Assembly (NCBI GenBank): GCA_017479485.1
Contig: JAFVCC010000114.1
Coordinates: 1,791-65,790, forward strand
Direction of reading: 5' to 3'
From: Bacilli bacterium
GTDB taxonomy: Bacteria > Bacillota_I > Bacilli_A > RFN20 > CAG-826
Length of the DNA: 64,000 nucleotides
Made by a program: the position numbers and the translations under genes. Below, in pieces: positions 1 to 64,000 of this stretch (positions within the stretch are counted from its first letter, which is position 1; every line of letters begins with the position of its first letter). The notes beneath the pieces were generated by a model, which worked only from the letters and a program-made list of their open reading frames with translations, searched no databases and had not been told where the DNA came from.

Positions 1-1000
1 GGAAGTCCTCCGGCATGTAATCCATCAACGTATAAGGGCGTTGGCCTGGCTTACGGCCATCAATATGGCGAGAATAGTTTTCAATGCCTGGGCAGCGGCC
101 AAATTCACGGAGGGATTCCATGTCCTGACGCGTCCTCATCTCGAGACGTTCCGCTTCCAGGAGTTTTCCTTCCGCGCGGAATTCTGCTAGGCGCTCCTCG
201 AGTTCTGCTCCGATGGTCTCGCATGCAGCTTCGATGCGGGCGCGAGTGGAAGCGTGGTCATAGGCTGGGAATATGGGATAGGTAAGGTAGGTCTTTTCCA
301 CGACCCCAGTGACCGAGTTAACCTGCGAAATCGATTCCACCTCGTCGCCGAATAAGTCGAGTCGGATGTAATAATCGTGGGTCGCCGGCGCAATATCGAT
401 GATGTCGCCATGGACGCGGAACGTACCGGGCTTTAAATCGATGTTGTTTCGGGTGTATTGAGCGTCAAGCAAGTGGCGGTAAAGCCCTTTACGGTCGAGT
501 TCTTCGCCGACGCGGATTTCAAAGATGAGCCCTTTGTACTCATTCGGATCCGACAAACCATAAATCGCCGCGACCGAAGCCACGACAATCGTGTCGCGAC
601 GAGACAAAACCGAATTCATCGCCGAAGTACGCATCATGTCGATTTCTTCGTTCATGACCGCGTTCTTGTCGATGTAGGTATCCGATTTGGGGAGGTAGGC
701 TTCCGGTTGGTAGAAATCGAAGTTGGAAATGAAATATTCGACGCGGTTTTCTGGAAATAGTTCCTTAAACTCGCCATAGAGTTGGGCCGCAAGGGTCTTG
801 TTATGGACCAAGACCAAAGTGGGACGGTTTAACGCAGCAACAATATTCGCGTCGGTAAAGGTCTTGCCCGTACCCGTCGCGCCTTTGATGACTTGAATCT
901 TTTTGCCTTGCTGAATTCCATCTAAAACCGTCGCGATCGCGGTGGGCTGATCGCCGGTTGGAACAAAGGGGGAAACAAGTTTAAATTTGTGATTTTCCAT
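1..1000 (-). CDS. uvrB: Excinuclease ABC subunit B (UvrB), N-terminal part. The gene continues past the left edge of the window.
   Basis: Minus-strand translation from the ATG at 1000 gives MENHKFKLVSPFVPTGDQPTAIATVLDGIQQGKKIQVIKGATGTGKTFT..., with a Walker A motif and typical UvrB N-terminal sequence. The frame is open to position 1. It is missing from the ORF track because it is truncated. Confidence 0.9.
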   Translation of the reverse strand, partial: MENHKFKLVSPFVPTGDQPTAIATVLDGIQQGKKIQVIKGATGTGKTFTDANIVAALNRPTLVLVHNKTLAAQLYGEFKELFPENRVEYFISNFDFYQPEAYLPKSDTYIDKNAVMNEEIDMMRTSAMNSVLSRRDTIVVASVAAIYGLSDPNEYKGLIFEIRVGEELDRKGLYRHLLDAQYTRNNIDLKPGTFRVHGDIIDIAPATHDYYIRLDLFGDEVESISQVNSVTGVVEKTYLTYPIFPAYDHASTRARIEAACETIGAELEERLAEFRAEGKLLEAERLEMRTRQDMESLREFGRCPGIENYSRHIDGRKPGQRPYTLMDYMPEDF

Positions 1001-1011
1001 GCAAAAGTCGA

Positions 1012-1962
1012 TTATTTGTCTCGATTTTTCTTTTTATATTCATGGACTAACGGATCAAATCCCTCGCCGTTAATCATGCTGGCTTTGGTAAAGGTGACGA
1101 AGGCTTTGGGGTCCGTCGCGCCGATGAACGCGCGGAAGGACGGCAACTCGCGGCTAGAGAAAGCGACGCGAAGGATTTTCTTTTCTTGGCCGGAATAACC
1201 GCCGAGGACATCGATTACCGTTGTCGCGCGGTCCATCGTTTCGTGAACGTAGGACTGAATCTCTTCGTATTTCTCCGAGATGATGTCCGCGATGACGAAA
1301 CTCTCAAAATTGACGTAAATATATTGGACCGCCAAAGCACAGGCGAACGCGCCAAGCACGCCAACAAGGGCAAGGCGGACGTCGCGAAGAGAAATAAGAC
1401 CCGCGATAACCAGCGTCGCATCGAGGATGAAAGCACTGACGGATTCCTTGATGGGAGTGTGCTTTGCGATGATGGAACTAATGACGTCAAGTCCACCCGT
1501 GGATCCGCCCGCATGATAGCAGATGGCCACGCCCGTGCCGATGAGCACGCCGCCGGCTAAAGCCGCGAGGGTCAATTGGCCATAATCCGTCGCATCAAAG
1601 AGGCGGCATACATAATTGCCTAGGCTATATCCATCGATGACAGGAAGGCGCGCGAGCAAAGAAAACAAAGCGGGGTAGAGCAACGTGGAGAACAAGGAAC
1701 GGATGATGTATCTCTTTCCTAAGAAGAGGAAGCTCACTCCAAGCATCAAAACTTGCACTCCGGCAGTTACGATATCCACCACATAGAAGCTCGACCCAAC
1801 GAAATACTGGATGATGACGCCGATGGAAAGCACGCCGCCGGTAACGAGACCCAAAGGGGAAATAAACGCCGCGTCGCCAAAGGCCAAAACAAAGCACCCA
1901 ATGGTCAATAATAGATATTTACGAATGGTGGAAAGCACCACTTTTTTGTCGATTTTACCCAT
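1012..1962 (-). CDS. YitT-family integral membrane protein (DUF2179-type C-terminal domain)
   Basis: 316 aa with multiple hydrophobic segments, a GGSTGGLD motif and a soluble C-terminal domain, as in YitT/YpjC-like proteins. The start overlaps the prfB stop by 8 nt. Confidence 0.7.
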
Positions 1963-3062
1963 GTCTGGCCTCGGATTCTAAGTAGGCATAGATAAATGGC
2001 AAGATATCGCCATCCATGACGCCGTTGACATCACCGGTTTGATAATCGGTGCGATGGTCTTTAACCATGGTATATGGCTGGAAGACGTAGGAGCGAATCT
2101 GGGAGCCCCACTCAATGTTCTTTTGTTCGCCTTGAATGGATTTTAGCTCACGGTCGCGCTCTTCGATCTTCCGCTGCATCAATAAGTCGGTCAGCATCGA
2201 CATACAGTTCTCTTTGTTCATTAACTGCGAGCGCTCGACCTGGCACTGGACGACAATGCCGGTAGGAAGGTGGGTAATACGGACGGCGGAAGATACTTTA
2301 TTCACGTTTTGTCCACCAGCGCCGCCGGAACGATAAGTGTCGACGCGAAGATCCTTCGGGTCGATCACAATATCGCTGATCGCACCAAATTCCGGAATCA
2401 CGTTTACCGAAGCAAAGCTTGTATGGCGACGAGCGGCAGCGTCAAAAGGAGAGATGCGGACGAGACGGTGCACGCCTTTTTCTCCCTTAAGATGGCCATA
2501 GGCATCAGGACCAGAGATTTTGATCGCGGCGGACTTGATACCCGCTTCTTCACCCTCTTCAATGTCGAGGACTTGTAGTTTGAAGCCGTTGCGCTCGCAA
2601 AAGCGACCGTACATACGGGAAAGCATCTGCGCCCAGTCCTGCGCTTCAGTTCCACCAGCGCCCGCATGAATCTCCAAGGTGCAGTTCAGCGCGTCATATT
2701 CGCCCGAGAAGAGTAATTTATGACGAAGTTCCTCGCACTCGGTGCCAAGGTCATTTTCCATCGACTCGATGAGTTCGAGCATTTCGGTATCTTTTTCCGA
2801 GGCTTCGTCAAGCAGGTCATTGATATCCTGCATGGTCGCGGCGGATTTGCGGTAGACACCGACTTTCCCCGTCAAAGCAGCATATCGCGCCATGACGACT
2901 TTCGCGGAGTTGGGGTCATCCCAAAAGCCCTCCACGTTTTGTTTTTCTTCTAGCGCGGCAATCTCGGACTCAATTTTGGGGAGGTCAAAGAGAATCACCG
3001 AGCTGCGAGACAAGACGGCCGAGTTCTACGGCCTTTTGTTTTAATTCGACGAGCTCTTTCAT
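1955..3062 (-). CDS. prfB: Peptide chain release factor 2, expressed through a programmed +1 frameshift. Frame 0 covers codons 1-25 (3062..2988). The +1 frame runs from 2986 to the stop at 1955.
   Basis: The track ORF contains [16 protein letters not shown] and the GGQNVNKV (GGQ) motif. Upstream, ATG 3062 encodes [25 protein letters not shown] and then reaches an in-frame TGA within CTT TGA C. Shifting +1 reads GAC CTC CCC... = DLPKIESE, which joins the long ORF. Confidence 0.93.
2984..2999 (-). promoter_or_regulatory. RF2 autoregulatory +1 frameshift site: GGTGAT TCT CTT TGA C
   Basis: The minus strand reads GGTGATTCTCTTTGAC. An internal SD-like GGTGAT (complementary to the 16S 3' end AUCACC) lies 3 nt upstream of the slippery CTT, which is followed by TGA C. 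The geometry matches the classical RF2 site. Confidence 0.85.
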
Positions 3063-3107
3063 TATTCCTTTTTCCAATAAAATATTCGGTTTTTGTGAGG
3101 TTTTTGA

Positions 3108-6100
3108 TTATTCTGCAGGGTTTTGCGGACGGAATTCCACCTGGACGTGGATGAGGTTGAGGACCAAATCCACAGAGATGGCATCCATCAGCAAACTGAC
3201 GAGCGGCGCACCTTCGCGGGCGTAGTCTTCCGGGGTGTTCTTTTCCGGACGGGCTAATAAGGCCTCTTTAAAGCGGAGGAGGTTCGTGCGATGCTGCTCC
3301 CAATCGCGGTCGATGACCTGGGCGCAGACGTTGCGCTCAATGTAGTCAGCCTGCTCAGGAGTCCACTCTTTGCGGCGGGTTAAGTAACGAGAATAAAGCA
3401 GTTCGGAAAGTTTCTTCGCCGCATCCTCTGGAGCGAGGTCTAATTCGCTAAGCGGGGCCTCGTTTTCGGCAAAGAAGTTCGGCTCGAGGATCGATTTGAG
3501 ATCATCGAGGCTGACTTTGCCGTCTTTGACGCAGCGGTTAATCACCGCGTGGCCAGCAGTATCGAAGAGGGCGCGGATCGTTTTGACGACGCTCGGGATG
3601 CTTGCGACGGTATCGCGGAGCTCCTTGGCAGCGTGGTGATGGGCCGCGACGACCTCGTCATCGTCGGGTGCGGTCTCAGGTGCGGGCGGGACGGCGGGGC
3701 GTCCGGAGCTAGGTTGCGCGTTACCCGCAGGGGCGGCGCCTCCTTGCGCGGGATTGGCAGCTTGCTGTTGCTGCAAACGGGCGGCTTCCATAGCCTCGCG
3801 TTCTGCGGCTTGTTCTTCCGGAGTTTTGAGGCGGACGCGCATGAAAGTGCGTACACAGTCGACCGCGACAGTTTCGTTCATTTCGCGGAAGAGGGCATAG
3901 CCTTCGTTGACGTAGTCCTGAAGCGGGTTGGTTTGGGCGTAGGAGCGTAAGCCAATGCCATCGCGGAGGTGGGCCATGGTGTCGATGTGCTTGGTCCAGT
4001 TGCGGTCAATGACCGAAAGTGAGACGTTGCGCTCGATATAGTCAGCCTCTTCCGGAGTCCAGGCTTTGCGGCGGGAAAGGTATTTCTGATAGAGGAATTC
4101 GCCTAAGTCTTCGCCGCCTTCTTCAACGGTGGCTTCTTCATAGGCCTTATAAGGGAAGCTTCCTTCATCAACGAAAGCCGGTTCGACGAGGCGGCGGAGC
4201 TCATCCGCATTGATCAAGCCTTCGTCACGGCCTTCTAACACGGCTTTCTTTGCCAAATACTTACCGGTATCCACGAAGAAGTTATGGACCATCTCGGAGA
4301 TGTCGCCAGCGAGCATGATGTTGTCGCGGCGGGTATAGATGATTTGACGCTGCTTGGCTAAGACGTCGTCGTAGTCCAAGAGGTTTTTACGGGTATCGAA
4401 GTTACGGCCTTCGATTTGCTTCTGGGCGTTGGTAACAACGTTTTGGATCATGCGGTTTTCCAAATGGTCATCGCCAAGCTGCTTTTGGAAGGTCTCACGG
4501 ATGTTATCCGGGACGAAACGTCTCATGAGTTCATCGTCAAAGGAGACATAGAAGCGGGAGAAACCGGGGTCACCCTGACGACCAGAACGGCCACGGAGCT
4601 GGTTATCGATACGGCGAGATTCGTGACGTTCGGTGCCAAGGACGCAAAGGCCGCCAAGTTCGCGGACGCCTTCACCGAGCTTAATATCAGTACCACGGCC
4701 CGCCATGTTCGTGGCTAAGGTAACCGCGCCTTTTTCGCCAGCGTGGGAGATGATTTCCGCTTCGCGGGCGGCGTTTTTCGCATTGAGGACTTCGTGGGGG
4801 ATGCCCGCCGCAGTAAGAAGGGCGGAGATTTCTTCGTTGGATTCAACGGAAGAGGTACCGATAAGGACCGGTTGCCCCGTTTCATGACGGAGACGGACTT
4901 CGTCGACAAGGCCCGCAAGTTTGGCCTTGTGGGTGCCATAGATGTGGTCGTCGTCATCGATACGCTGAATCGGACGGTTGGTCGGAATCACGACGACCTT
5001 CATGTTGTAGATCTTCTCGAATTCCTCTTCTTCGGTTTTCGCGGTACCGGTCATGCCAGAGAGTTTCTTATAGAGACGGAAGAAGTTCTGGTAAGTAATG
5101 GTCGCCATGACGACGGTCTCTTGCTTGATCTCCACGCCTTCTTTGGCTTGGATGGCTTGCTGCAAGCCGTCGTTATATTCACGGCCCTTCATGACACGGC
5201 CGGTGAATTGGTCGATGAGTTGGATTTGACGGTCGGAGTCGACCATATATTCCACGTCGCGGGCCATGATGTAATTGGCCTTAAGAGCCTGGTGGATACG
5301 GTGGACGAGATCCTGATTCTCCGGATCATAAAGATTGCGGACACCGAACATTTTTTCGGCTTTGTCGTTGCCCGAATCGGTCAAAGAAGCAGTTTTAGTC
5401 TTGATATCGACGGTAAAATCCTTCTCTTTTTTGAGCATTTTGACGAAGCGGTCTGCGACTTGGTATTGCGAAGCGGATGCTTTCTTGCCGCCGGAAATGA
5501 TAAGCGGGGTGCGGGATTCGTCGACCAAGACGGAGTCGGCTTCGTCGACGATACAGAACTTCAAGCCACGGAGGACGCGCCCCGCCATGGTGGTCGCCAT
5601 GTTGTCGCGGAGATAGTCAAAACCCAGCTCGGAGTTGGTGGTATAGGTGATGTCGCAAAGGTAGGCATCGCGCTTCTCCGAGGTCGATTTCGACGCGAGG
5701 TTGACGCCGACGGTGAGGCCGAGGAAACGATAGACTTGTCCCATCCATTCCGCGTCACGGGAAGCGAGGTATTCGTTGACCGTAATGACGTGGACGCCTT
5801 CGCCACGGAGAGCGTTCAAATAGACGGCCATGGTCGCCGTTAAGGTTTTACCTTCGCCGGTGCGCATCTCGGCGACGTTGCCGCCATCAAGAACCAATGA
5901 GCCAACAATCTGAACCTTAAACGGTTTCTGATGCAGGGTACGCCACGCTGCTTCGCGGGCCACCGCAAAGGCTTCGATCTTGATTTCTTCTTGCTTGCGG
6001 TCTTTTTCTTCGGGCGTTTCCGCTTTCGCGAGAATCGCTTTGAATTCGTCGGTCTTAGCGCGAAGTTCATCATCGGTTAAGGCCGCCATCGTCGAATCGA

Positions 6101-6185
6101 GCGCCATGACCTGTTCGGCCACGCGTTCGAGTTTTTTTAGTTCCCTTTTTTCTAGGTGGAAGATTGCTTCAATAAAGTTCGCCAC
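3108..6185 (-). CDS. secA: Preprotein translocase ATPase SecA, unusually long, with a duplicated C-terminal module
   Basis: DEAD-motor motifs are present: MRTGEGKTL, VDEADSVLVDE, TNMAGRGTDIKLG. The likely start is GTG 6185 (AAGGAG 6 nt upstream), not the track's TTG at 6203. See the finding on the C-terminal duplication. Confidence 0.95.
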   Translation of the reverse strand: MANFIEAIFHLEKRELKKLERVAEQVMALDSTMAALTDDELRAKTDEFKAILAKAETPEEKDRKQEEIKIEAFAVAREAAWRTLHQKPFKVQIVGSLVLDGGNVAEMRTGEGKTLTATMAVYLNALRGEGVHVITVNEYLASRDAEWMGQVYRFLGLTVGVNLASKSTSEKRDAYLCDITYTTNSELGFDYLRDNMATTMAGRVLRGLKFCIVDEADSVLVDESRTPLIISGGKKASASQYQVADRFVKMLKKEKDFTVDIKTKTASLTDSGNDKAEKMFGVRNLYDPENQDLVHRIHQALKANYIMARDVEYMVDSDRQIQLIDQFTGRVMKGREYNDGLQQAIQAKEGVEIKQETVVMATITYQNFFRLYKKLSGMTGTAKTEEEEFEKIYNMKVVVIPTNRPIQRIDDDDHIYGTHKAKLAGLVDEVRLRHETGQPVLIGTSSVESNEEISALLTAAGIPHEVLNAKNAAREAEIISHAGEKGAVTLATNMAGRGTDIKLGEGVRELGGLCVLGTERHESRRIDNQLRGRSGRQGDPGFSRFYVSFDDELMRRFVPDNIRETFQKQLGDDHLENRMIQNVVTNAQKQIEGRNFDTRKNLLDYDDVLAKQRQIIYTRRDNIMLAGDISEMVHNFFVDTGKYLAKKAVLEGRDEGLINADELRRLVEPAFVDEGSFPYKAYEEATVEEGGEDLGEFLYQKYLSRRKAWTPEEADYIERNVSLSVIDRNWTKHIDTMAHLRDGIGLRSYAQTNPLQDYVNEGYALFREMNETVAVDCVRTFMRVRLKTPEEQAAEREAMEAARLQQQQAANPAQGGAAPAGNAQPSSGRPAVPPAPETAPDDDEVVAAHHHAAKELRDTVASIPSVVKTIRALFDTAGHAVINRCVKDGKVSLDDLKSILEPNFFAENEAPLSELDLAPEDAAKKLSELLYSRYLTRRKEWTPEQADYIERNVCAQVIDRDWEQHRTNLLRFKEALLARPEKNTPEDYAREGAPLVSLLMDAISVDLVLNLIHVQVEFRPQNPAE

Positions 6186-6273
6186 GTTAATCTCCTTACT
6201 CAAAAGTGCCCGTAAATCATACCATTAGCCCATGGCGTAGGCAACTGCGCGCCTAAGCGTACGCATAAAGTCA

Positions 6274-6936
6274 TCATGGGCTTGCCTTTTTCTTACGTTT
6301 TCTTGTCTTGGGGACTCTCGCGGCCACGAGGATTTCAATCTTCTTAGGATGAAGGGTCCTTGCCAAATGGAGACAGGCTTTGATCGTCGAACCGGTAGTA
6401 TAAATGTCGTCTACGAGCAGGACCTTCTCGCCCCGCAAGGTCGCGCCGGGCTTTAGTTTGATGCAGGAGGCGATTCTAGCCCTTGCTCTTTTCGATTGGT
6501 CGCTTTGCTTGATGTCTTCGGTTTTCTCAAAGATGGGCATAATCCTTTTGCCGATACCCTGAAACATCGTGGGAACATGGTCAAACCCCCGCTCCTCCAC
6601 CTTGTTTATATGGGATGGAGCGGTGATCAAAATGTAATCGCGATAACGGAATTTAAGATAAGGCAAAAGGCGTTCAAAGAAGGCCGACCAAAGTTCAATA
6701 TCCCCACACTTTTTATAGGCATAAATCAAGGACTGGAACGCTTGGCTATAGGGATAGATTCCAAAGGCCTTTACCCCTTCAACCTTCCAATGAAAATATG
6801 AGGGTTTTAATTCCAAAAAACAGCGCAAACAAATCGATTTCGCTGCAAAAACCAATCCAAAAATCGAATTTTTATCCATCGGTCGGTGGCATATTTTGCA
6901 GAAATGTGTTGCAGTATTCGATTTCTTTGATGGCAT
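6274..6936 (-). CDS. comFC: ComF-family phosphoribosyltransferase-fold protein (ComFC-like)
   Basis: N-terminal Cys pairs (FCKIC ... CLRC) and the PRTase motif VLLVDDIYTTGST. It sits directly downstream of the ComFA-like helicase, overlapping it by 65 nt. Confidence 0.8.
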   Translation of the reverse strand: MPSKKSNTATHFCKICHRPMDKNSIFGLVFAAKSICLRCFLELKPSYFHWKVEGVKAFGIYPYSQAFQSLIYAYKKCGDIELWSAFFERLLPYLKFRYRDYILITAPSHINKVEERGFDHVPTMFQGIGKRIMPIFEKTEDIKQSDQSKRARARIASCIKLKPGATLRGEKVLLVDDIYTTGSTIKACLHLARTLHPKKIEILVAARVPKTRKRKKKASP

Positions 6937-8041
6937 CGATCATGCCCTCCGTTTTTCGTTCCGCAAGGAAAAGAACTTCGCCTTCTGGCGCGTCGGCTTT
7001 GCGCCCGACTCGACCCGAGATTTGAATTAACGCCGCTGAGTCATAGATGTCGTTGTCCGCGCCATAGACGATGACTTGTAGCCCCCGTATCGTCACCCCG
7101 CGTTCAAGGACGGCCGTCGTTACGAGGTATTGCTTCTTGCCCTGCTTGAATGCTTTGATGATCTCGGCTCTTAAATCACGTTTGCTGGAGACGTAGTCGC
7201 CGCCACGGGCAAATAAACTGAGATAGAAAAACAAGTTTTCCGCCTGATCTACAGTAGGAACAAAAATGAGGCATTGTTTGCCTTGCTTTCGATATTCTTT
7301 GAGTTTCTTCACCGCGACGATAAACTTCGCGACGCCATAAGCGATAATGATTCGCGGCACAGGAATCGGCTTTTTATGAAACCTTGTGCGGAGGCATACC
7401 ATGTCTTTCCCCGGTTGATGAAACTCCTTGATGATGTCCTTGGATGGGGTGGCCGTCATCATGACATAATGTCCGCGAAGGGCCGCATGGAAAAAAGCGA
7501 TTAACGTCGGGTCTCCCTTAAAAGGGAAGGCATCGATTTCATCCATGACGATCAAGTCGAAATAATGGGGATAACGGTAGAGTTGGTGAGTGGTTAAGAT
7601 GACGCAATCGCCCTCTAATTCGCTCGTATGCTGCCCATATACCGCGACAATCTTGTTGTCCGGGAAGGCGTCTTTAAGGCGAAGGTACAGTTCGATGACC
7701 ACGTCACGTCGTGGCAAGGCAAAAGCAACGGCGAGCCCTCGCGACATCGCATAAGCAAGGACTCCATAGGAGATCTCGGTCTTTCCCGAGCCGCATACGG
7801 CATAGACCAGCGTGTCGATGCCCGCCTTAAAATTCTCCACAATCTTGGAGGAAAGCTCCTGCTGCTGCTTGGATAAACCATAGTTCAGACTGAGGCGAAC
7901 ATTCTTCTCTACTTGAGGCAAAGGCTTGGCAAGATCGCCATGGAACCCAATGCAGCGTCGGCAATAGGGTTTGCCGTTTTTCATGCCGATGAAATGAGGA
8001 TCGTTATTACCGCAGCGGGGACAAACAAAAAGAGCTTTCAC
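6872..8041 (-). CDS. comFA: ComFA-like DEAD/DEAH-box helicase (competence-associated)
   Basis: N-terminal zinc-finger cysteines (CPRC ... CRRC), Walker A (CGSGKTE), a DEID box and a helicase C-terminal domain (TTAVLERGVT, GRVGR). GTG start. Confidence 0.8.
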   Translation of the reverse strand: MKALFVCPRCGNNDPHFIGMKNGKPYCRRCIGFHGDLAKPLPQVEKNVRLSLNYGLSKQQQELSSKIVENFKAGIDTLVYAVCGSGKTEISYGVLAYAMSRGLAVAFALPRRDVVIELYLRLKDAFPDNKIVAVYGQHTSELEGDCVILTTHQLYRYPHYFDLIVMDEIDAFPFKGDPTLIAFFHAALRGHYVMMTATPSKDIIKEFHQPGKDMVCLRTRFHKKPIPVPRIIIAYGVAKFIVAVKKLKEYRKQGKQCLIFVPTVDQAENLFFYLSLFARGGDYVSSKRDLRAEIIKAFKQGKKQYLVTTAVLERGVTIRGLQVIVYGADNDIYDSAALIQISGRVGRKADAPEGEVLFLAERKTEGMIDAIKEIEYCNTFLQNMPPTDG

Positions 8042-8077
8042 ATTCTCTTATAACGGAAAGCTCTAGGAGAGGCGAAA

Positions 8078-9133
8078 TTATTTATCGAGTTGATCGACGC
8101 GACGATGATGTTTTGCTTCGACGGAGAAGGGAACGCTAAGGAAGATGTCGACGCGGCGAAGCACGTCCTCGAGTTTCATGTATTTTTGTCCAAAGGCGAT
8201 CACGTTGGCGTTGTTGTGCTCGCGGGTTTTCGCGGTGACCGCATCGTCATAACCGATGCCACAGCGTGCCCCAGGCACCTTGTTCGCGGCCATGGAGATA
8301 CCTTCACCCGAGGTGCAGACCACGACGCCGAGTTCTGCCTTGCCTTGCACGACAGCTTCCGCAACGGCCTTACCGAATTGGGGATAGTCCACCGAGGAAG
8401 TGGAGTGGCAGCCGAAGTCTAAGACGTCGTATCCCATGTCGATCAAATGTTTTTTGACTTCCTCTTTGTAAAGGTAACCGCCGTGGTCGCTTCCTAAAGC
8501 GATTGATTTTGCAACTTTTTGATATACGCCCTCGATATTTTCAAATTCAATGTTACCCTGGCGAATCAGTTTTGGCGCATCTCCCGTAAGGTCAACAATG
8601 GTCGAGGGAGTATGGGAAACGCATTCTCCTTTGACGATGTAGGCGACGCGAGAATCAAAGATGTCGATGGCTTCCTTAGCGTTTTGAGCCGGCTTAGAGC
8701 CCGACATGTTTGCTGAGGACACCAAAAGCGGTTCGCCCACCATCTCAATGAGTTCCAAAACGTCTTTTGCGTTGGGGATACGCACGCCGACGATACCCGT
8801 TCCGAGGTCCATACAATGAGGAATTCCTGGCCTGCCCTTAAGAAGAAGGGTAATCTCACCCGGCATAAACTTCTGCATGACTTCTGCGGTTCCAATGTTG
8901 ATTTGGCAGCATTCCACGACCGAGCCAATGTCCGCGCACATCAAAGTAAACGGCTTCGCTTCGGGGCGGCCTTTCGCATCGCGAAGCTTCTCATATGCTG
9001 CCTCGCTTGAAGCAAGGCAAGCAATGCCATAGACCGTCTCGGTGGGGAAGAGCACTACCTCTCCCGCCTGAAGCGCTTTAGCAACGGCTTCTTTTTCGTT
9101 CCAATCGACAATTCTTGTTTCCATTGATGTCAC
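8078..9133 (-). CDS. Fusion protein: L-threonylcarbamoyladenylate synthase (TsaC/YwlC, YrdC domain) at the N terminus plus ribose-5-phosphate isomerase B (RpiB/LacAB) at the C terminus
   Basis: The N-terminal ~205 aa carry YrdC-type motifs (FPTETVYG, KGRPEAKPF, SSANMSG). The C-terminal ~145 aa begin SIALGSDHGGYLYK and contain VVCTSGEGISMAANKVPGARCG and REHNNANVIAFG, which are RpiB signatures. The frame is single and uninterrupted. Confidence 0.8.
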   Translation of the reverse strand: MTSMETRIVDWNEKEAVAKALQAGEVVLFPTETVYGIACLASSEAAYEKLRDAKGRPEAKPFTLMCADIGSVVECCQINIGTAEVMQKFMPGEITLLLKGRPGIPHCMDLGTGIVGVRIPNAKDVLELIEMVGEPLLVSSANMSGSKPAQNAKEAIDIFDSRVAYIVKGECVSHTPSTIVDLTGDAPKLIRQGNIEFENIEGVYQKVAKSIALGSDHGGYLYKEEVKKHLIDMGYDVLDFGCHSTSSVDYPQFGKAVAEAVVQGKAELGVVVCTSGEGISMAANKVPGARCGIGYDDAVTAKTREHNNANVIAFGQKYMKLEDVLRRVDIFLSVPFSVEAKHHRRVDQLDK

Positions 9134-9975
9134 CTACAAAATACGAAGAGGAAGCGGGTCAGGCCATTGAGATCTTTGACGAACTCGAAGTCGTAGTCTT
9201 CAAGGTATTTGGCCATCAAATCCGTGAGATATGCTTCGAGGTCATAACCAATTTCAAAAGCCATCAGCAATGTCCCCTTCTTCACTTTCTTATAATCTTT
9301 AAAGATGTCCTCATAGACCGAGTTTTCTTCGGTTAAATATAGCGCTTCCTCAGGCTCATAGCGTTTGACCGACTCCTGCACTTCGTCCCGGTTTAGGATA
9401 TAGGGAGGGTTCGACACGATGATGTCGAGATTCATCTTCGCCGCAATATAGGGCTCGAGGCTCTTGCCTTGGAGGAGGTTCGCGCGAACGCCATTATCGG
9501 TGATGTTCTTTTTGGCCACTTCAAGGGCTTGAGAAGACACGTCCGAACCCACGAGAAGCCAATTGGGGAAAAGCGTCTTTAACGCACATAGGATCGCGCC
9601 AGACCCAGTTCCGATGTCCGCGCAGACCAAATAGTTCCTCGGGTCATAGTAATCCGTAATACGCTCCGAGAGGTTCGCGACGAGTTCTTCCGTCTCCATG
9701 CGCGGGATTAAAACGCGCTGATCCACGTAGAGCTTAGTATGCAAAAACGTAGCCTCATGAATCACATATTCCACAGGCATTCCTTGCAATAACTTTGCAA
9801 AATCCGCTTCAAATTTTTGATTTTGCGTAAATTCGTCGTCTTTGTGGTAAAGCACGTCGATGGGTTCTGGATAGCCCATTTCGTGGGCGATGAGGACACG
9901 GATTTCCTGCGAGGTGACGCCGGACTCCTTTCCCACCTTCATCGCATTGAGATAGACGTCGTAGATTTTAGGCAT
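9130..9975 (-). CDS. prmC: Release-factor glutamine N5-methyltransferase PrmC (HemK)
   Basis: IVSNPPYI motif and a SAM-binding DIGTGSG motif. The start is placed at ATG 9975 (MPKIYDV), overlapping the prfA stop by 8 nt. The track's start at 9996 is probably an over-extension. Confidence 0.88.
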
Positions 9976-11059
9976 TGCCTTCACCCGTCTCCTCAAGAAG
10001 CTTTTGCTCTTGGTCGAAGTGGATTAACGCCTCGATGATGCCATCGAGTTCGCCTTCCATAATACGGTCGAGTTGGTTGACCGTGTAGCCGATGCGGTGG
10101 TCGGTGACGCGGTTTTGTGGATAGTTATATGTACGGATTTTCTCCGACCTTTCGCCAGTGCCGACTTTGAGCTTTCGTTCCGTCGCACGTTTCGCATCTT
10201 CTTGTTCTTGGAAATAAGCGAAGACCTTCGCACGAATCATCTGCATCGCGATTTCCTTGTTTTGGAGTTGGGCCTTTTCCGTCTGGCACGCCGCGACGAT
10301 GCCGGTAGGAATGTGGGTGATGCGCACCGCAGACTCAGTCTTATTAACGTTTTGCCCGCCAGCGCCTTGAGAGTGATAAGTATCAATCTTCAAATCGGAG
10401 GGGTTAATCTGCACGTCTACTTCCTTGGCTTCGGGCATTACCAAAACCGTCGCGGTCGAGGTGTGGATACGCCCGCTAGCTTCGGTCTTTGGGACGCGTT
10501 GAACGCGGTGGGCACCCGACTCGAACTTCAATTTGGAATAGACCGAATCGCCCTTAATCATAAAAGAGGCGCTCGCGTAGCCGCCCGACGCGCCTAAAGT
10601 CGCATCGAGAAATTGGATTTTCCAGCCCTGCTTTTCCGCGTATTTGGTGTACATACGGACCAAATCACCCGCGAAGATGTTGGCTTCGTCGCCACCGACT
10701 GCGCCACGAATTTCCACGATGATGTTCTTGTCATCATTGGGATCTTTGGGAAGAAGGATGATCTTAAATTGACCTTCGAGTTCCTCCATCTTGTCTTGCG
10801 CAGCCTTGCGGGTCTCTTTGGCAAACTCGGCCAGTTCGGGGTCGCCAGAGGCTTCCATCTCATAGGAATCCGCGACATCCTGTTCTGCCTTTAAATAAAT
10901 AAGGTAGGCTTCATAAGCCTCGCGTAAATCCGCTTGTTCTTTTGTCTTTTTGGTGAAGCTCGCAAGGTCGTCTGCCGCATCATCTTTTCCGAGTTCCTCG
11001 GCGAGTTGTAGATAACGGCTTTTCGTCGCTTCGAGCCTTTTTCGCATTGAATCTTCCAT
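9968..11059 (-). CDS. prfA: Peptide chain release factor 1
   Basis: GAGGQNVNK (GGQ) motif and RF1-type domain order, located upstream of prmC. The start could instead be ATG 11047 (MRKRLE...). Confidence 0.93.
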
Positions 11060-11170
11060 GTTATTGAACCTGCCGGTGCGATTATAGCATCTGGCCCATA
11101 GGTAAGAAAAGGCAACTAATCTATGATTAGACCTAGGAAGAACGGGGCGGGACCGCTATAATTCAAACTA

Positions 11171-13072
11171 ATGGCATACAAAGCACTTTATAACAAATAT
11201 CGCCCAACCACTTTCGAAGAAGTGGCGGGCCAGCGTTCCATCGTTCGCACGATGCGTAACGCAATCGAAAACAACAAAATCGCTCACGCTTACTTGTTTT
11301 GTGGGCCTCGTGGCACCGGAAAGACTTCGATGGCACGCCTTTTTGCTAAGGCGCTAAACTGCGAGGAAGGTCTCGGCCACCAATGCAACCACTGCTCCAA
11401 TTGCTTGGCGATGAACTCTGGCTCTCACCCCGACGTCATTGAAATTGACGCCGCCTCCAATAATGGCGTGGAACAAGTCCGTGACCTCATCGACAAGGTC
11501 CGTTATGCACCGATCCGCGGCAAATATAAGATCTACATCATCGACGAAGTGCACATGATGTCCGCCGGCGCTTTCAATGCTTTACTCAAAACCTTGGAAG
11601 AACCGCCCGAGCACGTCATCTTTATCTTGGCCACCACGGAACCATTCAAGGTTCTGCCGACCATTATTTCCCGTTGTCAGAGATATGATTTCGGTAAGAT
11701 TGACCCCAAAGACATCAAAGATAAACTCATTTGGATTTTAAACCGCGAAGGTGTCCCGTACGAGGAATCTGCCCTCGATGCGGTCGTCGACCTCGCTGAC
11801 GGTGGCATGCGCGACGCATTATCCATATTGGATCAGGCGCTCGCCTATGGCGGAAACCAGGTCCGTGAAAAGGACGTCCTCGATGTATTTGGCTTAACCT
11901 CCACCGCGCAGAAGTGCCGCCTCCTCGACCTGATTGCATCGGGTCAAGTGAGCCCCGTCCTCGCTTTAGCAGAAGAATTTCTCACCTCGGGTATCGACAT
12001 CAAGCGCTTGGTTCAGGCGCTTCTCGACATCCTCAAAGACATCTTGGTCTATCTGAAGACCGGCGAAGAGAAATTGCTCCAAGCCGCCTCCTTAAAAGAA
12101 ATTGATGCTCTGCTCGGCAAGATTGATGATGTCCGTGCGAACGAAATGATCGACGTGCTCATCAAATGCCAAGCGGATTCTAAGACCGTGGGCAACCTCC
12201 GTTCGTTATTTGAATTAACACTCATTCGTATGACGTCGTTATTCGGAGGAGCTGCCGTTAACGTCACTCCAAGAGTGGAAGCAAAGCCTGTCGCGCCTGC
12301 GCCTCAGCCAAAAGCCGAAATTAAAGTAGAGCCCAAGCCAGAGCCAAAGGTCGAACCGAAGCCTGAGCCAAAACCCGAGCCCAAAGTTGAACCGCAGGCT
12401 AAGATCGAGCCCGCCGCCCACGCTTCTGGTGAATTGTTCCACGAAGAACCCGCGGAGCCCAACCAAAGCGTCTATACGGGAACCACTCCTCCCGATTGGC
12501 TCTTTGACGAAGCTCCAGCAAAGCCGAAAATGGAACCGAAGCCTGAAGTCAAAACCCCTGCAGAACCTGTTAAAAAGCCTGCAAAACCCATCTTTTCTGA
12601 AGAAAAAGAAGAACCGGAAAAACCCGTTGCCGCGCCGTCTCTCGGCGTCATGGCCAGCGAGGGAACGCCGCTATTCCTCGACGACGAGACCATCGTGAAT
12701 ATCATGGTTCTCGGCCCCAAGTACAAACCCCAGCGTCAGGCTTTGTTTGATCGTTGGAACGAAATCGGCGACCTCCGCTTCGATCCCAAAGTCGGTGCCT
12801 TGGCCGCATTGCTCAGCGAAGGGCGCCCCTTCTGCCTATGCAGCCAGGCGCTCCTCATCAACTTCAACTTTACGCGCCAGCGCGATAAAGCCAACCTCGC
12901 GGAGAACCAGAAAGCCATCTCCGATCTCGTGGCTACCGTACTTGGCCGCAACGTATTCGTCTATAGTTTGGACCGCAACGACTCCAACCGTTGCCAAAAG
13001 GCCTACTATGGGCTGAAACAAATCGGGAAATTGCCCAACCCCGAAGACGTCATACTTAATCTGCCAAAATAG
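11171..13072 (+). CDS. dnaX: DNA polymerase III subunit gamma/tau
   Basis: MAYKALYNKYRPTTFEEVAGQ, GPRGTGKTS, a zinc module (CEEGLGHQCNHCSNC) and the DEVHM box. It sits upstream of ybaB-recR. Confidence 0.95.
   Translation: MAYKALYNKYRPTTFEEVAGQRSIVRTMRNAIENNKIAHAYLFCGPRGTGKTSMARLFAKALNCEEGLGHQCNHCSNCLAMNSGSHPDVIEIDAASNNGVEQVRDLIDKVRYAPIRGKYKIYIIDEVHMMSAGAFNALLKTLEEPPEHVIFILATTEPFKVLPTIISRCQRYDFGKIDPKDIKDKLIWILNREGVPYEESALDAVVDLADGGMRDALSILDQALAYGGNQVREKDVLDVFGLTSTAQKCRLLDLIASGQVSPVLALAEEFLTSGIDIKRLVQALLDILKDILVYLKTGEEKLLQAASLKEIDALLGKIDDVRANEMIDVLIKCQADSKTVGNLRSLFELTLIRMTSLFGGAAVNVTPRVEAKPVAPAPQPKAEIKVEPKPEPKVEPKPEPKPEPKVEPQAKIEPAAHASGELFHEEPAEPNQSVYTGTTPPDWLFDEAPAKPKMEPKPEVKTPAEPVKKPAKPIFSEEKEEPEKPVAAPSLGVMASEGTPLFLDDETIVNIMVLGPKYKPQRQALFDRWNEIGDLRFDPKVGALAALLSEGRPFCLCSQALLINFNFTRQRDKANLAENQKAISDLVATVLGRNVFVYSLDRNDSNRCQKAYYGLKQIGKLPNPEDVILNLPK
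12275..12420 (+). repeat. In-frame imperfect tandem repeat encoding a (K/E)-P-(E/K)-P-K-V-E linker inside dnaX
   Basis: The translation reads KPVAPAPQPKAEIKVEPKPEPKVEPKPEPKPEPKVEPQAKIEP. The DNA shows reiterated gagccaaa / gaaccgaag units. Confidence 0.8.
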
Positions 13073-13085
13073 GAGGAAACATAAC

Positions 13086-13385
13086 ATGAACCAGATGCAG
13101 CAGATGCTCATGAACGCGCAAAGGATGCAGCGCGAACTTCAAAAGGCCCACGCCGCCCTTGCCGAAAAGGAATTCAAAGTCTCCAAGAACGGCATGGTAG
13201 ACCTCGTCATGCTCGGCGACCGCACCGTCAAAGAACTCAAGATCGATAAGGATGCCTTGGATCCGGAAAATGGCGAAATGCTCGCCGATACCATCGCCCT
13301 TGCGTTAAACGAAGCCTTGGAACAAATCCAAGACGAATATGACGCCATTGAAGAGAGGATCACCGGCAAAACCGGCTTATTCTAA
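13086..13385 (+). CDS. ybaB: YbaB/EbfC-family nucleoid-associated protein
   Basis: 99 aa, starting MNQMQQMLMNAQRMQRELQKA, in the conserved position between dnaX and recR. Strong SD (AGGAGG). Confidence 0.9.
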   Translation: MNQMQQMLMNAQRMQRELQKAHAALAEKEFKVSKNGMVDLVMLGDRTVKELKIDKDALDPENGEMLADTIALALNEALEQIQDEYDAIEERITGKTGLF

Positions 13386-13981
13386 TGAAGGATTTGCCCA
13401 CATATACCGCCCTTGTGGATTCTTTTCGTAAGCTTCCGGGCATTGGCACACGTTCCGCTGAACGCATGGCCAACGCCGTTTTGGAGCTGCGCAAAGAGGA
13501 CGCTTTAGAGTTTGCTGAAGCGATTCAAAACGCGAAGACGAAGGTCCATAAGTGCCCCAACTGCGGGCTTTATACCGAAGATGACCTCTGTGAGGTCTGC
13601 AAAGACGACACGAGGAATCACGAGATCTGTTTGGTCGTCGTGAACCCCAAAGATGCCATTGCCTTTGAAGCGGTAAGCAATTTCCGCGGCGTTTATCACG
13701 TCCTTGGTGGCTTGCTTTCGCCCGCGAAAGGCGTCGGCGCGGAGGCGTTGAACATTGATTCGTTGAAACTGCGCATCAAAGAAGAGGGCATCAAAGAAAT
13801 CATCGTTGCTACTTCCCCAACCCTAGAAGGGGAAACCACTGCTTTGTTCTTAGCCAAAGTCCTCGAGCCAAGCGGCGTATCCGTTTCGCGCCTTGGCTAT
13901 GGCTTGCCCGCGGGATCGTCGCTAGAATACGCCGACCCATTAACGCTATCCCGCGCACTTGAAGGGAGGAGAAAACTATGA
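13385..13981 (+). CDS. recR: Recombination protein RecR
   Basis: HhH motif (LPGIGTRSAERMA), a C4 zinc finger (CPNCG ... CEVC) and a Toprim domain. Confidence 0.93.
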   Translation: MKDLPTYTALVDSFRKLPGIGTRSAERMANAVLELRKEDALEFAEAIQNAKTKVHKCPNCGLYTEDDLCEVCKDDTRNHEICLVVVNPKDAIAFEAVSNFRGVYHVLGGLLSPAKGVGAEALNIDSLKLRIKEEGIKEIIVATSPTLEGETTALFLAKVLEPSGVSVSRLGYGLPAGSSLEYADPLTLSRALEGRRKL

Positions 13982-14601
13982 GTTTATTTGTTACGTTTGA
14001 AGGCGGCGAAGGATCTGGAAAGTCCTCCGCATTAAAGCTTCTTGACGAGCGTCTCCGCAGGGAAGGATATGAGACCGTTTTGACCCGTGAACCTGGCGGC
14101 ACGCCAATCGCGGAGCAAATCCGTAACGTCATCTTGGATAAAGCCAACACCAAGATGGATTCGCGCACCGAAGCGCTGCTTTATGCTGCCTCAAGAAGGC
14201 AACACCTTGTAGAGAAGGTTTGGCCCGCTTTAAAAGAGGGTAAGCTCGTCCTTTGCGACCGTTATCTTGACTCCTCTCTTGCCTATCAAGGAGGTGCCCG
14301 TGGATTAGGCATTGATAACGTTCTTAACGTCAATCTCTTCGCCACCGAAGGTACCTATCCGGATTTGACGCTCCTTTTTGATATTGAGCCAGAAATCGGC
14401 CTCGCCCGCATCGCCAGCAACGCCTCGCGTGAAGTCAACCGCCTTGACTTAGAGAAGATTGAGTTCCACCGTGGCGTCCGCAAGACCTTCTTGGAACTTG
14501 CTGCGCGTTACCCCGACCGCTACGTCATCATCGACGCGTCCAAAACACTCGAAGAGGTAGTCGAAAGCGCATATCATTCCATCGCTGCTCGACTGAAATA
14601 A
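13978..14601 (+). CDS. tmk: Thymidylate kinase
   Basis: FVTFEGGEGSGKSS P-loop, DRYLDSSLAYQG motif, 207 aa. Confidence 0.92.
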   Translation: MSLFVTFEGGEGSGKSSALKLLDERLRREGYETVLTREPGGTPIAEQIRNVILDKANTKMDSRTEALLYAASRRQHLVEKVWPALKEGKLVLCDRYLDSSLAYQGGARGLGIDNVLNVNLFATEGTYPDLTLLFDIEPEIGLARIASNASREVNRLDLEKIEFHRGVRKTFLELAARYPDRYVIIDASKTLEEVVESAYHSIAARLK

Positions 14602-14606
14602 GACTA

Positions 14607-15584
14607 ATGGGCCTCGCAAATTACCTCAAAAATAGACAACCCTTAGTTACGAAGTCTTTTTGCTATGGCCTAACGCACGATCAATTAGCTCATGCCTATT
14701 TGCTCACTGGCGAAGCGGGAACTCCGTTAAAAGAGACCGCTTTGTTCTTAGCTAAGTCCATCCTTTGCGACCATCCTAACCCGCTCGCCGACGAAGAATG
14801 CATCACTTGCCAACGCATCGACCGCGATGAATATCCGGACTTTATCTTTTTCGATGGCGAAGAAGATTCCATCAAAAAGGATGAGATACGCGATGTTGTA
14901 AACCTTTTCCAAAAGACCCCGCTAGAACGCAAAGGCGTGATGATTTATGTCATCCACCTCGTTGAGAACATGACCCTTGAGGCCGTGAATTCTTTATTAA
15001 AGTTCCTTGAAGAGCCAAGCCCCTGGACCTACGCCATATTAACGACGCAGAACGAAGATAAGGTCCTTCCAACCATCGTCTCGCGTTGCGAGAGGCTCCG
15101 TCTGATCCTTACTCCGCGCAAGGAAGTCTATGAAGAAGCCATCTCTCTTGGCGTGAACAAAGAAGACGCTGAAATCCTCTCCGCCTTCTATAACGACGGC
15201 TCCTTGCTTAAAGCCGCCGCCGAGAAAGAGGATTACCAGAAGCTAAAGCTCGCCGCGACCGACGCGATTGATGCTCTTTCGCGCAGCCCCCACTACGCTC
15301 GGTTTATCTTCGAAAAAGATGTCATGCCCCTCGTATCTTCCAAACCTGCCGCGCGGTTTATGTTTGATTTGCTAACCCTTTTCTTCCGCGACATCGTCGC
15401 CTATAAGGCGGGCAATCCCATTTCCTTGACGAGCTATGATAAAATAATCGCCGAAGCAGCGAAGAAACTGCCGCATGTAGATACTTCCCTTCTCTCCATT
15501 ATGACGCTCCGCGGAGAGATTGAGCTGAATATTCGGGTCGGTTTAATCTTGACCCATCTTGTGAACGTCCTAACCAAGGAGTGA
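14607..15584 (+). CDS. holB: DNA polymerase III subunit delta'
   Basis: AHAYLLTGEAG motif (degenerate P-loop), a Cys cluster and TIVSRC motif. Conserved tmk-holB-yaaT order. Confidence 0.85.
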   Translation: MGLANYLKNRQPLVTKSFCYGLTHDQLAHAYLLTGEAGTPLKETALFLAKSILCDHPNPLADEECITCQRIDRDEYPDFIFFDGEEDSIKKDEIRDVVNLFQKTPLERKGVMIYVIHLVENMTLEAVNSLLKFLEEPSPWTYAILTTQNEDKVLPTIVSRCERLRLILTPRKEVYEEAISLGVNKEDAEILSAFYNDGSLLKAAAEKEDYQKLKLAATDAIDALSRSPHYARFIFEKDVMPLVSSKPAARFMFDLLTLFFRDIVAYKAGNPISLTSYDKIIAEAAKKLPHVDTSLLSIMTLRGEIELNIRVGLILTHLVNVLTKE

Positions 15585-15591
15585 TACACTC

Positions 15592-16872
15592 ATGACCCCC
15601 GAACAAGCCGGATATTATTTAGGAATCAAATTCCAAGGTTCCGAAAAAAGCTATTACTTTTCCTGCCCAACGAACGATTTTGCCTTGGGTGATTTGGTGA
15701 TTGTCTTGACTTCCGCTGGCGTGGAAGCCGGCACCGTTTCGATGCTCCCCGCCCCGTTATCAAAATACAATTCCAGTCTCAAATTAAAGTCGATCCTACG
15801 CAAAGCCGATGAACGCGACATCCGCGACTATCAGCAGAACCTCGAAGACGCCAAGCGCGCCCTTGCCATAACCCGGAAAGAAATCGAGGCATTAAGCCTT
15901 TCCATGGATCTTATCGACGCTTTTTATACCATCGACGGATCCAAAGTCACCATCACCTACACCTCTACCGAAAAACGCGTGGATTTCCGCGAATTGCTCA
16001 AGGTCCTCGCACCGCAACTTGGCTGCCGAATTGAACTACGCCAAATCGCATCTCGCGATAAAGCAAAGATGATCGGTGGGCTTGGCATCTGTGGTCTTCC
16101 CTTATGTTGCTCTACCTTCTTAACACAGTTTGAAGGCATTTCCATTCAACGCGCGAAAAACCAGATGCTTACGCTGAATATTCCTAAGCTGTCGGGGCCA
16201 TGTGGAAAGCTCATCTGCTGCTTAACCTATGAAGACGACGCCTATACCGCAGCAAAGAAAGAGTTCCCGCGCATCGGATCGCCCGTCAAAATCGATGGCG
16301 AGCAATATACGGTTGACGGCTTTAACATCCTCTCGCGCACCGTCCGCGTGGTGAATGCGGGTCGCAGCGACTATAAAACCTTTAGCCTCGAGGACTATAA
16401 CGCGGTTTTAAACGGCACCTATGTCCACAAAGTTGAGATCATCAAATCCGATGATTCTTCGCTGCCTTCCTTCGGCATCGAACCTCATGCCGAGCGAAAA
16501 GAAAAAACCAACAATTCGGAAAATCAAAATTCCAAAAATAACGGCAAAACCCGCCCGAATCACCAAAAACCGCAGCAAAATAACCAAAATCGAAATCCGC
16601 AGCAAAAACCCCATCAAAATAACAATAGACCTCAAAAAGGTCCGCAAAACGGCCCTCAACAGCAAAAAGGACCGCAAAACGGGAATAACCAACCCCGTCG
16701 CCCACAGCAGGGGCACCGCCCGCAGCAAGGCGGAAATCGCCCGCAGAATAACAACCCGCAGCAGGGCCAAAGCCAGGGCAACCCCAATCCGAATCAGAAC
16801 CGCAACCGCCACCGTCACCACCATCGCGGCGGCAGCGGCAACCGCGGAGGCGGAGAAGGCGGCGCGCAATGA
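15592..16872 (+). CDS. ricT: PSP1-domain protein YaaT/RicT with a ~125-aa Q/N/P-rich, His/Gly-terminated low-complexity tail
   Basis: A PSP1 C-terminal domain with the paired Cys motifs GICGLPLCCSTF and GPCGKLICCLTYE, in the holB-yaaT-rsmI context. The tail runs from about nt 16489. Confidence 0.85.
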   Translation: MTPEQAGYYLGIKFQGSEKSYYFSCPTNDFALGDLVIVLTSAGVEAGTVSMLPAPLSKYNSSLKLKSILRKADERDIRDYQQNLEDAKRALAITRKEIEALSLSMDLIDAFYTIDGSKVTITYTSTEKRVDFRELLKVLAPQLGCRIELRQIASRDKAKMIGGLGICGLPLCCSTFLTQFEGISIQRAKNQMLTLNIPKLSGPCGKLICCLTYEDDAYTAAKKEFPRIGSPVKIDGEQYTVDGFNILSRTVRVVNAGRSDYKTFSLEDYNAVLNGTYVHKVEIIKSDDSSLPSFGIEPHAERKEKTNNSENQNSKNNGKTRPNHQKPQQNNQNRNPQQKPHQNNNRPQKGPQNGPQQQKGPQNGNNQPRRPQQGHRPQQGGNRPQNNNPQQGQSQGNPNPNQNRNRHRHHHRGGSGNRGGGEGGAQ

Positions 16873-17738
16873 TGCAGCGCGAATTAAACTTCGAAGGTCC
16901 TTCCCCAATCCTCTATCTCATCGCCACGCCGATTGGCAACCGCGGGGAAATGACGCCTCGGGCGTTAGAAGTGCTTAAAGACACCGATTTTATCGCCGCC
17001 GAAGATACCCGCAATTCTGGACAGCTCATGTCCTATTTTGGCATCGATAAGCCGTTTATCTCCTGCCACGAGCATAACGAGGAAGAGGCCGGAGCCAAAA
17101 TTGTCTCATTGCTAAAACAAGGCAAGAAGGTTTGCTTCATGTCGGATGCCGGATACCCCTGCCTCTCTGATCCTGGTCAGCGCCTTGTCGCGCGTTGCCT
17201 TGAGCAAGGGATAAAAGTCTCCGTTACTTCGGGGCCAAGCGCCGCCATAAACGCCCTAACGTGTTCTGGCTTAGATTCCACGCACTTCCATTTCGAGGGA
17301 TTCTTGCCCGCGAAAGATAGCGAGCGCGCCGCACGTCTTAATGAGCTTGCTTCCAACCCGGATACTCTCATCTTCTATGAATCGCCCCACCGCATCTTCA
17401 AGACATTGCTTTCGATGGCGGCAACCCTTGGAGACCGCAAGGCGGTAATCGCCCGCGAGCTCACCAAAGCTCACGAGGAATTCATCCGGGGGACCTTGTC
17501 CGAGCTCTGCCTATTGGACGAGAACTCACTTCGCGGCGAGATGGTTATCGTCGTCAGCGGCGCAGAAAAGAAGAAAGCCACCCTCTCGGACACGGAAATC
17601 GCCCTAGCGCTTCGCGATCAACTCGAATGGGGTAAATCCTCGAAGGAAGCCATTAAGGCCGTCTGCGAGCATAATAACCTGCCCAAAAACAAGGTTTACG
17701 ACATCTATTTAAAGAACTTCAAACGGAATGAAGATTAG
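16869..17738 (+). CDS. rsmI: 16S rRNA (cytidine1402-2'-O)-methyltransferase RsmI
   Basis: Tetrapyrrole-methylase fold motifs (LYLIATPIGN, SDAGYPCLSDPG, FYESPHR). 4-nt overlap with the yaaT stop. Confidence 0.9.
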   Translation: MMQRELNFEGPSPILYLIATPIGNRGEMTPRALEVLKDTDFIAAEDTRNSGQLMSYFGIDKPFISCHEHNEEEAGAKIVSLLKQGKKVCFMSDAGYPCLSDPGQRLVARCLEQGIKVSVTSGPSAAINALTCSGLDSTHFHFEGFLPAKDSERAARLNELASNPDTLIFYESPHRIFKTLLSMAATLGDRKAVIARELTKAHEEFIRGTLSELCLLDENSLRGEMVIVVSGAEKKKATLSDTEIALALRDQLEWGKSSKEAIKAVCEHNNLPKNKVYDIYLKNFKRNED

Positions 17739-20700
17739 GCGGCCTCATTGGCCGTCTCTTTTTTCTTGCGGGCGCAAAGGATGAAACACGTCGCCCCATA
17801 GCCGGCGAAGGAAAGGATTCCAAGCGCCCATAAGGCCACGCCAAGCCCACCATAAGGTGTGCTATAGCGAAGTTCGTAATGAATGGTTTGTCCTTTCCCT
17901 TCTTCGTCGACGGAATAAGGGGCGACAAAACCAACGAGTCCGCCGCTAAGCTTGAGCATTTGGCACGCCTTTTGTTTGCCATCAGGCATTCTCGCCGTCG
18001 CCTGCCAGCCCGCATCATAGCCAAGCTGGGTGATGACGATACGATCTTCCGTGAAGGAGGTATCGAAGGCAAAGCGATTGACGTCGGTAACAACGTTTTG
18101 TAGGGCATTGGCCTTGCGCGTCGCTTCTTCCGCTTCGATTTGGCTTCGCTCGGTCACGGTGAGATACATGTTTTGGGAATTTAAGATGGCGCTGCCACTT
18201 CCGCCGAAGCAAAGCACGACGTATTTCGCAAGCCCTTCGGCATATAAGCCAAACGTGCAGGAACCCCAATAGTACTTCTCGCCATCTAGGGCGTTCGAAA
18301 GCAGGTGGTGATCAAAGCTAAGGACCGTGTTGGATTCGATAACATTTCCGTCTTTGTCGACTTTATCACCAATAACATACACTCGCGGGACGCCAACGCC
18401 TTTGGTGTCAGAGAGAAAACGCATTTGCAGATAGCAACCGCGCGGATCCGTGTTGAGGTATTCACCCGTCGAGGAAGAGAAGGCCAATTTGCCATAATCC
18501 CGTTCCACGGTGATTGAGCCAACCACGTTCTCGTTCTTTTCGACGTAATGATTCAAAAAGTAGCCCGCCCCTTCGTCATAATAATCGGCGCGACCATCCG
18601 CGAAAAGCTGGTCGTACCATAGTTTGGTCTTACCGCTCTCGTCAGGATCCGTTTTGCTGCGGGTAAGATAATAATCCGCCCTAAGGCCGTGATTGAGGTA
18701 GCGGCGAGCTTTTTCCGTAAGAGAATAAAGCGTCGCATCATTAATCACCTGCGGAGTGGTCTCTTGCACGTGAATGGATTCGGGCAAAGTAACATCGTCA
18801 GGGATGATCGCGCCATGGAGTTCGGTATATTCCGCGAAGCTCAGTTGGTTATAAGAAGCCACACCAGAATAATTGCCGAAGAACTTGGAAGCATAGTTGG
18901 ACTCTTCATCGCGCCCTAAGCGGTAGATGAAGTCGGAGTCTTTCTCTACGGCAAAACCAAGGGAAGGCAAGGAATCTTCGCCCCTACGATAGACGCGATA
19001 ATAGTCGCGATTGGTAGATAACTTTGGGAGCTCTTTGCAGCCAAACGGAACATTGGCAGGAAGGAAAACAGGGGACCCATCAGCTTGTTTCCAATTAAAA
19101 TAGTTGTTTTCGACCACGTAATAACGCATGCCTAGAAGGGTGTCTGTCGCATAACGCTTATGCTTGTACAGTCCCGACCAGCTGGGATTATAGAATTTTG
19201 TCTCGTCATAGGTCGTCCCCGACCCGCCGACGTTCTTGATTTGATGCATTAACGCAAAGTCTTCCACGTCGAAGTTCATCAAGGAATGGAACTGGGAGGC
19301 GGCATTAAGGCCATACACGTTATGCGCGTAATTCTTCCCCCGCGCGCTATCCATGTAAGCACGGTAGAAAGACTTATCCTGCCGCTTGATGTTCTCCGCG
19401 ATTACCAAGGAGGTATCTCTCGTCCCTTGGCCTCCCAAAAAAGAATATTCATAAGACCAAAGACCGTTGAAAACGTAGGCGAGGTTACCCATGACCACCG
19501 CTTCTGCCGCGACGAGACCAAATAACGCGTATTTTGCCCAAGCTTTGCGATGCCCGATGCAAAGGATGACACCCTCGGTCACTACGAAGACGAGCTGATA
19601 ATAGAAATACCAGGCCGTGGAAACGTTGTTATAAACTTCCGAGGCCGTATGATAAGTGCTCTGCCAATAGGTTGTCCCGTTAACGTTATAGGCTGAGCTC
19701 GTAAATTCTTTGCCATGGAGAACATGTTCAGTGAAATAGAACGTAAAGATAGTGAGCCCTAGTGCAATAACGCTCGCGGCAAAGGGCACGAATTTTGGTT
19801 CGCTCGTGCGCTGATCAAATGCCCAGCAGCAGTAATAGACAATCAACGGGATAAGCAACAGGTACCAACGGCCATATCCGTTTCCGGTAAAGGCAAAGAA
19901 GAAGAAATAGGAGAAGTTGGTAAACACGGCGAAGAAGCAAAGCAGCACCGCGAAAAGGTGGGACCACCTTTGCAGGCGGATCGAGTTGATTAATGCAGCG
20001 AAGAACAAAATAACGCAGGGCGTATAGCAAAATAGCGACGCCGTCCACGCATCGTAGCCATTGCTCCGCGCCAAAGGCAGCTGCGTCCAACCTCCCGTAG
20101 GGAAGAAGAACGAGATTAGGCCCATCAGTTCGCGGCCGGGATTGTCTCCCACCTCTTCAAAGACCAGGGTAAAAGCACGCTTGGCATCGAGATTCTTAAT
20201 CGCTTCCTTAATCGCGCCGAAATAAGCCGAACCAATCGATGAGGAGCGGCCCGATAATAACGTTTCGCGGATGGAGGGCAGCAAGCTAAACGCCGAGACC
20301 ATAAGGCCGATGGCAAACCCAGCCACGCCAAGCACCATTACGGTGATGTTTTGTTTCGCATCGCGCGTTTTGACCGTGAGGAAGAAGCGCCACAAAGCAT
20401 AGATGACGCCGAAGATGCAGATTACCGGAACGAAGAAGAAGCAAGATAAGCCCAGTAACCCAACGCCAAGGGGGAGCAAGTCCATCTTCTGCTTCTGGAT
20501 GATCCGTTCAATACCCCACAGAATCAGCGGGAATACCGCCATAGGACTAAGGAAGACGGGGAAGCCTTCGAAGAACGTCGTAAATCCCGAGAAGGCAAAG
20601 ATTAAGCCGCCGATTCGCGCGGTCCATTCGCGGATACCCATAAAGCGCAGGTAGCCGCGCATCATCAACGCGCCAAAAGATAGTTTAGCGAAGGTTACCA

Positions 20701-21112
20701 AAGCATAGGTTTGGGGGATCCAAGCCCGGGGCAATAAATAACAGGCAAACATAAAGGGGTCGAGCAGGCCATAGTAAGAACCCGATCCGATCATGTCCGT
20801 ACCGATAAACGTCCCTGCGTCATAAAGCGGGAAGTGGCCCGTGGTAAAAAACGTATTCCACGCATCCCAATACGTATAGGCGAAGGGGATATACTGCCAG
20901 GTATAGTCCCAGTTGAGCAATTGGGTTCCCGAGTTGGTGAAGAACGGGAAACCCGCCCATAGCAAAGCGAGAATAAACAGGAAAAGCCCATAATAAAACA
21001 AGCTATTCCAGTGCGTAAGCCACGGCAGATTTCGTGAAAACCAATTGGGTTTTGCAGACTTTTTCTGACGAACTTCGCTTAATGTAAGGTTTTTTTCGCC
21101 TTCTAAGGCCAC
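17735..21112 (-). CDS. YfhO-family polytopic membrane protein (putative GT-C-type glycosyltransferase), oversized at 1125 aa
   Basis: The N-terminal half has many TM segments and YfhO-like sequence (WQYIPFAYTYW, GSGSYYGLLDPFMF). A soluble region of over 500 aa follows, and the protein ends in a C-terminal TM anchor. GTG start 3 nt after the upstream stop, with AAGGGA as RBS. Confidence 0.6.
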   Translation of the reverse strand: MALEGEKNLTLSEVRQKKSAKPNWFSRNLPWLTHWNSLFYYGLFLFILALLWAGFPFFTNSGTQLLNWDYTWQYIPFAYTYWDAWNTFFTTGHFPLYDAGTFIGTDMIGSGSYYGLLDPFMFACYLLPRAWIPQTYALVTFAKLSFGALMMRGYLRFMGIREWTARIGGLIFAFSGFTTFFEGFPVFLSPMAVFPLILWGIERIIQKQKMDLLPLGVGLLGLSCFFFVPVICIFGVIYALWRFFLTVKTRDAKQNITVMVLGVAGFAIGLMVSAFSLLPSIRETLLSGRSSSIGSAYFGAIKEAIKNLDAKRAFTLVFEEVGDNPGRELMGLISFFFPTGGWTQLPLARSNGYDAWTASLFCYTPCVILFFAALINSIRLQRWSHLFAVLLCFFAVFTNFSYFFFFAFTGNGYGRWYLLLIPLIVYYCCWAFDQRTSEPKFVPFAASVIALGLTIFTFYFTEHVLHGKEFTSSAYNVNGTTYWQSTYHTASEVYNNVSTAWYFYYQLVFVVTEGVILCIGHRKAWAKYALFGLVAAEAVVMGNLAYVFNGLWSYEYSFLGGQGTRDTSLVIAENIKRQDKSFYRAYMDSARGKNYAHNVYGLNAASQFHSLMNFDVEDFALMHQIKNVGGSGTTYDETKFYNPSWSGLYKHKRYATDTLLGMRYYVVENNYFNWKQADGSPVFLPANVPFGCKELPKLSTNRDYYRVYRRGEDSLPSLGFAVEKDSDFIYRLGRDEESNYASKFFGNYSGVASYNQLSFAEYTELHGAIIPDDVTLPESIHVQETTPQVINDATLYSLTEKARRYLNHGLRADYYLTRSKTDPDESGKTKLWYDQLFADGRADYYDEGAGYFLNHYVEKNENVVGSITVERDYGKLAFSSSTGEYLNTDPRGCYLQMRFLSDTKGVGVPRVYVIGDKVDKDGNVIESNTVLSFDHHLLSNALDGEKYYWGSCTFGLYAEGLAKYVVLCFGGSGSAILNSQNMYLTVTERSQIEAEEATRKANALQNVVTDVNRFAFDTSFTEDRIVITQLGYDAGWQATARMPDGKQKACQMLKLSGGLVGFVAPYSVDEEGKGQTIHYELRYSTPYGGLGVALWALGILSFAGYGATCFILCARKKKETANEAA

Positions 21113-21115
21113 GTG

Positions 21116-21457
21116 TTATTTCCCTTCTTTCGGCGCAGCGGCATCACGTAGTTCGCCAATGCCCACTACGTCAGCAACAGGTAAGGAAAACGCAATGCCT
21201 AAGCCCTTGGTCGACATGCCGGCAGCCTCGTTCACGTACTCGAGGACTTTGTCGCGGATCGGCTTAGGGACCAAAATCATGACGATGTCTTTTTCGGGAG
21301 TCACCGTGACGCCAAAGAATTCTTCATTGTCGTGATTACCCGTGCCGCGGCCCGAGAAAATCGTGCCGCCAGTAGCACCTGCGCGCTTGGCCGCGCTCAT
21401 GACGAGGTCGGAATAGCCGTGGTTAACGACGCAAAGGACACATTCGAAGTTATTCAT
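21116..21457 (-). CDS. PII-like (GlnB-fold) small signalling protein, copy 2 (113 aa from ATG 21457)
   Basis: MNNFECVLCVVNHGYSDLVMSAAKRAGATGGTIFSGRGTGNHD...IVMILVPK...KGLGIAFSLPVADVVGI shows a beta-alpha-beta-beta-alpha-beta pattern with T-loop-like and B-loop-like segments. The start overlaps the upstream stop by 8 nt. The track's start at 21502 is probably an over-extension. Confidence 0.55.
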   Translation of the reverse strand: MNNFECVLCVVNHGYSDLVMSAAKRAGATGGTIFSGRGTGNHDNEEFFGVTVTPEKDIVMILVPKPIRDKVLEYVNEAAGMSTKGLGIAFSLPVADVVGIGELRDAAAPKEGK

Positions 21458-21863
21458 CTTTCTTCTTTCCTTTCTTCCCCGCCGGGGCAATAGGTTTTTC
21501 AAATAAGCGCGTATTGGAGAGCATCTTATAGATGGAGACGCCCGCCACTGCGTCTAGAGGCGTCGAGAAGGCGATCCCTTTGGCAACCTTAGACACATTG
21601 AAGCGTTGCGAGAGTTTCATTTTATAGGCGGGCCAGCGGTCGGCACGCAAGATGGAGAAAACGATCTCTTTCTTGACGGAATTCACGATTTCTACCGGTG
21701 CCGTTCCTTTGCCGCGAAGGACAAGGCATAAAGAGCATTCCTGTTCGCGGTTTAAATTCACAATCGCGTCGGATTGGCCCTCGCCGACAATCGTCGTCAC
21801 GAATAACAACGGGCGCAGACGGTGGGTTTCTTCGTAGGGGACAAAGTTTTTATTCTCGCTCAT
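21450..21863 (-). CDS. PII-like (GlnB-fold) small protein, copy 1 (137 aa) with a Lys-rich C-terminal tail
   Basis: LLFVTTIVGEGQSDAIVNLNREQECSLCLVLRGKGTAP...EIVFSILRAD...AKGIAFSTPLDAVAGV has the same fold pattern and shares the KG(L)GIAFSxP motif with copy 2. 4-nt overlap with the DUF1538 gene. Confidence 0.5.
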   Translation of the reverse strand: MSENKNFVPYEETHRLRPLLFVTTIVGEGQSDAIVNLNREQECSLCLVLRGKGTAPVEIVNSVKKEIVFSILRADRWPAYKMKLSQRFNVSKVAKGIAFSTPLDAVAGVSIYKMLSNTRLFEKPIAPAGKKGKKKDE

Positions 21864-23458
21864 AAGCCCTCCTCCATGAATTGCGTGACGTCAAAATGAA
21901 TAATCTGTTCGTCGTTTTCCTCGATGATACGCTTGCGGGCATGAGCCAACGCGATCTGCGACTGAACCTTGGATTGGAAGCCGAGGGCCTGCACCACAAT
22001 AATCGGCATCATTGCGACAACGGCAACGAGGCCAAATCCAAAAGAATAGACGTCGATGCCGCAGGTCGAGGCGAAGCCGATACAAAAGGGCAAAACAAAC
22101 GTAGAAGTCATCGGACCAGAGGCAACGCCGCCCGAGTCGAATGCCATTGCGGTATAGATTTTCGGCACCGCAAAGGAAAGGATAAAGGCCAGGATATAGC
22201 CGGGGATAATGTAATATTCCAGCCCGAACTGGAAGTGACAGCGGAGCACAGAAAGGGCTACGGCAACGCCGTTAGCGGCTGCCAAAACCGTCAAAACCAA
22301 GCCTTTTTTGATGCGGCCATCCGAAACTTGTTCCATTTGGGAGACCAATACATGAACCGCAGGCTCAGCCAGCACGCCAAAGATGCCGAATAAGGCACCG
22401 ATGCCAATGGCCACATAATGCATGGCTTCGGATGACCCAAACATGTGACCGACGGTTTGGGCAATGGGTAAGAAGCCCCATTCGACCGCAGAGAGGAACA
22501 GAACCAAGCCGACATAAGTGATGACCATGCCAATGATGATGCGTACAAGTTTCATTCCAGGGACGCGGATGAAGATCAATTCATAGACAATGAAGAAAAG
22601 CAAAATGGGGCCAACAGACAATGCGACCGACTGCATCGAGGAAGTGCTATCGTGGAGCAAAGACTCCCAAATATTGGAGAGCGATGCGTCCTCAATGGGA
22701 TATTCCGCCGGAAGGCCTCTTCCAGTGCCTTTTAAAACAAGCGAAATAATGACGACGGCCAAGATGGGGCCAATGGAACAAAGGGCCGTCAAGCCGAAAG
22801 AATCTTCAGAGTTTTTACCACCGCGGTTAGCCGCCATACCAAGGCCAAAGCCAAGCAAGAACGGGACGGTAACGGGGCCGGTAGTGACGCCGCCAGAATC
22901 GAAGCAGATGGGCAAAAAGCGAGGGTCGATGAAGTAAAGAAGCGCAAAGCAAAGACCATAAAAGGCGAGGAACATCATGTTCAAACTTTGATGCAGCGTC
23001 GTACGGATGACGCCGACGACAAGGAATAGCCCCACCCCAACGCCAATCGACCACACAATGATCTGCGAGTTGATACCAACTTGGCGCGAAAGGACGCTTA
23101 AATCAGGCTCCGCAATCGTTACGAGAACGCCGATGATAAACGTCATGGCAATGACGAAGAAGAACTTATTCTTTCGCACCAGAGATCCACCGATAATACG
23201 GCCGATTTCGGTCATGGATTGCTCGGTACCGAGATTGAATAACGCCATGCCGACAACAATCATCGCCACAGCAACGGCGAACGAAACCATTTGATCGTTA
23301 GAAAGGAAATAAGCTTGGCCTGAGGCATCCGTGAAGAAGTCCATCGGAAGAGCAAAACGAGTGACGAGGAAGATAATTAAAATAACGACGGCAATCGGGG
23401 CCGTGGAAATCAGGGATTCGGTGAATTTGGCAAGCCATTCTTTCCCAGAAGGGATCAT
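21860..23458 (-). CDS. DUF1538-type integral membrane protein, internally duplicated (two homologous halves in one 532-aa chain); putative transporter
   Basis: Each half carries an AEP(D/A)xxVL motif (IAEPDLSVLSRQV / LAEPAVHVLVSQM) and an FDSGGV(T/A)(T/S)GP(V/M)T motif (CFDSGGVTTGPVTVPF / AFDSGGVASGPMTSTF). Highly hydrophobic throughout. The family name is from memory of Pfam DUF1538. Confidence 0.6.
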   Translation of the reverse strand: MIPSGKEWLAKFTESLISTAPIAVVILIIFLVTRFALPMDFFTDASGQAYFLSNDQMVSFAVAVAMIVVGMALFNLGTEQSMTEIGRIIGGSLVRKNKFFFVIAMTFIIGVLVTIAEPDLSVLSRQVGINSQIIVWSIGVGVGLFLVVGVIRTTLHQSLNMMFLAFYGLCFALLYFIDPRFLPICFDSGGVTTGPVTVPFLLGFGLGMAANRGGKNSEDSFGLTALCSIGPILAVVIISLVLKGTGRGLPAEYPIEDASLSNIWESLLHDSTSSMQSVALSVGPILLFFIVYELIFIRVPGMKLVRIIIGMVITYVGLVLFLSAVEWGFLPIAQTVGHMFGSSEAMHYVAIGIGALFGIFGVLAEPAVHVLVSQMEQVSDGRIKKGLVLTVLAAANGVAVALSVLRCHFQFGLEYYIIPGYILAFILSFAVPKIYTAMAFDSGGVASGPMTSTFVLPFCIGFASTCGIDVYSFGFGLVAVVAMMPIIVVQALGFQSKVQSQIALAHARKRIIEENDEQIIHFDVTQFMEEGL

Positions 23459-24513
23459 TTTCTTCCTCCTTTCTTTGGTACACGCGTTTTGGCGCGAGGC
23501 TTCGTAAGTTTAGCGCCATCTGCTTCATCGCGCATGTTCCTGCGCGGTTTGCGCGCAGTTTCGGCCTCCTCGGCGCGGCGCTGGGCGTGCGTGACAAAGA
23601 AGAGAGATTTGAAGCATTCGGGCATCGGCGTGACAAAGTCATACCGCTTGCCGGAAATGGGGTTTGTGAAAGTCAGCTGATAGGCATGGAGGCCTAGGCG
23701 CTTTAACGGGTCGGCGGGTTCGCCGTATTTATCGTCGCCGATCACGTGGTGACCGCGGGATCCTAGTTGGACGCGGATCTGGTTCTTACGCCCGGAGGAA
23801 ATATGGACATCCAGCAACGAATAAGGCTCTTTATAGGAGATGACCTTATAGGCCGTCGTGGACAGTTTCCCCTCTTTTTTATTTTTGGTGACAAAAACCA
23901 AATGAAGGTCGTTTTGCATCAAATAATCCTGCAAAACCGCCTCATCTTTTTCCATTTTTCCTTCTACGATGGCGTAATAGGCGCGGGTTTCCACGATTTC
24001 TTGCCAGTGATTTTGTAACGCCTCACGGACCTCGAATTTCTTGGCGAAGACCAAAACGCCAGAGGTATCTTCGTCAAGACGGTGGACGACATATACGCGT
24101 GCTTTGGGATTCATCGCAGCAACATAATCGGAAACGAGGCGATAGGCAGTGCGTCCCTTCTCTCGCTCCGTCGCGACCGAAAGAAGGCCCGAGGGCTTGT
24201 TGATGACGATGATGTCTTCGTCTTCATAGATGATGGGCAAATCTTTGCGTTCGTGCTTGGCGATACGGTTCTTCGATACGGTTACCACATCTTCGGGAAC
24301 CAGCGGGTAATTGTATTGCGAGACCGGCACCCCGCCGACGGCCACTTGGTGGTGCGTCAAAAGAGACTTGATGGTCTTTCGCGGCGTATCGGGCATCTTA
24401 AAGATTAGAAATTCCATCAACGTCGTTTCGCGATATACCTGAAACTCCTTGATGGAGCGAGGGTCGACGTGTCCCTTATTAGGGGCGGTGCGTTTTTTGT
24501 CGTTTTTATTCAT
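23455..24513 (-). CDS. RluA-family pseudouridine synthase with an S4-like N-terminal domain and a Lys/Arg-rich C-terminal tail
   Basis: Catalytic motif HRLDEDTSGVLVFAK and GRKNQIRVQL. 352 aa. Overlaps both neighbouring genes (8 nt and 4 nt). Confidence 0.85.
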   Translation of the reverse strand: MNKNDKKRTAPNKGHVDPRSIKEFQVYRETTLMEFLIFKMPDTPRKTIKSLLTHHQVAVGGVPVSQYNYPLVPEDVVTVSKNRIAKHERKDLPIIYEDEDIIVINKPSGLLSVATEREKGRTAYRLVSDYVAAMNPKARVYVVHRLDEDTSGVLVFAKKFEVREALQNHWQEIVETRAYYAIVEGKMEKDEAVLQDYLMQNDLHLVFVTKNKKEGKLSTTAYKVISYKEPYSLLDVHISSGRKNQIRVQLGSRGHHVIGDDKYGEPADPLKRLGLHAYQLTFTNPISGKRYDFVTPMPECFKSLFFVTHAQRRAEEAETARKPRRNMRDEADGAKLTKPRAKTRVPKKGGRK

Positions 24514-25390
24514 GATTAGCCCCCAAAAACTTCAGCATGGCGGGCAGCTCCCGTTCCATGATTTTGCGGCCTTGGTCATATAAGGCGAGCAATTTATCGG
24601 TGTCTTTTTCAATGCGGCCTACTTCCGGTTTGACGTCAGGTCGAACAATAAAGGCCTCGCCCGACTCAAACAAGCGCTCCATCTCATCCATGTCGGCGTT
24701 ATATTGGTCGTTCATTTTGTAATAGGCCTCGTGGAATTTCTTGCAGCGGTGGTAAAGCATCTTGGCGAAGATTCGCTTCCCTTTTCCCGTCGGCGTTTTC
24801 TTGCGGAACCCCTTCTCGCGAGTCTGCACGATGACGATTTTCGTAAAGCCGTCTTCGAGTGGCTTTTGGAATGGCGTCGCACAGGTGACGCCGCCATCGA
24901 GGTAACGTTTTCCTTCCACCCGAACCGGGCGGGAGATGATGGGCAACGAGGCCGAAGAAGCCAAGGCTTTATAGAATTCTTTGCACTCGCCTTTTTTGAA
25001 ATAGTGCGTTTGCCCGTCTTCTAAACCAACCGAAGCGGCAACGAGCTCCACGGGAGAGCTGTTATATTGGCCTTGGTTAAAAGGCTGCTTGGTTTTTGGA
25101 ACGGTATGGAAAAGATAGGTGAAATTAAAAGCCGTCCCGCGGAAAAAGATGTTCCGTATCGAAACAAACTTGGGGTCATGCATGAGTTCCGTCGTAACAT
25201 AACGGCTCCGTCCAATATCTCCAGAGAGGTAATTCACAGCGTTCAGCGCCCCGGCGGAGGTGCCGATGACATAAGGGAAAACCACTTGATGCTCCATGAG
25301 AACATCAAGGACTCCGGCGGTAAATGCGCCACGAGATCCTCCCCCTTGAAGTACGAGGGCTGCTTTTTCGGAAACAAAGGATTCGCTCAT
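24506..25390 (-). CDS. Patatin-like phospholipase
   Basis: GGGSRGAF oxyanion motif, GTSAGA nucleophile motif and a downstream DGG. 294 aa. Confidence 0.85.
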   Translation of the reverse strand: MSESFVSEKAALVLQGGGSRGAFTAGVLDVLMEHQVVFPYVIGTSAGALNAVNYLSGDIGRSRYVTTELMHDPKFVSIRNIFFRGTAFNFTYLFHTVPKTKQPFNQGQYNSSPVELVAASVGLEDGQTHYFKKGECKEFYKALASSASLPIISRPVRVEGKRYLDGGVTCATPFQKPLEDGFTKIVIVQTREKGFRKKTPTGKGKRIFAKMLYHRCKKFHEAYYKMNDQYNADMDEMERLFESGEAFIVRPDVKPEVGRIEKDTDKLLALYDQGRKIMERELPAMLKFLGANHE

Positions 25391-25466
25391 TACTTTGTAA
25401 TGGTATCTTTACCGAGTGAAAACCTCAAAGACTTTCCGCTTAAAGCGGATTTTTCTAAGGATGTGT

Positions 25467-26372
25467 CTAGTTATTCGAATGCTTTTGGAAGAAAGAAATG
25501 ATGGCCTCGTTGACCCGAACGGAATCGCTTAGACCAATGTCCGTAACGTTATGAACGTGGCCCACTTTCTGCGACTTGTTGTCCACAAAGACAAATTCCA
25601 GAGGCTTTCCATCCTTTTCCCAATCTTCTTTGATGCTGCGGCTCTCTTCGATCAGGAAGTCATTTCTGCAGGTCGAAACAAACAGAGGTTGGGTGAGAGC
25701 GGAACGATGAACGCGCGGGTCTATGAGGGCCACTTTTGCCTCATCCTGGTAAATGGAACCGAACATGACCGCCTTAGCTTTGTCGTTCATAAGCGGAGTA
25801 TGAACGGAGCGATGAAAGTCATAAACGGGGCAGATTGCAGCGATGGAAGAAAACGAAATTCCATTCAAATGAACGCCGATTTGCGAGGAAATTTCCAAAT
25901 TTTGCGCACATTCTGCTAAAAATAAGGCAAAGTGTCCGCCTGCCGAATCACCCGTTAAATGGAAGCGAGAAGAGTCCAAGCCAAGTTCCTCCGCATGGCT
26001 TTGTAGATAGGCTAGTTCTGCGGCGAGGGTTTGGATTTGACTGATGCAGTCACGCGATCCATCGTTGGGTTCGTAATCGAGCAAGACGACGTCGAAGCCT
26101 CGGTCTAAGAAAACCGAAGCGAAGCCAAAATTGTTTTTACGGTCGCCATAGATATAGGCTCCGCCATGGATATCGATGACGACGTTACCGTTTCTCTTGC
26201 TCTCATCCGCATAGAAAACGTCGAACTGATGAAAGAAGTTCTGATCGCCAAGCGCGTCGATGTCGAGCTGATGACGGTAGGCATCGATGCTCGGCCACGT
26301 TTTTCTTCGCTTATGGTCCGCTTTCCCCATCCATTTCACGATGAGCTTCATCGTTGTGGTGCCGATTTTCAT
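25467..26372 (-). CDS. Alpha/beta-hydrolase esterase/lipase (hormone-sensitive-lipase-like family IV)
   Basis: HGGAYIYGD (HGG box) and GDSAGG nucleophile motif. 301 aa. ATGA overlap with the upstream HAD gene. Confidence 0.75.
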   Translation of the reverse strand: MKIGTTTMKLIVKWMGKADHKRRKTWPSIDAYRHQLDIDALGDQNFFHQFDVFYADESKRNGNVVIDIHGGAYIYGDRKNNFGFASVFLDRGFDVVLLDYEPNDGSRDCISQIQTLAAELAYLQSHAEELGLDSSRFHLTGDSAGGHFALFLAECAQNLEISSQIGVHLNGISFSSIAAICPVYDFHRSVHTPLMNDKAKAVMFGSIYQDEAKVALIDPRVHRSALTQPLFVSTCRNDFLIEESRSIKEDWEKDGKPLEFVFVDNKSQKVGHVHNVTDIGLSDSVRVNEAIISFFQKHSNN

Positions 26373-27157
26373 GGAAGCACCTCATAATGGCAAAGCGCTT
26401 GGTAAAGTCCGTCGTCTCCGATGCGCGGGCAAACGTAGTCCGCCTCTTCCTTGGCTTTGTCATGACCGTTACCCATGCAGACGAAGGTGGAGGCCTCGCC
26501 CATGGTGATGTCTTGTAGGTCGTCGCCGAAAGAGAGAACCTCATCCCTCTTCCAACCAAATTCTTTCATGATGATGGAGATACCGTCGCCCTTCTTATGC
26601 TCCTCCTGAGCAATATCCACGCCATAGGGATGAAACCGGTAATAGATGAGGTCGGGAAGGACTTGTTTGAATTGCTCGTCGAACTCCTCGGGGCAAAAGA
26701 GCAATACCCCCGTCACCTTCTCGCCGCGATAAGGGTGAATCGGCGGGACGACATCAGAGTAGGTCCCATGGTAGTTATCCAAGAAGGTATTTCCAGGGGC
26801 GGTAAGGAAGCGCGTTTTCGCCGTGACGAACTCCATCGTCAAATGATTCTTCTTGGCGATATGGGTCAAGGTGAGCAAAGTTTGGTGCTCGATGGTCAGT
26901 AGGCGAAGCGTACGATTGCCGAGGGCGACATAGCCGCCACAATTGGCGACGATGCCATTCCATTTGATGCCGAGATCGAGCACGCCAAAGTCTTTAATAG
27001 ACCCATAGGGACGGGCGGTGCAAAGAAATACTTTGATACCCTTACGCTGAAGAGATTTGATGGCCTTGATTCCGGAGGGAACAAAACGTCGCGCCTCCCA
27101 ATCGTAAAGCGTGTTATCGATGTCAAAGAAGGCGGCTTTAATCACGGTTCCCTCCAT
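26369..27157 (-). CDS. Cof-type HAD-IIB family hydrolase (sugar-phosphate phosphatase-like)
   Basis: FFDIDNTLYDW (DxD motif), CTARPY and FGDDLQDITM. The start could be GTG 27145, which has GGAGGG upstream. Confidence 0.8.
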   Translation of the reverse strand: MEGTVIKAAFFDIDNTLYDWEARRFVPSGIKAIKSLQRKGIKVFLCTARPYGSIKDFGVLDLGIKWNGIVANCGGYVALGNRTLRLLTIEHQTLLTLTHIAKKNHLTMEFVTAKTRFLTAPGNTFLDNYHGTYSDVVPPIHPYRGEKVTGVLLFCPEEFDEQFKQVLPDLIYYRFHPYGVDIAQEEHKKGDGISIIMKEFGWKRDEVLSFGDDLQDITMGEASTFVCMGNGHDKAKEEADYVCPRIGDDGLYQALCHYEVLP

Positions 27158-28880
27158 CGAACTTCAGCAACGCATTCGCGTCCTTAATTTTGTTCTTGTC
27201 CACCTTTACGATTTTGCGGTCATAAGTGGTGAGGCCGTTGGTCTCTTCTTCGACGTCACTAAGCTGCGTCCAAACCATGCCCGACAACCCCTCCTCAATA
27301 AGCGGCAAAATTTCATTTTTCAAACATTTAACGATGGATTTGCGGAGTTTTTCTTGAGAGGAGAAATATTTATACGGCGTTCTCTTCGTATAGTCGCAAT
27401 GGCCCTCGACAACATGGGAATAGGCTCCAAACTCCGATAAGAGCATGATGCGCTTGCCGTCGTTTTTCATTCGCGCTTTGCGGAAATAGATGTGACGCGA
27501 ATAGAAGTCGCCGTTCTTTTGGTCGAACCAGCCGGAATTGGCATCGATGAGGCGAGTCGGATCTAGTTCCCGTAACGTTTCCGTGAGACGGACGGAATCA
27601 AATTGCCCCCACCCTTCGTTGAACAAGGTCCACGCGGCGATGGAGGGGACGTTATAAAGATGGTCCACTACTTCGGGCAACTCTTTTTCAAAGAAATCGC
27701 GGCTCTTCTTGTTCGCACGTCCAAATAAGGGGAAACGCGTCGAATCGTCAAAATGGAACGTGAAGAAGGGGCAAAGCCAGAGGAGCAGCTGCTTCGGGTA
27801 TTTGCCACCGCAGACGAAATCCTGCATGACAATAAGACCGAGCCGGTCGCAATGGTAATACCACCGCATGCACTCGATCTTGATGTGCTTGCGGGCCATG
27901 TTAAAGCCCATCTCTTTCAATAATTTAATGTCGTTGGATAGGGCAGCATCGGATGGGGCGGTTAACCCGCCGTCTGCAAAATAGCCTTGATCGAGCACGC
28001 CTTTAAGGAAATAAGGTTTGTTGTTTAATGCAAACACGCGATGTCCATTATGGACGACGGAGGAGAATTTTCTCATCGCGAAATAACTGGTGACCTCATC
28101 CGAATTCACCCGGACGCGCAGATCATAGAGGTTTGGCGTTTCGGGAGTCCATTCGCGGAAGCACGGCGCGACATCAAGCACCACAACACCGTTTTCATCA
28201 AAGCTGCCCGAGGAAACGAGGCGGCTACCAAAGTAGGCCTGCACGAGAGAAGACTCCGCGCGACCTTCAAACTTCAGCTGAATCTTCACTTTCTTTTCAT
28301 CGAATAATGGAGTGATACGGATGGACTGAATGACCTGTTTCGGAACCGATTCCATCCATACCGTGCCCCAGATTCCGGAGGTTGGCGTATACCAAATGCC
28401 GCCTCGCTTTAGACGCTGCTTACCACGAGGATAGACGTCGGAATCGGTATCGTCGTAGACATCGACAAGCAATTCGTTTTTGCCACGCTTTAGCTCCAGT
28501 AGGTCCATGGCAAAGGGCAGGTACCCGCCTTCATGGTGGCCGATTTTGACCCCATTAAGGAACACATCACACACCTGGTCGACCGCTTCGAAATGAAGCA
28601 AAATGCGACCTTTATCAAAATCCTCGGGCACCTCAAAGAAGCGGCGATAATGCATGACGTGTTTCGCCGTGACTTCTTTTTGAATCCCCGAGAGTTCGCT
28701 TTCGACCGCAAAGGGCACCAAAATGCGATAAGGGAAGACGCTGTGATTCTGCGGATCTTCGTCCAAAGAAAAGTCCCACATTCCGTTCAAGCACAAGTAA
28801 GAATCCCGTTGGAACTGTGGGGTGGGATACTCGCTGCGGGGGCAATCCTTATCGATTTTTCTGCCTTCGCTCGTCAACAT
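27138..28880 (-). CDS. Glycoside hydrolase family 2 protein (beta-galactosidase/glucuronidase-like), 580 aa
   Basis: GH2-like sugar-binding and TIM-barrel sequence (NGMWDFSL, RKHIKIECMRWYYHCDRLGLIVMQDF, WTLFNEGWGQ). The true start is ATG 28880 (MLTSEGRK...). The track ORF extends to 29102 through the divergent promoter region and into the opposite-strand gene. Confidence 0.75.
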   Translation of the reverse strand: MLTSEGRKIDKDCPRSEYPTPQFQRDSYLCLNGMWDFSLDEDPQNHSVFPYRILVPFAVESELSGIQKEVTAKHVMHYRRFFEVPEDFDKGRILLHFEAVDQVCDVFLNGVKIGHHEGGYLPFAMDLLELKRGKNELLVDVYDDTDSDVYPRGKQRLKRGGIWYTPTSGIWGTVWMESVPKQVIQSIRITPLFDEKKVKIQLKFEGRAESSLVQAYFGSRLVSSGSFDENGVVVLDVAPCFREWTPETPNLYDLRVRVNSDEVTSYFAMRKFSSVVHNGHRVFALNNKPYFLKGVLDQGYFADGGLTAPSDAALSNDIKLLKEMGFNMARKHIKIECMRWYYHCDRLGLIVMQDFVCGGKYPKQLLLWLCPFFTFHFDDSTRFPLFGRANKKSRDFFEKELPEVVDHLYNVPSIAAWTLFNEGWGQFDSVRLTETLRELDPTRLIDANSGWFDQKNGDFYSRHIYFRKARMKNDGKRIMLLSEFGAYSHVVEGHCDYTKRTPYKYFSSQEKLRKSIVKCLKNEILPLIEEGLSGMVWTQLSDVEEETNGLTTYDRKIVKVDKNKIKDANALLKFDGGNRD

Positions 28881-28981
28881 ATTATTTATTCTACCAGCCT
28901 GAAAGAAAAACGAGGGTTTTCTTAAAAGAAAAATATGGATATGGGAATTCCGTCTAACTAAGATAAGGCGAGGCCAAGAAA

Positions 28982-30169
28982 ATGGAACTATTCGAATTAC
29001 AACGAAAAATTGAAGAAAAAGGCGCGGACGCATGGATCCTCGTAGACTACGAAAATCATAACCCCGCCCTTGTTCGCTTCCTGGGAAAAAGGATGCTAAC
29101 AAGGAAAATATTCCTCGTCGTCCCCGCGAGAGGAAAACCGTATTTAATCACCCACAGCATCGATACAGTATATCTGTCCGACAAAGAGATTACCGACCGC
29201 TTTGACTTAAAGGTATATAAGACGTGGAAGCAGATGCTCGAACTCGAAAAAGAGTGCTTCTCCTCCTACCGGAAAGTATTCATGGACATCTCCGAGAACG
29301 GTCTTTTGCCACGGGTCTCTCTCGCGGATTATGGCTCAGTCGAATTCATCTCCTCTTTAGGCATCGAAATTGAATCCAGTGGGGATTTGCTGCAATTACA
29401 AACCTGCGTTATGGATGAAAAATCCTTGCAATCTCAAGTAAAAGCCTGCAAAACCTGCTTAAAAATCAAAGATGAAGCTTTTTCATTTATCGCGAAGGAA
29501 ATCCGTCATAAAGGACAAACTTCCGAGCTTGATGTCCAGCAATTTATCGCCCGACGTTTCACCGAGGAAAACATGTTCTTCGATGAGGCGCCTCTAGTCG
29601 CGATTGGACCTAACGCCTCTAACCCCCACTACACCCCGACCGAATCCGCCTATTCTCCCATCAAGGAAGGCGACCTTGTTCTCATCGATATGTGGGCCAA
29701 ATACAAAGAACCAGGCTCCGTCTATGCAGACATCACCTGGATGGGCTATGTGGGAAAGAAAGTCCCGCAGAAATATGTTGAGCGCTTCGCTATCGTTAAG
29801 GCGGCTCGCGATGGAGCGATTGAGTTCTTAAAACGTGAGCTGAAGCACCGCGACGTGCAGGCTTATGAAGTCGATGATGTCGCGCGCAAAATCATCACCG
29901 ATGCCGGGTATGGGGAATGGTTCCTTCACCGCCTCGGGCACAGCATCTATGATGATGACTCCCCCCATGGCCCTGGCGCGAACCTTGATAACTACGAGTC
30001 CCATGACACCCGATATTTGCTTGATGGCACATCGTTCTCTGATGAGCCGGGCATTTATACGCCAGAATTTGGCATTCGCACCGAAACCGACCTCCACATA
30101 CAAGGGAAGGAACTCCTCGTCGTGGGCGGGCTACAAGACGCGATTATCCCCATTTTGAATTTAGATTAA
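28982..30169 (+). CDS. M24-family metallopeptidase (Xaa-Pro aminopeptidase-like)
   Basis: Pita-bread-fold metal ligand context (LIDMWA ... DITWMGY, HRLGHSIY, SDEPGIY). 395 aa. Confidence 0.8.
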   Translation: MELFELQRKIEEKGADAWILVDYENHNPALVRFLGKRMLTRKIFLVVPARGKPYLITHSIDTVYLSDKEITDRFDLKVYKTWKQMLELEKECFSSYRKVFMDISENGLLPRVSLADYGSVEFISSLGIEIESSGDLLQLQTCVMDEKSLQSQVKACKTCLKIKDEAFSFIAKEIRHKGQTSELDVQQFIARRFTEENMFFDEAPLVAIGPNASNPHYTPTESAYSPIKEGDLVLIDMWAKYKEPGSVYADITWMGYVGKKVPQKYVERFAIVKAARDGAIEFLKRELKHRDVQAYEVDDVARKIITDAGYGEWFLHRLGHSIYDDDSPHGPGANLDNYESHDTRYLLDGTSFSDEPGIYTPEFGIRTETDLHIQGKELLVVGGLQDAIIPILNLD

Positions 30170-30429
30170 TTGGATAGGCGCAGCAGCAAAGCTTCGACTT
30201 CCGCGATTTTCGTTTTCGCTTCTTCTTCGCTTTTTGCTTCTTGGACGCAATGCTCTAAATGGGCGGATAAGACAATGGCGTTCAGCCGCTTTAATAATGC
30301 TGCCGTTGCGAGCAATTGGTTGGACACGTCGATGCAATAGGCATCCTCATCGACCATCTTGAGCAAACCGTCGATTTGCCCGCGCGCGATTTTTAATTGG
30401 CGGGCAACTCTCGCATGATCCGCTTTCAT
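30166..30429 (-). CDS. csoR: CsoR-family copper-sensing transcriptional repressor
   Basis: 87 aa with DAYCIDVSNQLLA...HLEHCV (Cys-His-Cys ligand pattern). Last gene of the copA-copZ-csoR cluster. Confidence 0.85.
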   Translation of the reverse strand: MKADHARVARQLKIARGQIDGLLKMVDEDAYCIDVSNQLLATAALLKRLNAIVLSAHLEHCVQEAKSEEEAKTKIAEVEALLLRLSN

Positions 30430-30650
30430 CAGGCGACCTCCACGAGCTTATAGCCGGCGTCGCTGATCGCTTTGTCGTAAGTCTCTTTAGAAATCTCTTG
30501 GTCGACTTTGACCGTCGCAGACTTCTTATCGAGGTCCACTTTTGCAGATTTCACTCCCGTAAGTTTTAAGAGAGCTTCCTCCACGTGGGCGGCGCAGTGT
30601 TTGCACATCATCCCTTCGATGATGAGCGTTTGTTTTTTGGACCCGAACAT
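30429..30650 (-). CDS. copZ: Copper chaperone CopZ (HMA domain)
   Basis: 73 aa, with the GMMCKHC metal-binding motif. Confidence 0.88.
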   Translation of the reverse strand: MFGSKKQTLIIEGMMCKHCAAHVEEALLKLTGVKSAKVDLDKKSATVKVDQEISKETYDKAISDAGYKLVEVA

Positions 30651-32975
30651 TTATTTATCCTCCTTTGGACGAACGAATTTAAATAAGCGTAAACGAAGTG
30701 CATTAAGCACGACCGTGACCGAAGATAGCGACATCGCAAGAGAACCAATCATCGGAGTTAAGACCAAATGCGATTGTGAGCCCGTAAACCAATTGGGCGC
30801 GACCGAGATGCCATAGAAAGCCCCGGCAGCAAGTGGGATTAGCAGGATGTTATAGAAGAAGGCCCACGCGAGATTCTCTCGTACATTACGCACCACGCGG
30901 GTGCTGAGGCGGAAAGCGGCCACGACGTCTAACGGGTCGCTTCGACCGAGGACGATATCGCTCGACTCTAAGGCAATTTCCGTTCCCGCGCCAATCGCGA
31001 TGCCGACATCCGCGCGAGTTAAAGCTGGCGCATCGTTGATGCCATCCCCAACAAACGCCACCTTATGACCGTCTTTTTGATTGGTGGCGACAATCTCTTC
31101 TTTGTTCTCGGGAAGAACTTCTGCATAGACTTGGTCCAGTCCAAGCTCATCGGCAATGGCTTTTGCCGTAAGCGCGCTATCTCCCGTGACAATTGCGACT
31201 TTTTTACCGAGCTTTTGCAGGGTTTTCACCGTAATTGCAGCGTTTTCTTTCAATTCATCACCTAAAGCGAAAAGTGCGCAAATCCCATCTTTTTTTGCAA
31301 CAAATAGAACCGTAAGGCCCTTTTTGCTTAGCGAATCGAACTCGTTTTCGAAAGCAGAAACGTCCACCCCGTAATCACTCATCAGCGCTTTATTTCCGAT
31401 AATGATACCGTTGCCTTTTACGCCTTTACCTGGGATGTTCTCAAAGTCCTCGGCGCGAGCGAAGGTAACGCCATTTGCTTCCGCATATTTCACAATGGCA
31501 CGCGATAACGGATGCTCTGAGCACGCTTCTACGCCAGTGACAAGCGGGAGCAATGTCCCTCCGTCCGTCTTGCAGACTACTTCTTTGACGGCCATCTCGC
31601 CTTTGGTCAATGTCCCCGTTTTATCAAATAAGACGACATCCACTTCTTTGGCACGCTCAAACGCTTCGGCAGACTTAATCAGAACCCCGTTTTCCGCGCC
31701 CTTTCCAGTGCCGACCATAATCGCTACAGGCGTGGCTAAACCAAGCGCGCAGGGGCAAGAGATAACCAACACGGAAACCGCTAATTGAAGACTGAGATTG
31801 AAATCTGGGCGAGACGATCCGACTACGCCAACGCCCGAAAGTGTCATCCACAGAACGAAAGTCAGCAAGGCAATGCCGATGACCGTAGGCACAAAGACGG
31901 AGGAGATGCGGTCCGCAAGACGAGCTAGAGGCGCCTTAGAATCGCTCGCTTCCTGGACGAGGGCAACAATTTTAGCAATCGTCGTGTCCGCCCCCACTCC
32001 TTCAACAGAGAAAACAAAGGACCCCTCTTTATTCACTGTGCCGGCGACAACTTTGTCTCCGGTTGTCTTATAAACCGGTACGGATTCTCCCGAAATTGCG
32101 GATTGGTCCAAGCTTCCATAGCCTGAAAGAATCGTTCCATCGACAGGGACCGACATGCCGGGTTTGACGATGACTTGATCCCCCTCTTGGACCTCCTCTG
32201 TCTGCACTTCGACTTCCTTGCCTTCGCGAATTACGATAGCCGTGTCCGGAGTTAAAGCCATAAGTGAGGCGATGGATGCGGTCGTTTTATTCGTAGCCCG
32301 GGCCTCAAAATATTTGCCCATAGAGATAAAAACCGGAATCATCGCGGCAGACTCGAAATAAATATTCATCGAATGTTCCATGACCGCCATGGAGTCGCCC
32401 GTGATAAACGCGATCAGCAAACGGACGAAGATATAAAGCCCGTAAACAATGGATACCGTTGAGCCAAGGGCAACCAAGGAATCCATGTTTGGATGGAGTT
32501 TAAATAAGGACTTAAAGCCCGAAGTAAAATGATGGAAATTTAACGCGATGATTGGGACGAGCAACACCATCTGCGCGACGACATTGAGGAGCAAAATCAA
32601 CGGCATTTGCTCCGCGTGATGGATTGCATCGTGTACTGCGGGAATCATCGGCCCCATGGAAAAGACCATCAATAACGCGAGCAAAATTAAAGAGATGACC
32701 AACCGATTACGGGTTTTCTTTAATGCTGCATCACGCTTAGCTTGAATTGCGCGGATGGACTCATTGACATAGATTGAGCAGCCATAGCCCGCAGAAGACA
32801 CGGCATTGATGATTGCTTCATCGCCGATTTTGGATGGGTCGTATTCCACGACCATGTTTTTGCCCAACAAAGAAACATTCACCGCTTCTACGCCATCAAG
32901 CTTGGCTACAGCACGGTTTACGTTGGCCTGGCAAGCGGCACACATCATGCCGGAGACATCAAATTTTTTCTTCAT
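30651..32975 (-). CDS. copA: Copper-translocating P1B-type ATPase
   Basis: One N-terminal HMA domain (GMMCAAC), a CPC transmembrane motif (SCPCALGLATP), the DKTGTLT phosphorylation site and GDGINDAP. Confidence 0.93.
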   Translation of the reverse strand: MKKKFDVSGMMCAACQANVNRAVAKLDGVEAVNVSLLGKNMVVEYDPSKIGDEAIINAVSSAGYGCSIYVNESIRAIQAKRDAALKKTRNRLVISLILLALLMVFSMGPMIPAVHDAIHHAEQMPLILLLNVVAQMVLLVPIIALNFHHFTSGFKSLFKLHPNMDSLVALGSTVSIVYGLYIFVRLLIAFITGDSMAVMEHSMNIYFESAAMIPVFISMGKYFEARATNKTTASIASLMALTPDTAIVIREGKEVEVQTEEVQEGDQVIVKPGMSVPVDGTILSGYGSLDQSAISGESVPVYKTTGDKVVAGTVNKEGSFVFSVEGVGADTTIAKIVALVQEASDSKAPLARLADRISSVFVPTVIGIALLTFVLWMTLSGVGVVGSSRPDFNLSLQLAVSVLVISCPCALGLATPVAIMVGTGKGAENGVLIKSAEAFERAKEVDVVLFDKTGTLTKGEMAVKEVVCKTDGGTLLPLVTGVEACSEHPLSRAIVKYAEANGVTFARAEDFENIPGKGVKGNGIIIGNKALMSDYGVDVSAFENEFDSLSKKGLTVLFVAKKDGICALFALGDELKENAAITVKTLQKLGKKVAIVTGDSALTAKAIADELGLDQVYAEVLPENKEEIVATNQKDGHKVAFVGDGINDAPALTRADVGIAIGAGTEIALESSDIVLGRSDPLDVVAAFRLSTRVVRNVRENLAWAFFYNILLIPLAAGAFYGISVAPNWFTGSQSHLVLTPMIGSLAMSLSSVTVVLNALRLRLFKFVRPKEDK

Positions 32976-32979
32976 TCTA

Positions 32980-32996
32980 ATACCCCCTGGGGGTAT
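32980..32996. promoter_or_regulatory. CsoR-type operator: perfect palindrome ATACCCCC-T-GGGGGTAT immediately upstream of copA
   Basis: An 8-1-8 inverted repeat of the GC-tract type bound by CsoR proteins (TACCC...GGGTA-like). It lies between a candidate promoter (TTGCGA, 16 nt, TAAAAT; plus-strand coordinates 33001-33028) and the copA ATG, and it contains the G-rich RBS. Confidence 0.75.
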
Positions 32997-33036
32997 CTAT
33001 ATTTTAGGTATTCGGCAGCGCCTCGCAAGCGATATG

Positions 33037-33074
33037 CAAAAAAGAAACGGCAGGCCTATGGATACCTGCCGTTT
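33037..33074 (-). terminator. Rho-independent terminator of hsp20
   Basis: The minus strand reads AAACGGCAGG-(10 nt loop)-CCTGCCGTTT followed by CTTTTTTGC. Confidence 0.8.
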
Positions 33075-33092
33075 CCCTAGAGAGGAGGATGA

Positions 33093-33500
33093 TTATTGAA
33101 TGGCGATGCGGGTAGGCTTCGCTTCTTCGGGCTGGACTTTGGGAGCGACGATGCTCAGCACGCCGTCCTTGTAGGACGCCGAGATGGCATTCTCGTCCAC
33201 CTCGCCAAGGTAGTATTGGCGGGACGCTTCGCCTTGGAAGCGTTCGGCACGGAGTAATTTGAACTCGTCTTCTTTCGCTTCCTCGGTCTTCACGGCGACG
33301 GTGAGGTAGCCATCTTTGTAGTCGAGGGTGATGTTCTCTTTGTTGAACCCCGGCATATCGATGTCGAGGCGGTAGGCCTTTTCGGACTCATAGACGTTGG
33401 TCCTCATGGCGAAGCGGCCATAGTTGGTGGTGTCTTTACCAAAGAGCGCGTCGATGAAGGGATCGAGGTAGGAAGAGGAATTGCAGTTGCTATAGATCAT
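33093..33500 (-). CDS. Hsp20/alpha-crystallin family small heat-shock protein
   Basis: 135 aa with an alpha-crystallin domain (YRLDIDMPGFNKENITLDYKDGYLTV ... ASYKDGVLSI). Strong SD. Confidence 0.88.
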   Translation of the reverse strand: MIYSNCNSSSYLDPFIDALFGKDTTNYGRFAMRTNVYESEKAYRLDIDMPGFNKENITLDYKDGYLTVAVKTEEAKEDEFKLLRAERFQGEASRQYYLGEVDENAISASYKDGVLSIVAPKVQPEEAKPTRIAIQ

Positions 33501-33528
33501 AATTTTAATCTCCTTTTTGTTTCGGTTT

Positions 33529-33555
33529 TTAGCACTCTCATTTCCTAAGTGCTAA
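33529..33555. promoter_or_regulatory. CIRCE (HrcA operator) element, promoter-proximal
   Basis: The gene strand reads TTAGCACTT-N9-GAGTGCTAA, one mismatch to TTAGCACTC-N9-GAGTGCTAA. It lies just downstream of the -10 box. Confidence 0.8.
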
Positions 33556-33559
33556 CCAT

Positions 33560-33587
33560 ACTATAGCCCTATTTTTAGCAGTGTCAA
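33560..33587 (-). promoter_or_regulatory. Sigma-A-type promoter of hsp20 (TTGACA, 16 nt, TATAGT)
   Basis: The minus strand reads TTGACACTGCTAAAAATAGGGCTATAGT. The -35 box is embedded in the distal CIRCE element. Confidence 0.65.
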
Positions 33588-33601
33588 TAGATGAGTGCTA
33601 A
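33575..33601. promoter_or_regulatory. CIRCE-like element, distal, overlapping the -35 box
   Basis: The gene strand reads TTAGCACTC-N9-CACTGCTAA. The left arm is perfect and the right arm has two mismatches. Confidence 0.6.
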
Positions 33602-33728
33602 AAATTTTTCTACTTTTGTTGCCCTCACGTGCGCGTGTCAAATATATGTCTAAAAGAAGCCCACGGTTTCTAAAATTCGCGTTAAAAATCGGGCTTTTGA
33701 GGAGTTATATTGATTTTTTGCAGCGTTT

Positions 33729-34169
33729 TTATCTTGCGGAGGATTGTAGGCGAAGAAGTTCGTTATAGATTTCTCCCTCGTATGAAATAAAGTCCGGGAG
33801 CAGGGAAAATGTTTTTTCTTTGCTCGCCTTGACTGAGTTTTCAAAAAGCCGATTGAGGTTCTGGCAATAGCTTCGAACCGCCCCAATGATGCCTAACGTC
33901 CTCCAACAATAATATAGGTAGACTGCGGATTGATATACCACCTCTGGGCCTTCCTTAAAGGGCATGTCGTTGAATTGCGCGACAGTCGGTTCTACGCCCA
34001 TGATGACGTCGCTAAGCACCTTTGCATAAAACGCATTGGCAAGCATGAAGTTCCGTTCGATTGGATATTCTTCTTTGGTGCGGTATAAGGGCATCGCACA
34101 TTCGTGCACCTTATCGTTGAGGAAGTCGATGAGACGCGCTTCCACATTGGTTCTATTTTCGCATGGCAT
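33729..34169 (-). CDS. Hypothetical protein (146 aa), no recognisable family
   Basis: An ORF with an ideally spaced AGGAGG, although that SD lies inside the lysS terminator stem. I recognise no motifs. Confidence 0.4.
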   Translation of the reverse strand: MPCENRTNVEARLIDFLNDKVHECAMPLYRTKEEYPIERNFMLANAFYAKVLSDVIMGVEPTVAQFNDMPFKEGPEVVYQSAVYLYYCWRTLGIIGAVRSYCQNLNRLFENSVKASKEKTFSLLPDFISYEGEIYNELLRLQSSAR

Positions 34170-34199
34170 AAAAAAGCCTCCTACTCACTTATAGGAGGC
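34170..34199 (-). terminator. Rho-independent terminator of lysS
   Basis: The minus strand reads GCCTCCTA-(8 nt)-TAGGAGGC followed by TTTTTT. Confidence 0.75.
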
Positions 34200-34222
34200 A
34201 AATTCGATTCAGGCTAAAGAAG

Positions 34223-35707
34223 TTATTTCTCGTCCCTCATCGTGGGGAAGAGAAGGACTTCGCGGATGTTGTCGACATTGCAAAGCAACATGCAAAGACG
34301 ATCGATTCCTAAGCCAATGCCACCGGCGGGAGGCATGCCATAACGCATTGCGTCGAGGAAAGAGAGGTCCATGTCGTTGGCCTCTTCATCGCCCCTGCCC
34401 TTCGCGGCGAGTTGCGCCTCGAAGCGCTCCCTTTGGTCGAAGGGGTTGTTGAGCTCGCTATAGGCATTCGCGAATTCCATGCCACAGATGAAGATTTCGA
34501 AGCGGTCCACGAAGCGCGGATCTTCGGTCTTCTTGGTTAGCGGCGAGACTTCGATCGGGTAGGTGTGGACGAACGTCGGCTGGATTAAGGTCTTTTCGAC
34601 GAATTCATCAAAGAAGGCTTGGATGATATAACCGACGGAATTCCAGGATTCCTGGAGGGGAACATGGCGTTCTTTGGCAAGCGCGGCGGCTTCTTCGAAG
34701 GACATTTCTTTGCGGAAATCGATACCCGTGGCCTCCAAAATGGCGTCGCACATGGAGATGGATTTAAACGGAACGGAGAAGTCGAGTTCGTGCTCGCCCC
34801 AGGTCACCTTGTCCGTGCCAAGGATTTTCTTCGCGAGCATTTTGAGAAGGTTCTCCATCCATTCCTGCATCGAACGAAGGTCGCCATAGGCTTGATAGAG
34901 CTCGATGGTGGTGAATTCCGGGTTATGGCGAGTGTCGATGCCTTCGTTACGGAAGATACGGCCGATCTCATAAACCCTGTCGATGCCACCGATCATCGCT
35001 TTCTTGAGGTTAAGCTCGGTCGCGATACGGAGGTAGAAGTCCTTATCCAAGGTATTGTGATGGGTGATAAACGGACGAGCAGCGGCCCCGCCAACGATCG
35101 GAGAAAGGGTCGGGGTTTCTACTTCGATGAAGCCAAGATCATCGCAATAACGGCGAATCTCTTTGATGATCGCTGGACGCATAATCGCGATGCGGCGGGA
35201 ATCATCGTTGACAATCAAGTCGAGATAGCGCTTGCGGTAACGGTCTTCCGTGTCGGTTAAACCATGGAATTTCTCCGGAAGCGGCTTTAAGCATTTGGTG
35301 ATATGGGTATATCCGGTGACGCGGATGGTGAGCTCGCCAGTATGGGATTTCATCAAGGTACCACGGATGCCGACGATATCGCCGAGGTCGGCAAGTTTAA
35401 AAATGGTGTAGCTCTCTTCGCCAACAACGTCGCGGCCGAGCCAGCACTGGATGGAGGCGTATTCGTCCTTGAGGTTCACAAATGAAGCCTTGCCCATGCG
35501 GCGAATCGCCATAAGGCGGCCGGCGACATCAACTTCCACGTTTTTCGCGGCAAGTTCTTCGCCATCCATATCCGCGTACTTAGCGCGAATGTCGCAAATG
35601 CGGTCCTTCCAATCGTATCGACTGCCGAAGGGGTCGACGCCGAGCTCTTCATAACGCGGGAGCTTGTCGACGCGGGCTTGTTCTTGATCTGTCAGTTTCT
35701 CTTCCAT
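34223..35707 (-). CDS. lysS: Lysine--tRNA ligase (class II)
   Basis: 494 aa with an OB-fold N-terminal domain and class II motifs (FRNEGID, GIGLGIDRL). SD is AGGAGG. Confidence 0.95.
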   Translation of the reverse strand: MEEKLTDQEQARVDKLPRYEELGVDPFGSRYDWKDRICDIRAKYADMDGEELAAKNVEVDVAGRLMAIRRMGKASFVNLKDEYASIQCWLGRDVVGEESYTIFKLADLGDIVGIRGTLMKSHTGELTIRVTGYTHITKCLKPLPEKFHGLTDTEDRYRKRYLDLIVNDDSRRIAIMRPAIIKEIRRYCDDLGFIEVETPTLSPIVGGAAARPFITHHNTLDKDFYLRIATELNLKKAMIGGIDRVYEIGRIFRNEGIDTRHNPEFTTIELYQAYGDLRSMQEWMENLLKMLAKKILGTDKVTWGEHELDFSVPFKSISMCDAILEATGIDFRKEMSFEEAAALAKERHVPLQESWNSVGYIIQAFFDEFVEKTLIQPTFVHTYPIEVSPLTKKTEDPRFVDRFEIFICGMEFANAYSELNNPFDQRERFEAQLAAKGRGDEEANDMDLSFLDAMRYGMPPAGGIGLGIDRLCMLLCNVDNIREVLLFPTMRDEK

Positions 35708-35794
35708 GAGGGAGTCCTCCTAAGTGGCGCGTGTATCTTATCGCACCCACGAGGGATAATCTAGACTCGTTGCATTATGCAACGACAAAAACTG

Positions 35795-35830
35795 AGGCAA
35801 AAAATCGAAAAATCCCCGCAAAAAACGGGG
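35795..35830 (-). terminator. Rho-independent terminator of glyA
   Basis: The minus strand reads CCCCG-TTTTTTG-CGGGG followed by ATTTTTCGATTTTTTGCC. Confidence 0.75.
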
Positions 35831-35865
35831 ATAACCATGCAAATCACAAATATTTGCAGCGATTT

Positions 35866-37104
35866 TTAGTAGGAAAGTTTGGAGATGTCGGTCCACGTAG
35901 AAACGATGTCTTTGACCTCGCTTCTGAAGGGCTCGGGGTCGGCGTTAGGTTCTTTCAGCGCCTTATCGATGAGCCCAGCAATCTGGACGGCTTGCGCTTT
36001 GGTGCAGCCACGGGAAGTCGCTGCAGCAAAGCCAATGCGAAGTCCCGAGGTGTATTTGGGTGAAAGCGTGTCGCCATGGATCATGTTCTTGTTCGTGGTG
36101 ATACCGACGGATTCTAGACGCGTCTGAGCTTCGAGGCCATTGATGCCGAAGGAATCCAAAACATTGAGCAGGAAGAGGTGGTTTTCCGTGCCCGAAACGT
36201 TGCAGCCAAGCCGGGCAAGCTCATCGTTGCACGCCTTGGTATTCTCGAGCAAACGGTCGAAATATTCGCGGAAAGATTCGCTATCGTCTTCTTTAAAGAC
36301 GACCGCTTTCGCCGCGATGACGTGCTCTAGCGGGCCGCCCTGGGTAAACGGGAAGACCGCGCTATTGATCTTTTTGTAGATGTCTGGGTCATTGGTCAGG
36401 ATAATGCCGCCGCGAGGCCCACGAAGGGTTTTATGGGTCGTCGAGGTAACGATGTCCGCGTAGTCGCAGGGGTTTTGGCATTTGCCTGCGGCGACTTGGC
36501 CCGCAATATGCGCCATATCCACCATGAAGCGGCAATGGGAGCCGGTTTCCACATTATAGGCGTCGATGATTTCGCGCATCTTGCGGAAGTCGATGGCGAA
36601 GGGATAGGCGCTATAGCCAGCGAGGAATAAATCCGGCTTTTCCTCATAGAGGCGTTGCTTGATGATTTCGTAGTCCAAATGGCCATCGTTTCCCAGCGGA
36701 TAAAACACAAAAGAGTAGGTATTTGCAGAGAAAGACACGTTGGAACCATGGGTTAGGTGCCCGCCGTCGTTCAACGTTAAAGAGAGCACTTTATCGCCCG
36801 GATTAATCAATGCGCGATACGCAGCAAAATTGGCTTGCGAGCCCGAATGGGGCTGAACGTTCGCATAGGCGACATGGAAGAGCTTCTTGCAGCGTTCGAT
36901 GGCCAGGTTTTCGACCTGGTCGACGACTTCGCATCCGCCATAATAACGGCGGCCAGGATAGCCTTCCGCATACTTCGCCGTAAAGATGCTTCCTTGAGCG
37001 GCACGAACATCCATCGAAGGATAATTCTCCGATGCAATAAGCTCGATGCCGTCGTTTTGACGTTCTAGTTCTAATGCTTCTAACTTTGCAATTTCGTGGT
37101 CCAT
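35866..37104 (-). CDS. glyA: Serine hydroxymethyltransferase
   Basis: 412 aa with the TTHKTLRGPRGG PLP-lysine motif and typical SHMT sequence throughout. Confidence 0.95.
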   Translation of the reverse strand: MDHEIAKLEALELERQNDGIELIASENYPSMDVRAAQGSIFTAKYAEGYPGRRYYGGCEVVDQVENLAIERCKKLFHVAYANVQPHSGSQANFAAYRALINPGDKVLSLTLNDGGHLTHGSNVSFSANTYSFVFYPLGNDGHLDYEIIKQRLYEEKPDLFLAGYSAYPFAIDFRKMREIIDAYNVETGSHCRFMVDMAHIAGQVAAGKCQNPCDYADIVTSTTHKTLRGPRGGIILTNDPDIYKKINSAVFPFTQGGPLEHVIAAKAVVFKEDDSESFREYFDRLLENTKACNDELARLGCNVSGTENHLFLLNVLDSFGINGLEAQTRLESVGITTNKNMIHGDTLSPKYTSGLRIGFAAATSRGCTKAQAVQIAGLIDKALKEPNADPEPFRSEVKDIVSTWTDISKLSY

Positions 37105-37111
37105 AATAGCC

Positions 37112-39034
37112 TCATTCCGCGGTTACTTGTCCGCCTGTATAGAGTTGATAATACTTCCCCTTCTGCGCGAGTAAAGCATCATGATCACCGCGTTCAATAA
37201 TATGGCCTCCCTCCAAAACAATAATTACATTGGAGTTTTTGACCGTGGATAGACGGTGAGCGATGACGAATACGGTACGTCCTTTCATGATGGCGTCCAT
37301 GCCTTTTTGCACGAGCGCCTCAGTGCGGGAGTCAATGGAGGAGGTTGCTTCATCCAGCACGAGCACCGGCGGATTCGCGCAGGCCGCACGAGCAATGGAT
37401 AGGAGCTGTCTCTGGCCTTGCGATAAACCCGCTCCTGCGCCATAAAGAACGGTATCGTAGCCTTCGGGAAGCATACGGATGAAATTGTCCGCATTGGCGA
37501 GTTCCGCGGCTTTTATGACGTCTTCGCGCGTCGCGTTGGGGTTGCCATAGGCAATATTATCTGCGACGGTACCCGTAAAGAGGTTCGTCTCCTGGAGAAC
37601 CATCCCCAAAGCGCGGCGGAGGTCGGCCTTTTTGATCTTGTTGATGTTGATGTCATCGAAGCGGATTTTGCCGTCTTCAATATCATAGAAGCGGTTCAAG
37701 AGGTTCGTGACCGTGGTCTTGCCCGCGCCGGTAGGACCGACGAAGGCAACCTTTTGGCCCGGTTTGGCATAGAGGCTAATGTCGTGGAGAACGATCTTCT
37801 CCGGCACATATCCAAAGTCGACGTTATAGAGGTCAATTTTGCCTTTGAGCCAAGTGAAATCGGTGCCCGAACCATCGGTGTGGGGATGTTTCCATGCCCA
37901 TTTGCCAGTGAAATGGTCCGTTTCAACAGGATTGCCGTTTTCGTCTTCGACTGCGTTGACCAAGGTGACATAGCCGTCGTCCTTCTCGGGCTTGGAATCC
38001 ATGAGCTCGAAGATACGGTAACCGCCCGCCATCGCCATGATGAGCATGTTGATGTTCATGGCCAACTGGGAAATCGGCATCGTGAAGGAACGGCCAAGCT
38101 GCATATAGGATAAGATGACACCTGGACTATTCATGACTCCATAGGCGATCGAAAGGCCGCCGATGAGCGCGAGAATGACGTATTGAAGGTTGGCCAAATT
38201 ATTGACTACAGGTCCCAAAATATTGGAGAATTGCACAGCTTTTGTGGTGTGATGGCATAATTCGTCGTTGAGTTTATCAAAGCCTTCTTCCACTTCTTTC
38301 TCGTGGTTGAAGACCTTGATGACTTTCTGTCCGGAAATCATTTCCTCGATGTAGCCGTTGGTGAGGCCGAGGTAACGTTGCTGACCGATGAAGTACTTGC
38401 TGGAGCGCTTGGTGACGCTTAAGACGACGAAGACAATGATGAAGAGGAAGGCGATGACAACAAGGATCAACTGCCACTCCTTGAGCATGATCATCGCGGC
38501 TAAGGAGGCTACCATGGTGATCAAGCTCTGGACGAGCATCGGAAGGACGCGGGAGATCATTTCGCGCAGGGCGTCGATGTCGTTGGTGTAGACCGACATG
38601 ATGTCGCCGACGGGGCGGTTATCGAAATAGGAGAGCGGGAGCTTTTCCATCTTCGCGAAGAGCTCATCGCGGAGCTTCTTCTGCGTTCCTTGACCAATCT
38701 GAGACACCAAAATCTGGTAGAAATAGGTGCAAATAACACCAAAGAGATAGATGCCCGCCATGATGATGACCAGCGTGGAAAGATCCATCGGAACACCATA
38801 TAACGCCGTGGGCTCTCCCTTAAGGGAGGGAGTGATGAATTGGTCGATGAGGACATCGCCGATAAAAACGTTGCCAATAACGCCAGCAGCAGAGGAAACC
38901 AAGATGCAGAACACCGCGAGCAAAAGCATCAGCGGATAGCTCTTAAACATCAAGGAAACGATGCGTTTAAGGATGGAGAAAGATTCTTTGGCCGAGAGCT
39001 TTTTCGCCCTGGGGTTCATATTATTCCGCGGCAT
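37112..39034 (-). CDS. ABC transporter permease/ATP-binding protein (exporter type, heterodimer partner 2)
   Basis: A six-TM domain plus NBD (GPTGAGKTT, LSQGQRQLLSIARA, LVLDEATSSID). The start is set at ATG 39034, behind GGAGGAGGTGA. The track's start at 39073 is probably too long. Confidence 0.88.
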   Translation of the reverse strand: MPRNNMNPRAKKLSAKESFSILKRIVSLMFKSYPLMLLLAVFCILVSSAAGVIGNVFIGDVLIDQFITPSLKGEPTALYGVPMDLSTLVIIMAGIYLFGVICTYFYQILVSQIGQGTQKKLRDELFAKMEKLPLSYFDNRPVGDIMSVYTNDIDALREMISRVLPMLVQSLITMVASLAAMIMLKEWQLILVVIAFLFIIVFVVLSVTKRSSKYFIGQQRYLGLTNGYIEEMISGQKVIKVFNHEKEVEEGFDKLNDELCHHTTKAVQFSNILGPVVNNLANLQYVILALIGGLSIAYGVMNSPGVILSYMQLGRSFTMPISQLAMNINMLIMAMAGGYRIFELMDSKPEKDDGYVTLVNAVEDENGNPVETDHFTGKWAWKHPHTDGSGTDFTWLKGKIDLYNVDFGYVPEKIVLHDISLYAKPGQKVAFVGPTGAGKTTVTNLLNRFYDIEDGKIRFDDININKIKKADLRRALGMVLQETNLFTGTVADNIAYGNPNATREDVIKAAELANADNFIRMLPEGYDTVLYGAGAGLSQGQRQLLSIARAACANPPVLVLDEATSSIDSRTEALVQKGMDAIMKGRTVFVIAHRLSTVKNSNVIIVLEGGHIIERGDHDALLAQKGKYYQLYTGGQVTAE

Positions 39035-40889
39035 CGAAGTCACCTCCTCCAATTTGGGTCTGATAGATTTCACGGTAGACGTCCGAGGTCTTCATGAGCT
39101 CGTCGTTGGTGCCTTTGGCGATGATTTTGCCATCGTCGAGGACAAGGATGATGTCGCAGTCCTTGATCGACAAGATGCGCTGAGCAACGATGAACTTGGT
39201 AACTTCGGGGATTTCCGTCTGGAAGGCATGACGAATCTCCGCATCCGTGAAGGTATCCACGGCGGAAGTCGAGTCATCCAAGATGAGTACTTTGGGTTTC
39301 TTTAGCAAGGCGCGAGCGATACATAGACGCTGCTTCTGACCGCCCGAAACATTGTTGCCGCCCTGCTCAATCGGCGCATCGAATCGGCCGGGCATACGAT
39401 CGATAAATTCATCAACACAGGCGAGTTTTGCAGCCTTTTCGATATCTTCTTCGGTCGCATCAGGGTTTCCCCAAAGCAAGTTGGAACGGATGGTTCCAGT
39501 GAACAAAACGTTCTTTTGAAGGACCACGGCAACCGAGTCGCGGAGCACTTTCAAGTCATATTCGCGGACGTCATGACCGCCGACTTTGACCGAACCTTCT
39601 TGTACGTCATAAAGACGAGCGATCATCGAGACGAACGTGGACTTCGAGGAGCCCGTCGCGCCGATGATTCCAACGGTGGAGCCCGAGGGAATATGGATAT
39701 TCACGTCATGGAGGACGTCCTTATCGCCGTTTTCGTTATAACGGAAGCAGACGTGATCGAATTCGACTTCACCATCCTTCACCTCCATCAACGGATTCTC
39801 CGGGGAGGCGAGGTCTGGGACTTCGTCGATCACTTCGCAGATACGTTCCGCGGAGTTGCGGGCGATGATGATCATGACAAAGGCCATCGAGACGAACATC
39901 AACGACATCAAAATCTGGTTGACGTAAGTAATCATCGAGGTCAAGGAGCCCGTATTGAAGGCATCTTTGGCGTTGCCCGTGACGTGGATGATGATGTAGG
40001 CGCCAAACCAAGAGATCAGCAGCACGCTGACGTAGACCGAGAACTGCATGACAGGGCTATTGAAGGCCAAGATGCGTTCGGCATGGACGAAGGAGCGATA
40101 GATGTATTTGGAGACGCCCTGGAACTTCTCGTTTTCATAGTCTTCGCGGCCATAGGACTTCACCACGCGGATGCCACGTAGGTTTTCTTCGACCGAGCCA
40201 TTAAGTCCGTCATATGCCTCGAAGACACGAACGAACACAGGGTGAACTTTAATCGCGACGAAGAAGAGCACGAAGCCAAGGAACGGGATAACTCCGAGGA
40301 AAATCAAAGAGAGCTGCCAGGATACCGTTGCGGCCATCACCAGCGCGAAAACCATCATTAGTGGCGAGCGCACGACCATGCGTACGATCATTTGAACCGA
40401 GTTTTGGACGTTGGTGACGTCGGTAGTCAAACGGGTGACGAGCGAAGGCGTGGAGAACTTATCGATGTTTTTGAAGGAATAGTCCTGAATCTTGTAGAAC
40501 ATCGCCTGACGTAAATTGCGGCCAAAAAGCGTGGATGCTTTCGCCGCCATAAAGCCCGCGACAATGCCTCCAGTGCAGCTGATGACCGCTAGGCCAAGCA
40601 TGATGCAGGCGTAGCCCCAAAGCTCCCCTACGTGGTCGACAATGGTAAATCCCGAAGCGACCATCTCTTCGGTCGGGTCGATCAACGGGATGAGATAGCT
40701 GCCGGCGACCCAGGGAATAAGGACTTCGCAAACAACTTCTAACGCGACGAAGAACCAAGCGAGAAAAACATATTTCCAAGAGCCGTTCAAATATGAGGCG
40801 AGGCTCTTAACGATTTTGATTTTCTTGCCGCGCTCGATCTCCTTTTGAGCTTTGCGATCGATGGCGTTAATCATTTCTTTATTGCCCAT
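39021..40889 (-). CDS. ABC transporter permease/ATP-binding protein (exporter type, heterodimer partner 1)
   Basis: TMD plus NBD (GATGSSKST, VSGGQKQRLCIARA, LILDDSTSAVD). Confidence 0.88.
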   Translation of the reverse strand: MGNKEMINAIDRKAQKEIERGKKIKIVKSLASYLNGSWKYVFLAWFFVALEVVCEVLIPWVAGSYLIPLIDPTEEMVASGFTIVDHVGELWGYACIMLGLAVISCTGGIVAGFMAAKASTLFGRNLRQAMFYKIQDYSFKNIDKFSTPSLVTRLTTDVTNVQNSVQMIVRMVVRSPLMMVFALVMAATVSWQLSLIFLGVIPFLGFVLFFVAIKVHPVFVRVFEAYDGLNGSVEENLRGIRVVKSYGREDYENEKFQGVSKYIYRSFVHAERILAFNSPVMQFSVYVSVLLISWFGAYIIIHVTGNAKDAFNTGSLTSMITYVNQILMSLMFVSMAFVMIIIARNSAERICEVIDEVPDLASPENPLMEVKDGEVEFDHVCFRYNENGDKDVLHDVNIHIPSGSTVGIIGATGSSKSTFVSMIARLYDVQEGSVKVGGHDVREYDLKVLRDSVAVVLQKNVLFTGTIRSNLLWGNPDATEEDIEKAAKLACVDEFIDRMPGRFDAPIEQGGNNVSGGQKQRLCIARALLKKPKVLILDDSTSAVDTFTDAEIRHAFQTEIPEVTKFIVAQRILSIKDCDIILVLDDGKIIAKGTNDELMKTSDVYREIYQTQIGGGDFDAAE

Positions 40890-41322
40890 TTTTGCTCCTT
40901 TCCGCGTTGGCGATGATTCGCTCTAACGCTTTACGTAATACCGCTTCTTCTTCTGCATTCACGCCTTCTAGAAGCGTTTGGTCGAAGGCTTTTGCTCTGT
41001 TTTGCGTGTCCTCGATGATGGAACGTCCTAAATCGGTGATGCAGATGTGTTTCTTACGTCGGTCTTCCTCGCAGTTAACTAGTTCGATGTATCCGCCTTC
41101 TTCTAGAGCAGATAACGACTCCGAGATGGAAGACTTCGACCGGCATTGAAACGATTGCAAGTCGGCGCTTGTGGCCTCGGGGTGATTGCTGAGATAGAAA
41201 AGCAAGTGCCTTTCCTGAGGCCGTGGGCCGTCTGGAGAGGTAGATGCAAAATGCTCGTCGAAGGCGACACGGATTTGTTTGTTCGTTTCTTTGATCAGCA
41301 GGAGAGTTGGTAATTCGCACAT
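40879..41322 (-). CDS. MarR-family transcriptional regulator
   Basis: 147 aa winged-HTH protein (RHLLFYLSNHPEATSADLQ ... LEEGGYIE). It heads the ABC pair. Confidence 0.8.
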   Translation of the reverse strand: MCELPTLLLIKETNKQIRVAFDEHFASTSPDGPRPQERHLLFYLSNHPEATSADLQSFQCRSKSSISESLSALEEGGYIELVNCEEDRRKKHICITDLGRSIIEDTQNRAKAFDQTLLEGVNAEEEAVLRKALERIIANAERSKNGQ

Positions 41323-41326
41323 AATT

Positions 41327-41340
41327 GTTCGGCGTCGAAC
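41327..41340. promoter_or_regulatory. Candidate MarR operator: inverted repeat GTTCG-N4-CGAAC next to a TAAAAT -10 box
   Basis: The plus strand reads gttcggcgtcgaac, 4 nt upstream of the marR start codon. The -10-like TAAAAT is at 41342-41347 on the minus strand. Confidence 0.4.
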
Positions 41341-41365
41341 TATTTTAGACTTTATGCGGAACCGT

Positions 41366-41890
41366 TCAATTCTTTGTAAGCGCTTCGCCCCAAATTTTGA
41401 TTAGGTCATCCATCTTGGTTGCTGCGTTGGCAGGCGAAGTTGAAGGTAAAACCAAATAAGGGAATCCTTTTTCAACTAGTTCTTTTTGAAATTTGATGAA
41501 AAGTTTGCCCGCAGTCTTACCGTTGAGGAAAATCTTTCGAATCTTCGTTCGAGACAAAATCGAAAAAATGTCGGTGGCTACTACATTTTTTATCGATGCG
41601 TCGCTGCTGCCAATAATGTCACAAGACTCGATTACATCATATAGAGCAATGTGTGCATCATGCAGAAAAAGTCGCTTTTTATCGATACCTGAAGGGATAT
41701 TTACTTTGTAAATCGCGCTTAAAACACCCCAAAACCGATTTTGTGGATGCCCATAATAGAAGCTTACTGCCCTGGATTTGACGCTAGGAAAGGATCCAAG
41801 AATAAGTATTTCCGAGCCTTCATCATAGCAAGCAGGAAAGCCGTGCTCGAGATGCTGGTACTTAGAGTTTGGTTTCTCTTTCGATGCCAT
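41366..41890 (-). CDS. Uracil-DNA-glycosylase-superfamily protein, family-6-like (DNA-deoxyinosine / hypoxanthine-DNA glycosylase)
   Basis: 174 aa with ILILGSFPSVKSR and FYYGHPQNRFW motifs, typical of that clade. It overlaps the dusB 3' end by 29 nt. Confidence 0.65.
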   Translation of the reverse strand: MASKEKPNSKYQHLEHGFPACYDEGSEILILGSFPSVKSRAVSFYYGHPQNRFWGVLSAIYKVNIPSGIDKKRLFLHDAHIALYDVIESCDIIGSSDASIKNVVATDIFSILSRTKIRKIFLNGKTAGKLFIKFQKELVEKGFPYLVLPSTSPANAATKMDDLIKIWGEALTKN

Positions 41891-42839
41891 TAAAGATGGC
41901 CTCCATTTCGTTTTTGTTTGACATATTTATGGTGAAGGCAAGGCGGAACTTCTTATACCCGGGGAACCCCGAGAAGAAATGAGGGAGAATTCCTTTTAGT
42001 TCTCTAATGGCAATGTCCTCTCCTTTTAAATCGATCAGTTTCTGGGCGTAAGCACGGGCATAACGAATCTGGTCCGCGACCGTAGAATCAGGCAAGCGCT
42101 CTCCTGTTTTGAAATAGTGATCGATCTGCGTGATCAGGAACGGATTCCCGACTCCGCCTCGGGCGACCATCACGCCGTCAGCATGGGTTATATTGACACT
42201 ATTTATCGCGTCATCTAACGCAAAGATATCGCCCGATACAAATAGGGGTATTTGTAGGATTTCCTTTAGTCCGGAAATAGCATGATAATCCGCCTTCCCC
42301 GAATATCCCTGCTCCTTCGTGCGGCAGTGAACCGTGATGGCTTTGACGCCAGCTTTTTCCAGCGCCTCCGACACTTCAAAGACATTTATGCTTTGGTCGT
42401 CCCAGCCCAACCTGATCTTGGCAGTAACCGGTTTTTTAGAGAGCTCGCAGATTGCCTTCGTATATTCAAATAGCTTGGGTATATCTCGAAGCCAAGAAGA
42501 ACCGGCGCCTGTCTTAGTTACCTTATGAACTGGGCATCCAAAATTGAGATCTAAAATGTCAAATTTGGCGCAATTCTCGATTATTTGAATCGCTTTTGCG
42601 GAATTTTTGATATCGAAACCGAATAATTGAAGTCCTACTGGGACATCTAGTTCGCTCGTCTTAAGGTAGTCTAAGGTCTTTTGGTTTTCATAGGCAATGC
42701 CACAGTCGGAGATCATTTCGGAATAGGATAAAGCGACACCAAACGGCTTCATAAATTCTCGGTATGCCAAAGAAGTAATCCCGGCCATAGGCCCCAAGAT
42801 GACATTGCCATTTAATTCTACGTTTCCAATCTTAATCAT
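41862..42839 (-). CDS. dusB: tRNA-dihydrouridine synthase (DusB-like)
   Basis: 325 aa FMN TIM-barrel protein (LGPMAGITSLAYR, DLNFGCPVHKV, TVHCRT). Confidence 0.88.
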   Translation of the reverse strand: MIKIGNVELNGNVILGPMAGITSLAYREFMKPFGVALSYSEMISDCGIAYENQKTLDYLKTSELDVPVGLQLFGFDIKNSAKAIQIIENCAKFDILDLNFGCPVHKVTKTGAGSSWLRDIPKLFEYTKAICELSKKPVTAKIRLGWDDQSINVFEVSEALEKAGVKAITVHCRTKEQGYSGKADYHAISGLKEILQIPLFVSGDIFALDDAINSVNITHADGVMVARGGVGNPFLITQIDHYFKTGERLPDSTVADQIRYARAYAQKLIDLKGEDIAIRELKGILPHFFSGFPGYKKFRLAFTINMSNKNEMEAIFNGIERETKL

Positions 42840-43581
42840 CGGTATTGGCCTCCGGTATTAATTCATCTACTTCTTCCGGCAAAGCGCGCCTTAATAAACT
42901 ACGGATTTTTGCTTCGCATCTTCGGCGTTTTGCATAGTTATATGTTGTTATTATATTGACATTATTTGCACTAATAATATTCAGTAGGTTTTCAGCGATA
43001 TCTACATGTGGGTAAAGGCAATCGAACAGTTTGTCGGACACCGAATCAACAAGTAGTTTTTCGAGACAAAACAGTCCGTCTTTTCGAACTGGGCTCTTAG
43101 AGAATAGGGGCTTCAGAACGATTGCGTTCGGTTTCATGTAGTAGTCGAGTTCGTGCGAGGTCGGAGTAATCAGCACATCACGCTTACTCCACTCTCTAAG
43201 TTTCATATAGCAGGGGAACAGATCTCTTTTCGTAACCTCGACGATAAAGCAGTTGTCTCCGCCTTCCATACCAAGCTGTTCATTGACAAAATTTGTTTCG
43301 ATACAAGCAAACTGAGAAAAGGGGAATTCACTTAATAAACGGGTGAGAATTTTCTTATTCCCGGGCTGTAGCTCCATTTGGAATTGCCCTTTGCCTTTTG
43401 CATAAAAACCGTTGCCTAAGGCTCGAATGTAACCTTGCTGTTTTAAGGTGCCAATTACCCAGTCACAGGAGGATGGAGTATACGCGGGAAAGAAACGATA
43501 AATGATGTCATATAACGCGAAACGTGAGTAGATTTCATCTGTCATCGCGTCAACGATTTGATCAAAGCGTTCTTGAGGCAT
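42832..43581 (-). CDS. Hypothetical protein (249 aa) with an AbiEi/DUF6088-like N-terminal winged-helix pattern
   Basis: The N-terminal segment (...VIGTLKQQGYIRALGNGFYAKG) resembles the wHTH plus G-x-Y signature of AbiEi-type antitoxin N-domains, but the similarity is weak and pattern-level only. AT-rich gene. 8-nt overlap with the dusB start. Confidence 0.35.
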   Translation of the reverse strand: MPQERFDQIVDAMTDEIYSRFALYDIIYRFFPAYTPSSCDWVIGTLKQQGYIRALGNGFYAKGKGQFQMELQPGNKKILTRLLSEFPFSQFACIETNFVNEQLGMEGGDNCFIVEVTKRDLFPCYMKLREWSKRDVLITPTSHELDYYMKPNAIVLKPLFSKSPVRKDGLFCLEKLLVDSVSDKLFDCLYPHVDIAENLLNIISANNVNIITTYNYAKRRRCEAKIRSLLRRALPEEVDELIPEANTDD

Positions 43582-43835
43582 GGAGGTATTATACTACGAC
43601 TACATACATTTAGCCACTTTTCTATAATGTGGCTATTTATATATTATCGCAGTTTCCTCTTTTATCTCGATGAATACTATGTTTTCATTCAAATAATCAT
43701 TCCTATTGTTTTAGGGAATCGGTCTTTATCAAGTCGAACGGTATTTCGCCGCGAATTTAGGGCTATTTGACTTATACCAAGCATTATATTTCTCTAAAAT
43801 TTCCAGCAGAATCTGGGGCCATATTTCTTGTCGAC

Positions 43836-43881
43836 GAACAACAAAAACGAACTACGAAATTGTAATTTTGTAGCCCTTCGT
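43836..43881 (-). terminator. Strong hairpin plus T-tract (minus strand) at the end of the small ORF
   Basis: On the plus strand, ACGAA-CTACGAAATT-gt-AATTTTGTAG-ccc-TTCGT. On the minus strand, the stem is followed by GTTTTTGTTGTT. Confidence 0.6.
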
Positions 43882-44178
43882 TCTGGTTGAAGTTTCACCT
43901 GCTGATAATGATTTATTTGGACGTATTCCGCAGTATTGTTGCTCAGCCTGTTCAAATTGGCTCAAAGCTAGTGAGCCATGAGCATCAGATTGAGAGATCG
44001 TTTTTAATCGTTGACGCGTTTTAGATGCTTTGATAAGCCCGTCAAAGCGGTCCACGCAGCACATGTAGTTCGTTTGATAAATACGCATTGCTGCCACCGT
44101 AACCTTTGTTCTTATCCATAATAAAGAAGCACAAACCAAGGGCATCACTTTGCTGGTTTTCTTATTTAGATTTTCCAA
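43852..44178 (-). CDS. Questionable small ORF (108 aa from TTG; 97 aa from the internal ATG), no family recognised
   Basis: It is the only ORF of 60 aa or more in the 850-bp spacer and ends inside a terminator hairpin. It has no convincing RBS and I recognise no motifs. It may be a gene remnant or non-coding. Confidence 0.25.
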   Translation of the reverse strand: MENLNKKTSKVMPLVCASLLWIRTKVTVAAMRIYQTNYMCCVDRFDGLIKASKTRQRLKTISQSDAHGSLALSQFEQAEQQYCGIRPNKSLSAGETSTRTKGYKITIS

Positions 44179-44352
44179 AGACAGCTTTTTCTAATTCCCC
44201 GAGAAAGTCACGCAGCCCTGAGACGGCCCCAAAAACTCCATAATGGCCCTCTAGGCCTTTTTCCGGCCTTTTTCAACATATTTATATGTTGTAACGATTT
44301 CTTCGCTCTAGACGGCAATTTTGATGCTCACAATGCCCCATAACACTTCTTG

Positions 44353-44404
44353 ACCGCACCCAGGGTAAAGCAAAAGCGCAGCCTAACGCGATTAAAGGCG
44401 ATTT
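44353..44404 (-). terminator. Terminator of ftsH
   Basis: The minus strand reads AAGCGCAGCC-(21 nt)-GGCTGCGCTT followed by TTGCTTT. Confidence 0.6.
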
Positions 44405-44429
44405 GGCTGCGCTTATGGAGATTGATGGA

Positions 44430-46601
44430 CTATTCCGCCGGCGGGACGTCGTCGGGCTTATCCGCAGGGGTTTCTGCGGCTGGCTTTTCCTCAGGCTTAG
44501 AACCCTCTACGGGTTTTGGCTCTTCAGCAGGGGTTTCTGCCGGGGCTTCTACCGGAGCTTGGGGAGGTTCAGGGAGCTTGCCATTTTTGCAAAGATATTC
44601 GATTTCTTCAGCGGTGATGGTCTCTTTCTCGAGCAACGTTTCCGCAATCAAGATAACTTGATCCTTATATTGCTCTAAGAGTTTACGGGCATTCTCGTGG
44701 GCCTCATCGATGATGCGGCGTACCGCTTTATCGATTTCAAAGGCAATTTGAGTGGAGAAATTACGCTGGGTGGAGGCATAGTCACGGCCAAGGAAGACCG
44801 ATCCAGTATCGCGTTCATACTGGATGGGGCCGAGGTCGGACATACCGAATTCGGTAACCATTAAGCGGGCAAGGCGAGTAGCCTGTTCAATATCATTGCT
44901 CGCGCCGGTGGAGACGTCTTGGAAGAAGATCTCTTCGGAAGTACGGCCGCCAAGAAGGCCAGTAATGCGGGCAATAAGCTCGTTTTTCGTCATTAAGAAG
45001 CGATCGTCTTCCGGCGTCATGAGCACGTGGCCGCCCGTATTTCCGCGCGGAACGATGGTGATCTTCTGCACTTTGTCGGAATAAGGGAGGTTGATACCGA
45101 TGACGGCATGGCCAGCTTCGTGATAAGCCACTTGCTTCCTCTCCTTTGGAGAGAGTCCTTTAGAGGATTTGGCCGGGCCGGAGATACGGCGGTCGATGGC
45201 TTCGTCGATTTCCGCGATATCGATTTGCTCTTTATTGTGACGAACTGCAAGGATGGCAGCTTCATTTAAGACGTTGCTTAAATCCGCGCCAGAGAAGCCA
45301 ACGGTACGCTTAGCGAGGGCGTCAAAGTCGATGTTCGGATCGATCTTTTTGCCGCGGGAATGCACGCGGAGAATCGCAGCGCGACCCGCTCTATCCGGCA
45401 AGGAAACGGTGATGGTACGGTCGAAACGTCCAGCGCGGCGAAGCGCGGGGTCAAGGACGTCGTCGCGGTTGGTCGCCGCGATAACCAGGATACCGGAGTT
45501 CGCTTCAAAGCCATCCATTTCGACGAGGAGTTGGTTCAAGGTCTGCTCGCGTTCGTCGTTGCCGCCGCCTAAGCCAGCACCACGCTGACGGCCAACGGCA
45601 TCGATTTCATCGATGAAGATTAAGCACGGCGCGGTCGCTTTAGCTTGGCGGAACAAGTCACGCACACGTCCCGCACCGACGCCGACATACATTTCGACAA
45701 AGTCGGAACCAGAAATGGAATAGAAGGGAACGCCCGCTTCGCCCGCAACGGCCTTAGCAAGAAGCGTTTTACCAGTGCCTGGAGGGCCGATCAGCAAGAA
45801 GCCTTTCGGCAAACGAGCACCGAAGCGAGAGTATTTCTTCGGATCCTTGAGGTATTCCACAAGTTCGACCATTTCGGCCTTTTCTTCATCGCATCCCGCG
45901 ACGTCGGTAAAGCGGACTTTGCTGGAATCTGCACGACGCGCTGGGGATTTATTGAAGGCGTTGATGGAATTGTTGGCTCCGTTAACGGAAGCGCTAAGCC
46001 TGCTGAAGATCAAAATGGCGATGATGACCGTCGCTGCGACCGAGATAATCGTCGGCCCCCATGCGTCCCAGAAGGAAACCTGGAATGCGTCGGAATTGCT
46101 CATCGAAATCTGGATGCCTTTATTCGCCGTTTCGAGGCTCGGCGTATTTAAAGCGTCCTGAATACGGGTTTGGAACAAGGTGAGGTAAGACTCGTGATAC
46201 ACCGTAGTTTGGGCGTTGGTGTTGGGGTCAATATAAATGTAATTGAAGCCATCCTTCCACTGTTCTTCGTCTAAGCGCACCGAGAACGAGCCGATGCGGT
46301 TGTTCTTATCCAAATAACGGCCCGAGACAACGACGGTGGTGTAACTATGGCTATAATTCACCGCGTAGAGACGGTTATGATCCGTCGCGTTATAGTCGTC
46401 TTTTTGGAATTCCTTTGAGTCGGTGTTAAACCGGTAATAAAGCACGGTTTCATCAAGCGCGCGAATATCGATTTCGTCGCTGGTTCGGAACAAGTTAGAG
46501 AACATGAGCCAGATAAAAAGGCCGATGGCTCCAGCCATGAGAACATAGGGGAGAATATAAGAGAATATACTCCGCTTTGGGGGGTTGTTTCCTTCGTTCA
46601 T
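44430..46601 (-). CDS. ftsH: ATP-dependent zinc metalloprotease FtsH
   Basis: Two TM segments, an AAA module ([18 protein letters not shown]), the HEAGHA zinc site and a P/E/A-rich C-terminal tail. Confidence 0.95.
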
Positions 46602-46678
46602 TGGAGTGCTCCTTTCGATTCCGTGACCATAAGGTCAGCCAAAAGACTTTAGGCTACGGAAAAATGGTGTCAATTAAT

Positions 46679-47935
46679 TTACTCTTCTACGTTGGGCAAA
46701 TGCAGTTTTAGCAAAGAAGTATGGTACTCGTGGAAGTAGCGACGGAAGCGTGGAACGTAGACCACTTTTCCGTTTTTGTTGATGAAAATCGGCCAAACAT
46801 AACGGTAAGCAACCGGCATCTTCCAAGTGGAATAGAGGGAATGTACCGGCTCAAGGAAGCCGTGGACGACATAACGATCCGTCGGGCGGGTCGTGCGGAT
46901 GGTAAGGGGATAATCCTCGGCGGTGATGCCGCGATCTTCCGCACCCATAGAGAAGTCGAGATCGAATTCAGCGGTTTCGAGCTTACCGGGCTTTTCTAGG
47001 GTGTAGCTATAAAGAAGTTCATCATAGTTACGGCCGAGAATCAGGATGTCGTATTCCTTGATGAGGTAGGTGTCGTTGCCTAGCTTTAGCGATGCATTCG
47101 GGTTCGGAGAGAGGCAAAGCTTACGGATTTCCGCGAGGCTTTCGGGCGTCAGCACGATTTCTTCAGGGGCGCGGCGCATAAAGCGCATCAAAGTAGCCGC
47201 GAATTCATCTCGCGACAAAGCGATAAGCGGGCGGATTTCGAGCTCTTCGCCCTCGTCGATGGACTGGTTGAATTCGTCCACGAGTTTGATCTTTTCGTCG
47301 TTGACCGACTGCATTTCCGCGATCAGGTTCTCGCGTTCGATAATGGAAAGCGCATTGATCTTTTCGCGGATGGGGTCGCGGGTGAATCGTTCTTCGAACG
47401 ACTCTTTCTTCGCCGAGAACGGGACGCGGTTTTCCGCGTTATATTCCAGCAGCTCTTCCTTCGTATAACGAAGAAGCGGGCGAATGATCACCATCCCATA
47501 TTGGGTGGAGACCGGGCTCATGCCATAGTTACCCTTCTTTTCGCCGCGTTCGCGGTTGATGAGATAGGCTTCAAGCAAGTCGTCTTGCTGGTGAGCAATG
47601 ACTAAGCCTTTCGCGTTATATTGCTGATAGATTTTCTGAAAGAAAGCGTAACGAACTTTGCGGGCCCACTTTTTGAAATCGTCCGTATCGTGATAAGCCT
47701 CTTCGGGAGGAAGAGTCGCCGCATCGAGATATTCGAGGGTTAATCCACGGGCGCCGCAATAGGAAGCGAGTTTGATATAGTCATCGCTCGATTCTTCGAA
47801 TTTATGGTAGTTGATGCAAATCACGATGGGTTTGATGCCCTCTTTCTGCATCATGTCGAGCAACGCCATCGAATCTGGCCCATAGGTGCACGCGCAAAGA
47901 TAAGTCGCCCCTTTGGAAAATTTGTAATCAAGCAT
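46679..47935 (-). CDS. tilS: tRNA(Ile)-lysidine synthetase
   Basis: PP-loop variant (CACTYGPDSMALL), in the conserved position upstream of ftsH. The start is set at ATG 47935 (MLDYKF), overlapping the yabO stop by 8 nt. Confidence 0.8.
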   Translation of the reverse strand: MLDYKFSKGATYLCACTYGPDSMALLDMMQKEGIKPIVICINYHKFEESSDDYIKLASYCGARGLTLEYLDAATLPPEEAYHDTDDFKKWARKVRYAFFQKIYQQYNAKGLVIAHQQDDLLEAYLINRERGEKKGNYGMSPVSTQYGMVIIRPLLRYTKEELLEYNAENRVPFSAKKESFEERFTRDPIREKINALSIIERENLIAEMQSVNDEKIKLVDEFNQSIDEGEELEIRPLIALSRDEFAATLMRFMRRAPEEIVLTPESLAEIRKLCLSPNPNASLKLGNDTYLIKEYDILILGRNYDELLYSYTLEKPGKLETAEFDLDFSMGAEDRGITAEDYPLTIRTTRPTDRYVVHGFLEPVHSLYSTWKMPVAYRYVWPIFINKNGKVVYVPRFRRYFHEYHTSLLKLHLPNVEE

Positions 47936-48212
47936 CTTCGTTACCTCGATTCTCAATAGCGTCTTCGAGGATTTCATACATCCCCGATGCGCTTTCTTTG
48001 TTGGCGTGCATCGGCGTCGCCAACGCTTTGACGGTAAGGGTGTGGCGGCCTAGTTTCAGCCGCATTTCATCGCCTGGGTTCACTTCGGTCGAGGGCTTGG
48101 CGGTTTTGCCGTTAAGCCACACGTATCCAGCGTCGCAGAGTTGCTTAGCAACCTCGCGTCGTTTGATCAGACGAGATACTTTTAAAAACTTGTCGACCCT
48201 CATGTCGAACAT
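47928..48212 (-). CDS. rqcP: S4-domain RNA-binding protein YabO/RqcP-like
   Basis: MRVDKFLKVSRLIKRREVAKQLCDAGYVWLNGKTAKPS is an Hsp15/S4-type sequence. Located between mfd and tilS. Confidence 0.75.
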   Translation of the reverse strand: MFDMRVDKFLKVSRLIKRREVAKQLCDAGYVWLNGKTAKPSTEVNPGDEMRLKLGRHTLTVKALATPMHANKESASGMYEILEDAIENRGNEDA

Positions 48213-48251
48213 AATGTTAGCACAATTCCTTATAGGGATTGTGTTTAAGAC

Positions 48252-51200
48252 TCACTTCTTTTGCTGAAATTTGAGATAGGTTTGATGAACAACACGCATG
48301 ATTTTTTCTAACGTGCCAATCCAATTGTCCTTTTTCATGAGGATAAACTTCAGTCTTTTCTCCACATAAGTGACCCTCAAAGAGCCGAGGTAGGGAACCA
48401 AAGAATTGAATAAATCCGTGCCAATCCCGTCTATTTTTGTAAATGAACTCGAAAGCATGACCTCGATATGGCCGTTGACTTCCTCGACGCCTTCGAACTC
48501 CTCAAGATCGGACAAAAGGTCGATGCGTTTCTTCTGAATAACGAGCTCAACTTCCTCGGGTAGGCGGCCATAAATGTCTTTCATACGGCGCTTGTAGGCA
48601 TCGAGTTCCTTCTCCGTTTTGAGATCTTCAAGTTCATGGTAGAGCTCCACCTTATCGGAATTGGAGGCGTAATCAGAAGGAATATAGGCATCGATGGAGA
48701 AGAGTTTCTTGGCGACGGGCGGTTCGACTTCGTGTCCCGTATATTTCTCTTGGATGGCCTCATTCAGCATCTTTAAGTAGAGATCGAGGCCAATAGAGTC
48801 GATAAAGCCAGCCTGCTCCGGTCCGAGGATGTCGCCCGCTCCGCGAATCATTAAGTCGCGTTGGGCAATCTTATATCCAGACCCTAGTTCAGTGAATTCC
48901 TGGATGGCTTGAAGACGTTTTTGGGCATCCGGATTCATGTCTTTCTCTTGTTTATAGAGCAAATACGCAAAAGCAATGCGGTCGCCGCGACCCACGCGAC
49001 CCTTGATTTGATAGAGTTGGCTCAAGCCAAACCGATCCGCGTTTTCCACGATAATCATGTTTGCGTTCGGAATATCGATACCGTTTTCCACGATCGAAGT
49101 GCACACCAGAACATTGATTTCTCCGTCATAGAACCGTTCCATGACGTCTTCGATGGAGTCCTTGTCCATCTTGCCGTGGACCACGCCGACCGAGGCGAGG
49201 TCAAGTTTTGCCGCGATGCGAGAGGCAACGTGATAAATCGTCTCGACGCGATTATGGACATAGAAGACCTGTCCATGGCGAGAAAGCTCCCTTTGAATGA
49301 GCTCATAAACCACCTCTTCGTTATAGGGAGTGACGTAAGTTTGAATTGGCATACGGGCACTTGGGGCAGTAAGGATTTCGCTGATGGGGCGGATTCCTAG
49401 AAGCGACATTTGCAACGTTCGCGGAATCGGTGTTGCGGACAATGTTAAAACGTCAACGGAAGAACGCATTTCCTTGATTTTTTCTTTTTGTTCGACGCCA
49501 AAGCGCTGCTCTTCATCCACGATGAGCAACCCGAGATCTTTGAACTGGAAATCCTTGGAAAGCAAGCGATGCGTACCAATGGCTAAATCGATCTTACCCT
49601 GAGCAATTTCTTCGATGCGTCGCTTTTGCATGGACTCAGGAACCAGACGAGAGAAGAGGGCAATCTTTACTCCGTATGGGCCAAAGCGTTGCAGAGCTAA
49701 TTCATAATGCTGGCGGGCGAGCAAAGTGGTCGGGCAAAGCAAAGCGACTTGCTTGCCGGCGGCAATCGCCTTGAAGGCAGCGCGGAAGGCCACCTCGGTT
49801 TTCCCGAACCCAACATCGCCGCAAAGGAGACGGTCCATGATCTCTGGACTCTCCATATCTTTTTTGATTTCATCGATCGCCTTTTGCTGGTCTGGCGTCA
49901 TCGCATGGGGGAATTCACTTTCGAATTGTTGTTGCAACTCATCGTCAGGAGGAAATGAAAATCCTTGCAAATGTGCCCTTTCTCGATACAAATTCATCAA
50001 ACGGTCCGCTAATTCGTTAACGCGCTTTTTGATCGCGGATTTGCGTTTTTCCCATTCTTTCCCTGAAAGGTGAGATAGCTTTGGCGCCGCCCCTTCGCGT
50101 CCGGCATATTTTCGGACCAGGCGGAATTGTTCTAGCGGAACATAGAGGTATTCATCCCCGGCATAAGCGATGTGAAGGTAGTCGCGATGGATCCCGTCGA
50201 CCTCAATGGTCTTTACGTCGAGGAACTGGCCGATACCGTTATATTCATGGACGACATAGTCGCCTGGCTTAAGGTCTTCATAGCTACGCAAGATGGTCGC
50301 GTTTTTAAAGCGTGAGGTAAATCTCGAGGAGACGTTGCGCTTGCCAAACATCTCCGCCGAAGAGATAAAGGCAACCTTGATGCTCGGTATTTCAAACCCT
50401 TCGTTTAACGGCTGCTCCGTGATGCTGATTTGGCCTTTAGGGAAGTTGAATCCTTTGGTTTCTTCGAAGTCAATAGAATTGTCAGTCAAAAGGGTCTTTA
50501 TCAACTCGTGCTGCCGGATGTCGGGCACGGATAAAACTACTTTATCGCAAGTGGCCAAGTAGGTTTGAATCATGGGCAATATCGATGAAGTAGACTTTCC
50601 TAAGACCGCGATTTTGTGGGCCTGAAACATAATATCGTCGGCCCCCTTGGCAAAGGGATTAGACACGACGAGATTTTTCCGTGATGGTATTGCCTCATCG
50701 AAAGGCATGTACTGCCGCAATGAGGAAATAGTTCTTCCCTTAAACAGGAGTTCACCGAGGAAGTCATGGGCCTCTTCGTCGAGCATTTTTACCGCCGCAT
50801 TAAAGGATTCTTTATTGCAAATATATGCAATTTCGGGCTTGAAATAGTGAAGGACGGAGAACGATTTGCCTAACGCAAAGCCATAATAACGGTACAGTTC
50901 GCTGCGATAATCATGGGATACAAACTTCTCAAGGTCGGCACCGACGTTTTGCCTCATGAGCCCGCCGACGTCTTTTCCAAGAAGCTCCTCATCTTCGTCC
51001 ATCTTGGCCTTAGCCCGCATCACAAAGTCCGTTAGTTCGTCATCGTTAAGGAAGATGTCGCTCGCGGGCAAAATAGTGGCCGCATCGAGCTTTTCTTTAG
51101 ACTCTTGGGTTTGTAAATCAAAGGTGCGGATGGATTCAATTTCATCGCCGAAGAATTCAATGCGAATGGGGTCAAGATAGGAAACGGTGTATACGTCTAA

Positions 51201-51722
51201 AATATCGCCGCGGGAGGCGAATTGGAGGGAGCGCTCGATCTTGTTCGCGCCCTGATACCCCATTTCCGCAAGTTGAAAGCGAAGCGCCCTTAAATCCAAG
51301 GTATCGCCAACTTTAACGTGAATGACTTCTTGCTGGAATCGTTTGGGATCAGGGAGATAACGAAGCAAGGCGCTCGGGTGGGTGACTAAGATGTGCGGGC
51401 TCCCATCGCTAATTTGTCCGAGGGCATAAAGGCGTTGGGCTAAGAGCTCACGGGAGGACGAAAGGCCTTCTGCGCGGAGCAATTCGTCGCTTGGGAAGAA
51501 GGCAACGCTGGATTCGTCTAAGAAATTAAGCAGGAATTCATAGAGCCTTTGCGCGCTATATTGGTTGGAAGCAATTAAGGCCAAATTGCAGGGTTTTTGT
51601 TTAAAAATCCCTGCAAAAACCAATCCTGTTGCAAGATTTTCCTCAATGACAAAAGCCCCCTTTTTCTCGAGTAGGGGGGTGGTTACCGGCAGAGAATAGA
51701 TTTTCTTTAGTAACTCGTCCAA
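48252..51722 (-). CDS. mfd: Transcription-repair coupling factor Mfd
   Basis: 1156 aa with a UvrB-homology region, an RNAP-interacting domain and a superfamily-2 translocase ([18 protein letters not shown]). TTG start behind AGGAGG. Confidence 0.95.
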
Positions 51723-51731
51723 GGAGGCCTC

Positions 51732-52289
51732 CTAATTGAAATGGTTCATCGCATGGGCCCAGCCGTTAATTAATGCATCTTTGGTAGCTTTGGCCGCAAG
51801 TTCAATGGCTTCTTCAGCAAGCTGGAGTGATTCGCCCGTCGGCTTGCCGAGCACATAGTCTACGCCAGAGTAGGTGGGCTCGCCGATGCCAACGCGGATT
51901 CGCTTGATGTTTTCGGTCTTTAAATTGTCGATGATGCTGCGCATCCCATTGTGCGAACCGTGAGATCCGCCGGGTCTTAGACGTATCTTTCCTTCAGGAA
52001 TCGCCATATCGTCGTAGATGACGATGAGGTCCTCCGGTCCAATCTTGAAATAATCCAACAAAGGGCGGACGAACTCTCCCGAAAGGTTCATGAAGGTTTC
52101 GGGCTTAGCAAAGATGGTGGGCTCTGGCAAAGCGGGGTTTTTGCAGATGCCGTAAATACCTTTGAATTTCTCGTAATTGAGGTCGCAAGAAAAGATATCG
52201 GTGAGTTGGTCAATCACCAAAAAACCCATGTTATGCCGGGTTTTTTCATATTGTTTGCCCGGATTTCCTAGGCCAACGACGACCTTCAT
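51732..52289 (-). CDS. pth: Peptidyl-tRNA hydrolase
   Basis: MKVVVGLGNPGKQYEKTRHNMGF and GSHGSHNGMRS motifs. 185 aa. Confidence 0.95.
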   Translation of the reverse strand: MKVVVGLGNPGKQYEKTRHNMGFLVIDQLTDIFSCDLNYEKFKGIYGICKNPALPEPTIFAKPETFMNLSGEFVRPLLDYFKIGPEDLIVIYDDMAIPEGKIRLRPGGSHGSHNGMRSIIDNLKTENIKRIRVGIGEPTYSGVDYVLGKPTGESLQLAEEAIELAAKATKDALINGWAHAMNHFN

Positions 52290-52849
52290 GCGTCTCCTTC
52301 AGGCATCTCCGTGGCGAGCTTGCGGACCACGGAAATAATCTTGTTCACGCCGACGTCGTCATAGCATTGCAGCGGGTTCTCTTTAATGTTGAGTAGCATT
52401 TTTTGATCCACAGTGGCGTTGGGGTCGTTTGCAATCATGCGGAGCGAGTTGCTCATGAGTAGCTTCTCGACCATGCCAAGTTTCTCGTAATCGAAAGATC
52501 CGCGGAGCTGATAGAAGCGGATGTGATAGAGGTCAAGGATGTTATTGCTGATGAGGTTGAGGCGCGCTTCTTTGGAGACGAGTGACATGCCCACGGCGAA
52601 CATAATGATGTTTTTGCCTTCCATGGCGTCATACATCGCTAAAAAGTCATCGGCCTTTTGAATTTTGGTGCCGATAACGCGAGACCCGAAGACGATGGTG
52701 TCATAGTCGGGGATCATTTTGGCTTTGAATTTGTTTAACGGCATCACATCGCATTTCAGGGCCGCAGCGATGTCCTCAGCATATTTTTTGGTGTTTCCAG
52801 TCTTGGAATAATAAAGAATGACGGTACGCATGCGACAAAGATACCACAT
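52286..52849 (-). CDS. Flavodoxin-domain protein
   Basis: ILYYSKTGNTKKYAE is an FMN-loop motif. The start is either ATG 52849 or ATG 52831. Confidence 0.7.
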   Translation of the reverse strand: MWYLCRMRTVILYYSKTGNTKKYAEDIAAALKCDVMPLNKFKAKMIPDYDTIVFGSRVIGTKIQKADDFLAMYDAMEGKNIIMFAVGMSLVSKEARLNLISNNILDLYHIRFYQLRGSFDYEKLGMVEKLLMSNSLRMIANDPNATVDQKMLLNIKENPLQCYDDVGVNKIISVVRKLATEMPEGDA

Positions 52850-52905
52850 CGGTTCCTTTTTGTATTCAATTCCGCTTCAAAGATAAAGCGGGGTATTGAA
52901 AAGCA

Positions 52906-53910
52906 ATGAACCAATCTTCAAAATTCACGGGTATGAATGCACGTGAATGGTTTGGCGATTTCGCCCGCGGTACCTCGTTAGGAACCGGAATGCTCCCTGG
53001 CGTCAGCGTTGGCACGGTAGGAATCATCGTCAATGTCTATGACAAATTATTAAACGCGATCGACGGGCTGCGTAAAAAAGAAACGTTCGTCTCCTCCTTT
53101 TTGAGCCTGCTTCCCATCGCCTTGGGATGCATTATCTCCATCTTGGTAGTGATGCTTTTTTGGAAGAAAGTGGCATACGTCTACTTTCCTTTTATTATTG
53201 TCTCTGCTTTGGCGGGCTTTGTTTTGGGCGCCCTTCCCTTGATGAGCAAGGAGTTAAAAGGGCAGATGATTTCTCTGCCCGACATTCTCCGTATGACGCT
53301 TGGGTTTATTGTCGCGGCGGGGATTGGCATCAGCGCATATCTATCTGCAGCGGGGATTTTGCCGTTAGATTTGAACTTTGGCCCCGCGATCGATGCGCCA
53401 TTTCAAAACCCTTGGGTGTTCGCGGTCGTCCTTTTGGTCGGCTTTTTCGCGGCTGTCAGTTGCCTTATCCCCGGTGTTTCGGGCTCGATGGTAATGTTCA
53501 TTTTCGGCCTCTATAACCCGATTTTGAACCTCTTCATGAACGAGTACGATTCCTCTCATAACGTCATTCATGAATCCATTTTCCATGACACTTCCAAGCT
53601 CGGTGGCGGACTCGTGGTCATCGCCGTGCTATTGTTCGGCATTCTGATCGGATTCTTCGCCGTCTCCAAGCTCATGAAGTCGCTTCTTGCCAATCACCGC
53701 AGAGGAACCTTTGGCGTCATCATCGGATTCGTGGTTGGATCGGTCGTTTCGATGTTCTTCAACAACGATATGTACACCGTTTACCTCGACCCGAATTTAA
53801 CCCAGTGGTGGCAATGGGTTTTCGGCGGCGTCGCTTTATTCGCCGCGCTTGGCGCGACCTATTTCCTGCTCGCGCGCAGGCAGCGTAAAGAAACATCGAA
53901 TATAGCTTAA
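52906..53910 (+). CDS. DUF368-family membrane protein (family linked to polyprenyl-phosphate recycling)
   Basis: 334 aa polytopic protein with two copies of the P-G-V-S-G signature (MLPGVSVGT and LIPGVSGSM), characteristic of DUF368. Confidence 0.65.
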   Translation: MNQSSKFTGMNAREWFGDFARGTSLGTGMLPGVSVGTVGIIVNVYDKLLNAIDGLRKKETFVSSFLSLLPIALGCIISILVVMLFWKKVAYVYFPFIIVSALAGFVLGALPLMSKELKGQMISLPDILRMTLGFIVAAGIGISAYLSAAGILPLDLNFGPAIDAPFQNPWVFAVVLLVGFFAAVSCLIPGVSGSMVMFIFGLYNPILNLFMNEYDSSHNVIHESIFHDTSKLGGGLVVIAVLLFGILIGFFAVSKLMKSLLANHRRGTFGVIIGFVVGSVVSMFFNNDMYTVYLDPNLTQWWQWVFGGVALFAALGATYFLLARRQRKETSNIA

Positions 53911-54064
53911 TCGCCAAAAAACCGCCTACACTCACTTCTTTGAGTGACAAAAGAAATACATAGGGGTTTTCTCCCTATTAAAGGCCCCAATATAACATTT
54001 TGGTTGACGTTGCGATTTGTATCGATATGATACCCCTCGACAAGAAAGACGAGAGAACCCTTTT

Positions 54065-54676
54065 ATGCCCCGTACACCAGAACAAAATCAAAGCATCAAA
54101 GACCGTAGGAGAGGAAAGCTTCTCACCTATGCTTTAAAGGCCTTTGCCTTAAACGGTTATGACCGCACCGCGGTGGATGACATCACCAAACCCGCGAAGT
54201 GCTCCCACGGCCTTTTCTATCACTATTTCGATTCCAAAGAAGCCGTTTTTAAGGCGTTAATCGACGAAGTGCTTACTCAGGAAGGGCGCACCCCGGTCAA
54301 AGAAGCGCTTGAACTTGGCGGCGTCAAAGGGCTTCGCTTGTTTGCCGATTACGCGGAAGGCGTAGCCACGGCCAGCGCAAAGGAAGTGGCAATCTCTCGC
54401 GTTACCCTCAACATCGGCAAAGCCAATAACCTCGATCCATACGGCCGCGCCTTCCAAAAGGAATATGACGTGGAGCGCGCCTTAGCCACTTTGATTAAGC
54501 AGGGGCAAGAAGAAGGAAAGGTCATCTCGGGCGACCCAAAGGTCATCGCCACCGCCCTTATGGACCTAGCCCAAGGCGCCCTTAACCGCCTCACTGGCAA
54601 GCCCGGAGCGGGGCTCATCAGTGCGGACATCTTCTTTGGCTTCGTCCTCAAGGGACCAATTGAAGAGTACAAATAA
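54065..54676 (+). CDS. TetR/AcrR-family transcriptional regulator
   Basis: N-terminal HTH (LTYALKAFALNGYDRTAVDDITKPAKCSHGLFYHYF). The start is set at ATG 54065. The track's start at 54017 is probably too long. Confidence 0.85.
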   Translation: MPRTPEQNQSIKDRRRGKLLTYALKAFALNGYDRTAVDDITKPAKCSHGLFYHYFDSKEAVFKALIDEVLTQEGRTPVKEALELGGVKGLRLFADYAEGVATASAKEVAISRVTLNIGKANNLDPYGRAFQKEYDVERALATLIKQGQEEGKVISGDPKVIATALMDLAQGALNRLTGKPGAGLISADIFFGFVLKGPIEEYK

Positions 54677-56535
54677 TGTTTCGCTTATTCCGTTTCCTAA
54701 AAAAGATTTGGTGGCTCATTCTGATTGCCATGGTCTGTATTGGCACGGAATGTTATCTCGGCATCTCTTTGCCAAATTTAATGTCGCGCGTCGCGGCAAT
54801 AATGCAAAATCCGACAGGGTATTTTGAGGCATGGACAGGGCTCGTGCCTCTTTTTGGTTTCGAGCTCATCACGCCGACGCAGAACCACATGACCGACACC
54901 TGGATCATCGGCGGAGTCATGATGGGCTTTGCCTGCGCGGCGATGCTCATTGCATTTGGGGCATCGGTCGCCGTCAGCTATATCGGCGCGCATTTTGGCC
55001 GCGAAGTACGTCACGCCGTATACGAAAAGGCCTCCCGCCTCTCGGTCGAACAATATCGCTGGTTCGGCACCGCCTCGTTAATCACCCGCACGACTAACGA
55101 CATCGAGCAGTGCCAAAACATGGTGCAGCAAAGCCTACGCACCATGGTCCGCGCTCCGGTAACCTTAATCCTTTCCATTGTCATGATTTTGACAAAAGAT
55201 ACGCGAATTGCAGCGATTTTAGCCTTTTCTATTCCCGTTATCATCCTTGTCATCGTCATCTTATTCCTTAAAGCGATGCCTTTATTCGCCAAGATGCAAA
55301 CCTTGTTCGATAAGGTGACTATGGTACTGCGCGAATCCCTCACTGGTGTCCGCGTCATCCGCGCCTTCAACCAGGAAAAGAAGGAGGAGGCCCGCTTCAA
55401 CAAAGTCTCTGAAGAGACGCAGAGAACCGTCGTTAAGTTCGCCCGCATGATGGCCTTTGGTGAACCCGTCATCAACATCACGTTCAACTTGACCTACATT
55501 GGCATCTATTTCTTCGCCTACAAGATGTATGACGGTCAAACTTGGAACTCCGTCCTCATCAATTTCCCCAACATCCTCGCCTCGGCAGAATACGCGATGG
55601 AAATCATGTTCTCGTTCATGATGTTCTCCTTCATCCTCATCATGTGGCCCAGGGCGAGCGTCTGCGCCAAACGTATCAATGCCGTCCTTAACGAGCCCTT
55701 AAAGATTCCTGAGCCTGAGAACCCAGTTGAAGCTACCCGCGGCGACGGATCGATTGAATTCCGCAACGTCACGTTCCAGTTCCCCGACGCGGAAGCCCCT
55801 TCCTTAAACAACATTTCTTTCCGCGTCAAACCGGGCGAAACCACCGCGATCATTGGTTCTACCGGATCTGGGAAGAGTTCCATCATCAATCTCATTCCGC
55901 GTTTATATGACGTCACCGAGGGCGAAATCCTGATCGATGGCATCGACGTCCGTAAATATCGGACCCACGATCTCCGCGGCAAAATTGGCTTTGTTCCGCA
56001 GCAAGCTCTCTTATTCAAGGGCACCATTCGTTCCAACATGCTCTTTGGCGCGCCCGACGCGACCGAAGAAGAAATCAACGAAGCTCTTTCCGTCGCTCAG
56101 GCATCCAAGTTCGTCGCTTCGAAAGAAAACGGCATCGATAGCGAAGTAGAGCAGGGTGGAAAGAATTTCTCCGGCGGGCAAAAGCAGCGCCTTTGCATCG
56201 CCCGCGCCTTGGTCCGCAAAGCGGAAATTTATGTGTTCGACGATTCCTTCAGTGCCCTCGATTTCCGCACCGATACCAAGCTCCGTCACGCCTTAAAGAA
56301 TTATATCAAAGATGCTTCCATCATCATTGTTGCCCAGCGCGTCTCGACCATCCTTGACGCGGACAATATCATCGTCATGAACGAAGGGCGCGTCGTTGGA
56401 CAAGGTAAGCACGCCGAGCTCATGAAGAGCTGTCCCGTATATCAGGAAATCGTCGGCTCGCAGCTTGACGCCGATGAAATCCAGAAGACCTTGAAGCTTT
56501 CGAAAGAGATCATCACGGAAGGAGGTGCTGCCTAA
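54676..56535 (+). CDS. ABC transporter permease/ATP-binding protein (exporter type)
   Basis: TMD plus NBD (GSTGSGKSS, FSGGQKQRLCIARA, YVFDDSFSALD). TAATG junction with tetR. Confidence 0.88.
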   Translation: MFRLFRFLKKIWWLILIAMVCIGTECYLGISLPNLMSRVAAIMQNPTGYFEAWTGLVPLFGFELITPTQNHMTDTWIIGGVMMGFACAAMLIAFGASVAVSYIGAHFGREVRHAVYEKASRLSVEQYRWFGTASLITRTTNDIEQCQNMVQQSLRTMVRAPVTLILSIVMILTKDTRIAAILAFSIPVIILVIVILFLKAMPLFAKMQTLFDKVTMVLRESLTGVRVIRAFNQEKKEEARFNKVSEETQRTVVKFARMMAFGEPVINITFNLTYIGIYFFAYKMYDGQTWNSVLINFPNILASAEYAMEIMFSFMMFSFILIMWPRASVCAKRINAVLNEPLKIPEPENPVEATRGDGSIEFRNVTFQFPDAEAPSLNNISFRVKPGETTAIIGSTGSGKSSIINLIPRLYDVTEGEILIDGIDVRKYRTHDLRGKIGFVPQQALLFKGTIRSNMLFGAPDATEEEINEALSVAQASKFVASKENGIDSEVEQGGKNFSGGQKQRLCIARALVRKAEIYVFDDSFSALDFRTDTKLRHALKNYIKDASIIIVAQRVSTILDADNIIVMNEGRVVGQGKHAELMKSCPVYQEIVGSQLDADEIQKTLKLSKEIITEGGAA

Positions 56536-58367
56536 TGGCACGCCGCATCGAGGTCGCGAAGCCCAAGAACATGAAGGGCACGTTCCTTCGTCTTTTTGGC
56601 GACTTCAAACCCCAGCGGGTCTCCCTCATCTTCGTCTTTGCGTTCTGCTTGATCAGCGCCCTCGTCAGCGTCATCACGCCCATTTTACTCGGCTCGGCCC
56701 TCAACGATTTACCGCGGCTATTCTCCATCACCAATGTTGAAGATAAAACCGCATTGACCCAGGTTGACTGGGGATATGTCTACCGCTCCTTTGGCGCCTT
56801 ATTGGCCTTATATGTGCTCTCTGCCCTATGCAACTGGTCGTCCACGTGGATCGTTGAGAAAGTCGTCGCCGTATGGGTTTATCAGCAGCGTGGCAAATTA
56901 AAAGCCAAGCTCGACCGTCTGCCCCTATCCTATTTCGACGCGAACCAGACGGGCGATATCCTCGCGCGCTGCACCAACGACCTCGATAACGTCGGGCGCA
57001 ATTTCTCCTCCGTTTATAAGTCGTTATGCTCTGGCGTGGTCGTCATGGTCGGCGGCATCATTGCCATGTTCGTCGTCAATTGGGTGTTGAGTTTGGTCGT
57101 TTTGTCCACCTTCCCCTTCACCTTGGTCGTCGTCATTTTGATCGCAAAGCGTTCCAGAAAGCAGTTCAAAATCTACCGCAAGCACTATGGCGAACTCGAA
57201 TCGCATATCGAGGAAGACTATTCCGGTCAGAAAATCCTCAAGCTTTTCGGCCAGGAAGAGCGTAGTCTGGAAACCTTCGACCGCGTCAATGAAGTCATGA
57301 CCGAGGCCGACCGCAAGTCCCAGTGGATTTCGGGCTTCATCTTCCCGACCATGCGCTTCGTCTATAACTTCGGCTTCGTCGCCGTATCCGTGGTCGCCGG
57401 GCTCATCGACGGGTCTAATTTTGGCGACCTTGTAGCCTTCATCATGTTCCTTAACCTCTTGCAGCAGCCGTTCCAGCAGCTAGGTCAACTCGCCGCGATC
57501 ATCCAATCCATGATGGCCGCCGCCGAGCGTTCCTATATGCTTCTTGACACCGAAGAACAGGAGCCAGACCCCGAGGATGCGATCTCCGATGGCAGCAGCA
57601 TCTGCGGCAAAGTCGACTTCAACCACGTCTATTTCTCCTATACCCCCGAGAAATCGCTCATCGAGGATATGAACATCCATGTCGAACCGGGTGAAATGGT
57701 CGCCCTCGTTGGTCCTACCGGCGCGGGAAAAACGACCATCGTCAATCTCTTAATGCGCTTCTATGAAATCCAGCAGGGCGAAATCCTGCTCGATGGGAAG
57801 AACATCCGCGACTATCGCCGCGCGACGCTCCGTCGCAGCATCGGCATGGTTTTGCAAGACGCCTGGCTCTTCACCGGCTCCATCATGGAGAATATCCGTT
57901 ATGGCAACCCCGAGGCGACCGATGAGGAGGTCATCGCCGCAGCAAAAACCGCCCATGCGCACCATTTCATCAAGGCTCTCCCGGGCGGCTATGATTTCGA
58001 ACTCAGCGAAGATGCCTCGAACATCTCGCAAGGGCAAAGGCAGTTACTCACCATCGCCCGCGCCATCGTCTCTAAGCCCAAGATCATGATTCTCGACGAA
58101 GCAACTTCAAGCGTCGATACCCGCACCGAGAAAGCCATTCAGGACGCGATGGAGACCGTGATGGAGGGGCGCACCTCCTTCGTCATCGCCCACCGTCTCT
58201 CGACGATCAAAAACGCGAAGGTGATCCTTGTTATGAACAAAGGCAAGCTCATCGAGATGGGTACGCACGAGGAATTACTTGCGAAAGGCGGTTTCTATGC
58301 CGACTTATATAACGCACAGTTCCTCGGGAACAACCCCATGGGAAAAAACCCCGAAATTCATTCCTAA
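56535..58367 (+). CDS. ABC transporter permease/ATP-binding protein (exporter type, partner)
   Basis: TMD plus NBD (GPTGAGKTT, ISQGQRQLLTIARA, MILDEATSSVD). Confidence 0.88.
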   Translation: MARRIEVAKPKNMKGTFLRLFGDFKPQRVSLIFVFAFCLISALVSVITPILLGSALNDLPRLFSITNVEDKTALTQVDWGYVYRSFGALLALYVLSALCNWSSTWIVEKVVAVWVYQQRGKLKAKLDRLPLSYFDANQTGDILARCTNDLDNVGRNFSSVYKSLCSGVVVMVGGIIAMFVVNWVLSLVVLSTFPFTLVVVILIAKRSRKQFKIYRKHYGELESHIEEDYSGQKILKLFGQEERSLETFDRVNEVMTEADRKSQWISGFIFPTMRFVYNFGFVAVSVVAGLIDGSNFGDLVAFIMFLNLLQQPFQQLGQLAAIIQSMMAAAERSYMLLDTEEQEPDPEDAISDGSSICGKVDFNHVYFSYTPEKSLIEDMNIHVEPGEMVALVGPTGAGKTTIVNLLMRFYEIQQGEILLDGKNIRDYRRATLRRSIGMVLQDAWLFTGSIMENIRYGNPEATDEEVIAAAKTAHAHHFIKALPGGYDFELSEDASNISQGQRQLLTIARAIVSKPKIMILDEATSSVDTRTEKAIQDAMETVMEGRTSFVIAHRLSTIKNAKVILVMNKGKLIEMGTHEELLAKGGFYADLYNAQFLGNNPMGKNPEIHS

Positions 58368-58379
58368 TTAGAAAAACGT

Positions 58380-58408
58380 AAAACAGGGTGCAAATCCGCC
58401 CTGTTTTT
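58380..58408. terminator. Bidirectional intrinsic terminator between the convergent ABC and FGGY genes
   Basis: AAAACAGGG-(loop)-CCCTGTTTTT, with an A-tract on one side and a T-tract on the other. Confidence 0.7.
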
Positions 58409-58453
58409 CTTTATTCCGCGCAAATCGCGCCTGAAATTTTGAAAATTTAACGT

Positions 58454-60007
58454 CTATTTTGCAGTGAACCGGTAAAGATAACGGTATGTTTTCTTTAGAC
58501 TTGGATAGAGCGTTTTGTAGGCATTCTCATAAAGGGCATCATAGATTTTCGTGTTTTTTTCGTTCGGTAAGAACGTCTTGGTAACGCGCACCATATGGTC
58601 CGTCGCCTCTTTTGCTGAAGAGTACACGCCAAGAGATAGGAACCCGCCGATTGCCGCGCCAAGGGAGGAAGTTTCTACGGTCTGGAGACGCTCGACCTTT
58701 AGGCCGAATAGATCAGCATAAAGCTGGCACACTTTGTCCGAGCGAGCGCCGCCGCCTGAGATACGCAAGGCCGTGAACTTGCGGCCAAGGCGCTTTTCGA
58801 AGTTTTCTTTTGCGAAGCGCAGCTCATATCCGATACCTTCGATGATGGCTTTATAGACGTGTGCTCGGGTAGTGTAATCGGAGAAACCGATGATCGCGCC
58901 CTTAACCTCAGGATGCTCAAGCGGAGATCCCCAATAGGGCTGGACGAGCAAGCCGTCCGACCCAGGAGCGATGTCCTCCATCTTGGAATCGAGCTGCTCG
59001 GCCGTTAGGTCCGCGGTGACTAGATCATCGATTTGGGCAGCTCCGAATTCCTTCAGGAACCAATTGACCATCCAGAAGCCACGATAAATCTGTACGTCCA
59101 TGTTGTAGACGCCTTTTTGGATGGAGGGATAGGCGGGTAGAAGCGGTTGCGGGCCAATATAACGCTCCGTCACGGTTTCGACGGTGCACGCGGTGCCCAA
59201 AGAGATCGAGGCGAGACTATTATCGACGACGCCTGAGCCGAGCGTTTCGCAAGACTTATCACTGCCCCCCGCGAATAAAGGGATTCCCTCGGGGATGCCG
59301 CTTAAAGCAGCACATTCTTTTGAAATGTAGCCAAGAATGCCCTGGGTATCGACGAGCTCAGGAAGCTGATCGCGGCGAAGGGAGAAAATCTGGCCCTGCA
59401 AATGAGTCTCGGGCTTTTGGTACCATTGCCTCTTTTTGTAATCGAGCGGGTAGTGGCCCGTGAAGTCGGAAGGAGAGTCTTTTAGGGCACCCGTGAGTCG
59501 AAAAACGAAATAAGTGGATACGGAAACGTACTTATCGATCTTGGCGAAATTTTCAGGTTCGTTCTCCTTGATCCAGTTGGCCATCGTGCGTTGACGGTTG
59601 AGCCCAATGACGTCGGATTTCCCAGCGAGGGCAAAGATGGCGCGGGAAAGAAGCGGCAAAGGCTTCTTGCACTCCGCCATACGGGAATCGAGCCAAAGAA
59701 TCATTGGACGGATGACGTTGCGGTCTTTATCGAGGCAGACCGCGGAGTCACGGAAGCAATCGAGTTCGATGCCCGCGACGCGAGGCAATAAATCGGGATG
59801 CTTTTCTGCAATTGCCTTCGTGCAGGCGCAAAGGCAATCAAAATAATAGGCGGGATCCATCTCCGCATATCCGGGTTTTGGCGAGTGGTATGCCGGCTCG
59901 TATTTCCGGGACTCCATAGCAAGACACTCGCCTTGAGAATCGAAGATGCAGGCGCGGACGGATTGTGTGCCAAAATCAAACGTCATGACTAGGGGATGCT
60001 CAACCAT
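58454..60007 (-). CDS. FGGY-family carbohydrate kinase (517 aa)
   Basis: MTFDFGTQSVRACIFD is an N-terminal FGGY motif, followed by a second actin-like domain. The true start is ATG 60007, behind GAGG. The track ORF (to 60382) runs through the divergent promoter into the neighbouring gene. Confidence 0.8.
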   Translation of the reverse strand: MVEHPLVMTFDFGTQSVRACIFDSQGECLAMESRKYEPAYHSPKPGYAEMDPAYYFDCLCACTKAIAEKHPDLLPRVAGIELDCFRDSAVCLDKDRNVIRPMILWLDSRMAECKKPLPLLSRAIFALAGKSDVIGLNRQRTMANWIKENEPENFAKIDKYVSVSTYFVFRLTGALKDSPSDFTGHYPLDYKKRQWYQKPETHLQGQIFSLRRDQLPELVDTQGILGYISKECAALSGIPEGIPLFAGGSDKSCETLGSGVVDNSLASISLGTACTVETVTERYIGPQPLLPAYPSIQKGVYNMDVQIYRGFWMVNWFLKEFGAAQIDDLVTADLTAEQLDSKMEDIAPGSDGLLVQPYWGSPLEHPEVKGAIIGFSDYTTRAHVYKAIIEGIGYELRFAKENFEKRLGRKFTALRISGGGARSDKVCQLYADLFGLKVERLQTVETSSLGAAIGGFLSLGVYSSAKEATDHMVRVTKTFLPNEKNTKIYDALYENAYKTLYPSLKKTYRYLYRFTAK

Positions 60008-60200
60008 AGGAATAACCTCAAAAATATTGTAGCACCTAACTTTCTTACGAGTAGGCGCGTTTACGAAACGCGAAAAACCGGTTTTTGAATCAAAATACGC
60101 CCGTTTTGCATAGTAAAAATGATTTTTTGCGGAGTTTTTCCGATTTTTCATCGCGCGATAACCTTCTAGAAATGACGGAAATTGAGAGGATAATAAACCT

Positions 60201-61463
60201 ATGATTGCATTGATCCAAGTTCGCTCGGAAACCTCGAGCACTGAGCTTATCGCCGGTAAGCCACTTTTGATATGGCAGGTCGAATCCCTCGTCGCCTCGG
60301 GGGTAGCCAAGATTATCGTCGCCTTTCCTAGGGGCAGGGAAGACGTGAAAGCCTGCCTTGGCGATGGCAGCGCGTTCCACACCTCGATTTCCTATATTGA
60401 GGAAAGCAGGCCCGTCGGCACCGGCGGCGTCATGTACTACGCCGCGAAGTTCATCAAAGAAGACTTCCTTTATTTATATGATGACCTCGTCCTCGACATC
60501 GATTTTGAGCGGCTATTGAAGTTCCATAAGAAGCATCACGCGATCATCACCGCCTATGCCTCCCCCGTCTCAAACGCCCTCGAAGAAGATATGCTCGTCG
60601 TGGATTCCTTAGACCGCGTCATCAACGTTCTGGAAAAGAGCTCCCCGCGCGAAATCTTTTATGAGAATCTCGCCTGCAAGGGCGTGTACGCCATCTCGCG
60701 ATACCTGCTCGACACTTTCGATGGGTTAACCGCTCCAATGAAGATCGACTTTGAGCAGGAACTCTTCCTTCCCACGGCTATCGCGGAAGGCGCCTATGCT
60801 TATCGCGGCGCAGAATACATACAAAACGTTGCGAAGGAAAAAGCGAAAGAAGACCTCGCCTCGGGCCTTGTAGCCTCACGGAACGTTCGCCGCAAGCAAA
60901 AAGCCATATTCCTCGACCGCGATGGCGTGCTCAACGTCTTTGGCGACTATGTCGTCCACCCCGATATGCTGAAGCTCAAAGAAGATGCCGCTTCAGCACT
61001 TAGACGTATCAATGAATCCGGCTATTTGGCCATTTGCATCACCAACCAGCCCATCGTGGCCCGCGGCAAAGTCAGCGAGTCCGTTTTGCACGAAATCCAC
61101 TGGAAGCTTCAAGATACGCTCGGCGAGCAGGGCGCTTATCTCGATGACCTCTTTTATTGCCCTCATTTCCCCGAGAAAGGAGAAGAGGGAGAAGTCGCCG
61201 AGCTCAAGATTGACTGCGATTGCCGCAAACCCAAAATCGGCATGCTTTTAGCCGCCGCGAAGAAATACAACATCGATTTATCCTCATCGTGGTTTGTCGG
61301 GGATACCTGCCAAGACGTACAAACCGGAATTAACGCCAACTGTCGCACCGTCATGCTCACCTCAGGCGACCCAAACCCAGCAAAGAAATATCCCGACGCT
61401 AAGGCCGATTTAATCTGCGAAGGCCTGGAAGAAGCAGTGGAGTATATTCTGTCCAACTCCTGA
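60201..61463 (+). CDS. Fusion protein: sugar-phosphate nucleotidyltransferase-like domain at the N terminus plus a GmhB-type HAD-IIIA phosphatase (D,D-heptose-1,7-bisphosphate phosphatase-like) at the C terminus
   Basis: The N-terminal ~225 aa contain IEESRPVGTGG and a DDLVLDIDF-type nucleotidyltransferase core. The C-terminal ~185 aa have FLDRDGVLN, CITNQP, CPHFP...CDCRKPKIGM and FVGDTCQDVQTG, which are GmhB signatures including the Cys/His zinc loop. Confidence 0.7.
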   Translation: MIALIQVRSETSSTELIAGKPLLIWQVESLVASGVAKIIVAFPRGREDVKACLGDGSAFHTSISYIEESRPVGTGGVMYYAAKFIKEDFLYLYDDLVLDIDFERLLKFHKKHHAIITAYASPVSNALEEDMLVVDSLDRVINVLEKSSPREIFYENLACKGVYAISRYLLDTFDGLTAPMKIDFEQELFLPTAIAEGAYAYRGAEYIQNVAKEKAKEDLASGLVASRNVRRKQKAIFLDRDGVLNVFGDYVVHPDMLKLKEDAASALRRINESGYLAICITNQPIVARGKVSESVLHEIHWKLQDTLGEQGAYLDDLFYCPHFPEKGEEGEVAELKIDCDCRKPKIGMLLAAAKKYNIDLSSSWFVGDTCQDVQTGINANCRTVMLTSGDPNPAKKYPDAKADLICEGLEEAVEYILSNS

Positions 61464-61607
61464 TTCAATTTGTCTCATCGCAGTAGATTGTCCATTTTTG
61501 CTATACTTACCCAAAAGAAAGCGCTTTGCATCAATTCGTCCTACATCGGGAGATAAAGCGTACTATCATTAGCCGCCCGAGAGAAAACTCTCGCACAGGA
61601 GAAAACC

Positions 61608-62156
61608 ATGTCCAATATCCTTCACAAAGTTCCGGAAAGTCGCATTCAACCCGAAGACTTCCTCGCCTACATCGAGATTCCAGCGCATAGCAAAAACAAA
61701 TACGAATACGATGAAGAGTGCCACGCCCTCGTTCTTGACCGCATCCTCTTCACCGCGACTCACTACCCCCATAACTATGGATTCATCCCCAAGACCTGGG
61801 GCTTAGACGATGACCCACTTGACGTCATGATCGTCACCAGCGAGCCCGTCCTCCCCGCATCGCTCATCCGCTGCTCGCCCATCGGTGTGCTCGATATGGT
61901 CGATTCCGGCAAAGAAGACGAGAAAATCATCGCCGTTTGCAAGAACGACCCGGTCTATTCCGGATATGAAGATATCCACCAGCTTCCCAAGCACCTTTTC
62001 GAAGAAATCCGTCACTTCTTCACCGTCTATAAGCAGCTCGAGTTCGGCAAGCAGACCGAAATCGAAGGCTTCTCTGGACGCGAAGAGGCCATCAAGACCA
62101 TCAAACGGGCCAAGCTTCGTTACCACGATAAATTCCCCGAGGGAACAGAAAACTAA
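61608..62156 (+). CDS. ppa: Inorganic pyrophosphatase, family I
   Basis: 182 aa with YEYDEE, HNYGFIP and DDDPLDVMIV motifs. Confidence 0.92.
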   Translation: MSNILHKVPESRIQPEDFLAYIEIPAHSKNKYEYDEECHALVLDRILFTATHYPHNYGFIPKTWGLDDDPLDVMIVTSEPVLPASLIRCSPIGVLDMVDSGKEDEKIIAVCKNDPVYSGYEDIHQLPKHLFEEIRHFFTVYKQLEFGKQTEIEGFSGREEAIKTIKRAKLRYHDKFPEGTEN

Positions 62157-62162
62157 TTCACA

Positions 62163-62188
62163 AAGCGCGGCGACCCCGCGCTTTTTCG
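62163..62188 (+). terminator. Rho-independent terminator of ppa
   Basis: AAGCGCGG-cgacc-CCGCGCTT followed by TTT. Confidence 0.75.
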
Positions 62189-62378
62189 TTTCTTGTCCCA
62201 AGTGAAACGCCATTTCGCCCATCCATATAAGAGGGCAAAAGCAAAGAAAAGTCGCGTTGCTAAGCCATCTATCCCTCGCCGTCAGCCGTTACGTTTTTTT
62301 CTTATTCTAAGAATAAGCGGGGATATGGTAAAATCCTTGTGCTGGGCCTAACGAGCCCAATGCTATTAGGAGGAAACA

Positions 62379-64000
62379 ATGGCAGAAAAGAAGTACGTTT
62401 ATTCCTTCAAGGAAGCTCACGCTGCGAAACTGGGCAAAGACATCCTTGGCGGAAAGGGCTTCGGTCTTGCCGAGATGACCGCCGCTGGAGTTAACATCCC
62501 CGCCGGCTTCACCATCTCTACCGAAGCTTGCAACCTCTACTATGATTCCGGGAAGAAGATCCCCGAACATGTGTGGAATGACATCGTGGCTCACGTCCAC
62601 GAGATTGAAGCGGAGAACAATAAGTCCTTCGGTGGACTCAAAGATGGCGTCATGCCGTTACTCGTCTCCGTCCGTTCCGGCGCCAGGCAGTCCATGCCGG
62701 GCATGATGGATACCATCCTTAACCTTGGTCTCAACGACGTCGTCGTCGAGAAACTCGCCAAATTCGCGGGCAACGAGAGGTTTGCTTGGGACTCCTATCG
62801 CCGTTTCTGCTTGATGTTCACCAACATCGCCAAAGGCCATCCGAGAACCGAGATGGATGCGATGCTCGACGAACTCAAGGAAAGCCGTGGCTACAAACTT
62901 GACACGGAAGTCACTGTCGATGAGCTCAAAGACCTCGTCAAGAAGTACAAAGAGTACTACAAGAAGACCTTCAACGAAGAATTCCCGACCGATCCCTATG
63001 AACAGCTCCGCGAAGCTGTCGCCGCGGTCTTCCGCAGCTGGGACAACCCCCGCGCCAACGTCTATCGTCAGATGAATGGCATCCCCTACGAATGGGGCAC
63101 CGCCGTCAACGTCCAGTCGATGGTCTTCGGCAACATGGGCGAAGATTCCGGCACTGGCGTCGCCTTCTCTCGCGACCCCGGCACCGGCGAAAAGAAGATC
63201 TACGCCGAATTCCTTCCTAACGCCCAGGGCGAAGACGTCGTCGCTGGCGTTCGCACCCCGCTTCACATCGACGAGCTCGCTCGCCGCATGCCGGAAGTCT
63301 ACAAGGAATTCATGGCCACCATCGAGCGCATGGAGAACTACTTCCATGATATGCAGGATATGGAGTACACCATCGAAAAAGGCGTCCTCTACTTCCTCCA
63401 GGCCCGTAATGGCAAACGTACTGCCCGCGCCGCGCTTAAGATCGCCTGCGATCTCGTGGACGAAGGCTTAATCGACGAGAAGGAAGCCGTCCTCCGCGTC
63501 GAACCGAAGCAACTCAACGACTTGCTCCACCCGACCTTTGATGAGAAGGATCTCAAGGCCCACGACCCCGTCATCCATGGCCTCCCCGCTTCCCCGGGTG
63601 CTGGCACTGGCGCCATCGTCTTCACCGCTGAAGAATGCAAAGAATGGCATGATGCCGGCAAGAAGGTCGTCCTCGTCCGTGCCGAAACCTCTCCCGAGGA
63701 CATCATCGGCATGGTCAACTCCGAAGCCATCCTCACCGCTCGCGGTGGTATGACCTCCCACGCGGCTGTCGTCGCCCGTTCCATGGGCAAATGCTGCGTC
63801 GCTGGCGCTTCGGAAATCGTCGTTAACGAAGAAGAAAAGACCGTTAAGGTCGGCGATCGCGTCTTCCACGAAGGCGACGTCCTCTCCGTCAACGGTTCCA
63901 CTGGTCTCGTCTATGAAGGTGAAATCAAGATGGTCCCCGCGGACCTCGGTGGTGACTTCGGCCGCCTCATGGGCTGGGCCGACAAGTATCGCCGTCTCAA
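62379..64000 (+). CDS. ppdK: Pyruvate, phosphate dikinase, N-terminal ~540 aa. The gene continues past the right edge of the window.
   Basis: ATG 62379 sits behind TAGGAGG. The translation reads MAEKKYVYSFKEAHAAKLGKDILGGKGFGLAEMT... and includes the phospho-histidine segment GGMTSHAAVVARSMGKCCV. It is missing from the ORF track because it is truncated. Confidence 0.92.
   Translation, partial: MAEKKYVYSFKEAHAAKLGKDILGGKGFGLAEMTAAGVNIPAGFTISTEACNLYYDSGKKIPEHVWNDIVAHVHEIEAENNKSFGGLKDGVMPLLVSVRSGARQSMPGMMDTILNLGLNDVVVEKLAKFAGNERFAWDSYRRFCLMFTNIAKGHPRTEMDAMLDELKESRGYKLDTEVTVDELKDLVKKYKEYYKKTFNEEFPTDPYEQLREAVAAVFRSWDNPRANVYRQMNGIPYEWGTAVNVQSMVFGNMGEDSGTGVAFSRDPGTGEKKIYAEFLPNAQGEDVVAGVRTPLHIDELARRMPEVYKEFMATIERMENYFHDMQDMEYTIEKGVLYFLQARNGKRTARAALKIACDLVDEGLIDEKEAVLRVEPKQLNDLLHPTFDEKDLKAHDPVIHGLPASPGAGTGAIVFTAEECKEWHDAGKKVVLVRAETSPEDIIGMVNSEAILTARGGMTSHAAVVARSMGKCCVAGASEIVVNEEEKTVKVGDRVFHEGDVLSVNGSTGLVYEGEIKMVPADLGGDFGRLMGWADKYRRL

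Follow-up and report, generated by a model that had tools for sequence, protein, structure and literature searches.

A DUF1538 membrane protein and two diverged PII-like proteins form a conserved gene cassette, probably encoding a ligand-gated ion transporter, in gut and rumen bacteria

The locus considered here raises the question of whether a DUF1538 membrane protein and the two small proteins encoded directly behind it work as one transport and signalling module, as a preliminary description of the sequence had proposed, and what such a module would do. PII proteins rank with the most widespread of all signal transducers. Only a few of the transporters they work with are understood, namely AmtB, SbtA and, through PotN or PII, ABC systems. 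In the window, i.e., the whole stretch of 64,000 nucleotides that was analysed, an unsolved transporter fold is paired with apparently sub-functionalised PII-like domains. The fixed trio recurs in hundreds of gut and rumen bacteria and is probably a ligand-gated ion transporter.

The coordinates of the trio, of its flanking genes and of the motifs discussed below are collected in Table 1, where the two small proteins are called A1 and A2. An independent public gene call on an identical contig gave the same products, of 532, 137, 113 and 1125 aa. Direct reading of the junctions confirmed the reported 4-nt and 8-nt start/stop overlaps of the small genes, the DUF1538 and A1 genes sharing ATGA (with GGAGGAGGG just before it) and the A1 and A2 genes sharing 8 nt at ATGAATAA. 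The RluA-type gene overlaps the DUF1538 gene by 4 nt (ATGA), and 3 nt separate the A2 gene from the YfhO gene (TAA-cac-GTG).

Table 1. Positions in the window of the cassette genes, their neighbours and the protein features discussed in the text
Feature	Position	Strand	Remarks
DUF1538 membrane protein gene	21860-23458	minus	532 aa; two DUF1538 domains
Small protein 1 (A1) gene	21450-21863	minus	137 aa; PII-like
Small protein 2 (A2) gene	21116-21457	minus	113 aa counted from its ATG; PII-like
YfhO gene	17735-21112	minus	GTG start
RluA-type gene	23455-24513	minus	
Patatin gene	24506-25390	minus	
Transporter repeat 1	22724..23458	minus	residues ~1-245; predicted N-in to C-out; from alignment of halves
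Transporter repeat 2	21926..22672	minus	residues ~263-511; predicted N-out to C-in; from half alignment, model and topology
AEPD, repeat 1	23102-23113	minus	AEPDLSVL, residues 116-123; at helix break
FDSGGVTTGPVT, repeat 1	22868-22903	minus	residues 186-197; at helix break
AEPA, repeat 2	22358-22369	minus	AEPAVHVL, residues 364-371
FDSGGVASGPMT, repeat 2	22106-22141	minus	residues 440-451
Cytoplasmic C-terminal tail of transporter	21863..21985	minus	residues 492-532; conserved ...EENDEQIIHF... motif
A1 short T-loop GKGTAPVEIVNS	21678-21713	minus	
A1 B-loop AKGIAFSTP	21558-21584	minus	
A1 conserved C-terminal helix VAGVSIYKMLSNTRLF	about 21501-21557	minus	
A2 T-loop GRGTGNHDNEEFFG	21311-21352	minus	
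A2 B-loop KGLGIAFSLP	21179-21208	minus	

The arrangement is more than chance, as virtually all the related loci examined share it. PII-like genes lay directly downstream of the DUF1538 gene or genes at 162 of 163 evaluable related loci, namely 76 of 76 in the genome set (68 with separate A1 and A2 genes, 7 with a tandem fusion and 1 cut by a contig end) and 86 of 87 in the metagenome set, these samples being skewed to gut and rumen Bacillota and including near-duplicates, so that the counts are not independent events. The sole exception looks like an ORF-calling artefact. Throughout the genome and metagenome loci, A1 came before A2 without exception. In the metagenome sample, the most frequent form was a single chain of about 220-280 aa joining A1 to A2, seen at 63 loci; such chains were also common among 1569 profile hits. 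Besides, one 654-aa protein (P0310; one 90% cluster, on 2 contigs) carries two DUF1538 domains followed by a C-terminal A1-type domain, and split DUF1538 pairs likewise precede PII-like genes (L111, L115, L132 and L138). The central idea of the preliminary description, one module made of the membrane protein and two PII-like paralogues, is strongly upheld by the fixed order, the A1-A2 fusions and the single transporter-A1 fusion.

The three genes are a self-contained cassette. YfhO, RluA-type and patatin genes flank it at only 7, 10 and 6 of 80 loci, respectively, and were rejected as parts of the module, being lineage-specific; the suggested co-expression with an envelope-glycosylation-type enzyme is thus not a property of the module. 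Clustering of all flanking ORFs at 200 related loci yielded no further conserved family around the cassette. No nif genes were found in the neighbourhood of the window cassette, and conserved genes for nitrogen or carbon assimilation are lacking nearby across the related loci. At 26 loci with long upstream gaps, a Rfam scan at the gathering threshold brought up no element ahead of the DUF1538 gene on its strand, and all-against-all comparison of the upstream 400 nt showed similarity solely between near-identical loci. Long N-terminal ORF extensions before DUF1538 at two loci (L029 and L163) are devoid of Pfam domains and probably reflect over-called ORFs. The fused transporter is represented by more than 8000 protein clusters, and the cassette by at least 598 species genomes, the hosts of which include numerous MAGs of Bacillota and Bacteroidales from the human gut and the rumen.

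As expected, the 532-aa protein matched PF07556 (364.9 bits against a cut-off of 22.6, E = 1.3e-109) in two full-length domain matches. Its two halves proved homologous in BLASTP (E = 2e-14, 26% identity over 187 residues), which agrees with these two stretches and with the internal duplication noted previously, and each half contains the AEP-type and FDSGGV-type motifs as they had been quoted. Among 73 homologues, E117, D119, D187 and R152 are invariant in repeat 1, and E365, D441 and R406 in repeat 2. In the AlphaFold2 model (pLDDT 85.7, pTM 0.85), helices of repeat 1 are broken at residues 116-117 and 194-196. Lysines and arginines numbered 18.8 in the predicted cytoplasmic loops against 3.7 outside, a bias found in 73 of 73 homologues. 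The transporter is accordingly predicted to have 14 TM segments, with both termini inside, arranged as a 7+7 inverted repeat. No relatives were found in the PDB by sequence, whether the single protein or a profile served as query, nor by fold, as the query-normalised TM-scores of Foldseek did not exceed 0.20. An inverted-repeat transporter with no solved structural relative is a new finding.

The only characterised DUF1538 proteins are UmpAB of Halomonas zhaodongensis, a split pair with measured pH-dependent Na+(Li+,K+)/H+ antiport (PMC5484666), and a machine-learning study placed DUF1538 among its features of pH adaptation (PMC13255231). The label of an uncharacterised module given in the preliminary description thus needs correcting for transport, UmpAB antiport having been measured, but not for the PII ligand, none being known. 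With 129.1 bits against the UmpA model NF041627 (equivalog cut-off 490) and 106.9 bits against the UmpB model NF041628 (cut-off 500), the window transporter is only a distant relative. UmpAB came from a complementation screen which also assigned antiport to several unrelated families, and the physiological substrate may for this reason be a different one. The searchable literature yielded no link between DUF1538 and PII, and the trio is undescribed there. Apparent links were discarded: a paper on the "PII-like" Borrelia BB0017 concerns the unrelated YitT/DUF2179 family, two other papers named the term in their reference lists only, and PDB 9p1x, considered as a DUF1538-associated PII, is not matched by the 105-aa single-PII partner from locus L094.

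Both small proteins had been described as PII-fold proteins. For A2, this was borne out by Pfam, with the anticipated match to PF00543 (P-II) at 34.2 bits (cut-off 25). With the A2 family profile, solved GlnK/GlnB chains were recovered at E = 7e-6 and weaker, archaeal GlnK being nearest. A2 retains GGT (residues 30-32), RGTGN and PEK (the K58 equivalent); in the alignment with GlnK, D88 is replaced by L, K90 by I and R101 by G, and the R103 equivalent is absent. Because the phosphate-binding K90, R101 and R103 equivalents are missing, canonical ATP/2-oxoglutarate sensing by A2 is unlikely. A1 had neither a Pfam match nor a PDB sequence match, and its PII nature emerged instead from profile-profile comparison and structure. 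Indeed, the A1 and A2 family profiles align with 97% probability (hhalign, E = 1.1e-10), and the AlphaFold model of A1 shows the beta-alpha-beta-beta-alpha-beta fold that had been anticipated, plus a C-terminal helix. Its best PDB matches in Foldseek are PII-like proteins (SbtB, CPII, TTHA0516 and PotN (7o4x), including the SbtA-SbtB complex 7egk), at E-values of about 1e-4, which do not tell PII-like subfamilies apart. On both grounds, A1 is a genuine, though diverged, PII-like paralogue.

Neither protein carries the canonical PII B-loop signature [ST]-x(3)-G-[DY]-G-[KR]-[IV]-[FW] (PROSITE PS00638) together with the C-terminal arginines R101/R103: A2 reads STKGLGIAF then VVGIG, and A1 reads SKVAKGIAF then VAGVS. 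The replacement motif shared by the two B-loops, pointed out from the sequence previously, is thus real (AKGIAFSTP in A1, KGLGIAFSLP in A2), as are the short T-loops, both of which are present as quoted. These loops are shorter than the canonical T-loop of about 19 residues with its Tyr51 site and contain no site of the Y-[KR]-G-[AS]-[AE]-Y type. Apart from PF00543 for A2, no Pfam family was matched by A1 or A2 at E <= 0.01, the c-di-AMP receptor family of PstA/DarA included. The two proteins, though encoded by adjacent, overlapping genes, share 21% identity, which agrees with the divergence already remarked upon. The cleft motif GG[ST], absent from A1, occurs in 69 of 70 A2-type proteins versus 2 of 70 A1-type proteins, and the C-terminal helix motif in 67 of 70 A1-type versus 0 of 70 A2-type proteins. 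From these patterns, A1 and A2 appear to be sub-functionalised paralogues, A2 keeping the PII nucleotide-cleft motif and A1 having lost it and acquired a conserved helix at its C-terminus.

The cytoplasmic C-terminal tail of the transporter is a candidate docking element for these partners. Residues R508, R510, D516, Q518 and H521 are conserved among transporter homologues, and the tail is modelled with a pLDDT of just 54-61 in the AlphaFold2 monomer. A motif of the [IVL][IV]x[FYLM] type, a pattern picked post hoc, was present in 143 of 181 related transporters within their final 14 residues, compared with 5.8 in shuffled tails. In P0310, the A1-type domain is fused downstream of this tail.

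Taken together, we rather favour, with moderate confidence, a reading in which ion-coupled transport is gated by a heteromeric PII-like sensor made of A1 and A2 in a 1:1 ratio. The membrane protein would be a secondary transporter whose broken helices bear the carboxylates E117, D187, E365 and D441 and the arginines R152 and R406, and its likeliest activity would be monovalent cation/proton exchange, by analogy with the distant split homologue UmpAB. Translational coupling would supply equal amounts of A1 and A2, and the two may join 1:1 in a hetero-complex that acts on the transporter from its cytoplasmic side. A2 would be the likely small-molecule sensor, with an adenine nucleotide or second messenger, e.g., ATP/ADP or c-di-AMP, as candidate ligand; A1 would be the likely adaptor contacting the transporter, perhaps via its conserved C-terminal tail. 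Ligand-dependent docking could then open or block transport, as GlnK does on AmtB and SbtB on SbtA. The preliminary description had imagined one paralogue per repeat or hetero-trimers. The first picture is weakened because the repeats are inverted in the membrane and therefore present differing cytoplasmic faces, and the common single-chain fusions, which enforce a 1:1 ratio, argue against 2:1 heterotrimers of the NifI1,2 type. A more specific version can be offered tentatively, as a possibility that we would not expect to hold in all its parts: an obligate 1:1 assembly in which a ligand-blind A1 is tethered to the transporter tail, and A2 reads a nucleotide or second messenger and gates the 7+7 transporter.

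Part of this evidence would equally suit a PII-like pair that is an obligatory structural or activating subunit, comparable to the cytoplasmic KtrA/TrkA ring on KtrB/TrkH and no conditional plug like GlnK or SbtB, the transporter being inactive without it. Near-100% co-occurrence in a fixed order, translational coupling, the A1-A2 fusions, the single transporter-A1 fusion, and the loss of the ligand-cleft motif from A1, as a structural adaptor would show, all fit such a role. We nevertheless regard it as unlikely, for amtB and glnK are also tightly linked, yet GlnK is a conditional inhibitor, and the split UmpAB is active in E. coli without any PII-like partner (PMC5484666), which implies that PII-like proteins are not needed for transport in the UmpAB subfamily at least. 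The cloned fragment ended at umpB, and neither PII nor P-II is mentioned in that paper (PMC5484666).

Somewhat less probable still is a cargo other than Na+/K+/H+, for which bicarbonate, ammonium and organic compounds of nitrogen or carbon are candidates, the PII-like proteins then reporting carbon/nitrogen or energy status as in SbtA-SbtB, DAB-CPII, AmtB-GlnK and PotABCD-PotN. To our knowledge, every PII or PII-like protein that is linked to a transporter and has been characterised controls the uptake of nitrogen or carbon; moreover, SbtB and CPII are the proteins closest to A1 in structure, the A2 profile is nearest to archaeal GlnK, and the window transporter is just distantly related to UmpAB. 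However, the Foldseek values do not separate PII-like subfamilies, the sole experimental datum for the DUF1538 family is cation/proton antiport, and the surroundings contain neither conserved nitrogen or carbon assimilation genes nor, at the 26 loci with long leaders, an upstream riboswitch or other Rfam element. Finally, the idea that the membrane protein is mainly a sensor or anchor sequestering the pair at the membrane, its true targets being other cytoplasmic proteins, as AmtB-GlnK sequestration controls DraG, would suit the typically multi-target nature of PII proteins and the otherwise unexplained conserved surface loops of A1 and A2, but it is very improbable, given that invariant intramembrane carboxylates and broken helices indicate real transport and that no third conserved partner gene emerged in 200 related loci.

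Returning to the proposed gated transporter, its comparison with known systems brings out what is particular to the cassette. UmpAB shares with it PF07556, two homologous 7-TM units working together and a weak match to both NCBIfam models, but is a heterodimer of two separate polypeptides where the window protein is a single fused 532-aa chain. Studying the cassette would test whether DUF1538 proteins are cation/proton antiporters, and which signal controls them. PstA/DarA and PotN, too, are small signalling proteins with the PII fold from Bacillota; PotN, whose gene lies in a transporter operon, is among the structural matches of A1, although the loops and partners of these proteins are unlike those of A1 and A2.

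As in SbtA-SbtB and AmtB-GlnK, a PII-fold gene adjoins, and is co-transcribed with, a membrane transporter gene, and the A1 model matches SbtB chains, including that of 7egk, with a short T-loop-type loop available for insertion into the transporter. By contrast, the transporter is of an unrelated family and fold with no PDB match, and in place of a single protein that forms homotrimers there are two diverged PII-like paralogues or their tandem fusion. The cassette proteins also read G-x-G-I-A-F in place of GDGKIF, lack equivalents of R101/R103 and have no C-terminal CGPxGC loop of the SbtB kind; their neighbour is DUF1538 and not SbtA, and the resemblance to SbtB is one of structure only. The cassette may offer a clean system for learning how PII, a scaffold of three-fold symmetry, is fitted to an inverted-repeat partner of pseudo-two-fold symmetry.

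NifI1,2 is a 2:1 heterotrimer that inhibits nitrogenase (NifDK), is encoded in the nif operon and has two subunits which are both canonical PF00543 members. There too, two diverged PII paralogues are encoded by neighbouring genes and share a target on which they act jointly, as predicted for the cassette. Here, however, the predicted target is a membrane transporter, A1 lacks the cleft motif and escapes Pfam, and the fusions imply a 1:1 ratio. If true, an obligate 1:1 assembly of A1 and A2 would join NifI1,2 as a second kind of PII heteromer, and it would be the first to act on a membrane transporter.

PII-like genes directly follow the DUF1538 transporter gene in all 76 evaluable loci of the genome set, i.e., 80 loci with a fused transporter drawn from species-representative genomes, whose scan gave at least 598 matching stretches, and in 86 of the 87 evaluable loci of the metagenome set, i.e., 120 further loci from a motif scan of metagenomes. 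The genome-set hosts were MAGs of Bacilli, Clostridia and Bacteroidales, together with Mobilisporobacter senegalensis. All ORFs of both sets were searched with HMMs from alignments of the transporter and of the two small proteins, A1 (first gene downstream) and A2 (second). Separate A1 and A2 genes dominated among the genomes (68 loci, with seven tandem A1-A2 fusions and one locus cut by the contig end), whereas A1 and A2 of the metagenomes mostly formed one fused chain of 220–280 aa (63 tandem forms, 10 separate pairs, 12 single A2-like genes and, in L162, a tandem with an extra A2-like ORF); as bias and near-duplicates affect both samples, these counts measure consistency and not independent events. 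The PII-like genes lay on the strand of the transporter gene in every case, and wherever two PII-like domains were present their order was invariably A1 then A2. The lone metagenomic exception is probably an ORF-calling artefact. In L029 (2725-7515) and L163 (4274-6751), the ORFs reach about 300–1090 codons upstream of the DUF1538 domains with no Pfam match in these stretches, which are probably over-extensions rather than extra domains. Two loci carry an RNA element adjoining the cassette on the opposite strand, a tandem glycine riboswitch (L015, 5633-5807) and a T-box leader (L058, 5425-5660), each serving the divergent upstream gene(s) and not DUF1538.

Genes and elements at the DUF1538 cassette of the window
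Feature	Position	Strand	Length
Patatin-like	24506-25390	minus	294 aa
RluA-type pseudouridine synthase	23455-24513	minus	352 aa
DUF1538 protein (transporter)	21860-23458	minus	532 aa
Small protein 1 (A1)	21450-21863	minus	137 aa
Small protein 2 (A2)	21116-21457	minus	113 aa, counted from its own ATG
YfhO homologue	17735-21112	minus	1125 aa
RsmI-like TP_methylase	16869-17738	plus	
Terminator-like hairpin with T-run	17737-17757		

In the window, both the RluA/DUF1538 and the DUF1538/A1 junctions read as ATGA overlaps, A1 and A2 overlap by ATGAATAA, and a three-base gap (TAA-cac-GTG) lies between A2 and YfhO. Shine-Dalgarno-like AGGAGG/GGAGG sequences lie 5' of the DUF1538 and A1 starts. A public gene call for an identical contig agrees on the products, and the nearest named relatives come from MAGs of 'Bacilli bacterium' and 'Candidatus Enteromonas'. 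The cassette belongs to a same-strand run (17735-29102) of functionally unrelated genes, namely GH2, HAD, BD-FAE esterase, patatin, RluA, DUF1538, two PII-like genes and YfhO, whose starts and stops abut or overlap except for a single 76-nt gap (25391-25466); this looks like compact-genome packing and not a functional operon. The TP_methylase and YfhO genes are convergent, their 3' ends overlapping by 4 nt. No other conserved gene family was found around the cassette. Homologues of YfhO, RluA and patatin neighbour it in only 7, 10 and 6 of the 80 genome-set loci, respectively, and the link to YfhO proposed in the preliminary description is rejected. The YfhO homologue itself is unusually long, the Pfam YfhO model spanning residues 46-330 only and a large C-terminal portion lacking assignment, and shows no more than faint similarity to the streptococcal glycosyltransferases PgfM1/PgfM2.

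The PII-like nature expected of both small proteins by HMM search held directly for A2, which clears the Pfam P-II threshold and whose family profile matches solved GlnK/GlnB chains. For A1, no match was found in Pfam and no sequence match in the PDB. However, its profile (33 homologues) matched that of A2 with 97% probability (E = 1.1e-10). Its AlphaFold2 model (pLDDT 73) displays a beta-alpha-beta-beta-alpha-beta fold followed by a C-terminal helix, and the best PDB matches were all PII-like (SbtB, CPII, TTHA0516, PH1503 and PotN; TM-scores of 0.6–0.75, normalised to targets). The original observation of a DUF1538 membrane protein with two PII-like proteins is confirmed, with the sole caveat that A1 is invisible to Pfam as such.

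The membrane protein contains two full DUF1538 domains (Pfam, E = 1.3e-109), and its halves align with each other (E = 2e-14), each carrying the AEP(D/A)xxVL and FDSGGV(T/A)(T/S)GP(V/M)T motifs as first described. Its AlphaFold2 model (73 homologues) is confident and all-helical (pLDDT 85.7, pTM 0.85), with helix breaks coinciding exactly with conserved motifs (AEPD 116-119, GP 194-195, AEPA 364-367 and SG 447-448). Across the homologues, E117, D119, D187 and R152 of repeat 1 are invariant, as are their repeat 2 counterparts E365, D441 and R406. Hydropathy indicates seven hydrophobic segments per repeat, and a 14-TM N-in/C-in topology places a mean of 18.8 Lys+Arg in predicted cytoplasmic loops versus 3.7 outside, an excess found in 73/73 transporter sequences. 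Because equivalent loops of the two repeats are opposite in charge, the protein is a 7+7 inverted repeat, an architecture usual among secondary transporters. No solved relative was found by sequence, profile or model (best query-normalised TM-score 0.20). Conserved residues also mark the cytoplasmic C-terminal tail (R508, R510, D516, Q518 and H521), although the model is of low confidence there. Of 181 related transporters, 143 carry [IVL][IV]x[FYLM], a pattern picked post hoc, among their final 14 residues, versus 5.8 when the tails are shuffled.

A division of labour emerged from 70 A1/A2 pairs. GG[ST], which corresponds to G27-T29 of the PII nucleotide cleft, was found in 69 of the A2-type proteins but in only 2 of the A1-type, while Y-x-[FML]-L-[ST]-[ND], a motif of the C-terminal helix (SIYKMLSN in the window), occurs in 67 A1-type and no A2-type proteins. 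A2 retains RGTG at the base of its T-loop as well as the lysine of PEK, which aligns with PII K58. Since G(L/M)GIAF replaces GDGKIF in A2, and the alignment shows no equivalents of R101/R103 in it, classical ATP-Mg-2-oxoglutarate binding is unlikely to be preserved unchanged. Split DUF1538 gene pairs, resembling UmpAB of Halomonas zhaodongensis, also precede PII-like genes: a single one in L111, L132 and L138, and in L115 (2682-4853) a tandem protein keeping GGT and RGTG in both domains, which suggests that specialisation into the degenerate A1 type came later. Searching 1.84 billion representative proteins with the A1-family profile gave 1569 matches (480 at E <= 1e-10), many with two matched stretches. 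In P0310 (654 aa; one cluster, on two contigs), two DUF1538 domains precede an A1-type domain fused behind the C-terminal tail, the transporter's conserved one; it could be a genuine fusion or result from a read-through error. P0295 (346 aa; a cluster of four members, one of them on eight contigs) has three PII-like domains in a single chain and could represent a whole PII pseudo-trimer.

The preliminary reading of a PII-like-controlled DUF1538 transport module thus concerns a real finding and is reasonable. We lean toward a mechanism in which a 1:1 heteromeric PII-like unit would control an ion-coupled DUF1538 transporter, A2 acting as ligand sensor and A1 as adaptor to the transporter, possibly via the C-terminal tail, in a mode similar to GlnK-AmtB and SbtB-SbtA. 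ATP/ADP and c-di-AMP are candidate ligands. Monovalent cation/proton antiport is a tentative guess for the substrate, based on UmpAB, a Na+(Li+,K+)/H+ antiporter and the single characterised DUF1538 member (PMC5484666), on the intramembrane carboxylates and on a machine-learning study that associates DUF1538 with growth pH (PMC13255231); the window protein falls far under the UmpA/UmpB cut-offs, which makes this guess a weak one. Alternatively, the PII-like pair might be an obligatory activating subunit, as KtrA, or the substrate might be a different one tied to carbon or nitrogen status. A third rival is a role in sequestration or in signalling, directed at other targets.

A PII-like-controlled transporter is a known kind of system; what the present analysis adds is the inverted-repeat topology, the absence of a solved relative, an invariant cassette, the fusions and the sub-functionalisation of A1 and A2. 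In the searchable literature, where most subscription journals are missing, DUF1538 is covered by the UmpAB work only and no link with PII was found. The cassette is widespread and experimentally tractable. Its likeness to SbtA-SbtB and AmtB-GlnK lies in the mode of working, but it is a member of neither, because its transporter is unrelated to theirs and its PII-like proteins lack the canonical PII signatures tested. NifI1/NifI2 share the tandem arrangement of PII paralogues but differ in target, and the frequent A1-A2 single chains of the present family imply a 1:1 ratio.
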